DNA from: Mayamaea pseudoterrestris
Lineage: Eukaryota
DNA length: 64,000 nucleotides
NCBI GenBank assembly: GCA_027923505.1
Contig: BROI01000010.1
Coordinates: 186,001-250,000 of the forward strand
Reading direction: 5' to 3'
Part shown: in pieces, positions 1 to 64,000 of the stretch
Layout: the number at the start of each line of letters is the position of its first letter
How positions within the stretch are numbered: position 1 is the first letter of the stretch
Translations under genes and position numbers: made by a program
Notes under the pieces: model-generated
Told to the model about the DNA's origin: nothing
The model's input: only the letters and a program-made list of their open reading frames with translations
Database searches by the model: none

Positions 1-269
1 AGCCCCCTCCTTAGACCACTCTGTAGTGGCTTCTTTCCCCTGGCGAATCCGGTCAGGAACTCAACGCTTCATCCTTGGCTCTTTGGTGTTAAGAATGCCA
101 AGCCTATGGCCGCACGAACGGACAAGCCAGGGAGGATCATTTACAAACTGTGGCTGCCCCACAGAGTGCACTGACGCGAAGATGTAAGCACTGCCGTTCC
201 CCCAGCGGTCTGAATTAAAAGAAGCGGGTCAGAGCCTTCCATATAAATTAGAAAGCTCCGCTTTCCTGC
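1..269. repeat. Split direct repeat B2 (partial)
   Basis: Matches 749-1019; the first ~210 nt are identical and a few mismatches/indels fall in the last ~60 nt. Confidence 0.95.
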
Positions 270-287
270 GGTGGGTGGGTGGGAAAT

Positions 288-530
288 TTAAACAAGTAAA
301 GCCTTTATGCTGCTCCCAAGAGAGATCTCTTTTGGTTCCTGGGTCGACAACGTTCGAGCCTTCCTTGCAACAACTGATCGTTTCTCGTCTCCTTGCAAAT
401 TGGATGGCCTCAATTGCCAATGCCATCAATTTGCTCCAGATTGCAAGTCCGTTGGTAATCGAGTGGTAGCCCTTTCAATCCGTCTGTCCAGTGTTCGTTC
501 CATACCAGCTTGGCTTGTGTGCTTGTCGTG
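288..530. repeat. Split direct repeat A2 (243 bp)
   Basis: Identical by eye to 13783-14025. Confidence 0.97.
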
Positions 531-748
531 GTACTTCAGCTCACTCTGTCTAGACTCCTTGATCGAACTACACTCTCATATCTCTAAAAGACGAAACGAC
601 TCCTCAATAACATATAACAAAGACCACTAGTGCTTTGGCACCTAGTTTGGGGTTAGGGTCACTTCCGGGTCCGCCTCGCATTTGAAGCGCCCAGTAGGAT
701 TCCACCTTGCGAACTCTTCGCCAGAGCCCGGCTGGGATTCCTACTGTG

Positions 749-1019
749 AGCCCCCTCCTTAGACCACTCTGTAGTGGCTTCTTTCCCCTGGCGAATCCGG
801 TCAGGAACTCAACGCTTCATCCTTGGCTCTTTGGTGTTAAGAATGCCAAGCCTATGGCCGCACGAACGGACAAGCCAGGGAGGATCATTTACAAACTGTG
901 GCTGCCCCACAGAGTGCACTGACGCGAAGATGTAAGCACTGCCGTTCCCCCAGCGGTCTGAATGAAAAGAAGCGGGTCAGAGACTTCCAATAATAAAATA
1001 GAAAGCTCCACTTTCCTGC
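749..1019. repeat. Split direct repeat B1 (visible part; probably extends to ~531)
   Basis: Matches 1-269. Confidence 0.93.
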
Positions 1020-1108
1020 CCCCCTCGGTCTCTGCATTCTCCTTTATCCGGTGTCGCTTGTGATCGTGTATGGTTCCCACAGCTTTGCGTTGTCAGTCAA
1101 AGCCGCTG

Positions 1109-2519
1109 CTACAACGACTCCGAATAAATCAAAAGGGTTTCAATGGAGGCGGCGACGTCGGAATAGTGTTCCATCATTCCAACTTTCACCTGCCTACCTT
1201 TCGCCCGTTCCACTTTCCTCCATCTGTTGCTCTGCAAATCACGCTTCCTTGGCTCCGCGTCGTCTGCTTGCGCTGTCGATCCTGCGCAAGTGGATCTTTC
1301 AACAGAGCCAAACTCCGTTACGTCTAACCGCCGAGCTTGTAACTTCAGGACACTGCGCCTGTACTTCCATCTTGGCTTTGAGTCTTGGAAAGTCAGGACA
1401 CATAGATCGCCTTGCCCTGCCGTACTTTCAGGCTCGAACACTGGCCCACGGACGATTCCTCGTTTACTCGCATGATCCGACAAAACGACAGACGCACATG
1501 CAGCCCGAACGAGTCTCCAGTGCCAGCGGCAACAGGTGGCATCGCTCGCCTCGCTCACCCTTCACGCGCCCCTGCAATGCAAGTGTAAAATGGCGGTGTC
1601 GAGGATGTGACAAGCTTTCATCAAGATGAGCCATTGTTCCTTCAAGCTCAATCTTGGGTACTTCTTCTCCTCGCAGTCCACCTGCGAACCCCGCGAGAAG
1701 AAACCCCGCCAGCAGACACACATCAAGCTTCTCACTGACACTCGCTCCTATCCAGTCTCGCTCAAGCAACTCCTGCAGCTTCAACATCATATCGATTGTC
1801 ACCGCTCGATCGGGCTGCACGTTGTCACCCATGCGCTTGTGACACCCTTCCAGAAAGCGCTTGAACCAGTAGGAGTGCGTCGGGCTGTCGCTAAAGTGCT
1901 GTGCTCCTTGCATTCCCGTAATGGTCGTCAGAGTCACACCATCGGGCTTTGTCAATGCCACGTTGGTGAAATGGGTTCGCAAACGCCGCATTGTTCCAAA
2001 CTGGATAGTATCTGAGTTCTTTCCTTCATCCAAGGATCTGTGGAGCAAAGTTACCGCTTGAAACATGCCCCAGGTATCTCGCACTGAATACGGTTGCTTG
2101 TCCGCCTGCTCGGGCTCGCTGATGAATCCAAACGTCTTCATTGCCTTGGCTATATGATTTCGTTCTCGCCAATTTGATTCCACAGTGGATCGTTCTCTCG
2201 ACCAGAATGCATCTAGGATTGCTCGCCGTACTGCGGTAAGCAGTTCTTGATCCTCTCTCCTTTCCACCATGGGTTCACTACTCCTCATATTCCGAAAGTG
2301 ACAAAGATCACACTGAAAAGGGCACAGTAGATGATCCCCGCGCCTAGCCACTTGGAATCTCGCCGCTTCCTTCAACTCCTCGTCCTCAAACCCTCCTTCT
2401 TCGCCTGGAGATCGCTGCCTGGGGTACTGATCCGTGTCACTTGCCTCGTAGCATTGGAAATGCCACAGACCCTTTCAATCCGGCCATTGCTTTCGCTTGT
2501 AGCCAAAATTTGCGCACCT
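1109..2519 (-). pseudogene. Tyrosine recombinase of the YR element (disrupted as assembled)
   Basis: Contains the CPFQCDLCHF motif, box I GGLRGEEV and LQGRVKGE. The C-terminal NRWRKVE...MMEHYSD (catalytic Tyr) is in another frame (1109-1558). There is an in-frame TGA at 2475-2477. Confidence 0.85.
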
Positions 2520-3410
2520 GAGCCCCTCGCTCACCTTCAGCTCCTTCCCACACACCTGACAAATTGCGTTCAGTGTCTCGTGCCAGGTCCATTCGTCGTA
2601 CCTGCCATGGACTTGCCGGAAGCAAAGGGCAAACAAGGGCTAGTGTTAGCGATTCAAACATCTCCTCTCTCCAGAAGCTCGCTCCGATGGGAATGGTAAA
2701 CATCACATCGCTCGCTTTCCGCATCTGCCTCCTCCACCGACTCGTCATTAAGCTCGGCACCACAATGCAATGGAATACGTGTGGCCTGGCGTGCCAAGCC
2801 TCGCACAGTTGCTCCAGAGCTACATCACTCAAGGCGGGAGCTGGGAACCAGAACATGGGGCGCGTCTCTGTGTGAGCGCAGTCGAACCAATCCGCTTCCT
2901 TGAGGAACAACGCGTTCCTTGGACACCAGCTGCGGATCCACCTTTCAAGCTCGGGAGAGCGTTCCAAAGGAGACAAGTGTATCGGAACGAAATCCAGCAT
3001 CGACTCGCCCACAAGGACTCCGTTAGCTAAATCTCCCCGCGAGAGACCATCTGTCCCTTGAGCAATCATTCGCTTGCCGGAGCACCAAATAACGTGAAGA
3101 AAGATCTTGCCAATCATCTCGAGTGTTCGCAAGCGCAGGACCAGTTCAAAGAGCACTTTGGCTTTGCTTGTACCCTTGTAGAAGGCACGCTCAGTCACGA
3201 AGTTGTCCGTGAAAAGGAAGAACTCTGTTCCGGGCTGAATGGTTCCATTGGAGAGCCCCGACTCGATCCTCACCACAAAGTTGTTCAACTCTCGAAAGTT
3301 AGATGACTCGTTGCTCACGCGCTCTTCCCACACACCGTAGACGTATTGGATTACTTCATAGTCTCCCTTGTTGTCTGCTTCAGAGATCCCAAAGCCGCTC
3401 CCGGATGCAA
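2437..3410 (-). CDS. DIRS-type RNase H and C-terminal region of ORF2 (frameshifted from RT)
   Basis: Motifs ASGSGFG, SSNFREL, FLFTDN and HVIWCSGKRMIAQGTDGLSRG. Confidence 0.8.
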
Positions 3411-3499
3411 CTCTGGCGCTCTGGCTGGGGCGGACGCTCGCTAGCGGTGGAGTCGCATGGTTCGTTCAAGCAAGGCTTCCACATCTTCCGCCAGCCTAG

Positions 3500-4473
3500 C
3501 TACCACTCGCACCGAGGAGCGCCGTCGTCCTCGCCCGCAGGAGCTTCCGCGGCCTCCTGCTGCTCTTCCACTCGCTTGCTTCCTCCGTGCCGCCAGCCCT
3601 CTTCATCTCGGTTTCCCCGCCAACTGTCAAGCGTGAGGTGGATGCCTTTGAGGTAAGGTACCAAGGATCGGTAGGTTTGTCCCACGTAAACCAAAAAGCC
3701 GCGGATGCGCTCCAATTGCTTGAACTCAATCGCCTTGGGATCCTGGCTTAGCTGCTCCTCGATCCACGCGATCGCCGCTCTCGTCTTGCCCCATCTCTCC
3801 ACTGACACCGACACAAAGACTCCTTCCTCTGTGGTTGAAACCACAGATCCCGACCATGCGCCAGGTGTTTGACTCGGCGGCCTTCTCTTGCGCGCTGCAT
3901 CTTGTAGGCCATACCAGGAGGCCAGCTTTGCGATCCTACTGCCGCCCTGCCAAGCAAGCTCTTCCGTTGGTGCTGTCGTTCGTGAGTCATCAACAAACAA
4001 GTGCATATCTACTGCCACTCGACCATCCTTTCGGCGCTTGGAGATCCATGGTTGCGCGGGGTCATAGGCGAGCATCCCCGGGACGTTCAGCTCAACACTG
4101 ACCCAGTGGAAAGCGTTGGAGTCCGCGGACGCTTCCGCGGATCCTCGCCCCAGTACCAACCCCTTGAATTGCAGTGCTCCTTGGACGGCTTGATAGGGTG
4201 AAGGCCCCAGTCCCATAGTGGGTCGCGTGAAATGCTCCCATATCCGCCCTCCCCTGATGCTTCGCTCATCTGGACAAAGGCCAGTCAGGTCGATCCCAGT
4301 GTAGGGCCGGAGCTCTTCGTGCAGCCAAAAGTTGTAGAACATCTCGCCAAAATCATTGTCCGCGCAATAGTATTGCGGTGCAACTGTTCGTACCATCTGA
4401 CTGACAGTGGGGAGCGCAAACCATGGAGCAAACAAAACCTCGTTCAATCCACTCGCTGTCGCATCGAAAACCA
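3500..4473 (-). CDS. Reverse transcriptase core of the YR element, part downstream of the copia insertion
   Basis: Motifs VFDATASGLN, DNDFGEMFYNF, MGLGPSPY, FVDD and YLKGIHLTLDSWR. Confidence 0.88.
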
Positions 4474-4868
4474 TGACAAGTCGCAGAGCGGCGAAGTCAA
4501 GAGCCCGAACCCTAATTAGCTTGTGTCGAGTCCGCAGCTGTCGTATGTGACATGTGAATGAAGAAAGTGCGCAACCGTCGTGTGGATGCGTTGTATGAAT
4601 GGAACGACCAGTTACGACTGATGTAATGTGATTGAAAGAAACGGATTGATCGGATGATCTTCCGAGTGGTCGATGTAGCGATGTAGCGATAAGCTCACAA
4701 TATAGAACTACTAGTTTGCGACGAGAGTGCAGTCGTATTCGTGTAGTGGCGAGCGCAAGACTATTCGACGAGCCATCTCCATCAAGAGCTGTACAGACCG
4801 TGGCCAAGGACCCTGTATCGGAGCTTTTTGGAGGTAAGACGTTGACTGCGAAATCGTCAACGGTGTTA
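4474..4868 (+). repeat. 5' LTR (395 bp)
   Basis: TGACA...TGTTA; differs from the 3' LTR by 2 substitutions and an 8-bp tandem duplication (cgatgtag). Confidence 0.95.
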
Positions 4869-4965
4869 GATTAACATTTCAGTGCTTTGAGAGCGAGAAC
4901 GAGCGAGGGAGCTATCGTGACACATTCGTCTGCAGCGAGTCCGATTCCTCTGATCAACCTCCACC

Positions 4966-6600
4966 ATGACGACGATTGATGTAACGACCTACAAGCGTGC
5001 CGTCGGTAAAGTCTTCGATATTCCGTGGCTCGCAGCGTCCGCAGCTTGGGACCCAAACGACCCTACCGCAGTATGCTTCGAATCTGAGGAACTCACGACT
5101 GCGGAGGCGATGGCCGAGTTGTCGGAACAAGACGTGACGAACATTAAGAACCAGTACCAGTGGTCGACGATACGAACAAGCCGATTGCGCAAGCTCATGA
5201 GTTGGATTCACGAGCAACGTCGGACGACTGCGCTGGAAGACTTGGAGAAAGACCAGATTACGAGCCGAGACCTCCCAGTAGCACCGGGGTCACCAACCGC
5301 AGGCAACCGCAGTTTTGGAGACTTCAGCGTTATTGGAGGCAACGACACCACGACGAAGCGACACGACATCAAGCTGGATCTGAAGACCATGCTGGAGCTC
5401 AAGAACGATCGCAAGTTCTGCTCCTACTGGCGGGCCTTCAAGAACCGCATGCGAAGCGAGCGACTTGTGCACTTTTGGGACGGCGGAGTTCAAGGCACCA
5501 GCTGCACTCGAGCCAGAATTCGCCGAGTATCAGTATCAGTGTTCGAAGCTTGCAGCGGCTCGAGTATACCTGCAAGACTCCATGAGCAAGCTCATTGTCC
5601 ATCAAGCACTCGACAGCGCGAATGCCTCAGCGTGCATTGCAGAGTTGGAGGCTGACATTCCTCGATGGGATGGCGCGCAAGTTGGATCACGTACGGCGAA
5701 GACGAAGCGTAAACAATTCACCCTCGACGCGGGTTCACGTAGTCTCCCGTCAATTGGCTTATCCAGTGGTCCAGCAAGGAAGAGAACTTACAATGACCAC
5801 GCGAGGAAACCGAGCTGGCCCCAGCAAGCACGGCGTCAGATTTTGGAACGCGCGGTTTTCCGCCACCATGCCGGATATGGCGCGGCGGTGAACATGGCGC
5901 TGATCGAAGAGTCCAAGACCGGCAACCCGATGGTGCACACCCAGTTTTGGAACTCCTGAACGACGACGTCACGCCTCAATCTGACAATCGTCGTGGCATC
6001 AAGGAGACCGGAAGCGTCAGGGAAGGCTACCAATCTGAGCAGACCAAGAAAGAGAAGGAGAAGACGAAGAAGGCAAGTGCGAACACTTTTCCCAGTCTAC
6101 GTAAGTAGCAGCAACAATCAGCAGTCCAATCAGGGGTGGTGGTCATGGGCGACTTGAGACGGCGAGGGGCGGCGGCTGGCCGCGGTGGGAGAATACTTTC
6201 GTTCGTATGTTCGCAGCTATGCCGACACGAAGACGATGTTCCCAGCACGTAGAATGCGACGACATTCCATCAAACACGTGGCGACTCCTTACCCGCGACC
6301 AGCAACGCCATGAAGTGTTTGAACGCCGTGGTACGAGTCTAGCGGCCAGTGCTGCAGGTGGTTTGGCATCAGCAACACAGGCAGGCACCACGCAGTGACG
6401 ACGGAGTACAACACGCAACGCTAACGTCGCAGCGATACTTCATCAGCGGAAACGCACGGCGCGAGTGCGGCGACGAACGTGTGAACAACACTAGCCGTGG
6501 CTCAGCGATCCGGAAGTTCAGGTCCCAGACCAGCCCGACTACGACTTCGGGAGCGAATATCGCTCAGAGTCGCAAGTACAAAGTCGCGAGCATTGACTTG
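4966..6600 (+). pseudogene. copia gag, frameshifted
   Basis: Chain of partial ORFs (4966-5655, 5465-5959, 6207-6398, 6349-6609) at the gag position after the 5' LTR. Confidence 0.65.
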
Positions 6601-6619
6601 GATTCATGATTCGCCGTCG

Positions 6620-6990
6620 TCACACAGCCGTACTACCAGAATCAAAACCCAGCCGAGCGCATCATCGGGCGCGTAAAGGAAAGTCATGAACGACTTATGG
6701 ACCGAACGGGCACTCCGGCATGCTTCTGGCTACGCGCTTTACTCTTTCAGACCGAGATGTACCGTCATTTGTCGCATCCTGCCTTGAACGGCAAGTCTCC
6801 CCATCGAGTTTATCACTGGGCAAGTCCCGACGCCGGTATTTGCATTTTCGTTGGTTTGAAATTGTCAACTACTTTGTCAAGGATGTCGAGGCCCGAAGAC
6901 CCGCCAGCGCCGGCGTACTGGCTTGGTCCCAACACGACGTCGGAGACGACCTGACGTACTTCATCTGCGATTGCGAGACACCGAGATCAT
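6620..6990 (+). pseudogene. copia integrase core C-terminal fragment
   Basis: Motifs QPYYQNQNPAER, LMDRTGTPACFW, LNGKSP and YWLGP...VGDDLTYFI across shifting frames. Confidence 0.75.
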
Positions 6991-7271
6991 GACGCGATTG
7001 GTTTTCTTACCCGAAAACGACCCAAAATTTTGAACCTTCGGCGTACCGGCACCTGCTTCCCCAGTCATGAAAGAAGGGAGCCGCGTCTCTACACCGTACC
7101 TGGTCTAGGTGGCGAGATCCTTATGCCGGGAAATGATCAAGAAGAGTTACAGCCCGACAGCAGAGACGATGATTCTTTCATTCCTGGCGAAGACGATACC
7201 CCTTTGGTCGAGACGGTGGAATACCCGGAAGACAACGATATGACGACGGGAGGAAGATCCGAATCCTGCCG

Positions 7272-9640
7272 ATGACGACGACGAAGCGAAGAAGAAGAAC
7301 ATCAATCCGTGGCGCAAACTCCCGATATGCACCCGATGAACTTATCGGCAAGTCGTTTCTCATGAAGGGGACTGACGGGCAAGAAGTTCGAGCGACCGTC
7401 ATGAGCAAGCTAAACAACCACGACGCCCAGAACCATCAGAACATTAAAATGATGCTGAAGCTTGGTAACGGCGAAGCGGACGAAGTCATGTCGTATGTCG
7501 AGGTTTCCGATCTCTACGAGGCCGAAGTGAACCAAGACATGGCGAATCCTGAGCGTAAATGGTTCTTCAAGGAGATTCTAGACCATCAGGGTCCGCTGAC
7601 GAGCAAGTCGAAGAACTGGAAGCATTCCAAGTGGAACGTCCTTGTACAATGGGACGATGGATCCAAGACTTGGGAGCCTCTCAACGCGATGATCGAAAGC
7701 GACAAAGTATCAGTGGCAGCCTACGCGCAAAAGCATAATCTTCTCGACAAGGACGGATGGACATCGTTGAATCGATGGGCCCGGAACGCCAAGAAGGTTG
7801 CGCGCAAGGTGGCGACCGCCCGAATGGAGCAGCAGAAGAACGGACCGCGCTACAAGTTTGGAGTCCAAGTACCCCGAGATTGGAAGGAAGCGCGGCGTTT
7901 GCAGGAAGCTGCAGGGCACACGAAGTGGACGGATGCGGAAGGCGTGGAGCTTGCGAACCTGGACGAGTACGAGACGTTTCAAGATCTTGGTCCGAGTTCC
8001 ACCACAACACCACCAACTGGTTACCAAAAGATCCGAGTCCATTTTGTGTACGATGTCAAGCACGATTTGCGATACAAGGCACGTCTCGTTGCAGGCGGCC
8101 ACATGACGAAAGACAACAACGATGCCTACTCCAGTGTTATCTCATTGAAGGCAATGCGTCTAGCTCTCGTCATTGGAGAAGCGAACGGCAAGAAGTGCAT
8201 GGTCGGTGACATTGGGAATGCTTATCTCGAAGCGTTCACCAAGGAGAAGGTATACTTCGTTGGAGGCCCCGAGTTCGGGGAGCGCGAAGGACATATACTG
8301 GTCATCGTCAAGGCTTTGTACGGATTGCGAACGAGCGGAGCACGATTTCACGAACGCTTAGCCGACGCCCTACTTGCGGAAGGGTGGAAGCCGTCCTATT
8401 GCGATTCCGATCTGTGGATCAAGGACGCCGGCGACAGCTACGACTACCTCTGTGTATGGGTCGACGATCTGTTAAATATTTCAGACGATCCAGCAGCGTT
8501 CTTCAAGATGCTAGAGGAGAAGTACAAGTTTAAGCTTAAAGGTGTTGGACATCCCGAGTATCATCTCGGCGGTGACTTTGGACGAGACCCTGACGGAACT
8601 CTTTACTGGTCGGCCAAGACCTACGTTGCGAAACTCTTGGCGCAGTACGAGCGTTTGTTTGAAGGTCCTCCGAAGAAGTACTCATCACCAATCGACAAAG
8701 ACGATCATCCAGAACTTGACCAAAGCGAGCTACTGAACGACCAAGAGAAGAAGATTTACCAGTCTCTAGTCGGAGCACTTCAGTGGGCAATTACTTTGGG
8801 TCGATTTGACATTGCCGTAGCAGTTGTGAGTCTGTCGCGATTCCGTGTGGAGCCGCGCAAGGGACACCTGCAGCGGGTGAAGCGAGTCTGTGGATATTTG
8901 CGAGAATTACCGGACGCAGCAATCCGTTTCCGTACGAAGTGGCCAGCCAACGAGGAGCACTTCGGCACCATGGAGGAACAAGATTGGGAGCGCAGCGTTT
9001 TGGGAAGGACGGAGTTGATGAGATGTTGGACGTCTACCCACCGCCAAAGGGTGTGACTGTACGAACATCAACTTTCGAGGATGCGTGTCTCATGCATTGC
9101 ATGGTGACAGGCAAGTCATTGGAAGGAGTTTTGTCATTTGTCAACCAGACGCCTGTCGACTGGCATTGCAAACTCCAGGCTACAGTCGAGACTGCGACCT
9201 TCGGATCGGAATTCGGCGTAGCAAAGAGTGGAACAGATATCAGCATTTCTCTACGCGCGTCGCTCATGGCTATGGGCGTACCATTGGAGAGGTCTGCCTG
9301 GATGTACGGAGACAACCAAGCAGTGATTACACAATCTACAATCCCGAGTTCGACATTGTCCAAGCGACACAATGCGTTGGCCTACCATCGTGTTCGTTGG
9401 GCAGTTGCTGCGGGAATTATCAAGTTTGTGAAGATTGACGGAAAGGAGAACATTGCAGACGTACTGACGAAGTACCTGCCGTACTGTGATGCGATGCCAT
9501 TGCTCAAGCCAGTATTGTTTTGGCGCGGCGATACATCGTATGCGATTGTGAAGGACAAGAATGCGGCTACGACGAGCAGCGTACCCGAGGGGAGTGACAA
9601 GTCGCAGAGCGGCAAAGTCAAGAGCCCGAACCCTAATTAG
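7272..9640 (+). CDS. copia pol: chromo-like segment, RT (RVT_2) and RNase H; one frameshift near 9000
   Basis: Motifs YKARLVAGGH, DIGNAYL, KALYGLRTSG and WVDD. The RNase H motifs TVETATFGSEF, GDNQAV and ENIADVLTK are in frame 8939-9640, and the stop lies inside the 3' LTR. Confidence 0.92.
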
Positions 9641-9981
9641 CTTGTGTCAAGTCCGCAGCTGTCGTATGTGACATGTGAATGAAGAAAGTGCGCAACCGTC
9701 GTGTGGATGCGTTGTATGAATGGAACGACCAGTTACGACTGATGTAATGTGATTGAAAGAAACGGATTGATCGGATGATCTTCCGAGTGGTCGATGTAGC
9801 GATAAGCTCACAATATAGAACTACTAGTTTGCGACGAGAGTGCAGTCGTATTCGTGTAGTGGCGAGCGCAAGACTATTCGACGAGCCATCTCCATCAAGA
9901 GCTGTACAGACCGTGGCCAAGGACCCTGTATCGGAGCTTTTTGGAGGTAAGACGTTGACTGCGAAATCGTCAACGGTGTTA
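9595..9981 (+). repeat. 3' LTR (387 bp)
   Basis: Matches 4474-4868 and is directly preceded by the PPT. Confidence 0.95.
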
Positions 9982-11496
9982 AACCAATCGGATGTCGGAC
10001 TCTCCTTTAGAAACGGGAAACATGTTGATCAACGAGCGCACTTCTCCCACCGCGATGTACTTTCTGGCCCGGAGCTTGTTCACTTTGGCGACAACCAGGG
10101 CCAACTCCTCCGCATCCTTTGGTACTCGCTGAGGTTTCTTGTTGGCTGGTGGTTTATCGATAAACCTCGGCGGCAGGCCATCACGGATCGTCTTCTGAAA
10201 GGCTGCCGGCCAGCGCCAGAAGAAAGGAGCGGACCCGCCTTTCCACTCCCACCAATCGGATTTGAGAGCGTGTCCAATGGCGGCTAATCCTGCCGAGATT
10301 GCTTGGCGAGGAACGAAGCGGCCCGCTGTCCGCTCGACGCACACCCACCTCCAGAAGCTTCGTGACAGATTTCGCACCCATCGCGCGTGCAGTCTCCCTC
10401 TGAATCGCTCCAACACCTGGTCTATTCGCTTTACCTCCTCCTCGCTCGCTCCCTTGTCTAGCAAGTGCAGTCGCTCATTCCAAAGCCAGCGTGGCACTTC
10501 CGCGTCGTCCGCCTTCGTCGCTTTGGCGTCTCGACCCGCGTTCTCCTCATGCTTGGACTTCAACCCGGGCTGCGAGTCGCCTGCTTGCTCTTTAATGACG
10601 CTTCTCGCAGGCTCGCCAGTCGCCAACGCATCGCTGAAGTCAGTCAAGACGCTGAGCGCGTGCACTCGAATCTTGAAGGGCAATCGCACTTCCTCCACAA
10701 GGCGCTCAACCAGCCGAGGGGGACACGACTTCGTGATGGTCGCAGGCAAGTCCCACACCAGATTTACCTCCTTTGAACTGAGTTTTCTTCGGACGAAGCC
10801 TGTGCGAGAGAATACCGATGGTACCACGTAGCGGTCTCCCAGTTGGCGAAGGTCTACCAATACGTCTTCCGCGTTCGTTGGAGGGGAGCAGGGCACGCCG
10901 TTTGCCGTCTTGTCAATAATGGAAGCCAAGTACATGCGCACACCAACCTCCTGAGGAAGTTTGGCAAGTGGGGCGTCGCTCCTTGTCGCCAAGTGGACGA
11001 CGAACTCGCCGTTGGTGACGCCTCCCAACTCGGAGTGCCTAATAAGATGACTCGTCCTAATCCAACCTAGGGGTACATTGCCACGAGAGTAGGAACCAAA
11101 CCAGATAACTAATTCCACTCCCGGGAGCTTCCATACCGCATGCGAAGCTCCAGGTCTTATGTTATCAAAGCACACGACATCCGCCTCCTGCTGTCTCGCT
11201 AGCCAATCCTCCAGGCGCTCTGCTCTATCCCACCACTTCACCTGCGCCAGCTCCATTCCTCCAAACGCGTCCTCGCGCCCACCTTCAACTCCTGCTATCC
11301 ACACCACCTCCGCTCCGCCTGAGCCGGCCACCCATCCCCAGAAAGGAAAAGTCTTGCAAACTATTCCCATTCGCCGCCGACCTCTTGCTAGTCGGCGCGT
11401 TACGCCTTCCACATACTCCGCCACACCTTGTCGCGCCTCGACTCCCTTCCGCCGCCGCCCCTCGCCAGAGCGGGAGGCAACCGACGGCTCGCGCCG
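9982..11496 (-). CDS. YR element ORF2 5' part (methyltransferase-like region plus RT N-terminus), interrupted by copia
   Basis: Open from the ORF1 stop to the insertion. Contains KATKADDAEVP, WWEWKGGSAPFFWRWP and FPVSKGESDIRLV, and rejoins FDATASGLN in frame when the copia and one TSD copy are removed. Confidence 0.88.
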
Positions 11497-11507
11497 TCAG
11501 TTGCCCC
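11474..11507 (-). promoter_or_regulatory. RNA hairpin containing the ORF1 UGA stop (candidate readthrough signal)
   Basis: GGGGCAACUGACGGC-GCGA-GCCGUCGGUUGCCUC forms a 15-bp stem with two G-U pairs and a GNRA loop. Confidence 0.7.
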
Positions 11508-13713
11508 GAGCTTGTCCTCTCTCAGCCAGCTTCTTGGCCTCGTTGGCTGTCTTGACAGCAAACTGACAGTCCTTCTCCAGCTTCTGCGTCGCTTCCGCAA
11601 ACTTGACGACGCTCACCCGGTTTTCAATGAGGTGAATCGTCATGACGCTTGACACCGACGGGTGGTTGCGGAAATCCTTCTCCAAGTAACCCTGGGCGAT
11701 CTGATGCGACTGCATCATACTCCACAAGTAACACGCCACATGGTTTGAGCGTTCATCTTCGTCGGCCTCATAGTTGACCAGCGCTGCCTCGGCCCGCACC
11801 TTGTGAAAGTCGGTCCACATTTGGTGAATCATTCCTGCCAACAATTCCCAGCTTTCCTTGTTCTCTCCCATCTCGCTCATGAAGTTGAGCTTGAACGTGA
11901 AGAACTGCGTAAGGCACGAGTCGGCTTTGGCGAGCATCTCTTGGGCGAGACGCTTTGCTCCTCCTGACATATCTGACGAGCGGATGTGTCCATTGAGGGC
12001 CTTGGTGGTCTGGCTGATGCGCTCAGTCAATCTGATACGCTTTGACATGATGCGCTGCGACGTCCCGTTCCAAGCTTCCCATGAGGTTAGACCAGGAAGG
12101 AGATGCTTGTGGCTTCCCAGCGCGCTCTGCTCTTTCTCCGTCCCGCCGTAGACGAGCGGAAGGGGCAGATTGAGTGACGCGATGATCGTGGCTTGGAAGC
12201 TGCTAGCGAAACCAGCTTTCTTGGCGTTGGCCACATTCCCAAGCACTGACGTTGGGTCGGCGTTGCTGGCGTAGGCCAGTTGCAACAGGGAGAAGGGGTC
12301 GATGAGAAGAGTCATGTGCTTGGCCGCAATCTTGAGGGCGTCGACCACTTCGAGCGTCTTGAGCAGGGACGCGTAAGTGATGTTGTCGAACACGACTTGG
12401 GTGCTTGATCCTGCTTCTTCACAATGCTCCACGCGAGCCTTCAATGACGCGAGTTCGTCAAGCGCGCTTCCTCCAGCGGCCGATCCAATGCCAGCGTCGA
12501 GCAGCTCTCTCACGTCGCCCATGATCTTGGAGGTTGCGGCGTTGACTGCAGCTGAGACTTGGGCTGAAATCGACATTCCGCTCGCCAAAGCTGCGGCTGG
12601 CGATGGCCCAACGCGCAGCTGCTCCTTAACGTACTCGCCACACATGTTGAGCGTTTCCATGACTCCTCCATCCTGCAGCAGAAGGATTACCTGCTCGCCA
12701 ATGGACTGCTTCGCCGCGTTGGACGCGAAGGGCTGCGTCTCAAACTTCGACTGCGCTTGCTTGAGCGAGTCGATTTCCTTTTGCATGGCCATCATGCGCT
12801 CTTCATCACGGATTCCTGTCGCGGATTGGCGACCAACCATAGTCCACAAGCTGGCTTCTACATCGTCACTGCGCGAACCGACTAAGCGCTCCAAGCGCGT
12901 GACCCTGACGTCGAATCCGTCGAGCTCATCGTCAATCGCAACCTTGTTGAGACGCACTTGCTTGGCTTGGTCTTGCGCCGCCTCCTGGAGTTGTCGAACT
13001 CCTTCGGCGAGGATAGGGACAGCTTGTTCGACTTTGCTCTTTAGCGTTGCGTCCGAAACCTTGCCCGTCGGAAAGGTCACACTGGCGACGTCAACCCAAT
13101 CGCTTGGCGAGTCGGAGTCTTCCATCTTCAATGGGCTTCGGCGAGCTGCACGTGGCGTGGCCATCGCAAACTGGGCAGAGGCGATCGCTGCGCTCATCAC
13201 TTGATCGCTTTGACTATGAGGATCCCGCAATGCGGTGAAGAACATCTGCCAGTCGACGACAGAGCGCTGGGTGGAGAGCATGGTGGCCCGGGCTTCTGGT
13301 CCGATGTCTTCGACACGGACCCACTGGGTGGTGAAGGCGGTGGGGGAGGAGCCTGTAGGAGAGGTGATGAAAAGGCAGGCGGTGTCACTGTCTTCAAAGC
13401 GAAACTTGTTCTTCTCATGGGCTTTCACGACGCAAGTGTCCGTCGCGCAACAGAAACGAGTATCACCCACACGGCCGCCGCACACGCCTTCCGCCAATCC
13501 ATCTTGGTTCAACCAAACTTCAATCAAACTGACTCCACTCGCCGAGGGAGACACAACCCCCCCGGATCCTTTTTGCTTACCTTGTCGCGCCGACTCCGAC
13601 AGGTCCTCGGCATCACGAGAAAACTGGGACTCGAGGATGCGCTGAGTCGAGCCCGCCGCAGGAGGGGCGGCCATGAGCGCCTTGAGCTTGTCAACGGCGC
13701 TGGGAGACGACAT
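11497..13713 (-). CDS. YR element ORF1 (gag-like, 738 aa)
   Basis: Intact ATG-started ORF just after repeat A1, with an N-terminal Cys/His cluster and coiled-coil-like segments. Confidence 0.85.
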   Translation of the reverse strand: MSSPSAVDKLKALMAAPPAAGSTQRILESQFSRDAEDLSESARQGKQKGSGGVVSPSASGVSLIEVWLNQDGLAEGVCGGRVGDTRFCCATDTCVVKAHEKNKFRFEDSDTACLFITSPTGSSPTAFTTQWVRVEDIGPEARATMLSTQRSVVDWQMFFTALRDPHSQSDQVMSAAIASAQFAMATPRAARRSPLKMEDSDSPSDWVDVASVTFPTGKVSDATLKSKVEQAVPILAEGVRQLQEAAQDQAKQVRLNKVAIDDELDGFDVRVTRLERLVGSRSDDVEASLWTMVGRQSATGIRDEERMMAMQKEIDSLKQAQSKFETQPFASNAAKQSIGEQVILLLQDGGVMETLNMCGEYVKEQLRVGPSPAAALASGMSISAQVSAAVNAATSKIMGDVRELLDAGIGSAAGGSALDELASLKARVEHCEEAGSSTQVVFDNITYASLLKTLEVVDALKIAAKHMTLLIDPFSLLQLAYASNADPTSVLGNVANAKKAGFASSFQATIIASLNLPLPLVYGGTEKEQSALGSHKHLLPGLTSWEAWNGTSQRIMSKRIRLTERISQTTKALNGHIRSSDMSGGAKRLAQEMLAKADSCLTQFFTFKLNFMSEMGENKESWELLAGMIHQMWTDFHKVRAEAALVNYEADEDERSNHVACYLWSMMQSHQIAQGYLEKDFRNHPSVSSVMTIHLIENRVSVVKFAEATQKLEKDCQFAVKTANEAKKLAERGQARGN

Positions 13714-13782
13714 GATGGAAAAGCGGAGCTGTAACGTACGGCGGGTACAATCACACGGACGACAGGAAGCCTGCTGGTAGTG

Positions 13783-14025
13783 TTAAACAAGTAAAGCCTT
13801 TATGCTGCTCCCAAGAGAGATCTCTTTTGGTTCCTGGGTCGACAACGTTCGAGCCTTCCTTGCAACAACTGATCGTTTCTCGTCTCCTTGCAAATTGGAT
13901 GGCCTCAATTGCCAATGCCATCAATTTGCTCCAGATTGCAAGTCCGTTGGTAATCGAGTGGTAGCCCTTTCAATCCGTCTGTCCAGTGTTCGTTCCATAC
14001 CAGCTTGGCTTGTGTGCTTGTCGTG
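13783..14025. repeat. Split direct repeat A1 (element 5' end)
   Basis: Identical to 288-530. Confidence 0.97.
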
Positions 14026-14185
14026 TGTGGAGTAAAATAATGAGTCGGCGCGCACGTGCTCGACGTTCACTTAAGAACCATTGCTATCGGATCGCTACCT
14101 GGGACGATAGCAAATGGCAGCTCTATGCTGCCTAGAGGCTAAAATCAATATCCAATTTCTAATATTTATATGAGTGATTATAAAG

Positions 14186-15898
14186 TCATATTGCCGTGGT
14201 GGCCCCAACAAAGTACCGCTGCGCCGTTGTATGTATCAGACTCGTCGACCAAAAGGGACTTTCAGTTTCGGTTGCATCCTCTTCAGTGATGCTTGTTTCA
14301 TTTGTTGTTGTTTTGATTTCATGTTCGTTGACGCTCGTCCCAATAGCTACTTTGCGCCATTGCTCGCTCATCGCTCGCTGCTCCGCCCGCAGCGCGAGCG
14401 CATTCCCCAGCGACCATTCCGCCTCTTTGCCGTCCACCAAGTAGGTAAAGGTAATTTCGCGACTCGATGAGTCAAACCCAAAGCCATCCTTCAATAGCGT
14501 CACCAAATAAACACTCTCCAGGCACCGGTGCGGCAGTATATCGGCGCGCGTGTATTGATGCGCGTCATGCTGCACCAGTTCCAAGTCGTTGGTCCAAGAC
14601 CGACTGCACAATCCGTCCAATGCGTCGGCAAGCTCCTGCATGGACGGGTTTGGCCACGACTCGTTCAATATAGCATGCGCCTGCAAATTGTTGGTGGCCA
14701 ATTCGCGCAAACAGTCTAATGCGAAAAAGTATAGCGACATGGCCAAGAACTTGTTGCCGCGTACCGGCGGATGCGGAATGCCACCAACATGCGTGCCAAG
14801 CAAGTCGAACCGATCCGTTTCGTCGGCGTGGGAAACGAGTCGACGAACCTGCTTGACGCACGCGTTTGCGTTTCCAGTTCCAACGAGCGTGTAGTTTCGA
14901 TGCACTTGGCGATGATTCACAAAGGCGCATGGATTGTCGATTGTAAAGGTAGATGATTGCGACACTGCTGCTACTATTTCACGTTCATGCTCATGAATCC
15001 ACGTGTCAAAGAGCCGCTCCCGAAACTGGTCCACGCCGTAGCCAAGGTACGAGGTGGCAAAAAAGTCGTTGGCGTGAAACTGCGCAGCCGGCGGTTCGTC
15101 GTCATCACCAACAGCACTGTCATCTTGTTGCATCGGCAGAAAGACAATCTGCGTCGAGCTCCCACCCATGTCGAGCGCCCCAATCGGTCGTTGGCTGCTG
15201 TAAACATGATGGGCGTCTCGTTGATGTTGCTTGGTTTGTCGAACAAACTCTAAATGCACATTCATGCTGCCCTCCAAATAATTGGCCGCCAACAATCCGT
15301 AGTAGCCTTCAAGTTTACCGGATAGTGTTGAAATGGTGAAGCGCCTAAAGGGATTCTGTTGCGATGCGTCGAGTCCTTGCACCATACGTTCGTAGACCAT
15401 TTGCTGCTCGCGAACAGAATACAGTCGCATGCCGGCCGTGGCTTGGTACAAGACTGGTGTGGATGCGTGAAACTGAGGTGAAATAATGCTTGCCGCATAT
15501 TGGAGACAAGGCAGTATGTGATTTGCCAGTGCCGCCGATGCGTTTGAAACTGTTGCATCATCATGATCATTGTTTTCATTTTCGTGAGCCGCAAAGTCCG
15601 ACAGTGCCTCCGTGGTGCGCATGGTGCCGCGACACGCGACGGTTTCCATGTCGTCATCGTTACTGACAAACTCGAAAATATGCAAACGACTTCCCGTCGA
15701 GCCGCCGTCAATGACAATGATAAAAGGAGAATGCTGATGATTGTCGTTGGAGGGAGATTTCGTGACAGTTGTTGCATTGTGACTCACGGACTGCACCGAT
15801 GCAGTTGCATGCAACGCTTTGACATTGCGCAGTAGAAAGAGTAGACACTGCAGCATCTGCAGCAGCAGTAGGCATCGACTTGTAGTGGTAGTCATCAT
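14186..15898 (-). CDS. GDA1/CD39 family apyrase (NTPDase) with signal peptide
   Basis: Apyrase conserved regions DGGSTGSR, ATAGMR, EGYYG, DMGGSSTQ and WSLG; hydrophobic N-terminus. Confidence 0.93.
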   Translation of the reverse strand: MMTTTTSRCLLLLQMLQCLLFLLRNVKALHATASVQSVSHNATTVTKSPSNDNHQHSPFIIVIDGGSTGSRLHIFEFVSNDDDMETVACRGTMRTTEALSDFAAHENENNDHDDATVSNASAALANHILPCLQYAASIISPQFHASTPVLYQATAGMRLYSVREQQMVYERMVQGLDASQQNPFRRFTISTLSGKLEGYYGLLAANYLEGSMNVHLEFVRQTKQHQRDAHHVYSSQRPIGALDMGGSSTQIVFLPMQQDDSAVGDDDEPPAAQFHANDFFATSYLGYGVDQFRERLFDTWIHEHEREIVAAVSQSSTFTIDNPCAFVNHRQVHRNYTLVGTGNANACVKQVRRLVSHADETDRFDLLGTHVGGIPHPPVRGNKFLAMSLYFFALDCLRELATNNLQAHAILNESWPNPSMQELADALDGLCSRSWTNDLELVQHDAHQYTRADILPHRCLESVYLVTLLKDGFGFDSSSREITFTYLVDGKEAEWSLGNALALRAEQRAMSEQWRKVAIGTSVNEHEIKTTTNETSITEEDATETESPFWSTSLIHTTAQRYFVGATTAI

Positions 15899-16473
15899 GT
15901 CGGCCAGCAATGACTACTGTATTGATTGACTGAAACGAATCTCTTGTTCAGCAGCGAGGACGAATCTGTGACAAAGCTTGGGAGTCGAATGGAACGAGCT
16001 GGTAGATGAAGCTCTCTCCTTCGTCCTTGATGACAAATAGTCACAACTCTCTATCTCTCTCGAGACTTCCTTTCTCTTGGGGAATCGCAAAACTTGATGG
16101 CTGCAAGTGATGCTCGAGAGACGTGAACTATCAGTCGAATGCGTTCCAAGTGTGATGTTGTGGACCAGCGCATCGGCCATTAAAATTTTGCAACGGCCTC
16201 CTTGGAATTCTGAGTGACGTGGCATTGTGACGTCACACAATTCGTCCGGCGTTCCGTCACATTTTCATTCACACATGGAACAAACGTGGAACGTGCGGCC
16301 TTCCGCTCTTCCCGCTTACAGTACCTCGAGTCACAGCATCTTCATCTTCGAGTCACAGGCGTGGGTCGACTCCACAATGACCGCGTGACGCGCCCGTGCC
16401 AAGCATTCCGCGAGAAGAATCAAATCGTGCTTTTGAACTTGTGATAAAAAATGGCAGCCGATTTACGATACTA

Positions 16474-17323
16474 TCCCTAACTATTAACCGTGTCCACTCT
16501 GTGCAAATTTTCGCGCCAGCCTCGCTCCCAAAAACGCAGCAGTTTCTTGCCCATCACCATGACGGCGGAGCAAACACTATCATTACAGTGTAAATATAAT
16601 ACTCTAGCCTCATTTTTAACATGTACATTGACTAATTAAAACCTTGCGGATGTGATGATGTGATCAAAATGGTCCCGCTGCAGCGTCGTCATTGAGTTTG
16701 CTTTGTGCATGCCGTACGCGGAACGAGCAGTGATGGAGCTTATTCCTGTAAAGCCTACTCTGTAACGCTTGCTCCTTAAATGCATTCTCATAGCTACAGC
16801 TGGTTTTCTGACATTCTTGTTAATGCAGCAAAGTGTCGCAGCAGTTTGAAGCCATTGACTGCTGCTGCTGATGCCGAGCTTCTGGTGCAAGGTTGGAACG
16901 AGTTGAACGCTGACATGCTTACTCCCTTCTTGGCTGGTCCTGGCAAGTCACAGAGCTTTCCTATGCGCAAATCGGCTATTGGATGGGACTTGGGTGTAGC
17001 GGCGCTAAAAGATGCAAGGATATGCATTTTTCAGTACTGGTTGACTCTTCGACGAGTCGTCGTCATCGACGTCAAAAACACTGTCAGCTGCATGTGGTTT
17101 TCGTAATGAGCTCCGACCATTCTCATGCTGGATTTGCTCCATATAAGTCTCTACAGTATTGCTCATGGCTATCATGCAATAGACTGATATAAGAATGGGT
17201 GTAGATGGCTATTAGCAGTAGTATTGATCCTCCACCATGGTGGACGCGAAGGACGGCTTTTTTTTTGAAGAGCGAGGCTGGCGCGAAAATTTGCACGGAG
17301 TGGACACGGTTAATAGTTAGGGA
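16474..17323. mobile_element. Non-autonomous TIR element (MITE-like, TA-flanked, Tc1/mariner-type)
   Basis: 54-bp TIRs (16474-16527, 17270-17323; 1 mismatch) with an imperfect ~50-bp extension, and TA on both sides. Confidence 0.88.
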
Positions 17324-17470
17324 TAATAGTAGTTCAATAGCATACCGGTAAGCCAAGGGAGCGAGTAATCTATAGTTTAACAAGTTTAGTTGTATCTAAT
17401 GTAAATGTATCTCTGGAGCCTTGATAACGCCTCGAACAAAGTAGGGAGTATAATGCCGCTCGACTGCAGC

Positions 17471-18283
17471 CTACGCCGACGCTGCCACGGTGGGATCCAG
17501 CAGCAGCATCAACAAGTTGGTTCCTTGCTGCCAAGCGTCAAGCTCCATGCAAATGTCGTCGCGTAGTCGCGTAAAGTAGTCAACGTTGCAGTCAATCGTG
17601 AACTTGGTATTGGTTGCGCTGCCGGTATGCTGCTCGTCCGCATAGTCAACAACCACCAGCAAACTTTTAATGGCAACCAATGCCATGATCAAGTGACAAG
17701 CCACGACTCCTTCATCATGATGATTGTTTTCACTACATTGTGAGTCAAACGCCGATGATACTTGGGCCGACAGGTGGAAAAACTTGTAGGCGTTGCGCAA
17801 CAGTGTATTGCACGACGAATTACCATGCAACAGTTGAGCCAGCAGAAAACTCGTCACGCCGCAGTTGTAAATGATAATGGAGGATTCAACGTTTGGATTG
17901 CGAGTCGTCATTGTCGAGCTATTGCTGCAGTCCATGCTGATCAAGTCAATTTTGATGGCAAACGTTTCGTCGCTGCTCATCATGGACTGCATCGTGGAAG
18001 CACTGGGCGGCATGGACGGATCGCACGACAAACTCTTGGTGCGACGCAACAGCTTGACGGGCTGCGGATGGGCCCGTCGCTGGCATGCTTGCTGCAGCAG
18101 GTGACGAACTGACGGTTTACTTGTTGCTGTACGCGATTGACACACTTGCTGCAGCACGACGGTTGCGTCTTGGAAAGTCTTGTGCGCCTGGTGCAGACAA
18201 CCTTGCGCGAGCATGGAGACGCCGGCATTATTGAGTGACACGGCGGCGCAGTAGGCGTGGTGGCGAGAGTCCGTGAGCATCAT
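17471..18283 (-). CDS. Hypothetical TPR-like helical protein (diatom-expanded family)
   Basis: Motifs SLNNAGVSML..G...A..TF.DA and SIIIYNCG, and an Ala-rich C-terminal end. Confidence 0.7.
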   Translation of the reverse strand: MMLTDSRHHAYCAAVSLNNAGVSMLAQGCLHQAHKTFQDATVVLQQVCQSRTATSKPSVRHLLQQACQRRAHPQPVKLLRRTKSLSCDPSMPPSASTMQSMMSSDETFAIKIDLISMDCSNSSTMTTRNPNVESSIIIYNCGVTSFLLAQLLHGNSSCNTLLRNAYKFFHLSAQVSSAFDSQCSENNHHDEGVVACHLIMALVAIKSLLVVVDYADEQHTGSATNTKFTIDCNVDYFTRLRDDICMELDAWQQGTNLLMLLLDPTVAASA

Positions 18284-19143
18284 TATATTGTCGCGGTATA
18301 ATATTGTTGCGATGGTAACCGTCTCGGAAATTGTGAATCGTTTGCTGCAGCGGCAAGACTTGTTCGAACCATTCCGTGGGGACTCGAACATGTGGCGAGA
18401 ACAATCGATTTGGCGCGGTTCGCTTCCCGCTTCGTTGCGTTCTGCAGAGTCGTACAATTAAGCCGTGATGAAAGACGCGTCTTGAAACCCTATTCCATTC
18501 TGGTTTGGCATTCGCATTCAATTGCATAGTCGAATGGCATGACGAGTATTCATGAAACGACAGACTTGTTTGGCATGACGCGCCGCGAAATCTGGGCCTG
18601 GTCGGCAATCATGGTTCAACTTGTACGACCAGGCGTATGTAACAAACGACTCGGTCTGAATACGAAAGGGTCGGAGAGTCGGTCGGTTGAGCAAGTAGTG
18701 GAGGATTGGAACGCAGCTGTTCGGATTCGAATTTCGCAAGGCGGTGGGAGCAAGGTCTAGCTATTATATGAATGCAACGAGGACAAGCACTGCCTTGCTC
18801 ATTCACCCTTGCCTGCAAAATGCGTCTGCGGAGTATATGTGTACTGAATGTTTACTCTCTCATGCCAGCGGAGGTTCTGGTCGTGCGTGTATGGGAGATG
18901 CGACCAACAGCATTCGCGTCGACCCTGGCCCTTTTGGAGCATGCTACGGTAAACCGTTGCCAGCGATGGTACAAAGCCATAATAGTTTACTACAAGCAGC
19001 TACCTCACTCGGTGAGCATGTTCTCTTTTTTATTTGTTGTTATTAAGCTGCCCTACACTATGCCTTTTCCCATAACCAATCACCTTTGTCAACTGCCCCA
19101 TCGCCACCACCACATCATGTTTGTCCGCACACACCATAATCTT

Positions 19144-20448
19144 CTAAAACGCCGCATCGACAGTCGTTTGCATATACTCCTTCATCGACACCACCTTTTC
19201 CGCCCAGTCTCCAAACCGACGCGCCAACTGCTTGGTCTGCTCCTGGTCCAAGACTCTTGGTAAAACCCACGTCACTTGCAACGTTTGACTCACTTGATCC
19301 AAGCTGCCTTCAATCAAGTGCACCGACAGTGCCCGCATGCACACCCATTCAACTTGATCCAACTCAACGTGTAAACGAGCGGCAATTTCGTCAAACGATA
19401 AAATGCGCTCGTTGCTTGGTTTATCGAAAATGTAGTGCACCAGCGCCATGAGCGTCAGCTTTTCGTAAACAACCGAGGCGCCATGGACCAGTGCTGGGTG
19501 CTGTTGAATGTCGTTTGCGTGCGTTTGACTGAGCGCGTTGAAATGTACGACATTGCCGTCGGCGCAGGTTTGCAGCAGTTGCACCAGCCACGTGTAGCTC
19601 TCATTCTCGACCAATGCCTGCACAATGCTCGTTTGCAGAATGCGCTGCAGGTCGTAGACGCCTTCTCCCACCAGCGCCGCAACGATCAAGTCAACGGCCA
19701 GTGCAACATTCTTGGTCTTGTTCTTGTCACTGGTACTTGTTTTCGAAACATTACTGCTACCATCATTACTATCACTATAATATTGCAGGTAGCTCAAGCA
19801 CTCCGCGACAAATCGCTCCGGCGGTCCCACCAGTTTGTAATAGTTCATGCTCGCCTCGTAGTGCGCCACATGCACCAGTGACGACGACGACGAAAACATC
19901 ATCTCCAATTGCTTGGCGTTCTGCTGCAGCGTCATCTTCATGCTGGCCAACGTAGCTGCGGTATTATCGTTGCTAGTGCTTGTAGTATTTTGACTCACTT
20001 GCTGCGTCTCTTGCTGCTGCAACGTGGTCGACACGAGCTTGCTCTGCAAATACAGTTTCGCCGCCGAGTAGTTTTGGTTCTCGTCGTCATGATTGTCTTC
20101 GCCGAGCACCGTCTCCAAGCAATTCTCCAAGACGGAGCGACTGTCTGATACGCTGGGCAATTTGGACGCCACAGTGGCCACAATAATCGCGTACGAAACC
20201 ACGTTGAGCTGCGGCTGCAGCTTGGACAAGACGTTTTCGAGTAGTTTCAGCATGATTTCGGGGTCTAAGGCAGTTTCATTACTGTCACGCAACTTGTCCA
20301 GGACGGCTACGGTCAATTGGTGCCAGTGCTTTTGTTCAACATAGTTGCTCAATGATTGAAAGAATGGGGCGTGCTTCGAATGCTCGCTTGAGAGAAACTG
20401 CAAGGCTTCCATGGCGCTCGTTGCGGGATCGGATGGAGACGACGACAT
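19144..20448 (-). CDS. RPN9: 26S proteasome lid subunit RPN9/PSMD13
   Basis: Motifs KHWHQLT, AALVGEGVY and the PCI domain EWVCMRALSVHLIEGSLDQV...WVLPRVL. Confidence 0.93.
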   Translation of the reverse strand: MSSSPSDPATSAMEALQFLSSEHSKHAPFFQSLSNYVEQKHWHQLTVAVLDKLRDSNETALDPEIMLKLLENVLSKLQPQLNVVSYAIIVATVASKLPSVSDSRSVLENCLETVLGEDNHDDENQNYSAAKLYLQSKLVSTTLQQQETQQVSQNTTSTSNDNTAATLASMKMTLQQNAKQLEMMFSSSSSLVHVAHYEASMNYYKLVGPPERFVAECLSYLQYYSDSNDGSSNVSKTSTSDKNKTKNVALAVDLIVAALVGEGVYDLQRILQTSIVQALVENESYTWLVQLLQTCADGNVVHFNALSQTHANDIQQHPALVHGASVVYEKLTLMALVHYIFDKPSNERILSFDEIAARLHVELDQVEWVCMRALSVHLIEGSLDQVSQTLQVTWVLPRVLDQEQTKQLARRFGDWAEKVVSMKEYMQTTVDAAF

Positions 20449-20726
20449 GCTTGTATTAGTAGTTTGATAGATCAGTAGTAGTAATAGTGGAGCAATTGGT
20501 TTGATGCAGACAACGAAGATCTTTAATGCTTTTTGCTGGCATGGATGCGGACCGAAGGTCGCGGATGGAATGTCGCACTGAGTCGTGGTGTGACATAAAA
20601 TGAACGTCATTCTTCAAAGCACGCGCGCCGAATGATGAAAGAAGTGGACGACGACGAGACGAGACGATCCATCCATCGCGTTCATTCAAATTCGCAACCA
20701 CAACCATCACACTACTATCATATACT

Positions 20727-21113
20727 ATGAACGAACTCGTCATGGCGCTCCGCGAAGGCACTAGCAGTAGCAGTAGTAGTAGTAGCGACAAGCTCCAAAT
20801 TGAACACTTATTGCTACTCGGCTCGACCAAGGCCGTCGACAAGGCCGTCAAGCGACTGGTGGATGGCGTCTTGGAGCTGGGGCGCGTCGTGGTGGAGAGT
20901 GTGCAGATTGTAGCGATTGGAGCGGCAGTCTGCCTCGTGCTCACGGGAACGTCTCAAGTCATTGCAGCGTATAAACAATCGTCTCAAGATGCTAATGCTA
21001 CAATGAAGAAGCAAAAGAAGGAGCGCAAGTCCAAGTCAGACGGTGCGTCCGTCGAAACAGACACGAATGGAGAAACGATCAAGGACGAGGGTGAAGATGT
21101 TACTGCGACGTAA
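20727..21113 (+). CDS. Small hypothetical membrane protein (128 aa)
   Basis: ATG ORF divergent from RPN9, with one TM-like segment and a charged tail. Confidence 0.6.
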   Translation: MNELVMALREGTSSSSSSSSDKLQIEHLLLLGSTKAVDKAVKRLVDGVLELGRVVVESVQIVAIGAAVCLVLTGTSQVIAAYKQSSQDANATMKKQKKERKSKSDGASVETDTNGETIKDEGEDVTAT

Positions 21114-21665
21114 AAAAACGTGGATGCGGTCCGTTTGTCCGCTTGTCCATTGCGTCATGAGGAATGATATATTGCAAGCGTTGTCGTTTGTCATTCCTCT
21201 CTTTGTCTGGAGTATTGTCTTGACACTGCGACTCGAAGCAACAGACTCAGAAATAGTATAGGAGATCAACCAAGAATATGCAAATAGCTGAACGGTGCCT
21301 GAGTCCTTGTTGGATGTCTAATGCTCTATTACGGCGCATTTGACGGCAAGCTGGAGTAGTGATATAACCAAAATCCAAGACGAGTGCGGGGTTCATATAA
21401 CCAACCGATTGATCTGCGCCGTCTGCGCCTATTGGGAAATCGAACAATCATTTGATTGCGCTTTTATCTGTAAACATCCTGCAATGTTATATTTGTATTG
21501 TTATCTATTCTTTGTGGTAGGATATATCCGGACATGCTTCACGACATTAATGGGTGTAACTTGGTGCGACATGCCGTACTTCATGGCGTTCGTGCCGTCT
21601 ACTCCAATGACCCATAAATGACCGGTGGTTCTGCGACATCATCTACCCGGGCCTGTCAATTTAGC

Positions 21666-21720
21666 ATACTGCATCTGCTATACTGCATCTGCTATACTGC
21701 ATCTGCTATACTGCATCTGC
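21666..21720. repeat. Tandem repeat, ~4 x atactgcatctgct
   Basis: Read directly from the sequence. Confidence 0.92.
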
Positions 21721-21874
21721 AATTTGGCAATGTTTGTGCGCGCGTAGCGCGCAAAAGTCGTTGCAGACATTGTAAAACCATTGATCCTACCACCTCCCCG
21801 CCCCGCGAATGTGTTTTTGGAACTGCATGTGTACCTCTCAATAGAAGAATTCTAAATGGCGTTCGGCCATTTTT

Positions 21875-23825
21875 TCACGCATGCGCATTGGAAACGTTTT
21901 CGTCAAACTCCAGTTGCTGTCCCTTCATCCGAACTTTCTCCATGGTTGCTTCAAACACATCAAACTCGCGCGCGTAGCCCATGACTTCCTCCAACTCTTC
22001 TCGATTTAGTTTTTCCTTTTTCATTAACAACTGAATGATAAAGTTGCGCGCTGGTTGAATCGTCTGATCCAAAAAGAGCTTCAAAAAGGGCGGCGTGGAT
22101 CCTCCCGTTCCCTCGGCGCGCGACTGACCGCCCACCGGAACCGTCTGATAAATGGATGCCAGCACGTACTTGCCATGCGTCATGCGATGCTGCGCGACCC
22201 AGTACGCCAAACGCAGTCGCTGGAGTAAAATGTGCGGATCTTTCGTCACGTCGAGTACGCCCGACGCGCGTAAACGGTGCTCCGTGTCGACCAACATTTT
22301 CATGTGCCGTGGCGGTCGCGTGAACAAGTCAAAGGCGCGCTGCATGGAATCAATGGGATTGTCTCCAAGCTGGCCAGAGTCCATGCGACCTTCAAACACG
22401 GCTGCCATTTTGGAGAGTGAAATGGGATCGGCCGCGTAAGCTTGACGCGCTTGCGTGACACCGCAGAAAAGGTCAAACCACTTGTACATGGAGCTGTTGG
22501 CACCCGTCTGTCCCCATTCATTGTTAATGTACGCTCCCGTGATGCGTGAACCATCCTCCAACACGTACTCATCCGCGCCGACGCCTTCGTAAAAGACGCC
22601 GTGCTTGTGGTACACTGTTCCGCAGGCACCGCGGACACCCTTGATGGGAAGGCGAATCTGCGGATATGACTCTGGCGGTCTGCAAGAATGTAAAAGTGTG
22701 CGTCAGAAACAAAAGCGGCAATGATACCGTGTCCCTAATACTCGTTTCACTCACGTGTTGCGCAGCATTGTTTGAAAGACTCGATTCGCCCGTCGCGCCG
22801 CTTCGACGACATCGTTCCATCCATCAACATTGCCCAACAAAATTTGCTCACCGCCGCAAAAGGCTCGCTTCATTTGATACTCCATCAGCGAATGAATGTG
22901 ACGAAAATTGTGCTCGGGCGAGCCGCCCTTGATGGAACGAAAACCCACAAGAGTGTCAATGGCCGCCACGGCATCCATAATGGACTTGGCGTCGTCATAG
23001 TCAACATCTTTGTCCAAGTTAACCGAGTCGGGAAAGACTGCCGCCTTGAGTGTACGATAAAAATTTCGTAGTCAGCGACGAATGAGAAGGCTCAAGCGAC
23101 GAGACTCATACACTACCAGTTAATGACGACAACGATTCGCACTCACCATCATAGACAAACTCAATCTGATGTCGACCAAGGGCGGCATTTGTCGAAAAGG
23201 CAATCTTGCTCAGTGGCGCTCGCACCGCACTTTCACAAAATAATTGCCAGTGCAGCTTGCCTTCAAAAAGGACGCCGCGGATCAACCACTGGCTCCAAAA
23301 GGCAACGTTGCTAATCAATTGACCAAGTTCCCGCTTGCGTAGTGAGTCGGTCTCGTTTTGAAAGGCTTGCAGCAAGTTCATGGTGGCTTGAAAGTGACGG
23401 TCGTCTAGTGTTGCGGCCACTGTTTGGCGCAGCTCATTCTTGGCCAGCAAGCCGGGTGAACCATCCTTTAGCTCGACGGCCATGACGCTGGCAATGTCCG
23501 AAACGTCGGCCAAGATGGCGTATGGACCACTGTTCGGCAATAGTCGCGCCGGTGCACGAGGCAAAAAGGACTTGTGCGTCCAAACGCAGTCTTGGAGCGC
23601 CATAATATCGCTCGTCGAATACAGTAAACCGAAAATGTTCATGCGAAAGTCGTGGCCGTCTCCCGGAGTTGGATAGCGCGTGTGGTGGCGATGAATCTTG
23701 GAACCTTCCATGCGAACGTGGCGATGTTGTAGGGACGTGGAGAAGCATGAATGAGTGTTGATGAGAATGCGGTTGCGACGAGGCTTGCAACATCGTTGCA
23801 TGGCGGCGGCACGTGATAGAAGCAT
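21875..23825 (-). CDS. Indoleamine 2,3-dioxygenase-like heme protein, 3 exons (introns ~23146-23040 and ~22754-22680)
   Basis: Motifs GQTGANSS, HRMTHGKYV and GTGGSTPPFL; GTGAGT donors; Arg/Ser-rich leader. The intron 1 acceptor is uncertain. Confidence 0.72.
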
Positions 23826-24184
23826 GATTCGACTGACGATAAGCTGGATCTGAATGGCTTTAAGTGAGTAAATGGCACTTCTTGGCCTATTTCTGCTTGT
23901 TCTGATCTGATTTGTATCGTGTCGTCGAACAAGCGAAGTCCATGTCACGCCATTGATTTGGCGACGAAAGAGATTTGGTGCGACGCCATGACGTTTTGAT
24001 GAAAAATGAAGTTAGCTAACAAGATACTACTAGCCAACTGCAATACTTTGCTAGAACAGAGACATCTTATTAAAACTGTTTTACAAGATGAAAACTATCC
24101 CTCATAATGGCATGCCATCACACTCTTGGTCGCATATTTGGAAAACAGTGCCGAAGTGCGAGTACCGGTACGATCTGCAGAGGC

Positions 24185-24419
24185 TGCTACGACACGATGA
24201 CGTTTTGCATCATTCGTCGCAAATGGACGACCATGTGGGCACGCATCATACAGCTAACGACGAACGGCAGCTGCTGCATTTCCCAGGGGAGTTACTCTCC
24301 CGACGTAATCAAAAATAGTTATGAATCTAATAGCTCGAACATTTACGATAACAGAATGGATCTATTGGGCGACCTTGGCGAGCAGGATCAGCTCACGGCA
24401 GGTACGACGTATTGACGTA
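24185..24419 (+). repeat. Upstream duplicate of the WD40 promoter, exon 1 and intron start
   Basis: Matches 25845-26079 with 1 substitution. Confidence 0.95.
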
Positions 24420-25817
24420 CGACCTCCATCCCGTCGAATTTCGGAAGCACGGTCAGTGGATCAAAACCTCCGTTTTCTCCGGGACCAAAGCTTGAAATAA
24501 GCTACAATCGGTACTATTTCTTGTTTATAGTATTGTACATGCTATCTGGCCCTGTTTATTGTTGTATTAATGGTTCAAACCTTTTTTGTGTGGTTCAGGT
24601 GTGCCTCCGCCATATTCACGCGTAAACCACCGGTAGTACTACAAGGAGCCTTTGTAGCGCGATGCTATGATAAATTGGAAATGTAAAGAGCCATTTACTG
24701 ACAATAACAAAGCTTTCAGTATTTAGTTTTGCTAATAAGATCAAGATCCAAGAATGTATGCTAAGTCGAGATCCATTCGCCACAAGTTGCCAGACTGTTG
24801 CGCCTTGCGCCACGCGCCGCTGCTTGCCTTTTAAAGCTCTTCGTCTCTTTTCTTGTAGTCCAATCAAGTTGGAATTGACTTATAGCTAATACACATGCAG
24901 CATCTCGCGTCCCTCATTGATGACAGCACATGAAATCTCATCCACTGGTCCCCTTAGCATGGGCGGCGAGCAAGCACTGGACAGGGGCAGCCGCAACTCC
25001 ACTGGTGCCTCCACTATTGAAAGCGAATAGTCGCAACGTCGCAGGAATAACTCAGCGAAATGCTTAATGATTGTTTTTGGCTCAACTTGGTGGCAATGTC
25101 TCCATCGTTGCCATTTGATTCATCCGTTGTTGTCGAGTCGAAGGAGGCGCCGTTCGATTGTGCTCGTCGACCAACCCCGAGCATCACCGAGTAGAGCGAC
25201 CCAATTATATTTGCACCAAGCAAAATAAGAGACCAAGAGTCCATAAATTGTATTCTCCATGCATGCAGCGGGTTGTGCGGGTTGTACGTCCGTGCGTCTT
25301 TTACAGTTGCACTTTTGTCGGCGCCAACCAAGAGGCTTGTCGTCGTCTCGTCGTCACTGGCCTTCACCAATTGACGATAAAAGAGTTCCCAAGAGGTCAT
25401 GCGGACACTATTACAAGGCAGCAATCGGTTCAATATGCTTTAAAGCGTGTCCTCTAGAATTGCGGTGGCAAACGGTAGCCTTAAAGGATGCCTTTAGGAC
25501 CAGCGCCGCAACGACAGTCGAGCAGCATCCTCAAGCATCGCTTCCCTTCCAGCATCATTTACCGGAGTTTGCTGCTGTCTCCACCTCACAAAAAGCTTAT
25601 ATAATGATCATGTGTGTATTGCTAGCAAATAAGGTATATTGAAAGGTGTTTGTGGTACTATTAAAGAGGTTGCATGAGCGCCATGGTGATGGTGCGCCTT
25701 GAATGATTGTGTGCCGATGAATGAGCCGTTGGTAGCCGACTGTGTAGGAAGTGTACTAGGTTCTACGTATGGCCGTGCTTACGGCCGTGCTTCCGAAATT
25801 CGACGGGATGGAGCTCG
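24420..25817. mobile_element. Non-autonomous TIR transposon with TA TSD (mariner-type)
   Basis: 33-bp TIRs (24420-24452, 25785-25817; 1 mismatch) with TA on both sides. The empty site with a single TA is present at 26078-26079. Confidence 0.92.
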
Positions 25818-26015
25818 TATTGTTTGCCAATTTGAAGTAATATTTGCTACGACACGATGACGTTTTGCATCATTCGTCGCAAATGGACGACCATGTGGGC
25901 ACGCATCATACAGCTAACGACGAACGGCAGCTGCTGCATTTCCCAGGGGAGTTACTCTCCCGACGTAATCAAAAATAGTTACGAATCTAATAGCTCGAAC
26001 ATTTACGATAACAGA

Positions 26016-27524
26016 ATGGATCTATTGGGCGACCTTGGCGAGCAGGATCAGCTCACGGCAGGTACGACGTATTGACGTATTGTTTGCCAATTTGAAGTAA
26101 TATTTGTATTGTTTCATCAGTCCATAAAGGCTCATGTAGAATCATTCACTCATTCCCCTCATTTGTTTCATTCCTTGCATATCATTTTATCAGCGCGCGC
26201 CGAAAACAAAGTGTTGCACGACAAGGTGCACGAGCTGACGGAGCGTCTTCACCAAGTCACGACGGACAAGGAATTGCTTCAGATAGAGCTGGAGGAATGT
26301 CAGGAGCAACTCATGCAACGAAAGAGTGGAACAAATGATGCTTCATTGTCATTAACCAATGCCATTAACAATCATACGACTGCATCACCCGAAACGTCAT
26401 TTTTGACGAGTGGCAGTGGTATTTACCCCACAATGTGCCGATTATCACTGCTTCGGCTGCACGGCGGCTGCAACGTTAGCTGCTGCGCCATTCAAGGCGC
26501 AGTGGTGGCGACGGGCGGAGCAAACAACATGCTGTCACTATGTGTTTGGAATCGTGATCATGATGAAGCAGTGCAACATGATGCGACTGCTGCAGATTTA
26601 GATCAGCAGCAATACACTTTGCACATATCATGCGACGCTCCCGTCGTCAGTGTAGCCTTTTCACATACGTTGCGCAACGTGGTTGCCGCTGGATGCATGG
26701 ATGGGTCGGTGCGCCTCGTGCAGTACGAGCATCATGCTTTTAGCTCCAAACCTATGTTGCAGTTGACGTGCGTGACAATGGCGCCGCGCCAGCACCAAAA
26801 GTACGTGCGCACCCTGGCCTGGCATACGTCGCGCCATTTGCTGGCCAGCGCGAGCGCCGACGGAACGGTGCACGTTTACCGCGTCAACAAGATTCTTGCA
26901 GGTGCTGCATCAGCTAGCAATGCTGGAAATGAACAACATGAAGTTGGAGGCAGCTGCATTAGTAACGAAACGATTCAATGCGAATTTATCAAGAGCTTGC
27001 ACTTGCCGGGAAGCGTGGAAGCCATGACCTTTATCAAGGACAGTCTCGTGGTGCATGCGCGCGATACGTCCTACCTGCAGTACTTTGATGCGAGCGACGA
27101 GTTTGCGCCGTCGCGACGCGTCAGTCTGAACGAGTCGGCGCACGACGACCACGTTTCCTTTTGCGTGCTGCACTTGCAGCCGAGTCACAATCAAAAATAC
27201 TTGGCGGCGGCGACGGATGGTTCGTGCAACTTGATACTGGATGCAGTAAGTGGAAGACGCGTGCGCAGCCTGCACGGCCACGAAAGTAATTCCTACAGTC
27301 AACCAAAAGTGGCGTGGTCGGCCAACGACGAGTACTTGCTGGGCAACACGCAGGACTCGGGGAACGTTGTCGTGTGGGACATTGCCACGAGCCGCATCGT
27401 CGAGCAATTGGAGGGGCATGGTCAACCCGTGCGCGATTTAATGTGCGACGAACATGACTGCTTGGTGACGACGAGTTACGACAAGAATACCAAGCTTTGG
27501 TGTCGTTCCGACGAAGAACATTAG
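26016..27524 (+). CDS. Coiled-coil plus WD40-repeat protein; exons 26016-26061 and 26194-27524
   Basis: GT-AG intron with consistent phase; WD repeats LLASASADGTV, VVWD, LEGH and TTSYDKNTKLW. Confidence 0.88.
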
Positions 27525-28533
27525 TACATGGTTATTTGAGTCTCTTGGTGCGTATTACAACTGTTTGTTATCGTCCCTAGGAGCGTTCTGCGAATGTTAC
27601 AGTATAGAACCTACACTGTAGAGTCTACAGTCTACAATAGTACTTTTCTGCAAGGCGAACTGTACTGTAATGTATTTCTGTGATACAAAATCACATCTCG
27701 CTCTCTTGTCAAACAGCCAAAGCAGCAGCAAGCTCATATACGTCGCCATAATGGCATTCACAAACTTTAATGAAATGAAATAGAACAAGATGACACGTTT
27801 CTCTCAAGTCAATTGGAATGCATGCCGACTTGAGTTATAATGAACATTCCTATGTTGCGTCATAGTTGCTGTCACTGCGTCGCATCTTCGCAGTGATGCA
27901 GTGATAGCCTGCGGCTGCTACAGTCTGCGGTGCATGATCGGTAGACATGCATGATTCCATCATACGTTCATCTACTACGCAAGCTTATAGTACTACAGCG
28001 CAGGCGTACGGGTACAAGTAGGAAGAAACTTAGAGCTGCTCGTCGACATGTCGATGCAATCGCTAAATAATGAATACAAGTACGATTCGACTGACATGTC
28101 ACAGCGTTACTGTATTCCACTTGCATGAATGGATACGTTTCACTTTGTCATGAATACTCCGCGACCAATCTTGCATAGAATAACCAGCAGTCTTTTCATT
28201 GGTTACTTACGATGAATGGGTGTCAGAATAAAAGTCAAAACCCTTCTTTGACTGCACGAGGGACGTTCCAGGAAGGATGACCCGGTGAAACACACTTGCT
28301 GATGCATGCCATTATTTGAAAGTCGTTCATTTTCTTTCGTCGAGGACGAGCTCTATTGAAAGTCACCATGAAGATTGCCAATATGATGAATGACCATGAG
28401 AAGTCTTGGTACGTTGCATACTCGGTGTGAGCTCCGAAAGCGTGAGCAAGAGCGAGGATCCACGAGTGCGACATTGGCGACGTTTTCGAGTCGGAGTGAT
28501 TCACAATTTCCAGTTTAGCTCACTTTTTTAACA

Positions 28534-30438
28534 ATGTGGAAACATCGCAGCACTCGAAACGATGCGATAACTGACAATGATCCTAAAGTGTTGCATGACG
28601 ACGACGACTTGGAATCCGATACTACCAAGCAAGACGACAGCGAGACGGAAAACACTTCTTTGCCTAAGAGCTCGCCGCCGCCATGTTGCAAGTCTTCCGG
28701 GAGTCCAGTGTTGATTCTGGCAGTCATTGCCTTGTTTATCATTGTGTGCCTCGCCACGTATATTGGTGTCACGCATAACAGCAGCAGCAACAACAATAAG
28801 TCAATCGAACCTGCGCAGCCGCAACCATCACGTTCGTTTTCTGCACCACCACCAGCCGACGACTGCTACGATTTGCACCCGCAGCTGGAGAGTATGACGG
28901 CGCGCGAATGGTGGACCAGTGACGGCTACGCGCACGGCAACGCCGAAACCAGCGAGTCGAGTCGCTACGAGTGGTTTCGTGCGCGGCAACCAATGGCACC
29001 AATCTATGGAGATACCACCATGATTGCCGGCGTCCTGTTTACATTGAGTCAAGGTACTCTGAAACTGACGGTTCTGTTTCCGCCACTGTACCCGAACGAG
29101 AGTCGATCGGCGCTCGTCTTGGTGCGAGACTCTGTTAACGCCACCCTGGTGGCGAGCGCAGCATGCTTGATTGCGGAAAGTACCTGGCACTGTCCGGTGC
29201 GAGCGAGTGGACTAAACGCCAATCGAGACTATACGTACGAAATCGTCTACCCGCCCGATGTATCCGGCGCCATCAAAACGACCTACACATATTCTGGCAA
29301 CATTCCAAAGCAAGTAACGTACCCCAAGATTGCCACACTCAGCTGCTTTGGCATTGATGATACCAAAAACAAGTCGCAACTGGTGCAAGCCGTTTTGGAA
29401 TCCAAACCAAATCTTGTGGCACTCCAGGGCGACCAAACCTACATGAGCGCTCTGGGTTACGGATTCACCGAGCTTGTCTACAGCATGAGCGAAGTCACTC
29501 GCAACCTTCCAACCTTGGTGCAAATGGATGATCACGACTACGGCCAAGGCAACTTGTTTGGAGCGGTCGACAATTATAATGAAACAACAATAAGCGAACA
29601 TGGTGTCGACGGCTTTGGGCGGCCAACCTGCATGGTCAATGCGCTGCAAAAACTCGCCATGAGCCACATGCCGGATCCAGCCAGTAATGTTTCCGCCGCA
29701 GGCATTGACGCATACTTTACGAGCTTTACATATGGGTCGGTCGAGTTTGCCGTGCTCGAGTCACGCAAGTTCAAGAGCCACAACGAGGAAAACGGCGGGT
29801 CGCTGCTTGGGTACGACCAGGAAGCGTGGCTGGAGCAGTGGTGCAGCAGCAACAATGCATCTACTACGTCAAGTCCATTACTAAAAATTATACTCACTCA
29901 AACGCCGTTTGCGTCACTGGCGACGAATTTGACGGCGCCATGGCTGGAGGGTGCCATTGGTGCCATTCGTCTTGGCGACACGCGAGACAGCAACGCGTTT
30001 CCGGCGCAAGGTCGTCGACGCTTCATGGAGATTGCGCATGGCTGCAGCCAGCTCATTATATCGGGTGACCAGCATGTGGGCTTGGTGGCATCCTATGACG
30101 ACTATGGGATGAGTGAGTGCGCGTCGCCAGCTGCCATTAACGATCAGTTTTGGCGCATGAATTTTGAGCCAGTCAACACCACCATTGTGGATGTGTTTTA
30201 CAATCAGTCGCACACGTTGCTTGGCTCCTGGAACGCGGAGGAATGGGTGTGGCGCAACTACCGGCCATTCGATACGCGTGCCGCCAATGATACAATCAAG
30301 GCGGGTCGAGGCGACGGCTTTCTCATGGTCAACTTGGACGGCCAAACTGCCACTTGCGAGATGCATGGCTACCGACTTGGTCATGAAACAATTTGGGCAG
30401 TGACAGTACCTGCAGTGGCGAACGTGTCTGTTGTTTGA
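28534..30438 (+). CDS. PhoD-like alkaline phosphatase, type II membrane-anchored
   Basis: N-terminal TM segment; motifs SC, GDQTY, DDHDYGQGNL, ESRKFK and SGDQH. Confidence 0.85.
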   Translation: MWKHRSTRNDAITDNDPKVLHDDDDLESDTTKQDDSETENTSLPKSSPPPCCKSSGSPVLILAVIALFIIVCLATYIGVTHNSSSNNNKSIEPAQPQPSRSFSAPPPADDCYDLHPQLESMTAREWWTSDGYAHGNAETSESSRYEWFRARQPMAPIYGDTTMIAGVLFTLSQGTLKLTVLFPPLYPNESRSALVLVRDSVNATLVASAACLIAESTWHCPVRASGLNANRDYTYEIVYPPDVSGAIKTTYTYSGNIPKQVTYPKIATLSCFGIDDTKNKSQLVQAVLESKPNLVALQGDQTYMSALGYGFTELVYSMSEVTRNLPTLVQMDDHDYGQGNLFGAVDNYNETTISEHGVDGFGRPTCMVNALQKLAMSHMPDPASNVSAAGIDAYFTSFTYGSVEFAVLESRKFKSHNEENGGSLLGYDQEAWLEQWCSSNNASTTSSPLLKIILTQTPFASLATNLTAPWLEGAIGAIRLGDTRDSNAFPAQGRRRFMEIAHGCSQLIISGDQHVGLVASYDDYGMSECASPAAINDQFWRMNFEPVNTTIVDVFYNQSHTLLGSWNAEEWVWRNYRPFDTRAANDTIKAGRGDGFLMVNLDGQTATCEMHGYRLGHETIWAVTVPAVANVSVV

Positions 30439-30689
30439 AAAGATTAGTTGTAACAATTGTAATAATACTACGTAAATGCATCATACATGTTTATCCAAAC
30501 TTGAGCGGCTTGTCGCCATTCGTTGTTTGGTCTATGTGTGTATCTGGCATGCAATATTATGAGTCTTTTGCGGTCGAATGGCAGGGTGCATCGGCAGTTA
30601 AAAGCGTCCCACGTGCTCGCACCATGAGCCGTCGTTTCTCATCGGCGCAGTCAGTCAACGCCAAGCAGCTTAACGCTAAGCCGCCCGTG

Positions 30690-31781
30690 TCATCGCACTC
30701 CATTCATGACTGGCTTGATGTCCTGCTCCTCCTTCACCACCTCATGTTGCGCCATTGCTTCGTCATTATCATTGTCATCAGCGTCTGCGTTTCCTTCCTC
30801 TTCGTCTTCGCCATTGGAAAACCACCACTCCGTCAAGCCTAGACCATCCTCGCAAATGGATGCCACGATCCGCATGGCGGGTGGCTGCGGCGGTGGAGGT
30901 GCCGCAAAAGCTGATTGACTACCAACAAGACTTAGCGTTTGGTGATTGGTATGCGACTGCATGCTGCTGGACATGGAACCACCACCTGAATGATTCGTCG
31001 ACGCCGTCATGGCCAACGTGTCTGCCACGGGCGCCGCCTTGGCCGACGGCGTGACGCGCGTGTAATGTATGGACCGCACGCGAAAGCGAATCTTGGCGCC
31101 TATGTGCATTTCGTAGCGCGCTGGTGGTGCAGCAGTGGCAGTGTGGTCCGTGGCAGTGTGATCAAGAGCGTCATGAGCGTCGCCGTTTGATCCATGTTCC
31201 GCCATTGGTTCCGTCTTGATGACGACGCCTCCCGCTGCTGCAGTACCTCCTTGCACGGCTTTATCATTCTCATCATCATCCCCTTCCGCTTCATCATCAT
31301 CATCCTTGGCATCATAGACGGGCGCCCATATCCACATGCCCGTGGCTTCCTCGTAGTGACTCGGATTCAGCATCCAGTAGGCCGGCACAAACACGTCTTC
31401 AAAGAAGCCTCCCACGCTAATGGTCAAGCCTTGGGCGGATTGCTGCAGGACGCGGCCTATACACACTTGGTGCTGCGCCGGCGAAAAGACGAGCAACTGG
31501 AAGCGAGTGGTGCAGTGCACGCCAGCGTCGCCGGCGACGCAGGCGGCGGATTGAATGAAAATGTTGGTGGCGTCGTTATTGTTAGAAGCAGTATTACCGT
31601 TCGTCGTTGTATTCATATTTGTATTCGTTGTCGTATACCGCGACACCACCAAGCCCACGTCCATGAGCACGTGGCCGACATATTTGGCATCAATCTCCAC
31701 GCACACGGCTTGATGGGTGGGCAGCGACAGTAGATGGGGCGGTATGCGAATCGTGTCGTGCACCGTCACGACGGTGAACAT
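30690..31781 (-). CDS. RPC25: RNA polymerase III subunit RPC8/C25
   Basis: Motifs DTIRIPPH, DVGL, GFFEDVFVP, IRFRV and EDGLGLTEWW. Confidence 0.9.
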   Translation of the reverse strand: MFTVVTVHDTIRIPPHLLSLPTHQAVCVEIDAKYVGHVLMDVGLVVSRYTTTNTNMNTTTNGNTASNNNDATNIFIQSAACVAGDAGVHCTTRFQLLVFSPAQHQVCIGRVLQQSAQGLTISVGGFFEDVFVPAYWMLNPSHYEEATGMWIWAPVYDAKDDDDEAEGDDDENDKAVQGGTAAAGGVVIKTEPMAEHGSNGDAHDALDHTATDHTATAAPPARYEMHIGAKIRFRVRSIHYTRVTPSAKAAPVADTLAMTASTNHSGGGSMSSSMQSHTNHQTLSLVGSQSAFAAPPPPQPPAMRIVASICEDGLGLTEWWFSNGEDEEEGNADADDNDNDEAMAQHEVVKEEQDIKPVMNGVR

Positions 31782-33120
31782 GGTATATGCAACTGCTGCT
31801 TGATAAATATAGGTTCAAAGCGAGTAGGTGAATGTAGATATTGATAATGTAGAGGAGGTAGAAGTAGCGGGTTGAAAAATACAGCAAATGAAGGGAGGTA
31901 CTGTACGTGGACTGTGTAGGCTTGATCGCGTTGCGAAACGTGAAGGGAAAGACAGAAGCGATTGTCGCAAGAATGTTTCCAAGACTGGAATACAGCCCTT
32001 GCCAGATCAAGCTAATCAGACCGCAAAAAGGCGATTTTGCCGTCGAAAAGAAGGTCGCTTCGTCGCGTCGAGACGAGTCGCTCAATTTCCACGGAATACG
32101 ACCAAGATATTCCCAAGAATGCAAGGTCTGTCACCGTAGTCTCTTCATAGATTCTGTAGATTCGTCTTGGTCGTCTTTTGTATATTGTTACAGAGTGTAG
32201 TGCTCCGTTCGTGTGATGAGAGTGATGGAATTGTGTGAGCGTCGCATCGAATGGATGGAGGCGAAATTCGCGGTGCTCCCGAAAAGACGCAACGGTACTA
32301 AATGGTCGTGCTACGACGTGATGACGTTTTACCCCATAGGGTGGTGACCTTCCCACGGCGTGCTTGACTGCCAACCTATCTTTTATAGTACAGTGGATGA
32401 AAAACACTTTTTAGCTGCTGTACTAGCAGCCCAGTGCTATCATCTTCGAGTTTTGAAACTCTCGTTAAGAATTTACTCAACTGAGCGAGATACATAGCAT
32501 TGGCGGCATGCATACGCCTAGTCCCAGCTATTAGCCATAAGCAAGCTCTCAGGGGCTCGATTGCTGGCTTTGCTTGGAGCGTCAACGAGGAAACATCTAA
32601 ATGACAGCTATAGACAACTGAATCGTTGTGGCTCCAAAGATCCCTGGGACCCTACTCCGGTGATGGAAGTGGATGCTGCACTGATTCATCCAATCGTTCC
32701 GGCCGCGAGACTTGCACGAGGATCCAGGGAACGCCCGCAAAGCGGTCAATGTTTTGCAAAAAACGACGATAATGTCTACCGTGTACTAATGTTTTGCGGG
32801 AGAATTCGTTCATGTTTGGGTAAGCGTAGACGTGACGGAATGGGTGATGACGTCTAAGTTTACACCTGAATTAGGTGGAAAATTGCAACAAGTAGCGATT
32901 AAACATTTCTCAGAATGCCATAGCCGTCGACACTTGCGCTGAGTATAATGTCGCGGACTATGTCGAATATTGGTAGAAGAACATAGCTAATAGCGTACGA
33001 CGTCGTGCGTCGAAGGGCAAGCTCGAGTCGTTATACCGGTACGATACGATGACGGTTTGAAGCTACAGCGTGGCACGCCGTGACGTTCAACCGTTGCTGT
33101 AGTTCCGTTTCAACCATGAA

Positions 33121-34722
33121 ATGAAGTCATTCGATTACGAGGCAGCGCTTCACTCCTCTGTGCTTACCAATTGCTTGTACTACATTCTCTTAATGAATTC
33201 ATCGATAGGGGTACAACTTAACTGGGAAAGTGAGGTTTCTCTTCGCCAATTTGTGGGAGACGAAATTCCAAAAGCCGTTCGAGAAAAATCGAAGGCGAAG
33301 GACGGGACGTTACTTGGAGTCTTCATTTCTCAAAGCTTCGTCGAGCACTACCTTTGTCTCGATGAAAGTGATACGGTCTTGCTTTTGTCGGCGCTTGGTG
33401 CGACGCCTATTAATCACTTGTGTCTATTTGAATTCTTCCTCCTTGCAATTGACTCTGGATTGCGCAGGTCGCTGGAAGAAAAGCATGCTCATCTTGATCG
33501 TTTATACGAATGTCTTGATTCTATCACAACCATTAAATCTGCTGAAATTACTGCATACGGCGGTGCTAATGGACTGATACTGCCTGGTCGAGTTATCAAG
33601 CGCATGAAAACAATTGACACGATTCGAGTGGCCAGGCATCGTTATCAAGATGATAGTTTTGTACCGGAGATTGTCCAAGGCCTTGCTCAGCATCCATGCA
33701 TTAAGTCGGTTACTATGAAAATTTGCTCAAGGTTTTACTCCAGTTTTATCCCCATTGTGCTGTCACTGCCGCTACTGGAAGAGGTAGTTGTCGAAGGAAA
33801 TGGCGGCGAATGGGGATTGCCTGCTGCACTCGAACCCGGGGAGGCGCAAGCGATTGCAAATCTTTTAGCCGTTGACGCGATTGATGTCAGTATCAAGTCT
33901 CATGCCATTGGCAATGACGAATCGTATCATATCGTTTGCGACGGAATCGCTGGCTCATTGGCCCAAAGCCTGACGCTGGATGATATTCTCATTGGAAATG
34001 ATCAAGCCTCGTCGCTAATTCAGGCAATCACTGCTTCTGGAATTAAACATTTGAGCTTTGGAAACATTTTCTTGATGGAGCCTATGGAGATTGTTGGCTT
34101 GGAGACCGAGTCGGATAGTGACGGTAGTGATGACGATTCCGATTTGTCGGGCCACCAGTTTGCTAGTACCGTTCTTCTCAACGAGTTGCTGCGACTGCTT
34201 CCAACTATGCAGCAGTTGGAGGAACTTGACTGCACGTGCTATCAACTAAAAGATGTTGAAGCTAAAGTAAGGCTGATGCAAGTTGCAACTCTGTGTCCTC
34301 GCCTTCGAGCACTACAGTTTGACATTTCAGAATTTACGACAAGCTTGGATGAAGCACTGGCGGAATGTTTACGCGCAAATTCGAATCTTGAAAAGTTGCA
34401 TATCAACGGGTTTTGTTCTGATGACGAGGCGCCGACCCAGCGATTCCCAGCCCTGCTTGGAGCATTAAAGACGAACTACAAGATGAAGTTCATCGTCTTG
34501 CCAAAAGTCGTCAATGCGGAGTCTTTGTTTCCAGGATTTCCATGGGATCAAGACATGCTCACGGAAATGAACGTTTTGCTGCGGCTCAATCGTTGTGGTC
34601 GAGGTGAGTTGAAAGAGGACCCAGGAAACGCACGCAAGGCTGTCAAGGTCTTGGAGCAAGTCGTGGACGACGTCGACTGCATTCTTGTCTTTTTGCGAGA
34701 CAACCTGTTCATGTTTGGCTAA
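33121..34722 (+). CDS. RNI/LRR-like protein of a diatom-expanded family
   Basis: Leu-patterned repeats and C-terminal LKTNY...LRLNRCGR...VLEQVVDDVDC..FLRDN. The start could be 33193. Confidence 0.72.
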   Translation: MKSFDYEAALHSSVLTNCLYYILLMNSSIGVQLNWESEVSLRQFVGDEIPKAVREKSKAKDGTLLGVFISQSFVEHYLCLDESDTVLLLSALGATPINHLCLFEFFLLAIDSGLRRSLEEKHAHLDRLYECLDSITTIKSAEITAYGGANGLILPGRVIKRMKTIDTIRVARHRYQDDSFVPEIVQGLAQHPCIKSVTMKICSRFYSSFIPIVLSLPLLEEVVVEGNGGEWGLPAALEPGEAQAIANLLAVDAIDVSIKSHAIGNDESYHIVCDGIAGSLAQSLTLDDILIGNDQASSLIQAITASGIKHLSFGNIFLMEPMEIVGLETESDSDGSDDDSDLSGHQFASTVLLNELLRLLPTMQQLEELDCTCYQLKDVEAKVRLMQVATLCPRLRALQFDISEFTTSLDEALAECLRANSNLEKLHINGFCSDDEAPTQRFPALLGALKTNYKMKFIVLPKVVNAESLFPGFPWDQDMLTEMNVLLRLNRCGRGELKEDPGNARKAVKVLEQVVDDVDCILVFLRDNLFMFG

Positions 34723-35680
34723 CGCACAGCGATACAAAGAAGGTTCTATAGCTTGCGATCGTCGAGTAATGAGCAGTCGTACCAGAGTACGTATGCTAAA
34801 CAATATTGCTTATTAGATTGTCATTGGCCATTGTACTGTACGAGACCCCGGCGCGTCCCTATTAAAGCATATATCTTCACTCGAGACTATTAATATACTG
34901 CTCGCGATCCTCAATCCTGCCGTAGAGGTCATCTACATTCACCCGATATCATTTTATTGGCTCGTCGCAAGTCGTCAAGTCTCGTGCATAGTGCATAGTG
35001 CATACGTTACGTTAATGCACGCGAGAAGCTCGGCGCGAGCACCTTCCGCCGTCTTCATGCTCCATTGCGCACAAGTCCTTTACTTGAAAGTGTTATTTTC
35101 AGCAAACTCGGCTAGCAGTCAGTTTGTATATTGCGACGATCGCCTCGCGAATATTGTTGTTACTCCAAGTTCGATTATCAGCTGTTTCGTTGGTCCATTT
35201 TTTGTGAAACGCGTGACGGATCGATCACATTGACACGACTGACCTGCGCGCGATGCTCGATGCGCGATGCTTACAGATAATGATCGTCGAATGATTGACG
35301 TCTTAACAGGCTACTGGGGGATATATTGCTATATGTAAATGTCCAAGGACTACATTTGGATATCAAAATGAATCTCCCGTCTTCCCCTTCCTTGGAGCTC
35401 ATCGCGGTGGACCAGCATGCGTTTGCCATCGAACGTTGGACCGTTTCGCGTCGAGCGGCGCACGCGATTCAACGCCCAATCATGGCGCACGGCGCACCGA
35501 CAAACAATATTTCAAAGGAAAAAATGCTTCGAAAAACAAAAGACATTGCAGCAAATTACAGTCGACTCGAAAGGAATTTGCTTGCGAAGAAACTGATTCA
35601 GAATCGGCTTACACGAGATTGTCGAGAGACGCAAAAACAAAGGAACAACGCTATCTAAAGACACCAAAAGCAGGACGACT

Positions 35681-37201
35681 ATGACTACAAGAACTCGCTC
35701 CTTTCAATGCCGACCGGTGAGAAGGATATTGGTTCTTTCTCTCGTCAGTCTTTTGGCTTTACCGGTAGCTGCAGCTACAGGCGAAGGCACTGAGGAGCTC
35801 AAGCCACTGCACTCGTCCGCCGATGCATTAACTTCCAATGCAGCAGCAGCTTCATCAACCTCAACAAGTCGAGAGCTCTTCTTTGACTATCCGAATCAGC
35901 GACTTCGATCGTCTGGTCAAACAGCAGCGCAGCGGAAGAGAACCAGAAAAGCCAATCGCAACCCCACTGCAACCACAACTCAGCCAACTGAACCATCAGA
36001 CAATCAACGACAAGTATCCACTGCCGCAACAACATCCACAAAGGGCCGCCAGGGCTTGTGCGTCATTGGCTGCACACCCTACGTGGAGCTCACTCGCACC
36101 GACACTGGTGTATCCAAGTACATGGCCATGGTGGAGGAAATGGCGCAAACCTGCGACATTGTCATTCACGTGGGCGACACGAAGCCATCCGGCATGGCCT
36201 GCAACCGCAGCAACATGGTCAAGAGCGTCCAGTGGATGCGCAACGCCGCCAAGCGACATGGCGCCATTGCGTTGTACACGCCCGGTGACAATGAGTTGAA
36301 CGACTGCCACCGATCGGCCAGTGCGGGTGGACCGTATGTGCAACCGGCTGACTTTTACAAAGCGGTTGACGCGCGAGCATTCTTGGTGGACTCGCTGCAG
36401 CTTGGTGTGAATGAGGTGCGGAAGCGACGCAGCAAGGACTTGACGTTGCAGTATTTGGTGGATACGCACTTTAACTACAAGAAGGGTGAAACCGTGCCGG
36501 GTACCAACTACACGTACTCGTGCGACTTTGACAAGTATGTGGAGCTCGATCATTATGCCGTCGTAACCTTGGAAGTGCCAGGCAGTCTTTGGTACTTGGC
36601 GGACGAGACACGCAATGGATACACGTTGCAGGACGACGTGGATCCGCTCATGGATCGGTTCGGTATGTACTTGAACGCCATGGAGTGTGCCATGGATTGG
36701 ATCGAAGTGAGTGCCCTCAAGGCGTCGGACAGTGGGAAACGGGCAATCTTTTTTACCTTTCAAGGCATCTTTTACAGCAACTATGGGATGGATCCCATTT
36801 CGCAACCGAGTGGCGGTTTCTACTCGGAAGCCAAGTTCAAGCAGTACTTGAAGACGATTGCCGGCCGAACCGATATCGACAGCGCCTACGACCCATTGTT
36901 CTCCAAGCTCACGGAAGTGGCTTTGAAGTATCCAAATTTGCAGTTTACAGTCGTTCACGCTGATGGTCACCGCTATCAAACGCTACGCATGAACTCGGAT
37001 TTGAACAATCGCGGAGGCAGCCGCACCGTTTCCAACCAAAACTTGAGGGTGCACATGGTCGAAGGTGGGGCCAAGGCGTTGACCATGTGGACGCGCTTCA
37101 CGGTCGACCCGAGTGCCTTTCAACCAATGACGTTGAAGGAGGAGTGGAGCGAATCAGCCTTCAATGTTGCACCTTATGGACATTCATGGATTCCATACTA
37201 G
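35681..37201 (+). CDS. Secreted calcineurin-like metallophosphoesterase
   Basis: Signal peptide; motifs IGCTPY, HVGDTK, YTPGDNE.NDC and HADGH. Confidence 0.8.
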   Translation: MTTRTRSFQCRPVRRILVLSLVSLLALPVAAATGEGTEELKPLHSSADALTSNAAAASSTSTSRELFFDYPNQRLRSSGQTAAQRKRTRKANRNPTATTTQPTEPSDNQRQVSTAATTSTKGRQGLCVIGCTPYVELTRTDTGVSKYMAMVEEMAQTCDIVIHVGDTKPSGMACNRSNMVKSVQWMRNAAKRHGAIALYTPGDNELNDCHRSASAGGPYVQPADFYKAVDARAFLVDSLQLGVNEVRKRRSKDLTLQYLVDTHFNYKKGETVPGTNYTYSCDFDKYVELDHYAVVTLEVPGSLWYLADETRNGYTLQDDVDPLMDRFGMYLNAMECAMDWIEVSALKASDSGKRAIFFTFQGIFYSNYGMDPISQPSGGFYSEAKFKQYLKTIAGRTDIDSAYDPLFSKLTEVALKYPNLQFTVVHADGHRYQTLRMNSDLNNRGGSRTVSNQNLRVHMVEGGAKALTMWTRFTVDPSAFQPMTLKEEWSESAFNVAPYGHSWIPY

Positions 37202-37326
37202 TTTTGTGTGGCATATGAACGCCATGTCAACATCACATTCAGATATAGGGGTACCGAATGTCACTACGTAGTATATTTATCGGCGTCTTAGCAACGCTTT
37301 TTGTTAACCATTTGCTGTCACAAAAA

Positions 37327-39474
37327 TTATATTGCCTTGTCGGTCGAGTTATTTGCATCCTTGTTTTGAAAGCCTAGTGGCGTCAGAAAGGATTCGCCAT
37401 TGCGGCCACCTTCGTTGCTATTCCAACGAGCGAGCCAATTACGCAGCGGCGTCAAGTGCGTTCTCGAATTGGTGATTCTGCCTGCCATGCTGGAAAGAAT
37501 GGCGCGAAAACCAAGGCCTGGTACCAGCTTTTGCAAGGCGATTATACACGCTGCAGCAGCAAACGTAATGGTCGCTGTCGTTTTGGCGCTCCTGTTCAAC
37601 GCTGCTGCCAGTGCTTGAATACCCACATTGACCAACCAACCTGTTGCTCCAAGCCCACCGACAATGATTGCAACTTGCAAGGTTCGATCGATTCGTTTCC
37701 GTCGCGCCACCTGCGTGAATGTGTATTCCTCGCGCTGCATCATGGCAATAATGTTGGGCGTGAACAACCTTGGCGCCAGTCCATGAAAGATGGAATCCAA
37801 AATGATGGGCAGTATGAACGTGACAAACCCCAGCTTGCCGGGCCGATCCAATTCGCGCGACAGTCGCACCATGGTCTTGGCCTCGGGGGCGCGTCGCTTC
37901 GAAAACTCTGGCACCGCCACGGTCACGTCGCCACCACATTGCGTCAACACGTCCTGCAGCACCAACACATCCTCCAACGCACTGTTCGCTCCCAGTCCAA
38001 AGTACGGCTTGACGGTATGCGCGCAGTCACCAAGTATCAAACACCGCTTGCCCTGATGCAGTCGTGGACCAACGTATCGAAAGGCTGGCAGGAACGACAC
38101 TGGCTTGATTGCCACGGCGGCGGTCACTTCGTCACTCATTAATGCACTAAACTGCGGCAGCTCCTTGTCCATGCGCCCTCGCAGTTGCGTTGCACAGGTG
38201 TTTGCCTGCGCCAACGGATCGTTGGCGAGCAGCAGCAAGACGCCGCAGTAGTCGCCATTTGCATTCGCCGGCAAGGCATCCAAATTCATTTTCGAGCCCT
38301 TGGTGCGCGCGCTGTAGTTTAGGTCAAATCGCCAGTCAGATGGTAGCTTGAGTGGAATGGTCTTGTAGACGCGTTGATTGTCGTCCAAATAGCGTTTGAC
38401 CTTGATGGGTCTTGGTTGTGTTAGGCGTGCGAGTAAATTTCGCGCCCGACTCGCCTGCTCCATGGCGTTGGCAAAGGTTCGCTGCGTGCCGTCGGCGGCA
38501 ATGACGAAACCTGCCTCCAGCAGTGAGGGTGGATTGGTTTCGTCGTTGACGCTGCAGAAAATGTCGGGTGTAGTTGCCGATGACGATGGAGTCATGCTTC
38601 GATCAACGTTGTTATCACTTGCTGCTACACACTTTGTCACTTGCAGCAACACACTCTCCCCATTCTTATAATCAAATTCAATCGGTTCCACTTGACATCC
38701 GTAATGAATGACTACCTGTTGTGAGTATTGCGTTTGAATCACTTGCTGCAGTATCCCCACCAGTTTTTCGCGCGGCAAGACTTGCGCCGTCGTCTTCTTG
38801 TCGCGCTTGGTAAAGACCCGCTCCACTCCCTCGCTGGCACCCGGCGGCCAATCCTTGCGACCCACCACGGCCACGCAATGTTGCTTGACTTGGTTCCACA
38901 CTCCCAACTGCTGCAGTGCCAATTGCCCGCGACCGCCCAAGCCAATCAAGTAGTACTTGGCAGCGTCCGCGTTCCAGGCGTCAAAGTCGTCCGGTGAGGG
39001 AGCCGCGTGGGGCTGGCGGTCGTAGACGTGAATGGCATGAGTATTTGATGTTGGTGAAGATGATAAAGTAGTAGAAGATGAGCTGCTTGAGCTTGATGAT
39101 GCTGTATGCCTTTCGTTTCTTCCTCCTCCACCATCTTGTTGCTGCGCCAGCATGATGGCCGTCAAGAGTCCAGCGGGACCTCCACCGACAATGACGTTTC
39201 GTACAAAGGGGATTCCGTAGTCGTCTTTAGTGGCAGTGGCCGTGACATTCACAGTTACTGCAGCTGCTGCTGATGATTGTAACAGTGAACCATGACGAGT
39301 GTTTACAGTTAGTGATATTGATGAAACGAGTGGATGATTCTGTATTGCTGCTGATTGTCGTTGCAGTTTCGTTGCACCAAGTCGATGTGACGCAAAACCA
39401 TTGACGTAATGGCACAGTAGCAGTAGAAATAGCTGTTGAAACATTGCCTTCGTCGACTTGGAGAAGATTGCCAT
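37327..39474 (-). CDS. FAD-dependent monooxygenase, kynurenine 3-monooxygenase-like, probable plastid leader
   Basis: Motifs GGGPAG, AADG and GDCAHTVKPYFGLGANSALED; signal peptide ending VNG-F. The start could be 39519, 39474 or 39444. Confidence 0.85.
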   Translation of the reverse strand: MAIFSKSTKAMFQQLFLLLLCHYVNGFASHRLGATKLQRQSAAIQNHPLVSSISLTVNTRHGSLLQSSAAAAVTVNVTATATKDDYGIPFVRNVIVGGGPAGLLTAIMLAQQQDGGGGRNERHTASSSSSSSSSTTLSSSPTSNTHAIHVYDRQPHAAPSPDDFDAWNADAAKYYLIGLGGRGQLALQQLGVWNQVKQHCVAVVGRKDWPPGASEGVERVFTKRDKKTTAQVLPREKLVGILQQVIQTQYSQQVVIHYGCQVEPIEFDYKNGESVLLQVTKCVAASDNNVDRSMTPSSSATTPDIFCSVNDETNPPSLLEAGFVIAADGTQRTFANAMEQASRARNLLARLTQPRPIKVKRYLDDNQRVYKTIPLKLPSDWRFDLNYSARTKGSKMNLDALPANANGDYCGVLLLLANDPLAQANTCATQLRGRMDKELPQFSALMSDEVTAAVAIKPVSFLPAFRYVGPRLHQGKRCLILGDCAHTVKPYFGLGANSALEDVLVLQDVLTQCGGDVTVAVPEFSKRRAPEAKTMVRLSRELDRPGKLGFVTFILPIILDSIFHGLAPRLFTPNIIAMMQREEYTFTQVARRKRIDRTLQVAIIVGGLGATGWLVNVGIQALAAALNRSAKTTATITFAAAACIIALQKLVPGLGFRAILSSMAGRITNSRTHLTPLRNWLARWNSNEGGRNGESFLTPLGFQNKDANNSTDKAI

Positions 39475-39834
39475 GGTGAGTTTGTGACGATCGAAAACGG
39501 ATGCAGAATTTTGATTCATGATGCGACGTGATGACGTTTCCGTGTTAAAGCATCTTTTCGGTGAGCACCCATCGTAGTATTATCGCCGGCCGAGCCAGTA
39601 CCGGATACGTTTCTTCTTCGCGAGGCGGGCCGTCAAACTTTTGACGTCATCATTCACTTGTGTGTCTCAGTGGTTGACGGTCAAACACATGCGACACTCG
39701 TTGTACCGCTGTACTAAAGCTCGAATATGCCGCCGACGCCGTCGATCGATCGTCTCACACAAAAGACCTTTAGACAGCTTCATTGACTGTTTATGATAAG
39801 GTTGCTTTGAGTCCTGAGTTTTTTAGGCTTGGAG

Positions 39835-39890
39835 TCGGGGACAGTCCATTGGGTATAGTCCATCGGGGAAAAGTCCATTGGGTATAGTCA
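39835..39890. repeat. 2 x ~28-bp tandem repeat, possibly subterminal to the MULE remnant
   Basis: tcggggacagtccattgggtatagtcca followed by tcggggaaaagtccattgggtatagtca. Confidence 0.8.
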
Positions 39891-40636
39891 AGTCGCAATG
39901 TCGCAATCCATGCGTCGATTGCTGGTGCACACTTGTTCGAATGATTCTGGTGGTTGGGTCTGCTTGCTAGGATTAATCCTTTCCAGCTTTCTTAGATCAT
40001 TAGTCTGAATGGAGTCTACTTTGGCCTCGGCTGGACGATTCACCTATTCGAGCAAGCACTTATAAATTTGGTGGCTCTGATCGTGGATCGAGCGCAACTG
40101 GGTGTAACAGTGAATGTTGTCAGGTGTCACACAGCTGGGAGGCGTCCGGACGGTTTTGCGTGCAGTTACATAATAGCTACGAAAGTGGCTCCCGGACCTG
40201 GCGCCTCCATCTCAAGGCTTTGATACTAGTGCTTATGATTAACAATCGTGAGTCCCTTTATGGCACATCTCGCTGAACCCACGTTTTCCCTGGCGAAGAT
40301 AGATCACCTTGACGTGGTGCTGGGGCTTTCTCACTAAGAGTCTATCACAAAACGAACTTTGGACATGCGTGACTCAAGGCGGTGGCACTCGAGCTGGTGG
40401 CGGTGGACATGGTAGTGGAGCGTCACAAGGTGGCAGCATGGATAGTCCGTGGCGGAGCGTCGTAAGGTGGCGGCATTGGCGCTGTGGTGGTAAACTCATT
40501 GTCCCGCGGTGGAGCAACTCGTCCACGGTGGAGCAATGCAAAGTGGTGATGTCGGCGGAACAGAAGACACACTATGAACTTACTTGTGACTATAACAGTT
40601 ATTGTTTACGTTTGTAACTTGTTAGCCAACCTCATT

Positions 40637-42016
40637 TCAGTTCGCTAGCTCAAAATGCTGGCGAATGCGCTTGCTTTTTTGCTGCCGGGACAATGCTGCA
40701 CTTTCAGGCAAGCACTGTACCTCTGAATCACTTTGCAATCGCTTTGCAACTTGTCGTTGCCGACAAGCAGCCACCGTCTCAAATGCCTTCAATATTGCAT
40801 CGCGACCACACGCATCAGTAACAGGGTCGCCAGCTACCATATTAGACATCTGCTGCACATACGACATGGCCCACTGATACCAATTATCCTGAGGCATGCT
40901 GGAAATAACATCTAGCTCATGCCAATCTGCACTCGCTTCCTGTGTAAGGCATACCTCCTCCGAGATTCCACCGCAACCAATCTCTAGTACGTTCCCCCTC
41001 CCTTGCGGCATTGCGGTTTGCTCATTCGACGTTGTATTTTGTGTAAAACTTGACAGATCTATTTTGCCTCGTATCACCTGAGGAAAACGAGCTGTAGTGC
41101 ATGGAGTGAGTAGCTTGACGAATGTATCCTCTGATACCATGGGTCCCTCCTGCTCGTCAAGATCAAACATGCGCCGTATACACGATGTTTGACTCTCTAA
41201 TCCTGTAGCGCCAAGCTTCATGACCTCATTTAGCCATCTCCAGTGGAAATGCTCTGGCTTACTGCTTTTGATCAGGCAAAAAACGTGTAACATTTTGACG
41301 AGGGCATCCGCACCATTCCCTTTGCCTTGATTCTGTAGTTGCGTACGGCCACTAATTCTTGTGCACTGTGAGCTTAAAGGTAGTGTGATTGTTCGTTCAA
41401 GTAGTAGGCTACGCATGGAGCCACTTGGGACACTTGCTCGATTGCACTGCTGCAGTAACTGCTCATCGTCACTGGCCAGCAGAGACGTGCGAAACGGCAT
41501 GAACTCTTTTGGAATCTTATCATGGAAACGATGCTCATTGCAACCACTTCCTGGCTTCATAGACCACCGACCCTTCATTTCATCCCATTGAAACGAAAAA
41601 TTGAAAGGGCACTTAGTCTCCTTGGTGACTGGCAAGGCCGTCATCGTGCGCAAGGCATCGGCTCGCTCATTCAGATTTCCATTCGTTTTCTTGTCACGTT
41701 TAGACTGACTCCTTTTATGAAGAGTTGTAGTGGTTATGCCCGATTTGTATAGTGAGGAGGATCCTGATTCGTCTGTACAACTATCGCTGTAGGCGCAGGC
41801 ACCTTTATCCTCGTACAGTCGATGACGGCGGCATGCATATGTCACTCGACCATAAGTGTTTCTTTGTACCGTCATTTCAACGCCATAATCTCTAGCAATA
41901 TTCCTTATGCATGGATATAGCTCCTTCTGGTGGTCTTTTCCAAACCGTGGTGGCAAGACGAGAGGAAATGGTTGAGCCGACTCTTTGCCAATGTACTGGA
42001 TTAAATTGATGAGCAT
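40637..42016 (-). mobile_element. Internally deleted MULE/FAR1-like transposase
   Basis: WRKY/FAR1-like C.R...TKCPFNF...W...H..H domain joined to a SWIM-tail remnant HVF...HFHWRW; no DDE core is visible. Confidence 0.65.
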
Positions 42017-42471
42017 TGAGCCATCAGCAGCCGGTATAGATCAATGACAAACTCATCAACAGTCCATCGATCTTGTCGTGCCTTAATAATTGTATTTAGT
42101 TCATACCAAGGATGTGAGCATGAAGACGATGCCATGGTGATTATGGTGTTGGCTGTGTCGGCTGTCGGCACACACAGCCATGCGGCACTAATATGGCGCG
42201 TTTCAAATTCGAACAGACATATTAAGATACCCTTATCCGGTACTGGCTCGGCCGGCGATAATACTACGATGGGTGCTCACCCTAAGAACGAGTCAACGGT
42301 ATGTCTATTGTATGTACGAGTATAAGTAAAGTAATGGGTGGCGAAACAGGATACGCACTTACTCTGACTAGATTTTTGAGTAAGCTTTGACAGTGAGCCA
42401 ATGTATGTACATTACTCGCGGCTCGGAGCTAATTGATGCGACCGGTCGCATCTGTGCGATCATGGCAACAA

Positions 42472-44559
42472 TCATGTTTCGTGCCTGTTTTCAGCTTCCG
42501 CTGCCTTGTAACTGGCGGCAATCTCCATGCCAATGCTTCGTCCCCAAAACTCGTAGCCCTGTTCGTTGGGGTGTATGCGATCGGGTGAAAACAAGCTAAT
42601 GCCAGGCTGTTTAGATATATGGTCACTCGCTGCATCAACATGTTTGTCGTAATGCTCCGCCATACCAAACGTGACTTGGTCGCAGTCTTGTCTTGACACG
42701 GCTCGCAGCGACAACAAAACATTTTCGTGTTTACCACTCTCCCACACGTCGCCCCGATGTTGCTCATAGTCCACCAATTCATCCAACTTTGGATCACTCA
42801 CAAACAAGAGTTGTTCGTCGTTTTCGTCCGCCTGCGCCAACTTGCGCTTTTTGCGGTTCATGCCATTGACAATGGGAACGGCGAACCAGCCGAGCGGCTT
42901 GCGCTGAAAGATTGGTAACGCGCGCGCTGGCATGCCGGGCAACACAAAGAGTGTGGATGGTGGAGACTGTTCCATGGTGTTATCATTATTGTCGTCATCG
43001 CCATTGTAGTCGTCTTCATTATTCTTCTCCACGCCGCTGGTACTACTGTTATTGCTAGTCGTTCTGATATCCACCGCCGACGAATTGGTCGCCGACGCCA
43101 GCAACTGCTTCTGCTTTGGCCCCGCCAGTGCCAACCACGCTCGATCCTCCAGTAGCTCGGAAACAGACGCTGTCAAGTTTTCCAGTCGCCATCGAATCAT
43201 GGTGGCAACGTCATTTGGCTGCTGCGCATTGTCATGATTCGCTGCCGGTGGTTCCAGTGACAGCAGGGCCGTCACAATGTCCGCCGACTCGCGAATACTC
43301 GCCAGCGACTCTTGGATGCGCTCCTCCATTTGTTCATTCATCCGCCGCATGCTCTCCTGCGCACTGTTGGTCAAGTATTGAATCAAATTTTGCAAGTCTT
43401 GAATCAGCCCGCCCTTTTGATCCTTGCTTTGCTTTAGCAGCTCGCGATCATCCTCCAGCAGCAAGAATGGAAGCAGCATGCTCTTCAAGTCGTTGGCGCC
43501 CGTCAAAATGACGACAATGTCGTACGTGCCAAGCGACTGCGGATCAAAGGCTGTTTGGTATTGATGCAGTTGCTTCTTATAGTGTTGCAATATATCTTCG
43601 TTGCTGCCACCATCGTTATTGCTGCTGCGAGTCACAAGCTCGCCGTCCGCCACGTAGTCGTCGTAGCCATTGCCGTTGCCACTGTCAGTGGCATTCGTAC
43701 TACTCGTTTTATTCGCCGCCATGTTTTGCGACAGCAGCTTCAAAATCCATCGCGTCGACGCTCCCGACTCGCCGTGCACCGTCCAAAACACGGGTTTTTG
43801 TGTGCGTTTGGACAGTTCGTGCGATATAAACTGCGGAAGTACGGGGGTGCACTCGCGCGACTGGCCCACGCCCACGGCCAGCGAGTCGCCAATGAGCAAG
43901 AGTTTGAGTGGAGTCGAATGCGAATCGTTGTTGTTGTATGTATAGTGGCTGCTGTCATTGCTATAGTAGCGTTCCAAGTCGACTTGCTGATCTTGATCAA
44001 TGTCATATTCACTTGTACTGCTTTGCAATTGCTGCATTTGCTGTTCTTGTTTCTGTACAATGACTAATCCATGCGCCGGCACTTGGGGGAGGGGAACATG
44101 CGCAAAGTTGCTGCGAAAGCGCGACATGGCCGTGGCGCCTTGGAGTATTGCGAGCGCTACAATCACCACTACCACCGTCGCCAGCAGTGTGACAGGCGAC
44201 GAAAGCCAATTTGAAATGAAACTTGGAATGATGATTGGAACATGGAATTGAGCGAGTAGCAACGTAGGTGATGGTGATGTTATAGATGATGATTGACTGG
44301 AGAGTGCGTACTCTTGCAGCCGAGATGAAACGGATGGTAAATGGGAAGTATCTGCGAGCTCTGCAAGCTGCTGCTGCATGACATGATTGATACAAGAGGC
44401 ATGCATAAATCGTTTGAATTGTATCTTGCGTCCATGCTTAAAGGTTGGAACGAAAAAGGAGCTTGTTTGCTTTAGCTGCAAGCAGCAGCAGAGCAGGAAT
44501 AAGCTCCTTGTTGCTATTCGTCGGTTTCGCCGCGTGCTAATTGATTGACTCGTCGTCAT
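42472..44559 (-). CDS. SGNH/GDSL hydrolase
   Basis: Blocks IGDSL, GESGA, GANDL and DRIHP; N-terminal signal and TM segment. Confidence 0.9.
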   Translation of the reverse strand: MTTSQSISTRRNRRIATRSLFLLCCCLQLKQTSSFFVPTFKHGRKIQFKRFMHASCINHVMQQQLAELADTSHLPSVSSRLQEYALSSQSSSITSPSPTLLLAQFHVPIIIPSFISNWLSSPVTLLATVVVVIVALAILQGATAMSRFRSNFAHVPLPQVPAHGLVIVQKQEQQMQQLQSSTSEYDIDQDQQVDLERYYSNDSSHYTYNNNDSHSTPLKLLLIGDSLAVGVGQSRECTPVLPQFISHELSKRTQKPVFWTVHGESGASTRWILKLLSQNMAANKTSSTNATDSGNGNGYDDYVADGELVTRSSNNDGGSNEDILQHYKKQLHQYQTAFDPQSLGTYDIVVILTGANDLKSMLLPFLLLEDDRELLKQSKDQKGGLIQDLQNLIQYLTNSAQESMRRMNEQMEERIQESLASIRESADIVTALLSLEPPAANHDNAQQPNDVATMIRWRLENLTASVSELLEDRAWLALAGPKQKQLLASATNSSAVDIRTTSNNSSTSGVEKNNEDDYNGDDDNNDNTMEQSPPSTLFVLPGMPARALPIFQRKPLGWFAVPIVNGMNRKKRKLAQADENDEQLLFVSDPKLDELVDYEQHRGDVWESGKHENVLLSLRAVSRQDCDQVTFGMAEHYDKHVDAASDHISKQPGISLFSPDRIHPNEQGYEFWGRSIGMEIAASYKAAEAENRHET

Positions 44560-45191
44560 GTTTGGAAGGTGCGACAAGTAGTAATAGTAGCTTGCCGTTG
44601 CGTTTGCTTTGAAACGTGGAGACTTTTGGCTGGATGCTCATCGCCGCCATGATGGTTTGTTTCGTCTTCGACGGCGGAACTCGACCGAACTCCGAAGGAG
44701 ATCGATCAGTGGTGCGACGCGATGTCAAAACCGATCAGACACGAACTTGAGTCGTGTCGCATCCCATGCGAGGAAGCGCGGCGCGTCACACCTCTCGTTC
44801 GAGGATGCGCTGCGGCTGACGACATCACAACCCTAAACCATGACGGAAAAGGAGAACGAAGAACAAAACAAAGGCCTCATTCGAAAGGAGAATGCAGGAA
44901 AGAACGGAAATTCGGACCGTAGCCGAGTACCAAATCCTACAGCGAAGGAACAAGCAGGAAGCGCCATCTGCCGAGATGCAGCTATGAAAGGCCTGATGTA
45001 CACGAGCTTTCCCGAACATTCGGTTCCGGCAATCAGACGGAACTTATTACGCACGACTAGATTTTAACATTCGAGCAAACAAGCTCACTCTCCGAAATAA
45101 CAAAGCTGTTACACGCATCTTGAGAGGGTCGCAAAGCATTGTAGTCAACACGGATCCGTCAACGAGAACCGAGTCCAAGCACAGAAACACC

Positions 45192-45674
45192 ATGGCCAGC
45201 AACACACCTACTGATGATGATGCTTTCGAAGAAGTACACGATATCGAAACCCATGCTCTTTTCTTTCATCAACCACCTCGTCTCCGTAGGCATTTAGCAA
45301 AACTAGAGGAAGCTAGACGTCTTCAGCCAATCACGGTCCGGACTCCAATGGAAATTGCCGAAGAAGCTGTGTTTTTCCGCAATCTTGCACCTGGCGAGTT
45401 GATGACCGAAAATCCTTTTCTAGCTGCAAGTCGCAATTCTGCGGCGCAGTCAACGCGGGACGAATCAATACTTTCGCCATGTCACATTGAAAGTTCCGAC
45501 GAGCATACTCGTCAATCGGGAGAGGCGCAAGATAACGACGCCACGGCTGTTGGTGGTGCACCGGCCGCCAGTGACAATGACTTGGTTGGTAGCGCTGACA
45601 GTTTAGAAATGAATCGTCCAAATGATTCGAGTCAGCAGACGGTCGCCGCCTCACCTTCCATTGACGATAAATGA
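45192..45674 (+). CDS. Hypothetical protein (160 aa)
   Basis: ATG ORF with protein-like composition; no motif recognised. Confidence 0.5.
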   Translation: MASNTPTDDDAFEEVHDIETHALFFHQPPRLRRHLAKLEEARRLQPITVRTPMEIAEEAVFFRNLAPGELMTENPFLAASRNSAAQSTRDESILSPCHIESSDEHTRQSGEAQDNDATAVGGAPAASDNDLVGSADSLEMNRPNDSSQQTVAASPSIDDK

Positions 45675-46009
45675 TTCATGAAAGCGGGGTTCTTCCCCGC
45701 CACAAATTGATGACGGTAGTCGTCGCGGTGCAGCAACGGATGATTATCAATATATAGTCCATGAAGTAATTATTAGCCACACCGTATGCTGGTTTATATG
45801 GTAGAATTTGTGGTCACATGTTGATATAATCACGTTAATGAATCTGCTCGTACAACCGTTCATGCACACCCATACACTAACAACAATGCAAAGCAAAGTA
45901 GCAACATTCAGTCATGTAATTCACATTGATGATGGCTTGCATTGACTCGTTATGTTACTGTACTGTATTACGCTACTGCACTAACTACATACTACACATA
46001 CCTATCTCG

Positions 46010-47230
46010 TCACCACCGATGATGCTTCAAAATGAGCAGCGCCAGCAGCACGAAAATGGTCACACTCAGACACACAATGCACCGCAGCGGCCGCGCATTC
46101 CTTTGACTATTCTCCGCCTTTTCCAGCTGCTGGACACCCGTCTTGGTATGTTCCACGACGGCTTCCATGTTGTAGTCGATGCGATCCAAAATCGTGCCTT
46201 GGTCAATCACCAGTACGGCCAGTTCCTTGAAAATGGTGCCCAGCTCTTCAATCGATTGGGCAATTTTGGATATTTCGTGGTCGCGCGACTGCACCATGGT
46301 CGTCAAGTCGTCCACAACAACTAGTTGCTGCTGCGAAAAGTAGACGCCTTCCTGCGGTAGACTGTCAAAATTGTTGGACAAACCACCCGACTTTTGCGTC
46401 TGCACCTCCGCCAAGTACTTGCGCTGCGATTGGCGAAAGGCCAGCGACGTTTCCTGCAAGCGCTTGGCGAGACTGTTGTGATGATAATATAGTCAAGAGG
46501 AACAAAGACGGCAATGGTATGCGTCAAATGTTAGCTAGTGTCGTTTCGTTTTCCTTCTCCAGCATTCGTTGCAACTTTATCATCGACACAATCCACTCAC
46601 CTCTTTTGTATATTCGCTCCAATGGTAGCAGCATCATCGTCACCACTTAAACTACTCTGCCGCGTCGCCACTCCCACCGCCTGCAGCAATCGCTCGGCCT
46701 GCCGCAGCTGTTCCGTCAAGTCGAAAGTCGCTTGCTCGATGCGCTGCTCCATGTTTGCCAAATCCTTGCCAAAGACGGACCCGAGTCGCGTCGCGTGCAT
46801 GTGCTGCAGTTGATCCATGTGATTTTGAATTTCCACCAGCAAGTCTTCGACGGCTTGAACGTGCGATACCCATGTTGGTGGACTAGACGATATGTGCGAC
46901 AGTTGAATGTCGCCCTCCTCGGCGAGCGACAAGTCGTGCACGCCACCAGCCGTCAGCTTCTTGTAGGCGGGGTCTGCTAATGAAAGGAAAGAAAGCAACA
47001 AGAATATGTGAGTTGATGAATTTATATTGTATCATTCGTATATATAGAAGGCAGCAAGTAGTAATAAGTCATCGTTCATTGTTCATTATCAATTACTCAC
47101 CGGCAGGCCGCTCGTATGGTCGACCACTACTGTTACCACTACTAGCTCCACCCCCTCCTCTACGCTTCCGCAGTAAGCAGGCGGATCGTAGCTCCACAAA
47201 CTGGTTGGTCAAGTTGCGCGAGGCCGCCAT
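46010..47230 (-). CDS. STX16: Syntaxin-16/Tlg2; exons 47230-47101, 46976-46601, 46472-46010
   Basis: N-peptide ASRNLT..F, SNARE motif VIDQGTILDRIDYN and C-terminal TM; splice phases are consistent. Confidence 0.93.
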
Positions 47231-47461
47231 GGTGGAAGATGGATGGAAGAGTGCAAGACGATGGTGGCCGACGAGCGGTTGCATGTCGTATTCATTACCG
47301 ATGCGATTTTTAGTCGTAAGGATAACGATGCGACACGCGTTCCACTCCACTCCTACCACGAGAAAAAGCCTCATCTTATGCACTCTCTTCGTCTCTACTT
47401 GCCGTCCAACTTCCTTCTACATTCTACTATATACATACATTAGACTTTTAATAACATTCAT

Positions 47462-48490
47462 ATGTTTTCCGCCAATGAGAATTTGTTGCTGCGCCAGCAC
47501 AAGCGTCGCGTCGTGGATTGGGTGGAGGCAAGCATGCCCGAGTCAATCTTGGATGTTGGAACAAGCACCATGGTCATGCAGGTTTCCTGCAACGAAATTG
47601 GATGCGTGCCGCTGGAAACGGTGATTATCGTCGTCTTTCCGAATGCTGCAAGCGAGTGTGACGAACTTAATGTGTTTCTCAGCGACCTGTATCCGTCGAT
47701 GGCGGCTGGTGCAAGCAGCGATAACAACAAGACTACAGCAGCAACGACTACTACTCCAAGTAACGCTACCACCGCCGCATTATCCTACAAGACCAAGATT
47801 TTGAAGCCACTCGCACAAGTCACGCAGGACGATGTTTTGGACGCGCTTCCGCCAGTTTTCAAAGGCGGCCGCAAGTCGTTTCGCAGACAAGCCTTGCAGC
47901 TACGCGACGCTACATTGGCGCAACTACATCAATCAAGTGACGATGTGACTAGCAAGAAACTCTTGGCGCAGTATTTAATGACTAGTTTGCAGCAATACTT
48001 GGATCGTGACTGCTCATTGCCGGCATGGGGAGAGGAGTATGATGATGTTACCAAGGCGGACATGGAGGGAGTTGTTGCAGTAGAGTCGACTGATGCTGCA
48101 GACGCTGCGACTGCGAGCGATGTAGCAACGACGAAACAAGAAGAGGGGACAGCAGCAAGCAGTACGGAGAATGTCGTCATGAAGCGGCCCGTTGACGACA
48201 AATTTATCATGTCGCAGAGTACTGTGAATGAGTCGGTTTCGCCATCACTTTCAGCGACTGCTACCACTGCCTCGTCCAATCAGTCATCAAGCGCCAGCAT
48301 GCGCCGCCCACCAGCGCTCAATCGACGCTTGCAAACTATCTCGTCGTCAAACTCATTGTCGTCATCCACTCTATTGGCGCAACTCTGCGAGCGCGAGCAT
48401 GCGCCCGGTGTGCGACGGCCGGCATGTCCCTGCTGCGATCCAAACGATCCGGCGAATGCAGCCATCATGTATCAGTTAATGCAGCTATGA
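47462..48490 (+). CDS. Hypothetical protein with C-terminal CPCCDP motif
   Basis: 342-aa ORF with conserved-looking blocks MQVSC.EIGCVPLET and TKILKPL. Confidence 0.8.
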   Translation: MFSANENLLLRQHKRRVVDWVEASMPESILDVGTSTMVMQVSCNEIGCVPLETVIIVVFPNAASECDELNVFLSDLYPSMAAGASSDNNKTTAATTTTPSNATTAALSYKTKILKPLAQVTQDDVLDALPPVFKGGRKSFRRQALQLRDATLAQLHQSSDDVTSKKLLAQYLMTSLQQYLDRDCSLPAWGEEYDDVTKADMEGVVAVESTDAADAATASDVATTKQEEGTAASSTENVVMKRPVDDKFIMSQSTVNESVSPSLSATATTASSNQSSSASMRRPPALNRRLQTISSSNSLSSSTLLAQLCEREHAPGVRRPACPCCDPNDPANAAIMYQLMQL

Positions 48491-48503
48491 ATATATAAAA
48501 ATA

Positions 48504-48644
48504 ATGCAAAGTACAATGCCATCGTCATCCTCCCTCTTGGCGCAACTCTGCGAGCGCAAGCATGCACCAGGTGTGCGTCGGCCAGGCTGTATCTGCTGCG
48601 ATCCGGCCAATGCAGCTACCATGTATCAGCTCATGCAGCTATGA
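48504..48644 (+). repeat. Diverged duplicate of the upstream gene's 3' end forming an intact 42-46 aa ORF
   Basis: Aligns codon by codon to ~48359-48490. Confidence 0.85.
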
Positions 48645-48718
48645 ATATTATGTAAAATATTAGTTTAAGTTAAATGGATTGTAAGATGAAAAAGAGAAGG
48701 AAAAAGTACTTGCTCTCC

Positions 48719-50159
48719 CTAATAGTCGCCACTTGATTCAAACCGGTAGCGGTCGCACCCACTCACATTTGCCTGCGCATTCAGTGCGTTGCATCGCTCG
48801 TAAATCTTCGATACTTCAAAATCTTTGCTCGACACAAAGGTCAAGAGTGGGTGACCAAAGGCGCTGGCATAAAATTTTGCGGCCGAAACTTCGACAAACG
48901 GCATACATGGCCACCAGTGTTGCAATAAGACGCGCCACTCGCCGTGCTCCTTGCGCACGCCCACCAAAAGCATGGCAGATTGCTCCGACCATGAGCGACC
49001 AGCGTTACGAGCACTAATGTACGGGAAATGAGTGTCACTGGCGCTGTATGACACATCCATGAGGCGCTGCGGATCCAACTTAAAGTGACGCACCAGCGCC
49101 GGGCCGTGGTGCCTCAACAAACCAGCCAGTTGCGAGGCGCGTTCATCAACCTGCTTTTGAAATAAATGATCGTCATCATGGTAGCAATGGCTGTCGTGTA
49201 GATACATGTATTCGCCGGAAGCAATGGCTTGGAAACATTCCAAGGAACATCCCCCGCGCAAGTGCAAATAGTAGTGCATTTGGTGGCAGGTAAAGTGGCG
49301 CAAAGCATACTTGGTCATGTCGACAATCTCCAAGTGTTTGTTGCTGGCAGCGTTGTTGCTGTTTCGACACAAATACTCCTTGTAGGCGGCCAAAACGATG
49401 GGAGCGTGGATGAAGGAGAAAGTGCTGTTGGTGCTGGTGAAGCGTTGGCAAATGGCAAGGCCATTTGCAAATATATTGTAGCCACGTTCGCCATCCTTCA
49501 TACCGTACGTTCGAACCAAGGTTTCCATTTCCAAACTCAAGCCTACTGTTGCATCATGTACGGGAACGTCACCCAGTGACTGAAACAGTCGAACGGCGCG
49601 CTGAAACGGCTCCTTCGACTCGTCCAACAAATTGCTCATTGCCTCATTTCGATCGAAACCCCTTCGCTCTCTTGCCAATTGCTCAAAATGCATGCGCCCG
49701 TAGAGCGAGTACAGTACCAGCATTTTGTCTCGCAACAACTTGGGCGGTTGGCCGAGGCAAGCGTCAAAGCGATTGAAGGGTGTTTGCTTGCTGTATGACT
49801 CTGGGATTCCGCCGGCCACCAAGCTCTACATCGGTCAGCAAGTACCTTCCCCAGCCGTCGGCGCGAATGCGATCCTCCACGTCCAACTTGCTTGCCACGA
49901 ATCCATCCAAGTGAGGAACGTCACATTTCAAAAGGCGGCAAGTATTCATCATGGCAAGTTGTTCATCGTTGAATGATAGTAATTGCTCATCATCGTCACG
50001 CTCAAACGCCTGCTGCTGCTTTGTTAGAGAGGAAAACGAAGACGAAGAAACGTCGCTCGTCATCGTCAAGGAGGTGGACACATCTTGTCGCTGCATCGTC
50101 GTGCATCGCGTCGAAGAAGAAGAATATTGCTTGTGTTCTTGCATGTTAGGAGTTATCAT
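48719..50159 (-). pseudogene. Papain-like paralog, catalytic residues lost, frameshift near 49800
   Basis: Collinear with the 50553-51944 protein but split over two frames. Confidence 0.72.
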
Positions 50160-50552
50160 TGCTGCAATGATAAAATACACGTTGAATGAGCTTTGGGCTT
50201 TGATGCACTAGATCGCCTGCCGAATCGCGGAATCGGTTGTGATTCAGCGAACGGACGAATGATCGGTACGATGATCTCTCACTTTTCGAAATCACTTGGA
50301 GTGAATCAATACTCGTACTTGTCATGCAGCGGCAGCTCGTATGATGGAAGGATTGTTTTGCGTTTCTGTTTCGCCATGGCGAAGAACGCGGCAAAATAAG
50401 CGAAGCAGTGACCGTGACAGCAGTCACGAATGTCTATTCATTCACGCGCGTCAGCAGCTATTTCATGGTTACCAGTGCAACGCAACATATTGGAACCCAA
50501 TCGTGTTTCATATACAGCTATATACACTCGAAAAACCATGGCAACGGATTCA

Positions 50553-51944
50553 TTACCATTCATGTGCATCACTCCCGTCCAAATCCGCTTCCGCATACAC
50601 GGCGTTGCACGTCGCAATATCTGGACGCAGCGGAAACCCACTGCACATGTAGAACAGTAAGTCTGCCTGGCTCGAAACCAAGTACTCCGCCGACATTTCC
50701 ACAAAGGGCATGTTGGGCCACCAGTTTTGCACCAGCAGTCGCCACTCATGGTCAACGAGTCGAGCGCCAACTAACACCATGACGTGTTTGTTGCTTGCAC
50801 CGTTCCAGTTTATGACTGGCGTCGTATGTAGTCCATCCACCAATGCAGGCGCCACCAGGTCGGTAGCCGAGCAGGACGCAGCCACGTCCATGACTCGCTG
50901 CTCCAGGGTAAAATTCTTGATTAGGGCGGGTCCGTACTGCTTCAAATGGGCGAGTATGTCAAGGCTGGAAACGCCCGCGTCATTACCGCTGCTGTCATTA
51001 AAGAACCTACCGGCGCGGTATATCAGCACATCTCCACCGCGAATGGTTTGCAAAACGTCAAATGATTCTCCACCACTCATCTGCAAATAGTGGTAGAGCG
51101 CGGCGCTGTCAAAATGGTGCAACACCAGCTTGGTAATGTCCACAATCTCCAATAATCCGTTGCGCAGCTGTGGCAGACGACTAAGGTAATCGGTATACGC
51201 CGCCATGACGATCGACCCATGCAAAAAGGAGCAACGATTCGAGCGGAGGACGCGCTGACACATGGGTATGGAATGGCCTTGGAATATGTTGAAACCATTT
51301 GTCGTACTTTTGTCCATCATGCCGTAGTTGTAAACGAATTCCTGCAGCTCGAGAGTGATTGCTAGTGCTTTGCCCGGTACATCGCCTTGCATCCGAAAGA
51401 GATGACACGCTCGTTCGAAAGATCCAGTACGTCTTTCCATGACGGGAATTCTCGAAAAGCGAAACGCCGAACTGGTATTAAGATGCGCAATATCGTCTCT
51501 TCCATAAAGTGATATCAGTACCATCATTTGGTTTTTGAGAAGCTTTGGTGGCCGACCAAGGCATGCACTGAATCGATTCCGCGAGAATATTGAATTGACA
51601 GCACGGCTGCTTGCTCCCTTGAGCTCCAAGTCAGTCAAAAGGCAAATTCCCAAACCATCAGCGCGAATAGCTTGTTCAACTTGCTCTTTATCTGCAATCA
51701 CTCCCTTGACTCGAGGAGAAAGGCAGCCAAGCAATTGGCATGTTGTTTCCATTGGCAGTGGCTGATAACATTGCAGACGCTGCGTGTTTTCGAATAGCTG
51801 CAACGTGGAGTTGATGGCCGAATGTTCGTCAGTCTCTTCATGGATCGGCGCATTCGCCAACGACGACACAACATGAAGACGCTTGGTCACTGTATTCGAC
51901 GCCATGCCCAAACAGGACATATTATGCTCGGGAAGTCCACTCAT
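50553..51944 (-). CDS. Papain-like cysteine peptidase family protein
   Basis: Motifs QR...NRCSFLH, HVMVLVG and QNWW give the Gln/Cys/His/Asn order of clan CA. Confidence 0.72.
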   Translation of the reverse strand: MSGLPEHNMSCLGMASNTVTKRLHVVSSLANAPIHEETDEHSAINSTLQLFENTQRLQCYQPLPMETTCQLLGCLSPRVKGVIADKEQVEQAIRADGLGICLLTDLELKGASSRAVNSIFSRNRFSACLGRPPKLLKNQMMVLISLYGRDDIAHLNTSSAFRFSRIPVMERRTGSFERACHLFRMQGDVPGKALAITLELQEFVYNYGMMDKSTTNGFNIFQGHSIPMCQRVLRSNRCSFLHGSIVMAAYTDYLSRLPQLRNGLLEIVDITKLVLHHFDSAALYHYLQMSGGESFDVLQTIRGGDVLIYRAGRFFNDSSGNDAGVSSLDILAHLKQYGPALIKNFTLEQRVMDVAASCSATDLVAPALVDGLHTTPVINWNGASNKHVMVLVGARLVDHEWRLLVQNWWPNMPFVEMSAEYLVSSQADLLFYMCSGFPLRPDIATCNAVYAEADLDGSDAHEW

Positions 51945-52686
51945 GGGGTCTACGCTGATTGTCGAGCGAATTTTCCCTATTGTTTTTGTTGCTGTGTGAT
52001 CGATGAGTACGATGCGGTTGGTTTTTGATCGCAAGAAGAACGGAACGAAACGTGTCCGCGGGCAAGTTTGAAGAAGCTGTATGCCGGCGTACGAATGGTG
52101 TCTTTTCACTTGTGCGCTATGCTAGCTACCACGTCATCTACCAGTTTTATATGTGCTGCGAAGGTGAACTTGTTGAAGGCAAACCAAATATATTTTTGTC
52201 GTCTGTACCTTATATAGGAACCCAGATGTGTTTATGCCGCTGGAATCTCGCTCAAAATAATTGTTTTTCTTCGCGATCATTGTTGCGATACAGTATATGG
52301 CGCCAGCTTGATCCATTGTTTCATATTATGTGCTCCTGCGTCTAGATTAGCTTTGCTGGAATAGAAGTATGTCTTTTCGTTGTTCCTACCGAGAAAGGGA
52401 ATCGACCTTACTGTTAATATCGATGCAATCGCCAAAGATCTTGCAATCGTCATCCGTTCAGTCGTGTAGAATGTCCTCCTGGTACTAAAAACGCGCATGT
52501 AGCACAGCCGCCAAACGTGCATTGTTTGAACTGTTTTGGCGATGGATCGATCGATGCCGCATTTTGCGGAGATTACGGTAGCACCTCACCTCTCGCTTCA
52601 TCATCCTACCATCAACCACCCCTCTTGATTCATCACAAGGCAGCATTTTATTCAAAACTTAGATCAATTTGCTGGTCGTGGAAACT

Positions 52687-54328
52687 ATGTTCAAATCCGC
52701 TTCCTCCACATCATCATCGTCTCCATTTTGGAACATTACCAGCGTCTTTTCGTCCACCACCACCCAAAGTGGCAACGAAACCGACTGCGACGCCAGCACA
52801 ACCGTCGACGGAAACACTGGACACGAAATGATTGATAGGACGCTATCGCAAGTCGAAGGCGGTTTGCTGACCAAGGACTCTTCCTTCTTGTGCGCTCCCT
52901 ACAAGGCGGAACTCTTCCAGCAACAGATGGACGACTACGAGCCTGGTTCCAATCGACGAACGGCAGTCATTAGTGCGCTGCAAGACTTGGGCGTCAAGGT
53001 GTTCATCATTGATTCCGTCAGTACGCCAAGTACGTGCGACGTGGTCCATCACGTGCGTCGCGTCGTCAACTACATGGCGCGCGAAAATTGGAACGGAGGC
53101 AGCAACGTGCAGTCGTCGTCCAATTCCACGGCGAATACAGCAGCGACATGCAACGGGCCGTTACTGGGATACCAGCGATGCTTGCTCTATCAAGATAACC
53201 AAGGACGACTCTTCAACTTAATTTTGAGCGAGCATGCGATTGGACCCGTCGACCAATTTGTTCAATACTGCAACCGGTTCAGCAACATGGAGGCAGTCGT
53301 TGCACTACTGATACTGGTACGAACTCTTCCATCCGCTCGTGACGCTGTATTTTGCGATTCCTTCCAGCCAGCGCTACTGGCGGCAGTGCTTGGCTTTGTG
53401 CTGCGCGAGGAAACGAGTTTGTCGTGGCTCAACGTGACAATGATGGTGCGCGCCGCGCCATCCGTTTCGGCGGCACACTCACTCATGGGTATGCCAAGTC
53501 GAGACGCCATATATAAATGGACGCTGCTGTGTCTCGTGTTGGCTGGAGCAATACAGGGCACGCCGGCGCAAGTACTGTTATTCATGGGAATTACTGGCGC
53601 CTGCATGATGCTACTCGCCAACCTTGGCGCACGCGCATGGTACAATCTGCAATGGCAGCCGCAGCAATATGATGGCTTCGGAGCTTTCGTGCTGGCGTAT
53701 GCAACCGCCGTGATGGCTGGCATCATGGTGCCGTTCATGGCGCATCGAGACGTTCGTACCGGTGGTCGCGGGGCAGTGGAACATGTGTTGGCAACGTCGC
53801 TGGTAGTGGCTGTGGTGTTTACCATCACAAGCGTCACTCAAGTGCAGCAGCAAATACTTGGAATGAGTCATGTAAGTAGTATCAGCGCCATGGTTGGCTT
53901 GGCAATCAAGTACATTACGTGTGTCCCACAACCATATGGCTCACTCGAACTTTCTTCCGCAGACGTCAACTCAAAATGCTGTCAACTTGACGGTGGGTAT
54001 TTGGTGGCTCGTCACCGTCATGTGGTGTCTTTTGCTCGCCGCCGGTCGCCGCTTTCAGGACGCCAAACCTTTCGACTCGGAACGATTCCTCGTGCCGCAC
54101 CACTCATCGCCAGCTGGATACAAGGTTCCCTGCTTGCCCGACTACGAAATTGATCCAGCACTGGCCCGCATCGGAAGAATGTGGTTCATGCCGCCTTGTT
54201 TCCAACTTGTGTTCAGTTTGCTAGCGGTTTGTATCGTCGGAAGCGGTATGCTATGCTTGGTCTACTCCAACTGGGACGAGACAACCGCAGACCAAGTGCA
54301 AAGTACATTGAACGCAAATGATTTGTAG
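52687..54328 (+). CDS. Multi-pass membrane protein, unknown function; intron 53872-53962
   Basis: GTAAGT...CAG intron joins two hydrophobic ORFs in phase. Confidence 0.78.
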
Positions 54329-54349
54329 CAATACATATATATTAATTTA

Positions 54350-54399
54350 TACACTGATGCATACGTAATAACATTACACTGATGCATACGTAATAACAT
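54350..54399. repeat. Perfect 2 x 25-bp tandem duplication in the 3' UTR
   Basis: tacactgatgcatacgtaataacat occurs twice. Confidence 0.92.
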
Positions 54400-55017
54400 C
54401 AACAAGGTTAATCTCAAATAGAAAAGAAGTACAAGCTGCTTTATGCAACTGGGTTGAAACGTTTTTGTTTCTGCACCGTCACACCTTGATCCACTCCATA
54501 ATTGCGCGCGTCTCCCGTTTTTACAGCCGGCAATTTTGTCGGCGCATCAAGTCAAGCGTCATGGTACTCCATTATTTCCCATACAATCAAGACGTGTATC
54601 TACGGAACCTGCAAAAAATGGCAATACGAAGCGGTGTGAGCAAAATCTGTCACAACGAACAACCATTATTCATATCAAAAAAGTCGCATCAGTGTTAAAA
54701 AGCTCGATTTCATGTGTCACCATTGCAAAAGAGCTCAGACCCTCAGGATAGAATGAAACATTGTCATCATCAGCGTTGTCTGTCATGCAATCTTTCGCCA
54801 CAATCACTACTTACTAATGTGCCTTGGTGTTGATTGTCAATTGACATCTGTTTCGATAACCCTTTGTAGAGACAATGCCTGCTAAATCCGAACATGCGTC
54901 GCCAAGCAAGTCCATTGCGATTGTTTGATGGCTCATCTCCTACGTCATGCCAGGTATTTGCAGCTCATGGGAAGTAGGTGCAGTTGATGGCAAACGGCGG
55001 AAGACCGAAGAAAGGCG

Positions 55018-57255
55018 TTACTTCATCGAGACGGAATACGATCTACCACCAGGGTTGTGAATATTGGTAGTACTCAGCATTTCTCCGTTTCGATGAACTG
55101 CCAACGCCCACTCGTACCATACTTTGGATTGCTCAAGACTCTGTTTTCGCCACAGATACACTCGAACACTCGCCCCCGCCGGAACAAGCAGCGGCTCGTG
55201 AATTGGAAAATATAGTGGAAACCAAGAGAACATGCCAACAGAAAAGTTGGTAGGCGCAATGGAGATGCAGCTGGTGCCTTGTCCGTTGCGACCCGTGTAC
55301 AAATCCGCCGAAAAGGTACCTAGCAAGCCAGTGCACGTCCATGACAAACCACATGATTCACTATCGTTCATTGTGGTTGTCGCGTTCAAATTTGCATCAA
55401 CGTGACCGTAGCCACTCCCATATCCACAACCACCATGACTCGCAGGTTCAAAATTCAACACACAGTCGCGATCATGCAGCGCCGACGGCAACGTCTTACT
55501 TGACGATGGATGCTCAAACACCCAGCACTCTTGCTCCGCACTCATTTGACTACACGCATGCGTTCGCACCACATATGGCGTCTCCATGGCCTTGACCATT
55601 CCAACCATGTTGGTCACGTGTTCGTTTGGATACAAGGCTTGCTGCTGCGCCTGCGCGTGCAGCTTGGCGGAATTGACCAGCGCCACATAGCTCGTGTAGC
55701 GACTCGGAATGGAAATGGTACTTGGTTGGCAAACAGCAGTCGCGTAGAACGAGTCCAAGCATTCCGGCGACAGCTCATTGTCGCCAAAGCTGCCAAGTAG
55801 CTCACTCACGACAATGTCGGCACGTTTGCCGTGATAAGACTCCAGCGTCACGTTCCGCAAGTCGGATGGCACAATCACCAGGTTACCGCCCGCGGCATAT
55901 TTCTGCCACTGCGGATCAGCTTGCGCCCTTGATTGCAGTATCAAGACGGCCGACGGATTCTTTTCCACCACGACGATGTTGAGCTGCGGAAAAAACTTGC
56001 CACTTGTAATTTGGTCGAGCGACTCGAAAGCATCCATGACGGCCGTTACGAGCGGACCGCGTCCCGCACCCACGACAAAGACGGTCACTTGCTGTGGCGG
56101 CGAATTATTGTTGTATATAATCAAATCTTGCAGCGCCATGTATATAGCTTCTTGATACTTGACATACTTGACTGGATCGCGCTCAAAGGTTTCGTACGTT
56201 TCATAGTCCAAATGGTCCGACAGCGGCTGCAGCGGCTTTTGCAGTCGATCCAAGTAGTTACATTCCATGCTTGCTTCCGGCGAGTCGCACGCAGATACGA
56301 CACTTGATTGCGATCGCAAGTGCTGCAAGTACTGTCGATACGGGAGACAGCCCGTGGCGCCTAGCGCTTGCGGAAGGTTGCTCAGTGACTGCGTATGAAG
56401 ACTCGGTCCAAACAAGATAAACTTGACGGTCCGCCCAATGCGCGTCAACGTGTGCGTCACGATTACTTGATGCAGCTTGGCCAGGGTGGGAAAGCCCTTG
56501 CGGTTCGTGAGAAACAACTTGGTGGACAATCCCACGGCAGCCACTGGTTCGCCCAGAAACACGTGCAAAAGTCGCATCTGTGACGCAAACGAGTCTGCTG
56601 TTGCTGCATTGTTCCCATTGCCTCCAATCGGCTGCAGTTGCAGCAATATTTTCACGTTGGAATTTCGTCCCACTAGTTGGTAGAATAACTGCCAGTCCTG
56701 CAACCCTTGCCGCGTGCAAGGCACGGGTACCCAGTACTGCATGGATGATGATGATGATTTCGTCGTGACGTTGCCTAGACGAGATGCGTACTGATGAATG
56801 AGTAACTCGTGATGAGATGTTGCGCTCATGCTTGCTTCGTCAATGTCGGTAACCATGGTTTCAGTATTACCATCGGTTGTAGTAGTACTGTTACCGAGCG
56901 AGGGCAATATGACGGCAGGCAGCTGCATGTGGTGGCAAAAGTCAAATGGAGTCGAGTCGTCATCGATGTACTTGCTCCACATATTGGTAGCATTGTCATG
57001 GTCCAAGATTCCCACCACGTTGCTGCGCCACCATTTCGCCGAGAGCGCGAGCACGTCGGATCGCGTTGTAATTTTATTGTCATTGTTATTCTTGTTATTA
57101 TTCACATTATTGCAAACGCCCGTCGTGATAAAGTCAAAGCCATCAAGTTGCGCCTGCTTGAGGCTCGCCGCAGCGTCGTATTTTAAGTCGTGGAGACACA
57201 AGCCAATGGAGAGCGCGCCGGGAGTAGTAGTAGTCAGTTCAGTGTTAGAAGACAT
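55018..57255 (-). CDS. PRMT5: Protein arginine methyltransferase 5
   Basis: Motifs FLTNRKGFPTL, PLQPLSDHL, VVGAGRGPLV, SELLGSFGDNELSPECLD and GMFSWFP. Confidence 0.97.
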   Translation of the reverse strand: MSSNTELTTTTPGALSIGLCLHDLKYDAAASLKQAQLDGFDFITTGVCNNVNNNKNNNDNKITTRSDVLALSAKWWRSNVVGILDHDNATNMWSKYIDDDSTPFDFCHHMQLPAVILPSLGNSTTTTDGNTETMVTDIDEASMSATSHHELLIHQYASRLGNVTTKSSSSSMQYWVPVPCTRQGLQDWQLFYQLVGRNSNVKILLQLQPIGGNGNNAATADSFASQMRLLHVFLGEPVAAVGLSTKLFLTNRKGFPTLAKLHQVIVTHTLTRIGRTVKFILFGPSLHTQSLSNLPQALGATGCLPYRQYLQHLRSQSSVVSACDSPEASMECNYLDRLQKPLQPLSDHLDYETYETFERDPVKYVKYQEAIYMALQDLIIYNNNSPPQQVTVFVVGAGRGPLVTAVMDAFESLDQITSGKFFPQLNIVVVEKNPSAVLILQSRAQADPQWQKYAAGGNLVIVPSDLRNVTLESYHGKRADIVVSELLGSFGDNELSPECLDSFYATAVCQPSTISIPSRYTSYVALVNSAKLHAQAQQQALYPNEHVTNMVGMVKAMETPYVVRTHACSQMSAEQECWVFEHPSSSKTLPSALHDRDCVLNFEPASHGGCGYGSGYGHVDANLNATTTMNDSESCGLSWTCTGLLGTFSADLYTGRNGQGTSCISIAPTNFSVGMFSWFPLYFPIHEPLLVPAGASVRVYLWRKQSLEQSKVWYEWALAVHRNGEMLSTTNIHNPGGRSYSVSMK

Positions 57256-58806
57256 GCTGTATCGTTATGTATGGCAGCGTGTTCTTTGAAGTATGGCAAC
57301 TGTATACGACAAGTATAAGCTTGATGCAAGAGCGAACGAAAGGAAATGCGAATGGATGGCTTGGATTTCGCCAGTACCGGTACGATGCTAACCAGTCCCG
57401 ATACGACGCGATTCTTCGTGACGAAACGAACGAAAATGGCATCGTCAGCAATCATTCCAAGCATCACTCTGTCGACCGTCATATCATTGACCAAGCCTAC
57501 AGTACTACCCGCCCGGAAATTACGCCGCATGAGTTTCATCGCATCATGAACTGACAAGGAGTGTTGCATTCCCGCGCGGGAGCGACAGACACACACTAGC
57601 CCGCGACGCATTGTTTGCACCGTAATTTTGGCATTCTCATGTATTAGTCGCCAAGAGATCTTGGCGATGTGGATCGTCTGCATATTAAACGATCGCTCTG
57701 ATGATGTCTCTTACATTTGCTTGGTGCATGGATGTTTTGCTACATTGCCAGGATTCGGCAAAAGGTTACGACGGCGTCACACGTACGCGCGCGCACATTG
57801 GCGCGTCCGCCACCACAATGCGCTGCACCCATCGTCCCGCCGCCACCATCGTCCCGCATGATCTTGATGTAACTCGACATTGATCCAGCAATGGAATCGT
57901 TTCTCGGTCGTCTCCTGCAGATGGAGCCCGCGTGTCTTTGGGTACGTACGTTACGATACGATACGATGAAGCGTCATTTTGACGGCAATGACGACAAAGC
58001 TAATGCTCTTTTTCCGACACACGCTTTCATTTCCAGGACATGGGCGCAAAAACGTCGCAATAAGCGCTTTGCCAACGTGTTGGAGATTGTCAGCGCGCGG
58101 CCCCATCGAGTACGCTCCTCCCGTCCAGCACGAGTTTGACATTTGCCGGTACGAAACGCGCCGACGGTTGGGAATACATGGAAAGCACATGTGTACTTGA
58201 GTCGTTAACATATGCCACCCATGTTGGTCTAGTAGCTGAAGTGCTTGATTTTCGTTGGCGGAACGACGCTCTCATTTGACGGCGCGGTGCGAAATCGCGA
58301 CTAAGATGAGAGCATGATGAACGAGTCGCCCGCACTCGACGACTAGAAAATGGCCTTGTATATTCTTCCAGCAAACATGCCCTTCGGACTGGATGTTGGC
58401 TACAAGTACTTGTCGATTGAGCCAAGTCCGCACGCAGTCGCAATGGCTGGAAGTACTATGATGGCCGTACCTTGTCAACACCAACTGGGACGAGACGACG
58501 CGGCAGCTCGCAAATGCGGACGATTGCAAGTCTGCGGGCAATCGTCGGTATGCTTGTGAGTATGAGCATTGGGCGCGCACGGAAAATATATGCGGACATC
58601 GCCAAAACGAACCCCAAAATGATACAGTGACACGATGGTCAATCCACCGTCTGCTCGCGGCCCGCAATTCAATTCAATACTTGAAACGACTGTCGTCTCT
58701 CTCTCTCCAACCTCCAGTTTCGAACCCCGCAGCATCATCAACATCTCCACTCTCGGCTTTGAACTTGTCTTTATCGGACAAATGCTACAACGTTCGCTAT
58801 TCAGCC

Positions 58807-61800
58807 ATGGCAACGACGAAAGTACCCAAACCTCCCAAGAAGCCGCCTGCTCGCGCAACGAGAAGCACTCCGATTTCCAGGGAGAAGGCGACCAGAGATT
58901 ATTATGAGCGAAAATGGCAAGCAAACTACAACGAGCTTCTGATATTTAAGGAAAAGAGTGGACACTGCAATGTCCCACGCATCGAAGGAAAGCTTGGCGC
59001 TTGGGTCGCCGACCAACGTATTCTTTACAGAAAATTAACACTTGATACGGATCGAGAGGCAAAGCTCAACGATATTGGGTTTACTTGGGAAATTCGTGTG
59101 TCTTGGCAAGTGATGTTTGAGCGGCTGAAAGCGCTGATGGAAAAGAATGGGCATTGCAATGTCCCAGCAGGCGGAGGAAAGCTTGGCCCTTGGGTCACCA
59201 AACAACGAATGAGTTACAAAAACTCAATACTTGATACTGATCGAGAGGCTAAGCTGAACAGTATTGGGTTTCTTTGGCAAGCTCGAGCTCGTGAGTCTTG
59301 GCTCGACATGTTTGATAGGCTGAAAGTCTATAAGGAAATGCATGGGCACTGCAACGTCCCAGCAGGCAGCGGTAACCTTGGTACGTGGGTATCCACACAA
59401 CGCAAGGGATACCAAAAATCAACAATAGATAATGATCGAGAGGCTCAGCTCAACGGGATTGGGTTTGTTTGGCAAGTTCGTGTGCCTTGGCATGGCATGT
59501 TTGAAAGGCTGAAAGTCTTTAAGGAAATGCATGGGCATTGCTATGTCCCATACAACGAAGGGACGCTTGGCACTTGGGTCAAAAGCCAACGACGTTTCAG
59601 ATGGAAAAAACCTCATCGAGTGGCAGCTCTCAACAGCATTGGTTTTGACTGGAGAGATTACACTGGGAAACCAACGCTTGTCTCTGAGGATGAAGGATGT
59701 TTGTCGGACGGCATCAGGGACGGGCGGAGTTCATGCGCTAACTCTGATGGAGGCAAATACCCGCTTTGCCCTCAATCATTTATAAAATTCAAGCAGTCAA
59801 ATAAGTTGGAACACAAAAATGACGCTGCGGGTGGGGTGATGGATACTTCTTGCAATGCTTATGAAGATGAACGCGTCGACGCAGCTTTTGACTGCGACAC
59901 TGGCAATAGCGCACATGCGCCTTATCCGAGCGAGACGATCACCGATGGTGCGTGCGATGCTCGAGCTGATTTCCAAGCTGAAGGGGCAATTCATTTTCAT
60001 ATACATGACGACTATAATAGTGGCAAGGACGTTGTATTTGGAAGCAACAATCAAGATGCGTTCAACCTGAATGGGGAAGGCATTGCTAATGACGATACGA
60101 CAAGCAGTATTCATGCCCAACAGGGTGACAATCAGGGTGATATGCTACATGATGGCGATGCTGAGGCGTTTGACAGTGACCAAGAAGAAGCTCAGGTCGC
60201 GTCCAGATCCAGTCCGGAAACGAAACAAACGGACGGAGGGAGGGCCGCAAAATACGACACACCACTTAATGCTTCTGATGCTTCTGTTGCATCAGCCAAC
60301 AATAATGGCGATAAATTGCGCAATGAGGGTGGCGGTGGATCTGTCCTTGAAAAGGACCCATGCGACAACAAGTCTGACGAGAGGCTTGCCCCAAGCGCTG
60401 GCGGTAGCAATGGTGCACTAAACGTGTTCGATCATGAACATGAAAATGAGCAAGTATGGCGTGATAACGATGCTACCGATGATAGCTTGGCATTATATGG
60501 CCTAAACAACCATACATTTAATGTTAGGCGGGCGGTATTTAATCCAGCCACAACGATACCTCCAACAAGAAAGCGGAAACGACAATTTGTAGCAGCGTTG
60601 GAGAAAGAATCAGTCAACTTTCAAACGAACGAGATTCTAATCGCACGTTTACCTGCAGCGCTTTGCAAGAGAGGAAGACGCAGGATTGACAGTGAGCGTT
60701 TACCTGCAGTGCTTTGCAAGAGAGGAAGACGCAGGATTGACAGTGAATCATCCATTAAGTTTCGATACACGGACCCCTGCTTTAAGTCTGTGATTTATAA
60801 TAGCGTGCCTGTTAGGATGATTGACAGTGCCGAATTTGTCGACGGGCAAGGTGCTCCAATTAATGGTTGGGAAACTTTGGTCGTAAAAAGCGTTCACGCG
60901 CAATTGCTGATCATTTTGGAAGTGATGGCGGCCGGCTCAAAGGACGGTCGTCAGCAATTTTATGGTTTACTTTGTTCAGCGATGAGAAACCCCCAAAATG
61001 TATTTATGTACGTGACACAAAGCGCTTTTGGTGTGGGCATGGACAACGTCTCTGCCAGCAAAGTCATCCGACACATCGCCAAAGTCTCACTGCTCGATGA
61101 CACGGTTACTGAGATTCAAGTACGCTTCTGTCAAACAAACCAGTCGGAGCTCGAGAAGCGGTTTATTCAGCTCATAGCCGAAGCGCCCGTGCAGCGCCAA
61201 CAGATTTACCTACTTCACCCGGTTAATTCAGGGTCTGCGATACCCAAGGCTGATGGAAAGGATAAGGTTACCGATGAATATATAATTTTTGCTACTACGG
61301 CGGCACGTGATGTTAACATCTCATGCGCTGGCCCTTCTAGCGATGTTTCAACCATAGGCCAAGGTGGCATTTCAGCCGCCTTCTCCGGCGGCGCTAGCGA
61401 AGGCGCTTTGCAAATGTCTCGCACCTTGCCGTTTCATTCTGCTTATCATCGCGGCGCTGTTGGCCGACCACTTTTCATGCGTCGCTCGCTGCGATTTAAC
61501 AGAGCACCTGCTCACGATGATACCGCTGCGGGCTACCCCAGTGATGTGTCAACCTTGGGAGAAGCCGGCTTTTCTGCCACCTTAAATCAACAAGGCGTTT
61601 TGACGCCAAGACCCTCGCGAACTGCCCAGCCATTTCATTCTTCTTTTGATCGCGAATGTTTTGACCTGCACATGAATCCTCGTCGCCCGCGGCGTTCTCG
61701 ATCGCGAAAAGTAGCCATTGGCTATGATGGCGACGAATCGTCTACTTCTTCAAACTCTTCGATTGCGGAAAGCGAATCGACAATGCAATTTGATTCGACA

Positions 61801-62010
61801 TTGGATTCTGACTCGACAACCCAATCTGAATCGCAGCTAAGGATTAAGGACCCAATAGACTATCACAGGCGCGTTCAAAAAGCTCGGAACGATGCAATCA
61901 ATAGCAAGGGTAAAGGATTACGGAAACATTACAAGCATGATTCGCTGGTTCAGGACGGCGACGACAGCACTTACTACTGCAAAACAAGTGTCACCTCGGC
62001 TACATCGTAG
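58807..62010 (+). CDS. Helicase-associated (HA) domain repeat protein with long low-complexity tail
   Basis: Four W...L..FKE..GHCNVP...LG.WV..QR...LN.IGF.W repeats. Confidence 0.88.
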   Translation: MATTKVPKPPKKPPARATRSTPISREKATRDYYERKWQANYNELLIFKEKSGHCNVPRIEGKLGAWVADQRILYRKLTLDTDREAKLNDIGFTWEIRVSWQVMFERLKALMEKNGHCNVPAGGGKLGPWVTKQRMSYKNSILDTDREAKLNSIGFLWQARARESWLDMFDRLKVYKEMHGHCNVPAGSGNLGTWVSTQRKGYQKSTIDNDREAQLNGIGFVWQVRVPWHGMFERLKVFKEMHGHCYVPYNEGTLGTWVKSQRRFRWKKPHRVAALNSIGFDWRDYTGKPTLVSEDEGCLSDGIRDGRSSCANSDGGKYPLCPQSFIKFKQSNKLEHKNDAAGGVMDTSCNAYEDERVDAAFDCDTGNSAHAPYPSETITDGACDARADFQAEGAIHFHIHDDYNSGKDVVFGSNNQDAFNLNGEGIANDDTTSSIHAQQGDNQGDMLHDGDAEAFDSDQEEAQVASRSSPETKQTDGGRAAKYDTPLNASDASVASANNNGDKLRNEGGGGSVLEKDPCDNKSDERLAPSAGGSNGALNVFDHEHENEQVWRDNDATDDSLALYGLNNHTFNVRRAVFNPATTIPPTRKRKRQFVAALEKESVNFQTNEILIARLPAALCKRGRRRIDSERLPAVLCKRGRRRIDSESSIKFRYTDPCFKSVIYNSVPVRMIDSAEFVDGQGAPINGWETLVVKSVHAQLLIILEVMAAGSKDGRQQFYGLLCSAMRNPQNVFMYVTQSAFGVGMDNVSASKVIRHIAKVSLLDDTVTEIQVRFCQTNQSELEKRFIQLIAEAPVQRQQIYLLHPVNSGSAIPKADGKDKVTDEYIIFATTAARDVNISCAGPSSDVSTIGQGGISAAFSGGASEGALQMSRTLPFHSAYHRGAVGRPLFMRRSLRFNRAPAHDDTAAGYPSDVSTLGEAGFSATLNQQGVLTPRPSRTAQPFHSSFDRECFDLHMNPRRPRRSRSRKVAIGYDGDESSTSSNSSIAESESTMQFDSTLDSDSTTQSESQLRIKDPIDYHRRVQKARNDAINSKGKGLRKHYKHDSLVQDGDDSTYYCKTSVTSATS

Positions 62011-62564
62011 TTGGCTAGGTTTTACATCTAATATATGAAAGTACATATCAACGCTTTGGTATTAACCACCTTCAGGGCTCGGCTAGAACTATACGAAACG
62101 GAACTTGCGCACTGCATCTTCCCGGCGCTTGCGTTGTTGTCTGCAACAACTCGCCTCGCAAAAACATATATAGTGACTGCTGCATTGATGGTTGATCCGT
62201 GGGATCGGCTTGCGCAAGCTCAGCAGCGCATCATAATGCACCGTGTGAGTATAATATTCAAAACACCCCGTTCCAGGAAACGAATTCGTCCCGTGTGTGC
62301 TAACTAGATAAGCCAGCATTAACGCGATAAGCCAGCGTTAACGATGGAACATTCACTGCAGTCAAGCGCAGAGTATTCTGTTGCAGACGTCGGATGGTCG
62401 AATCGTTGTGTTAGCGTTGTACGTGCTTCACGCGCAGCACATGCGGAAATATTAACTTTGCCAGCAACGACATAGCTAGCCAAAGCGCGGCTCGCGTACC
62501 AGCGCGCCAGCCACTCGTGCATGCGTCGCGCCATGGCGATGGCGCGCCGCTCATTCATTTCACC

Positions 62565-63204
62565 ATGACTCCAGCAACAGCAACCACCGCTCAGTCTCCG
62601 TTGGGCCGGGTCGTTACCATTCCCATTCACTTTGCGGGTAGTAACGCTGACGGCGACGATGTTCCCGAGTGGGCCATGATTGAAATCAATGGCGAGCTCG
62701 TCGTTCCGCCGTTGAATGATGATGCAGACGACGATGATGCAGACGAGGAAGCTACGAAACACGTCAGGAGCGATCAGTTGGAGCTTGGATCGATTCGGTT
62801 CGATGGAGAGGTATGTTGATAAAAGTGAAAATACTGCCTGCCGTTTCATTCATTGGCGAAGCCTTTGTGTCGAAAATCCGTGCTCGGATCGTAATCGTCG
62901 CTCATTCCATTCTATCATTTATCTGTCATAGACTCCAGTCATGATACTCGGCAGCCACGAGCTCATTGGAACAGTTGAAACGCTCAAGCAGCCCTTTTGC
63001 GTCCTGCGCAAGGAAGTGGTCGAGCCGTTGACCGACAATGAATTTGCCATGAGTGAAGAAACGCCTGCAAACGCAGACGCTACAAATACAAGTGCAAGCA
63101 GCAGTGACAGCAGCAGGAGCGTGTCCTACGTCGTGCAAGGCGTCGTGACTCGCAAACTTTTGTTCAACAAGTACCCCAAGGTCATTATGCGATCCATGCG
63201 GTGA
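62565..63204 (+). CDS. CTF8: Chromosome transmission fidelity protein 8; intron 62811-62931
   Basis: Motifs EWAMIEINGEL, LGSHELIGTVETLKQPF and RKLLFNKYPK; phase-0 GT-AG intron. Confidence 0.88.
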
Positions 63205-64000
63205 GGCGAAACTTGAGTCGGTGGTCGACGCTTTGTGCGTACTGCGTACTTGATGGAGCGGTGGCTACTCGAGCCGGCGAATTTGACGACTGCATTCACT
63301 TCCTGATCAATAGTCGCCACGTTTATCGCAGTCGGTAGCGGGTGTGTAAGATGATGCCGCTTGGGTCGTCGGCGACGAAAGCAGCTATGAGGAACAAACA
63401 CTATATGCAACAGTCAACGTTTCTATGTATTAACCACAATCTTTAACTCAACTATCTTTCATTTCACGTCTCTAGCCGATATCTTTTTTTTTGTATGTGC
63501 ACAGATCGAATGCAACCAAGTCTCCTGCATTGGTCCTTTTTTGCCGACAAGGTGAATGAGCGGATTGGAGGTGCAGCATCCAGCAGGCAGGCCTTTTTTT
63601 GCCACGACGGAACGAAAGATTGTCCACAAGCCATTCATTCAAGCACTCTTCAATGACTGCGAGCCGCTACATCTGCGCATGGGAAGTTTCCAAATGCGGA
63701 AAGTGTTCGCTTGGCATGTCATGCCTTGCGACAGGTGCGCAAGTCAATATGGCCACGCTGCGTACAAGCTGGTGGAAGCGGTACCATGTAGAATGAACGG
63801 GTAAGTTCATTCGATTGGACTACATACTACGGCAGCTCTATACCGTATTAATAGCTCTAGCCTTTCACCATGCACTTTGTCAATGTTGCATGTGTGTATA
63901 GCAAATAAAAATCTTCATCGCATCGCCAAAACGTCATTCATTATTGATACGACACTTAAAGTTCGCATTCATTGCCGCTTATTAAGAAGGAACGGCTCGC

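What the first reader, a model, noticed from the sequence alone, without database searches (positions are those of the whole stretch)
11474..11507. Gag-pol junction of a YR retrotransposon is a single UGA-CGG buried in a 15-bp GNRA hairpin: candidate stop-codon readthrough
Seen: ORF1 ends at TGA 11499-11497 and the same frame stays open through the RT. The stop lies in the 5' arm of GGGGCAACUGACGGC-GCGA-GCCGUCGGUUGCCUC. Both imperfect pairs are G-U wobbles, and the loop is GNRA, only on the coding strand, which argues for an RNA-level structure. Known: UGA-CGG plus a 3' structure is a readthrough context in alphaviruses and tobraviruses, whereas DIRS-order elements are usually described with separate or overlapping ORFs. 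Inference: a Gag-Pol fusion is made by recoding. I know of no such report for these elements but cannot check this.
Basis: partly seen in the sequence, partly recalled or inferred. Interest (0 to 1): 0.85.

Follow-up and report, generated by a model that had tools for sequence, protein, structure and literature searches.

The report
Leaky UGA joins transposon gag and pol
A dead copy of a recombinase-type retrotransposon keeps its capsid-like and polymerase genes in one reading frame split by a single UGA stop, and distant relatives do the same, so the polymerase is probably made when ribosomes occasionally read through that stop.

Summary
On the minus strand, ORF1 (738 codons) ends at TGA 11499-11497 and the same frame runs on. 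The stop sits in the 5' arm of a 15-bp GCGA-loop hairpin, the longest perfect stem in the window.

The readthrough reading is supported by comparison, not by experiment. In 80 metagenome loci carrying relatives, 34 gag-pol junctions could be read:
- gag and pol share a frame in 29 of 34 (25 of 30 non-redundant).
- The gag stop is TGA in 30 of 34.
- The next base is C in 20 of those 30. Other ORF ends in the same loci are TGA-C in 8 of 48.
- In 14 junctions the frame stays open for more than 1000 codons after the stop.
- Conserved residues lie between the stop and the first ATG.

The hairpin's role is not supported. Relatives show no structure around the stop, and a stop inside the stem does not match known 3' stimulators.

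Other points:
- The window copy is dead: a nested Copia, and frameshifts in pol and the recombinase gene.
- The part of pol just after the stop has a cytosine-methyltransferase fold.
- I found no report of readthrough in these elements, but key reviews were not available.

The parts
13783..14025 (-). A1 terminal repeat (5' end of the element)
   Evidence: 100% identical over 243 bp to 288-530 in direct orientation.
11500..13713 (-). ORF1, gag-like, 738 codons
   Evidence: Open frame from ATG 13713. No Pfam family. Homologues end at the same place (P0023, P0083, P0034, P0120). tblastn matches upstream of pol in 33 metagenome loci.
11497..11499 (-). In-frame UGA stop of ORF1, followed by CGG
   Evidence: Relatives have TGA in 30 of 34 junctions, followed by C in 20 of those 30.
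11474..11507 (-). 15-bp hairpin with GCGA loop; the stop lies in its 5' arm
   Evidence: It is the longest stem in the window. Both imperfect pairs are G-U only on the coding strand.
11371..11496 (-). 42 codons between the UGA and the first in-frame ATG, with no ATG inside; includes the conserved motif AEYVEGV (11404-11424)
   Evidence: The motif aligns with (D/E)YAKYG(V/M) and Y(T/A)L(R/S)G of relatives, which in many of them also precedes the first ATG.
9982..11496 (-). First 505 codons of pol: a cytosine-methyltransferase-fold domain (about residues 41-295, 10612-11376), a helical region, and the start of the RT (…DIRLV)
   Evidence: AlphaFold model with pLDDT about 90 over residues 41-295. 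Foldseek top hits are M.HhaI, DNMT2 and DNMT3, E 1.5e-7 and upward, probability 1.00. 1446 HMMER relatives.
4474..9981 (+). Nested Ty1/Copia element that interrupts the RT
   Evidence: LTRs 4474-4868 and 9595-9981 are 97.5% identical. Target-site duplication AACCA at 4469-4473 and 9982-9986. Pfam RVT_2, E 5e-21.
3503..4468 (-). Rest of the RT, in frame with 9982-11496 once the Copia and one duplication copy are removed
   Evidence: Codon arithmetic, and the translation (…VFDATASGLNE…MGLGPSPY…LFVDDSR…). Aligns with P0014 and P0015. No Pfam hit.
2440..3465 (-). C-terminal part of pol (RNase H expected from position), frame-shifted against the RT in this copy
   Evidence: By eye it shares SNFRE…, FTDN…KGTS and AQGTDGLSRGD with P0015, where RT and this part form one ORF. 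The RNase H fold was not tested.
1109..2474 (-). Remains of ORF3, the tyrosine-recombinase-like gene, with a frameshift near 1560 and a degraded active-site box
   Evidence: Aligns with intact 506-527-codon ORF3s of relatives. The window has STCAG where relatives have SFRRG.
749..1019 (-). B1 repeat
   Evidence: 97.4% identical to 1-269.
288..530 (-). A2 repeat
   Evidence: Identical to A1.
1..269 (-). B2 repeat, possibly cut by the window edge

Best explanation
The window holds a dead copy of a retrotransposon with split direct repeats (A1-genes-B1-A2-B2) on the minus strand, spanning about 14025 to 1. Its layout is gag-like ORF1, then UGA, then pol in the same frame (methyltransferase-fold domain, RT, C-terminal part), then an overlapping recombinase-like ORF3.

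In active members of this clade, most ribosomes would stop at the UGA and make Gag alone. A small share would decode UGA-C with a near-cognate tRNA and continue, giving a Gag-Pol fusion. That would set the Gag:Pol ratio, as in gammaretroviruses.

Shown here: the anatomy, and the conservation of the frame, of the stop codon and of the C after it.
Inferred: that ribosomes actually read through, how often, and which residue is inserted (Trp, Cys or Arg by analogy, recalled from the literature).

The 15-bp hairpin around the stop is real but specific to this lineage. I do not think it is needed for readthrough, and its function is open.
For: 1. Frame. gag and pol matches are in the same frame in 29 of 34 junctions found in 33 of the 80 metagenome loci. 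After collapsing near-duplicates this is 25 of 30, binomial p 2.4e-8 against one third.
2. Stop codon. TGA occurs in 30 of 34 junctions (26 of 30 non-redundant), against 24 of 48 other long-ORF ends in the same loci (Fisher p 0.0014). TGA-C occurs in 17 of 30 non-redundant junctions against 8 of 48 (p 0.0004).
3. Intact copies. In 14 junctions the frame stays open for 1003-1372 codons after the stop. In 9 of these gag is also open for 723-808 codons, so a frame of about 2000 codons is broken only at the junction.
4. Depth. These lineages share a median of 26% identity (range 20-46%) over the first 450 pol codons.
5. Coding sequence before the first ATG. A conserved motif lies between the stop and the first in-frame ATG in the window and in L007, L022, L031, L038, L041, L059, L024/L027 and L036. 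L001 has no ATG in 110 codons. The window's ATG is not conserved at that alignment position in the relatives I read.
6. UGA is a true stop in these genomes. It ends 9 of 12 intact pol ORFs and 10 of 21 long ORFs elsewhere in the window.
7. UGA-C, UGA-CGG and UGA-CUA are established leaky contexts (PMC3159437, abstract and passages).
Against: - There is no RNA, ribosome or peptide evidence.
- The host copy is dead, so it cannot be tested as it stands.
- 5 of 34 junctions have pol in another frame (L010, L013, L014, L069, L070).
- 9 of the 29 same-frame junctions have two or three stops rather than one (L011, L012, L024, L027, L028, L030, L036, L060, L061). Four junctions use TAG or TAA.
- Hosts of the metagenome loci are unknown, and 47 of the 80 loci had no readable junction.
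- Some control stops are premature stops of decayed copies.
- In Tca2 of Candida albicans an in-frame gag-UGA-pol junction did not by itself direct readthrough in a yeast reporter (PMC2194720, abstract). An in-frame stop therefore does not prove simple readthrough.
- No conserved 3' structure was found.
Confidence: 0.68

Rival explanations
1. The stop really terminates translation, and Pol is made another way: from its own start (the ATG at about 11370 or a non-AUG codon), by termination-reinitiation, or from an internal promoter or subgenomic RNA in the junction, as proposed for Tca2.
For: The source annotation calls ORF2 from the ATG (P0002, 463 aa). The confidently folded domain starts at residue 41, next to Met43. 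The Tca2 precedent applies (PMC2194720, abstract). 9 of the 29 same-frame junctions carry more than one stop.
Against: None of these routes needs gag and pol in the same frame, yet 25 of 30 non-redundant junctions share it. They also do not predict the UGA-C bias. The ATG is not conserved at that position, and conserved residues lie upstream of the first ATG in many lineages; L001 has no ATG in 110 codons.
Confidence: 0.17
2. The hairpin is the functional core of the site and stimulates readthrough. For example, once the ribosome has melted it and holds the UGA in the A site, the freed 3' arm could refold with the GC-rich sequence downstream into a stem starting at about +12.
For: The hairpin is highly non-random and sits exactly on the stop. 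Both wobble pairs are G-U only on the sense strand. With the 5' arm held single-stranded, the 3' arm pairs with downstream sequence from +12. That spacing is similar to the 7-12 nt spacers of known stimulators (PMC3159437, passages).
Against: The downstream refold is no better than shuffles (z -0.29 to -0.95). Relatives show no excess structure, and their stops are no more often paired than control codons. No covariation data exist. A diverged paralogous contig does not align across 11425-11519. Known stimulators lie 3' of the stop.
Confidence: 0.15
3. The TGA is a nonsense mutation of this decayed copy, and the ancestor had a single gag-pol ORF.
For: The copy is dead: it has a nested Copia, an RT to C-terminal frame break, a recombinase frameshift and a degraded active-site box.
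Against: The stop is at the homologous place in 30 non-redundant junctions from lineages about 26% identical. Gag homologues in the protein library end there. No fused form was seen among the 150 best HMMER hits, apart from P0132, which runs 34 low-complexity residues further.
Confidence: 0.03
4. UGA is recoded in another way, as selenocysteine or by RNA editing to UGG within the double-stranded stem.
For: A stable hairpin at a UGA recalls the stem-loops next to some selenocysteine codons (PMC3159437, discussion passage), and the amber/W editing site of hepatitis delta virus (recalled from memory).
Against: Rfam found no SECIS or any other family in 1-14200 at E up to 1. The hairpin is not conserved while the UGA is. 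I know of no ADAR in these hosts (recalled, not tested).
Confidence: 0.02

Closest known systems
Gammaretrovirus (MuLV) gag-UAG-pol readthrough
   Same: gag and pol are in one frame, split by a single stop, and a Gag-Pol fusion is made by occasional suppression (PMC4178896, abstract in the listing; PMC3159437 introduction).
   Different: [quoted passage not shown] This clade uses mostly UGA-C and no conserved structure was detected. The element is a recombinase-type retrotransposon without protease or DDE integrase hits.
Type II readthrough sites of alphaviruses and tobra-, furo- and pomoviruses (UGA-CGG or UGA-CUA with an extended 3' stem-loop)
   Same: The stop and the next triplet are the same in the window (UGA-CGG). 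C at +4 dominates in the clade.
   Different: In those viruses the stem begins 7-12 nt after the stop and is supported by covariation (PMC3159437, passages). Here the stop is inside the stem, and the stem is not conserved.
Tca2 (Ty1/copia) of Candida albicans: gag-UGA-pol
   Same: A retrotransposon with an in-frame UGA between gag and pol; Pol is translated from the gag-pol RNA (PMC2194720, abstract).
   Different: In Tca2 the flanking sequence alone did not direct readthrough in yeast, so the mechanism is called non-canonical. The element class is different.
DIRS-order elements with split direct repeats (Ngaro, PAT-like; SymbioDIRS-Dnmt3 of Symbiodinium)
   Same: A-coding-B-A-B repeats; a divergent RT that Pfam misses; a cytosine-methyltransferase domain in the Pol ORF; the recombinase in a separate ORF (PMC5890265, passages; PMC8547959, passages).
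   Different: The passages and term searches I ran in those papers mention neither a gag in frame with pol nor readthrough. The window's methyltransferase-like domain gets no Pfam hit. I did not see their supplementary figures.

Membership tests
DIRS-order (tyrosine-recombinase) retrotransposon, split-direct-repeat type | Terminal arrangement A1-[ORFs]-B1-A2-B2 | tested here: met
   A: 13783-14025 equals 288-530 (100%). B: 749-1019 equals 1-269 (97.4%). All are direct repeats.
DIRS-order (tyrosine-recombinase) retrotransposon, split-direct-repeat type | Encodes a reverse transcriptase | tested here: inconclusive
   No Pfam hit even at E 10 for the window or relatives, and no PDB sequence hit. 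RT-like boxes are seen by eye (…MGLxxSPY…, F/Y-x-DD). The nearest ESM Atlas cluster has RVT_1 on 46% of members.
DIRS-order (tyrosine-recombinase) retrotransposon, split-direct-repeat type | Encodes a tyrosine recombinase | tested here: inconclusive
   No Pfam hit. Relatives' ORF3 carries R…K…SFRRG…NRWRK…Y boxes by eye. The model is poor (mean pLDDT 48). Its nine best Foldseek hits are all Cre-family recombinase chains (eight Cre, one Tre), with E only 0.04-0.1 and probability 0.89-0.97.
DIRS-order (tyrosine-recombinase) retrotransposon, split-direct-repeat type | No aspartic protease or DDE integrase | tested here: met
   No such Pfam family in any ORF of the element or of relatives. This is weak evidence, since Pfam sees nothing at all in them.
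Programmed stop-codon readthrough site | A single in-frame stop between two conserved coding regions | tested here: met
   Window. Relatives: exactly one stop in 20 of 29 same-frame junctions.
Programmed stop-codon readthrough site | Stop and frame conserved across diverged relatives | tested here: met
   Same frame in 25 of 30 and TGA in 26 of 30 non-redundant junctions. The lineages are about 26% identical.
Programmed stop-codon readthrough site | Leaky context (UGA followed by C) | tested here: met
   17 of 30 junctions against 8 of 48 control stops, p 0.0004. The window has UGA-CGG.
Programmed stop-codon readthrough site | Protein-level conservation directly 3' of the stop, without a start codon | tested here: met
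   A conserved motif precedes the first ATG in the window and in at least 8 lineages. No synonymous-site analysis was possible at this divergence.
Programmed stop-codon readthrough site | Conserved 3' stimulatory RNA structure after a 7-12 nt spacer | tested here: not met
   Mean z -0.28 over 31 junctions, with 4 of 31 below -2. Stops are no more often paired than controls. The window hairpin has no spacer. Not every readthrough class requires this feature.
Programmed stop-codon readthrough site | An extended protein is actually produced | not testable with these tools
   No RNA holder was listed. No proteomic or ribosome data are available.
C5 cytosine DNA methyltransferase (as in SymbioDIRS-Dnmt3 Pol) | Methyltransferase fold | tested here: met
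   Foldseek hits M.HhaI, DNMT2, DNMT3A/B and M.HaeIII with E 1.5e-7 to 1e-4 and probability 1.00. The model has pLDDT about 90 over residues 41-295.
C5 cytosine DNA methyltransferase (as in SymbioDIRS-Dnmt3 Pol) | Sequence signature (Pfam PF00145; catalytic Pro-Cys box) | tested here: not met
   No Pfam hit. By eye, the place where I expect the Pro-Cys box reads …HPVW… in relatives and …SHAVW… in the window. The box assignment is recalled from memory and was not aligned to a reference.
Selenocysteine recoding | SECIS element on the transcript | tested here: not met
   No Rfam family in 1-14200 at E up to 1, except two chance SCARNA7 rows inside the Copia LTRs.

The most novel reading that the evidence does not exclude
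A whole, deeply branching clade of recombinase-type retrotransposons of aquatic protists sets its Gag:Pol ratio by UGA-C readthrough, the first recoding signal assigned to this order. Some members chain two or three in-frame UGAs, or insert a whole extra ORF between two UGAs. In the window's lineage, a 15-bp hairpin that contains the stop acts as a ribosome-triggered switch: melting it frees the 3' arm, which refolds at the mRNA entrance into a stimulator. That would be a new geometry for readthrough control.
Probability: 0.1. Interest if true: 0.8.

Novelty: new member of a known kind. Interest (0 to 1): 0.58.

Why it matters
How recombinase-type (DIRS-order) retrotransposons express Pol is essentially undescribed. 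The overviews I could search speak only of separate or overlapping ORFs.

A conserved in-frame UGA-C gives a concrete model that a reporter can test. It says gene callers systematically split one Gag-Pol unit into two 'genes', as the source annotation did here. It also provides dozens of natural, highly diverged UGA-C contexts from protists for studying readthrough.

The methyltransferase-fold domain would be the first Pol-frame domain translated after the stop. This links the clade to the methylase-carrying DIRS elements of dinoflagellates.

Tried and rejected
- Whole genome: none is held for this window, so no within-genome census of copies was possible.
- Sequencing runs: 6 holders were listed, none on record as RNA. 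Contigs of X1, X2 and X3 carry a near-identical copy with no variant in the hairpin. X6 covered only 4 of 30 bins. A roughly 79%-identical paralogous contig (X2, record 6) aligns on both sides but not across 11425-11519, and I could not fetch it. No covariation test was therefore possible.
- Word-based protein search with a junction-spanning query returned only the window's own two proteins.
- The viral-contig scan found nothing. The first alignment was too loose for the scan, so I used a tighter one.
- Pfam gave nothing for gag, pol or ORF3 of the window or relatives. The PDB sequence search gave nothing.
- Rfam gave nothing relevant.
- The ORF3 model was poor, so its recombinase hits are only a hint.
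- Earlier-findings look-ups by place and by sequence were empty.
- Literature: readthrough was not found by term search in PMC3266345, PMC6681497, PMC3783388, PMC8547959, PMC5890265 or the 2026 bioRxiv preprint on adenine methylases. Searches gave no paper linking these elements to readthrough. Goodwin & Poulter 2004 and Poulter & Butler 2015 are not held, so an earlier mention cannot be excluded.
- Rejected: chance hairpin; copy-specific nonsense mutation; selenocysteine.

Full report
**Observation**

The element lies on the minus strand. ORF1 runs from ATG 13713 to TGA 11499-11497 (738 codons), and the next triplet is CGG. The same frame stays open for 505 more codons, to 9982.

The stop sits in the 5' arm of a hairpin at 11507-11474. 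The hairpin has 15 pairs, two of them G-U, and a GCGA loop. It is the minimum-energy fold of the region (-52.2 kcal/mol for 101 nt, z -2.81; z -3.1), and the hairpin alone is -29.4 kcal/mol. It is the longest perfect stem on either strand of the 64-kb window, and twenty block shuffles gave a mean of 0.1 stems of 15 bp or more.

**Anatomy of the element**

- Self-comparison shows direct repeats: A (13783-14025 = 288-530, 100% identical) and B (749-1019 = 1-269, 97.4% identical). This gives the A1-genes-B1-A2-B2 layout of split-direct-repeat recombinase retrotransposons.
- The RT is interrupted by a Ty1/Copia element on the plus strand (4474-9981). Its LTRs are 97.5% identical, its target-site duplication is AACCA, and it has a Pfam RVT_2 hit.
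- With the Copia and one duplication copy removed, the pol frame is continuous from 11496 to 3503, 827 codons.
- The next pol part (2440-3465) is in another frame here, although relatives have one ORF.
- ORF3 has a frameshift, and its SFRRG box reads STCAG.
- This copy is therefore dead. Contigs of three sequencing runs carry a near-identical copy with no variant in the hairpin. A roughly 79%-identical paralogue aligns on both sides of the junction but not across 11425-11519.

**What the proteins are**

Pfam recognises nothing in gag, pol or ORF3, either in the window or in relatives.

A full HMMER scan with the read-through product found 1446 relatives at E below 0.001. Gag homologues end where ORF1 ends. 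Pol homologues begin just after that point.

The first 505 pol residues were modelled at mean pLDDT 73.6, and about 90 over residues 41-295. That domain has the fold of C5 cytosine DNA methyltransferases: M.HhaI, DNMT2 and DNMT3, with E from 1.5e-7 and probability 1.00.

The ESM Atlas places a relative's pol next to clusters carrying RVT_1, DNA_methylase and Dam families. This fits the methylase-bearing DIRS-like elements of Symbiodinium. Their RT is reported as too divergent for Pfam, and they also have A-coding-B-A-B repeats (PMC5890265, passages).

ORF3 of relatives has recombinase-like boxes by eye. The nine best Foldseek hits of its poor model (mean pLDDT 48) are all Cre-family recombinase chains, eight Cre and one Tre, at E 0.04-0.1. 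This is only a hint.

**The comparative test**

A metagenome scan with an alignment of the pol N-terminal region returned 80 loci. tblastn with the window's ORF1 and ORF2 and five gag homologues found 34 gag-pol junctions in 33 loci. The other 47 loci had no gag match upstream, mostly because the contigs are short.

| Measure | Junctions | Control or note |
|---|---|---|
| gag and pol in same frame | 29 of 34 | exceptions L010, L013, L014, L069, L070 |
| Same frame, non-redundant | 25 of 30 | p 2.4e-8 against one third |
| gag stop is TGA | 30 of 34 (TAG 3, TAA 1) | |
| C after TGA | 20 of 30 | |
| TGA, non-redundant | 26 of 30 | 24 of 48 other long-ORF ends, p 0.0014 |
| TGA-C, non-redundant | 17 of 30 | 8 of 48 other long-ORF ends, p 0.0004 |

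In 14 junctions the frame stays open for 1003-1372 codons after the stop. In 9 of those, gag is also open for 723-808 codons. The lineages share a median of 26% identity over the first 450 pol codons.

Exactly one stop separates gag from the pol domain in 20 of the 29 same-frame junctions. The rest are:
- L011 and L012, which hold an extra in-frame ORF of about 323 codons between two TGAs;
- L024, L027 and L036, which have three closely spaced in-frame TGAs;
- L028, L030, L060 and L061, which have a second stop.

**Coding sequence between the stop and the first ATG**

The window has 42 codons without an ATG after the UGA. They include AEYVEGV, which aligns with the (D/E)YAKYG(V/M) and Y(T/A)L(R/S)G motif of relatives.

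That motif precedes the first in-frame ATG in L007, L022, L031, L038, L041, L059, L024/L027 and L036. L001 has no ATG in 110 codons.

The window's Met43 is not conserved. By eye, the same alignment position is C, I, V or Y in most relatives.

UGA is a true stop in these genomes. It ends 9 of 12 intact pol ORFs and 10 of 21 long ORFs elsewhere in the window.

**The hairpin**

Folding -20 to +70 around 31 distinct junctions gave a mean z of -0.28, with 4 of 31 below -2. The stop is fully paired in 8 of 31 junctions, against 219 of 620 control codons. There is no clade-wide structure.

Known stimulators begin 7-12 nt after the stop (PMC3159437, passages). Here the ribosome must have melted the stem by the time the UGA is decoded. 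This is an inference from ribosome footprint geometry, recalled from memory.

With the 5' arm held single-stranded, the 3' arm can pair with GC-rich sequence from about +12. That fold is no better than shuffles.

The hairpin is real and specific to the sense strand, but its function is open. It could be a lineage-specific modulator, a signal for another step, or a by-product of a palindrome-forming mutation.

**Mechanism and rivals**

- Best reading, about 0.68: leaky decoding of UGA-C gives a Gag-Pol fusion, as in gammaretroviruses.
- Main rival, about 0.17: separate initiation, reinitiation or an internal promoter. The Tca2 work shows that an in-frame gag-UGA-pol need not mean simple readthrough (PMC2194720, abstract). 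None of these routes, however, explains the conserved shared frame or the UGA-C bias.
- A copy-specific nonsense mutation is contradicted by the comparison.
- Selenocysteine lacks a SECIS.

**Novelty**

Stop-codon readthrough for Gag-Pol is a known mechanism. I found no report of it in recoding or overview papers on recombinase-type retrotransposons that I could search (searches; term look-ups). Two key reviews are not held, and I did not see supplements.

I treat it as a lead and did not test it.

**Verdict**

- The readthrough reading is well supported by comparison.
- The hairpin's role is not supported.
- This is a new member of a known kind, of moderate interest.

Noticed in passing
window 4474-9981 (+): A complete-looking Ty1/Copia element is nested in the RT of the recombinase element. 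Its LTRs are 395 bp and 97.5% identical, its target-site duplication is AACCA, and it has a Pfam RVT_2 hit. The host element is therefore older than this insertion.
   Followed up: partly
window 10612-11376 (-): The first folded domain of pol has a C5 cytosine-methyltransferase fold but no Pfam signature. The place where a Pro-Cys catalytic box is expected reads HPVW or SHAVW. It may be an inactive or re-purposed methylase domain.
   Followed up: partly
L011:1748-2720 and L012:3959-4931: Two related loci carry an extra ORF of about 323 codons between gag and pol. It is in the same frame and bounded by a single TGA on each side, giving three in-frame ORFs in a row.
   Followed up: no
L024:1422-1480, L027:2565-2625, L036:1647-1735: One sublineage has three in-frame TGAs within about 20-30 codons after gag. 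They are at matching places in L024 and L027, which differ elsewhere. This could be tandem leaky stops, an intron, or shared decay.
   Followed up: no
L022:9215-10744, L026:5996-7576, L059:9509-11026 and others: ORF3 (506-527 codons, recombinase-like, with an N-terminal Cys-rich region and a conserved FQCDLCHFRN box) overlaps the end of pol in another frame. The pol stop is TGA-T in 7 of 12 intact copies.
   Followed up: partly
window about 13400-13480 (-), and P0034, P0083, P0120: Gag-like proteins share an N-terminal Cys…Cys…Cys-x-V-x2-H-x2-K pattern by eye (window: CGGRVGDTRFCCATDTCVVKAHEKNK). It may be a zinc-binding motif.
   Followed up: no
window 13762-14025: In contigs of runs X2 and X3, summed depth over the A repeat is about 6 times that of the element's interior. 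Depth from contigs is unreliable, but this would fit further copies or solo repeats in those genomes.
   Followed up: no
window 14186-15913 (-): A GDA1/CD39 nucleoside phosphatase gene (Pfam E 2.8e-56) lies about 160 bp beyond the A1 repeat (14025), on the 5' side of the element, and is on the same strand.
   Followed up: no

Follow-up and report, generated by a model that had tools for sequence, protein, structure and literature searches.

This locus raises the question of what stands ahead of the reverse transcriptase (RT) in ORF2 of a retrotransposon from Mayamaea pseudoterrestris. The sequence analysed, referred to below as the window, is a stretch of 64,000 nucleotides from contig BROI01000010.1, and all coordinates given are those of the window. 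A first-pass annotation made by eye had proposed a degenerate cytosine-5 (C5) methyltransferase-like fold at 10645-11370, which corresponds to residues 19-260 of ORF2. The ORF2 piece in the ORF list has 481 aa and is on the minus strand (9979-11424), terminating at a stop contributed by the long terminal repeat (LTR) of an inserted Copia element.

The element that carries ORF2 is a Ngaro-like tyrosine-recombinase retrotransposon, of DIRS order, with split direct repeats in the arrangement A1-[ORFs]-B1A2B2, and is read from the minus strand. Repeat A1 at its 5' end (13783-14025, 243 nt) is 100% identical to A2 (288-530), and B1 (749-989) is 99% identical to B2 (1-241), which is at the edge of the window and may be cut. 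B1, A2 and B2 make up the 3' repeat block (1-989, minus strand; repeat families D1 and D2). ORF1, of 738 aa, is in the Gag position (11497-13713, minus strand) and has no Pfam family. It is in the same frame as ORF2, with a single in-frame stop codon between them. By tblastn there is one copy only within the window.

Identification of the domain ahead of the RT depends on structure prediction, and the structural evidence consists of predicted models throughout. AlphaFold2 gives a model of ORF2 residues 1-262 with pLDDT 85.0 and pTM 0.84 from an alignment of 17 sequences. The top Foldseek match of this model is M.HhaI (E 3.8e-9, TMq 0.60), in a list made up mostly of M.HhaI, M.HaeIII, M.MpeI and DNMT1/2/3 entries, and VIA aligns 232-235 of the 262 residues with M.HhaI at Z 16.7 and rmsd 3.5 A, with residues 15-262 of the model on 10-320 of M.HhaI. 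An independent search of 48,161 PDB chains, made by a method other than Foldseek, has nothing but cytosine-5 methyltransferases at ranks 1-19, with Z from 15.8 to 10.8 and matches that run from residues 5-17 to 262, while other Rossmann methyltransferases appear from Z 8.0 down and cover only residues 14-150 or thereabouts. A second model, of the 481 aa and from a different alignment, has the same secondary-structure elements and repeats the top matches (M.HhaI E 1.0e-8). The predicted architecture is complete: motif IX-X helices return to a Rossmann core, and an insert occupies the target-recognition position. It is thus a supported, high-confidence prediction that residues 17-262 or so (10639-11376, minus strand) adopt the complete cytosine-5 methyltransferase architecture, and the matches to M.HhaI and at ranks 1-19 back the fold that had been proposed by eye.

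At the level of sequence the signal is almost nil, and a statistically solid link to the C5 methyltransferases is lacking. Pfam assigns no family to the ORF2 of the window, and PF00145 matches 0 of 17 family members even at E <= 10 and none of 14 full-length relatives. A profile search of PDB sequences gave two matches only, to a GntR regulator at E 0.11 and to an antibody chain at E 0.54, both at chance level, and an ESM Atlas search with the domain gave no usable match. When a profile of 171 family members was compared by hhalign with a mixed profile of 15 real C5 methyltransferases, motif IX alone was aligned, at the collinear place and over 32 columns (P 0.0043, probability 8%). In global mode there was no alignment with the mixed profile, and comparisons with a single Dcm and with an 80-sequence Dcm-only profile gave motif IX only, at non-significant probabilities of 0.3% and 1.8%. 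The first-pass annotation had named the lack of any profile or structural similarity as the outcome that would count against it. We find profile similarity to be essentially absent and structural similarity to be strong, and it is because of the latter that the proposal stands.

The domain has many relatives. A profile search with it gave 1711 clusters at E <= 1e-3, with 774 at E <= 1e-10, and the named hosts of the family are diatoms. A search based on the RT gave the same family only, with a precomputed Pfam domain in none of its members, and among the relatives found in this way the domain is N-terminal in 81 of the 82 Pol proteins of at least 1100 aa of this clade. No other part of Pol is so poorly conserved, its mean pairwise identity being 22% as against 46-47% for RT and RNase H. 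Five of six clusters of near-identical copies have more amino-acid changes per site in the domain than in RT and RNase H, on counts (3-35 pairwise differences summed over copy pairs) that are too few to interpret. Scans of metagenome contigs with the ORF of the window and with its closest relative found no relative.

In C5 methyltransferases motif I (FxGxG) is the glycine-rich SAM loop after strand 1 and motif IV has the Pro-Cys nucleophile after strand 4. Motif VI is ENV, motif VIII QxRxR and motif IX R-x-L-T-x-x-E ... F-P, the last being seen in Dcm and phage enzymes in our hhalign alignments. The five motif-like segments noted by eye are all present in ORF2 on the minus strand and in the order claimed, namely GGAEVVWI (residues 36-43), EADVVCFD (80-87), LGW (119-121), IRHSELGGVTNGEFVVHLATR (128-148) and RRKLSSKEVNLVWDLP (212-227). 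The structure prediction supports an order that is beyond chance, for which sequence alone is insufficient. Our mapping of motifs to residues is taken from the order of the predicted secondary-structure elements rather than from a superposition of coordinates.

Strand 1 and the loop at the position of motif I take up residues 17-31 (11332-11376, minus strand), with the strand predicted at 17-23. GGAEVVWI had been assigned to motifs I and II, and does fall at the place of motif II, on strand 2, but the place of motif I is residues 20-31, with the letters G-I-V-C-K-T-F-P-F-W-G-W. The family consensus at this place is W/F-P27-x-W29 preceded by G20 (G20 82%, P27 84%, W29 94%). V-A-G-S-G-G at residues 32-37 satisfies a loose FxGxG pattern; the pattern [FYLIV]xGxG is seen in only 3 of the 171 relatives, displaced towards strand 2. 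After strand 2 the family conserves no acidic residue, with E in 20% and D in 18% at position 47.

EADVVCFD coincides with a predicted strand (residues 83-87) and so lies where motif IV had been placed. Strand 4 and its loop extend from there to W98 (residues 80-98; 11131-11187, minus strand) with no Pro-Cys (present here in 1 of 171 relatives), and the conserved residues are G88 (60%), P91 (64%) and W98 (77%). Strand 5 and its exit, at the position of motif VI (residues 105-112; 11089-11112, minus strand; strand at 105-109), have no ENV, and E[NS][VIL] is found in 0 of 171 relatives. Position 112 at this exit, the end of a basic stretch, is R in 74% and K in 11% of the family, and Y in the window.

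The positions of motifs VII and VIII are occupied by a predicted beta hairpin (residues 119-148; 10981-11070, minus strand), with strands at 122-129 and 140-147 and a helical turn at 130-133. LGW opens the first of these strands, in agreement with its placing at motif VII, and IRHSELGGVTNGEFVVHLATR, described as VIII-like, is the hairpin with the motif VIII turn. None of the 171 relatives has QxRxR. The sequence H130-x-x-x-G134-G135-V-T137 is near-invariant in the family, H130, G134 and G135 being present in 99% each, V136 in 78% and T137 in 80%, and W121 is present in 83%. Strand 7 is followed, ahead of the strand of motif IX, by an insert of about 50 residues (149-197; 10834-10980, minus strand) at the position of the target-recognition domain, in which G176 and P182 are each conserved in 91%. 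A P-C dipeptide is present in this insert at residues 178-179, after strand 7 and away from motif IV, with Cys in 52% of relatives.

The motif IX-like segment (residues 212-227; 10744-10791, minus strand) is the only one that hhalign aligns with real C5 methyltransferases. RRKLSSKEVNLVWDLP, which had been read as motif IX, comprises most of a predicted strand (210-214) and a helix (217-223), and the residues of the motif are present in the family at R213 (97%), L215 (88%), T/S216 (75%), E219 (98%), D225 (96%) and P227 (79%). R213 and E219 could form the structural pair of this motif. The last helix, at the position of motif X (residues 249-262; 10639-10680, minus strand; helix at 250-261), has P249-x-K251, with P249 in 98% and K251 in 87%. 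The family alignment has no invariant Cys anywhere in the domain. The absence of FxGxG, the catalytic PC and ENV from the N-terminus of ORF2 was also reported correctly, apart from the two minor look-alikes at 32-37 and 178-179, and no relative was seen to retain PC or ENV among the 171 examined, the profile matches listed being the best 150 of the 1711. Downstream there is a low-confidence linker (residues 263-309; 10498-10638, minus strand; pLDDT below 50 for 266-309 in the 481-aa model), and then a predicted helical pre-RT region and the first RT strands (residues 310-481; 9982-10497, minus strand), with helices within 312-453 and strands after these. The alignment of the pre-RT region has conserved W-W-E-W and F-F-W-R-W-P blocks, followed by the start of the RT.

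Given the demonstrated prediction of the fold, loss of motifs and family-wide conservation, the reading we prefer, with a probability of about 0.55, is that the domain derives from a DNA cytosine-5 methyltransferase, is methylation-dead and is a selected module of Pol that is probably nucleic-acid-binding. Some 245 N-terminal residues of Pol would then descend from such an enzyme, by homology rather than convergence. The ability to methylate would have gone with the SAM loop, the nucleophilic Cys, ENV and QxRxR, each of which has been replaced, and selection would have retained the domain as a constant component of Pol across a large family of diatom elements. The top conserved positions are in the motif I loop, the VII-VIII hairpin, the insert at the target-recognition position and motifs IX-X, and in real enzymes the motif I loop and VII-VIII hairpin line the active-site cleft. 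As the conserved positions are at the loops of the cleft, the insert and motifs IX-X, we infer that the old substrate cleft may still hold a ligand. The likeliest ligand would be nucleic acid, either RNA or cDNA of the element or target DNA, during reverse transcription and recombination. The domains of 116 family members have a median net charge of +7, as against +5 for 15 real enzymes, which is compatible with nucleic-acid binding but does not discriminate. A non-catalytic nucleic-acid-binding module is our best guess for the role of the domain, for which the first-pass annotation had suggested nucleic-acid binding or evasion of silencing.

The dead fold could alternatively serve as an anti-silencing decoy that mimics the host DNMT, much as DNMT3L partners DNMT3A, and binds host methyltransferase, its cofactors or fresh cDNA, so that new copies escape methylation. 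The combination of an intact fold and lost catalysis is in keeping with this. Transposable elements of diatoms are reported to be methylated, with methylation confined to them (PMC3145265, PMC12344493), and the reported repeated capture of active DNMTs by retrotransposons, including DIRS-like elements, links such elements with methylation (PMC5890265). However the domain is covalently part of Pol, ahead of the RT in 81 of 82 proteins, for which a role in the replication complex is a better fit, and the conserved residues appear, from the predicted order of elements rather than from coordinates, to be at the old substrate cleft and not on an obvious dimer surface. We think a decoy of this kind unlikely. 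A wider proposal, that the pseudoenzyme works against or around host cytosine-methylation silencing across the diatom Ngaro-like clade, is possible but doubtful. It might sequester host DNMT or cofactors, or shield new cDNA by means of a base-flipping type of cleft, binding without methylating, and in a bolder variant the rebuilt H130/G-G-V-T cleft might perform a new reaction on nucleic acid. If counter-silencing were indeed its role, this would be the first counter-silencing DNMT mimic from a mobile element.

It is also improbable, in our view, that the domain is a protein scaffold, that is a structural or oligomerisation module of Pol through which the RT dimerises or which docks ORF1 or the recombinase, with the cleft free of ligand. 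Trp, Gly and Pro, which often have a structural part to play, account for many of the conserved positions (W29, W64, W98, W121, G134, G135, P182 and P249), and the Trp content of 3.5%, where real enzymes have 1.2%, may point to a cofactor pocket that has been filled. However the near-invariant polar residues H130, T137, R213, E219, D225 and K251 exceed the needs of a scaffold.

The domain could still be an enzyme, with the cleft rebuilt around H130, G-G-V-T and basic residues for another reaction on nucleic acid or for non-canonical methylation. H130, G134 and G135 are on the hairpin that bears the catalytic motif VIII in real enzymes, about half of the family has Cys at 179, and because of the P-C dipeptide to which it belongs, although outside motif IV, an unorthodox nucleophile stays conceivable. 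Against this are the absence of the glycine-rich SAM loop, the lack of a conserved acidic residue after strand 2 and of an invariant Cys in the domain and the scores of 0 of 171 for both ENV and QxRxR, and we regard retained catalysis as decidedly unlikely. To the suggestion that the model is wrong, or that the domain is just Rossmann-like and not specifically related to C5 methyltransferases, we give hardly any weight. Sequence methods do give nothing significant and the models were built from 17 sequences only, but the two models, each from its own alignment, concur, the 19 C5 methyltransferases (Z 15.8-10.8 over the whole domain) stand apart from all other methyltransferases (Z 8.0 or less, first 130-150 residues), and the sole hhalign match is at the collinear motif IX. 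A protease-like role, which might be considered as the domain sits where LTR elements have their protease, was rejected because the fold is that of a Rossmann methyltransferase.

With regard to known systems, M.HhaI, M.HaeIII, M.MpeI and Dcm-like enzymes resemble the model over the whole domain, with 221-239 residues aligned between the first strand and the final helix at Z 16.7-14.3 and rmsd 3.5-4.3 A. These bacterial type II enzymes share motif IX R-x-L-(S/T)-x-x-E...P and a similar positive charge with the window domain, which in contrast to them has no SAM loop, PC, ENV or QxRxR, is missed by PF00145, has an insert of only about 50 residues, is Trp-rich and is fused ahead of a reverse transcriptase. 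In the 48,161-chain search the model has Z 15.8 with M.HhaI and 13.2 and 13.1 with DNMT3A and DNMT3B, which is weak evidence that it is nearer to M.HhaI. A dead fold that is kept is also, by analogy, the pattern of the DNMT3L-type paralogues. DNMT3L has the C5 methyltransferase fold with the catalytic residues lost and is kept in a non-catalytic role, but it is a free host protein that partners active DNMT3, whereas the window domain belongs to a retrotransposon polyprotein and keeps motifs IX-X.

SymbioDIRS-Dnmt3 from Symbiodinium, as described in PMC5890265, likewise has a cytosine methyltransferase domain and RT in its Pol ORF, is of DIRS order and has its repeats as A-coding-B-A-B, as in the window element, with its tyrosine recombinase in a separate ORF. 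Its methyltransferase domain is reported to be detected by the Pfam DNMT model and to belong to the Dnmt3 group, with Ka/Ks < 0.2 (de Mendoza et al. 2018, PMC5890265), and de novo CG methylation is reported for retrotransposon DNMT catalytic domains expressed in yeast (PMC5890265). The window domain, in contrast, is invisible to PF00145 and has no catalytic motifs. The repeat and ORF plan is that described for Ngaro elements of the stramenopile Cafeteria burkhardae, A1-[ORFs]-B1A2B2 with a Gag-like ORF1, RT and RNase H in ORF2 and a tyrosine recombinase in ORF3 (PMC8547959), but the main text of that paper makes no mention of a methyltransferase, whereas the window ORF2 starts with a domain of that predicted fold. 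DIRS elements are reported to have a Dam-like adenine methyltransferase domain with the catalytic pocket preserved (bioRxiv 10.64898/2026.05.21.726589), which is also a prokaryote-type DNA methyltransferase in a DIRS-order element, of a different enzyme class from that of the window. We considered whether the window element might have such a Dam-like domain following its RNase H and dropped the idea, as Pfam detects none in the post-RNase H region. In the main texts of the openly licensed literature we found no description of a catalytically dead C5 methyltransferase fold in DIRS/Ngaro elements, whether of diatoms or of other hosts.

The capture of active DNA methyltransferases by retrotransposons is a recent and much-discussed discovery (PMC5890265; bioRxiv 10.64898/2026.05.21.726589). 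As described, the 2018 screen was by profile searches with hmmsearch and Pfam domain names (PMC5890265), and that of 2026 was for domains of adenine methyltransferases (bioRxiv 10.64898/2026.05.21.726589). A PF00145 screen would not see the diatom family, since PF00145 matches 0 of 17 members, yet the family is large, with 1711 clusters and the domain constant in Pol of a diatom clade. If our reading is correct, DIRS-order elements have captured methyltransferases more widely than has been thought, a captured methyltransferase fold can persist after catalysis is lost, and structure prediction recovers such hidden captures. Diatoms are an ecologically dominant algal group in which transposable elements are silenced through cytosine methylation, so that a dead DNMT carried by a transposon would be a direct handle on the interplay of element and host methylation. 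On the predicted structure, the element seems to have retained an inactivated methylation enzyme and put it to a different use.

The copy of the element in the window is disrupted twice, by the Copia insertion and by a frame break. The Copia-type LTR retrotransposon (4474-9981, plus strand; LTRs at 4474-4868 and 9595-9981, repeat families D3 and D4) is inserted in ORF2 with a 5 bp target duplication, AACCA, at 4469-4473 and 9982-9986, and has an RVT_2 match in its ORF at 7272-9056 (Pfam, E 4.4e-21). Beyond it ORF2 continues as the reverse transcriptase (3500-4473, minus strand), which aligns with the RT of relatives of about 1200 aa, and if Copia and one copy of the duplication are removed in silico the frame of ORF2 continues to a stop at 3500, giving 803 aa. 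RNase H and the C-terminal part of Pol are in another frame (2437-3333, minus strand), identified by conserved RNase H blocks in the alignment, and the frame break is between 3333 and 3500. Pfam is silent on both pieces (3500-4473 and 2437-3333), while the RT and RNase H blocks are conserved in 16 relatives of about 1200 aa, and 2 of 14 relatives have weak RVT_1 matches.

ORF3 (1464-2375, minus strand) has no Pfam or PDB sequence match and is probably the N-terminal part of a tyrosine recombinase. This is a lead only, from language-model features that are near clusters with NDC10_II, DUF3435, DUF3504, Phage_int_SAM and Phage_integrase (scores 0.93-0.97). The C-terminal catalytic part (R...H-x-x-R...Y) was not located, and ORF3 may be truncated in this copy. 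Contigs from sequencing runs X1 and X2 differ from the window by 29 gap letters within 2315-3765, with the changes clustered at 3440-3467, and they connect 4467 directly to 9981, which is the form of the element without Copia.

The N-terminal part of ORF2, the Pol ORF of the retrotransposon, is predicted to be a complete C5-methyltransferase fold from which the catalytic motifs are gone, and Pol proteins of a large family of diatom Ngaro-like elements conserve it at their N-terminus. The ORF is at 9979-11424 on the minus strand (481 codons, with 10645-11370 encoding residues 19-260) and has no match to a Pfam family at E <= 1. The first-pass annotation had by eye read five segments as degenerate methyltransferase motifs, and all are present in the order proposed: GGAEVVWI (residues 36-43), EADVVCFD (80-87), LGW (119-121), IRHSELGGVTNGEFVVHLATR (128-148) and RRKLSSKEVNLVWDLP (212-227).

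An AlphaFold2 model from an alignment of 17 sequences over 262 residues has a mean pLDDT of 85.0 and pTM of 0.84, and its predicted topology is the strand/helix alternation of class-I methyltransferases, continued by a beta hairpin, some 50 inserted residues and, at the C-terminus, four helices. Foldseek gave 155 PDB matches at E <= 1e-3, with M.HhaI at the top (E 3.8e-9, TMq 0.60). The best 39 of the 155 are mostly M.HhaI, M.HaeIII, M.MpeI and DNMT1/2/3, and only one of these 39, an O-methyltransferase aligned over 165 columns, clearly belongs to a different class. VIA-align aligned residues 15-262 of the model with 10-320 of M.HhaI (Z 16.7, rmsd 3.5 A, 232-235 residues aligned). The key control was a structure search of 48,161 representative chains without Foldseek, in which ranks 1-19 are cytosine-5 methyltransferases only (Z 15.8 to 10.8), each over essentially the whole model, and other Rossmann methyltransferases come from rank 20 onward, with Z of 8.0 or lower and most over residues ~14-150 only. 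A second model, of 481 residues from a full-length alignment, has the same elements, followed by a linker that is disordered (266-309) and by a helical region ahead of RT, and its best Foldseek matches are M.HhaI (E 1.0e-8) and DNMT2/3. The gap in Z and the second model thus point to the specific C5-methyltransferase architecture and not to a generic fold, and we consider it highly probable that the domain has the complete fold as predicted.

With regard to the similarity to C5 methyltransferases that had been proposed, it is the structural part that stood and the profile part that did not. PF00145 had no match among 17 family members, even with the threshold at E <= 10, or among 14 full-length relatives (E <= 0.1), and a profile search of PDB sequences gave no methyltransferase, with two chance-level matches to other proteins. 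With hhalign the 17-sequence alignment gave a probability of 0.3% against E. coli Dcm alone, and the 171-sequence family alignment gave P 0.027 against 80 Dcm orthologues and P 0.0043 (32 columns, probability 8%) against a profile of 6 phage enzymes and 9 Dcm, with which global mode gave no alignment. The sole stretch aligned in all three runs is the segment read as motif IX, in the collinear place; this is consistent with the structure but would not suffice by itself, and sequence-level support for the link is nearly nil. By sequence and motifs the domain is outside PF00145, and as modelled it would be a structural derivative of that family.

The catalytic motifs said to be absent are indeed missing across the family. 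In a census of 171 aligned domains, with motifs placed by secondary-structure order and not by superposition, Pro-Cys is at the motif IV position in one domain, and neither an ENV-like triplet nor QxRxR is in any. The SAM-loop pattern is in 3 of the 171, shifted towards strand 2, and these include the window ORF and a protein that is probably its own database entry. The 16 positions with conservation of at least 80% are all in five blocks: strand 1 and the motif I loop (G20 82%, P27 84%, W29 94%), the motif VII-VIII hairpin (W121 83%, H130 99%, G134 99%, G135 99%, T137 80%), the insert (G176 91%, P182 91%), motif IX (R213 97%, L215 88%, E219 98%, D225 96%) and the motif X position (P249 98%, K251 87%).

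ORF2 residues 1-430 as query found 22 proteins of 974-1431 aa (best E 3.8e-53, 34% identity, 96% coverage), and their alignment shows them to be Pol proteins in which this N-terminal region is followed by RT and RNase H. When the 17-sequence alignment of residues 1-262 was searched as a profile against 1.84 billion sequences, 1711 cluster representatives had E <= 1e-3, and 774 and 68 of them had E <= 1e-10 and <= 1e-30. The RT-RNase H of the closest relative found 466 proteins at E <= 1e-5, and among the best 120 of these the N-terminal domain is in 81 of the 82 that reach 1100 aa and in 10 of the 38 shorter ones, which are mostly truncated. The only organisms named for members are the diatoms Fragilariopsis cylindrus and Mayamaea pseudoterrestris, and source labels are all 'hypothetical protein' or generic RT. 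Within Pol the domain varies most, its mean pairwise identity being 22% against 46% for RT and 47% for RNase H, and in near-identical copies its amino-acid changes slightly exceed those of RT-RH in 5 of 6 clusters, the counts being very small. Its presence in nearly all full-length proteins and its near-invariant residues argue for selection. Between it and RT, residues 310-455 (in window 9982-10497, minus strand) form a helical, conserved region with Trp-rich blocks, W-W-E-W and F-F-W-R-W-P, which has no family assignment and a higher mean identity (31%) than the domain.

We infer that the domain descended from a real methyltransferase, lost methyl transfer and was kept for a non-catalytic job; convergence is unlikely because motif IX is collinear and the whole-domain Z is 16-17. 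Conservation is focused on the old cleft loops and on an insert at the recognition position, so that nucleic-acid binding is favoured, and we give a probability of about 0.55 to a derived, non-methylating domain kept for this purpose. It would bind the RNA or cDNA of the element, or target DNA, inside the replication complex. The domain resembles real enzymes in its positive net charge (median +7 and +5) and is richer in Trp (3.5% against 1.2%). We regard both a decoy against host methylation and a pure protein scaffold as unlikely. A rebuilt enzyme is a little less likely again. The P-C dipeptide at 178-179 sits in the insert and has its Cys in only 52% of relatives. That the fold similarity is an artefact, as the sequence searches might suggest, is very improbable given the ranks in the structure search.

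The classical accessory of DIRS elements is a Dam-like adenine methyltransferase, and Pfam detected none in the window element after RNase H. Active DNMT domains are described in DIRS-order Pol of Symbiodinium (SymbioDIRS-Dnmt3), and DNMTs also in Gypsy, LINE and 'EpiLTR' elements (PMC5890265; bioRxiv 10.64898/2026.05.21.726589; PMC12344493). The 2018 DNMT searches used profile methods, hmmsearch and Pfam domain names (PMC5890265), and Table 2 of PMC5859163 gives 14 DIRS copies in Phaeodactylum with no domain analysis there. In the main texts of openly licensed papers and preprints we found no dead cytosine-methyltransferase fold described for diatom or other DIRS/Ngaro elements.

The window element has the A1-[ORFs]-B1A2B2 repeat plan that defines Ngaro elements within the DIRS order, according to PMC8547959, and SymbioDIRS elements share it (PMC5890265). 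In minus-strand order repeat A1 (13783-14025) is the 5'-most part, followed by ORF1 (13713-11497, 738 aa, no Pfam family), ORF2 from 11424, an ORF with recombinase-like features (ORF3, 2375-1464) and the repeat block B1 (989-749), A2 (530-288) and B2 (241-1); A1 and A2 are 100% identical, and B1 and B2 99%. An intron-less GDA1/CD39 nucleoside phosphatase gene (14186-15910, minus strand, Pfam E 2.8e-56) is a close neighbour, its end some 160 bp away from A1. ORF1 and ORF2 are in one frame, with one stop codon and 24 codons between (11425-11499, minus strand), and stop read-through giving a Gag-Pol fusion is possible from this arrangement. Ahead of M19, which is the first ATG of ORF2, the in-frame stretch is rich in Arg, comparable to the N-terminal extensions of relatives. 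ORF3 has no Pfam match and no PDB sequence match; its language-model features are similar to those of clusters with NDC10_II, DUF3435, DUF3504, Phage_int_SAM and Phage_integrase, a lead to recombinase identity and not proof. It opens with a Cys/His-rich stretch, C-P-F-Q-C-D-L-C-H, ahead of the recombinase-like part; a catalytic C-terminal part was not located, and two shorter ORFs come next in other frames.

ORF2 is interrupted by a 5.5-kb Copia-type LTR element (4474-9981, plus strand) with LTRs of ~390 bp (4474-4868 and 9595-9981), a 5-bp target duplication AACCA (4469-4473 and 9982-9986) and an ORF at 7272-9056 matching RVT_2 (E 4.4e-21). When Copia and one copy of the duplication are deleted in silico (by script, from coordinates), the ORF2 frame continues into reverse transcriptase as far as 3500, for 803 codons in all. 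RNase H (2437-3333) lies in a different frame from RT, the change being between 3333 and 3500 (minus strand), and the window copy thus carries a second defect. In contigs of two public sequencing runs, X1 and X2, 4467 is joined to 9981 with Copia absent, so that an uninterrupted form exists, possibly intact, and the insertion is recent or polymorphic. Over 2315-3765 these contigs and the window show a difference of 29 gap letters, and base differences are concentrated at 3440-3467, where the frame breaks, so the window copy or the assembly may have an indel absent from other copies. A 6083-bp contig of run X1 (record 5) matches ORF1 at 11520-12021 with 104 differences in 502 bases (~79% identity) and, from this divergence, seems to be a paralogous element in the same organism. 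Compared with other copies, the Copia element has several internal indels of a single base.
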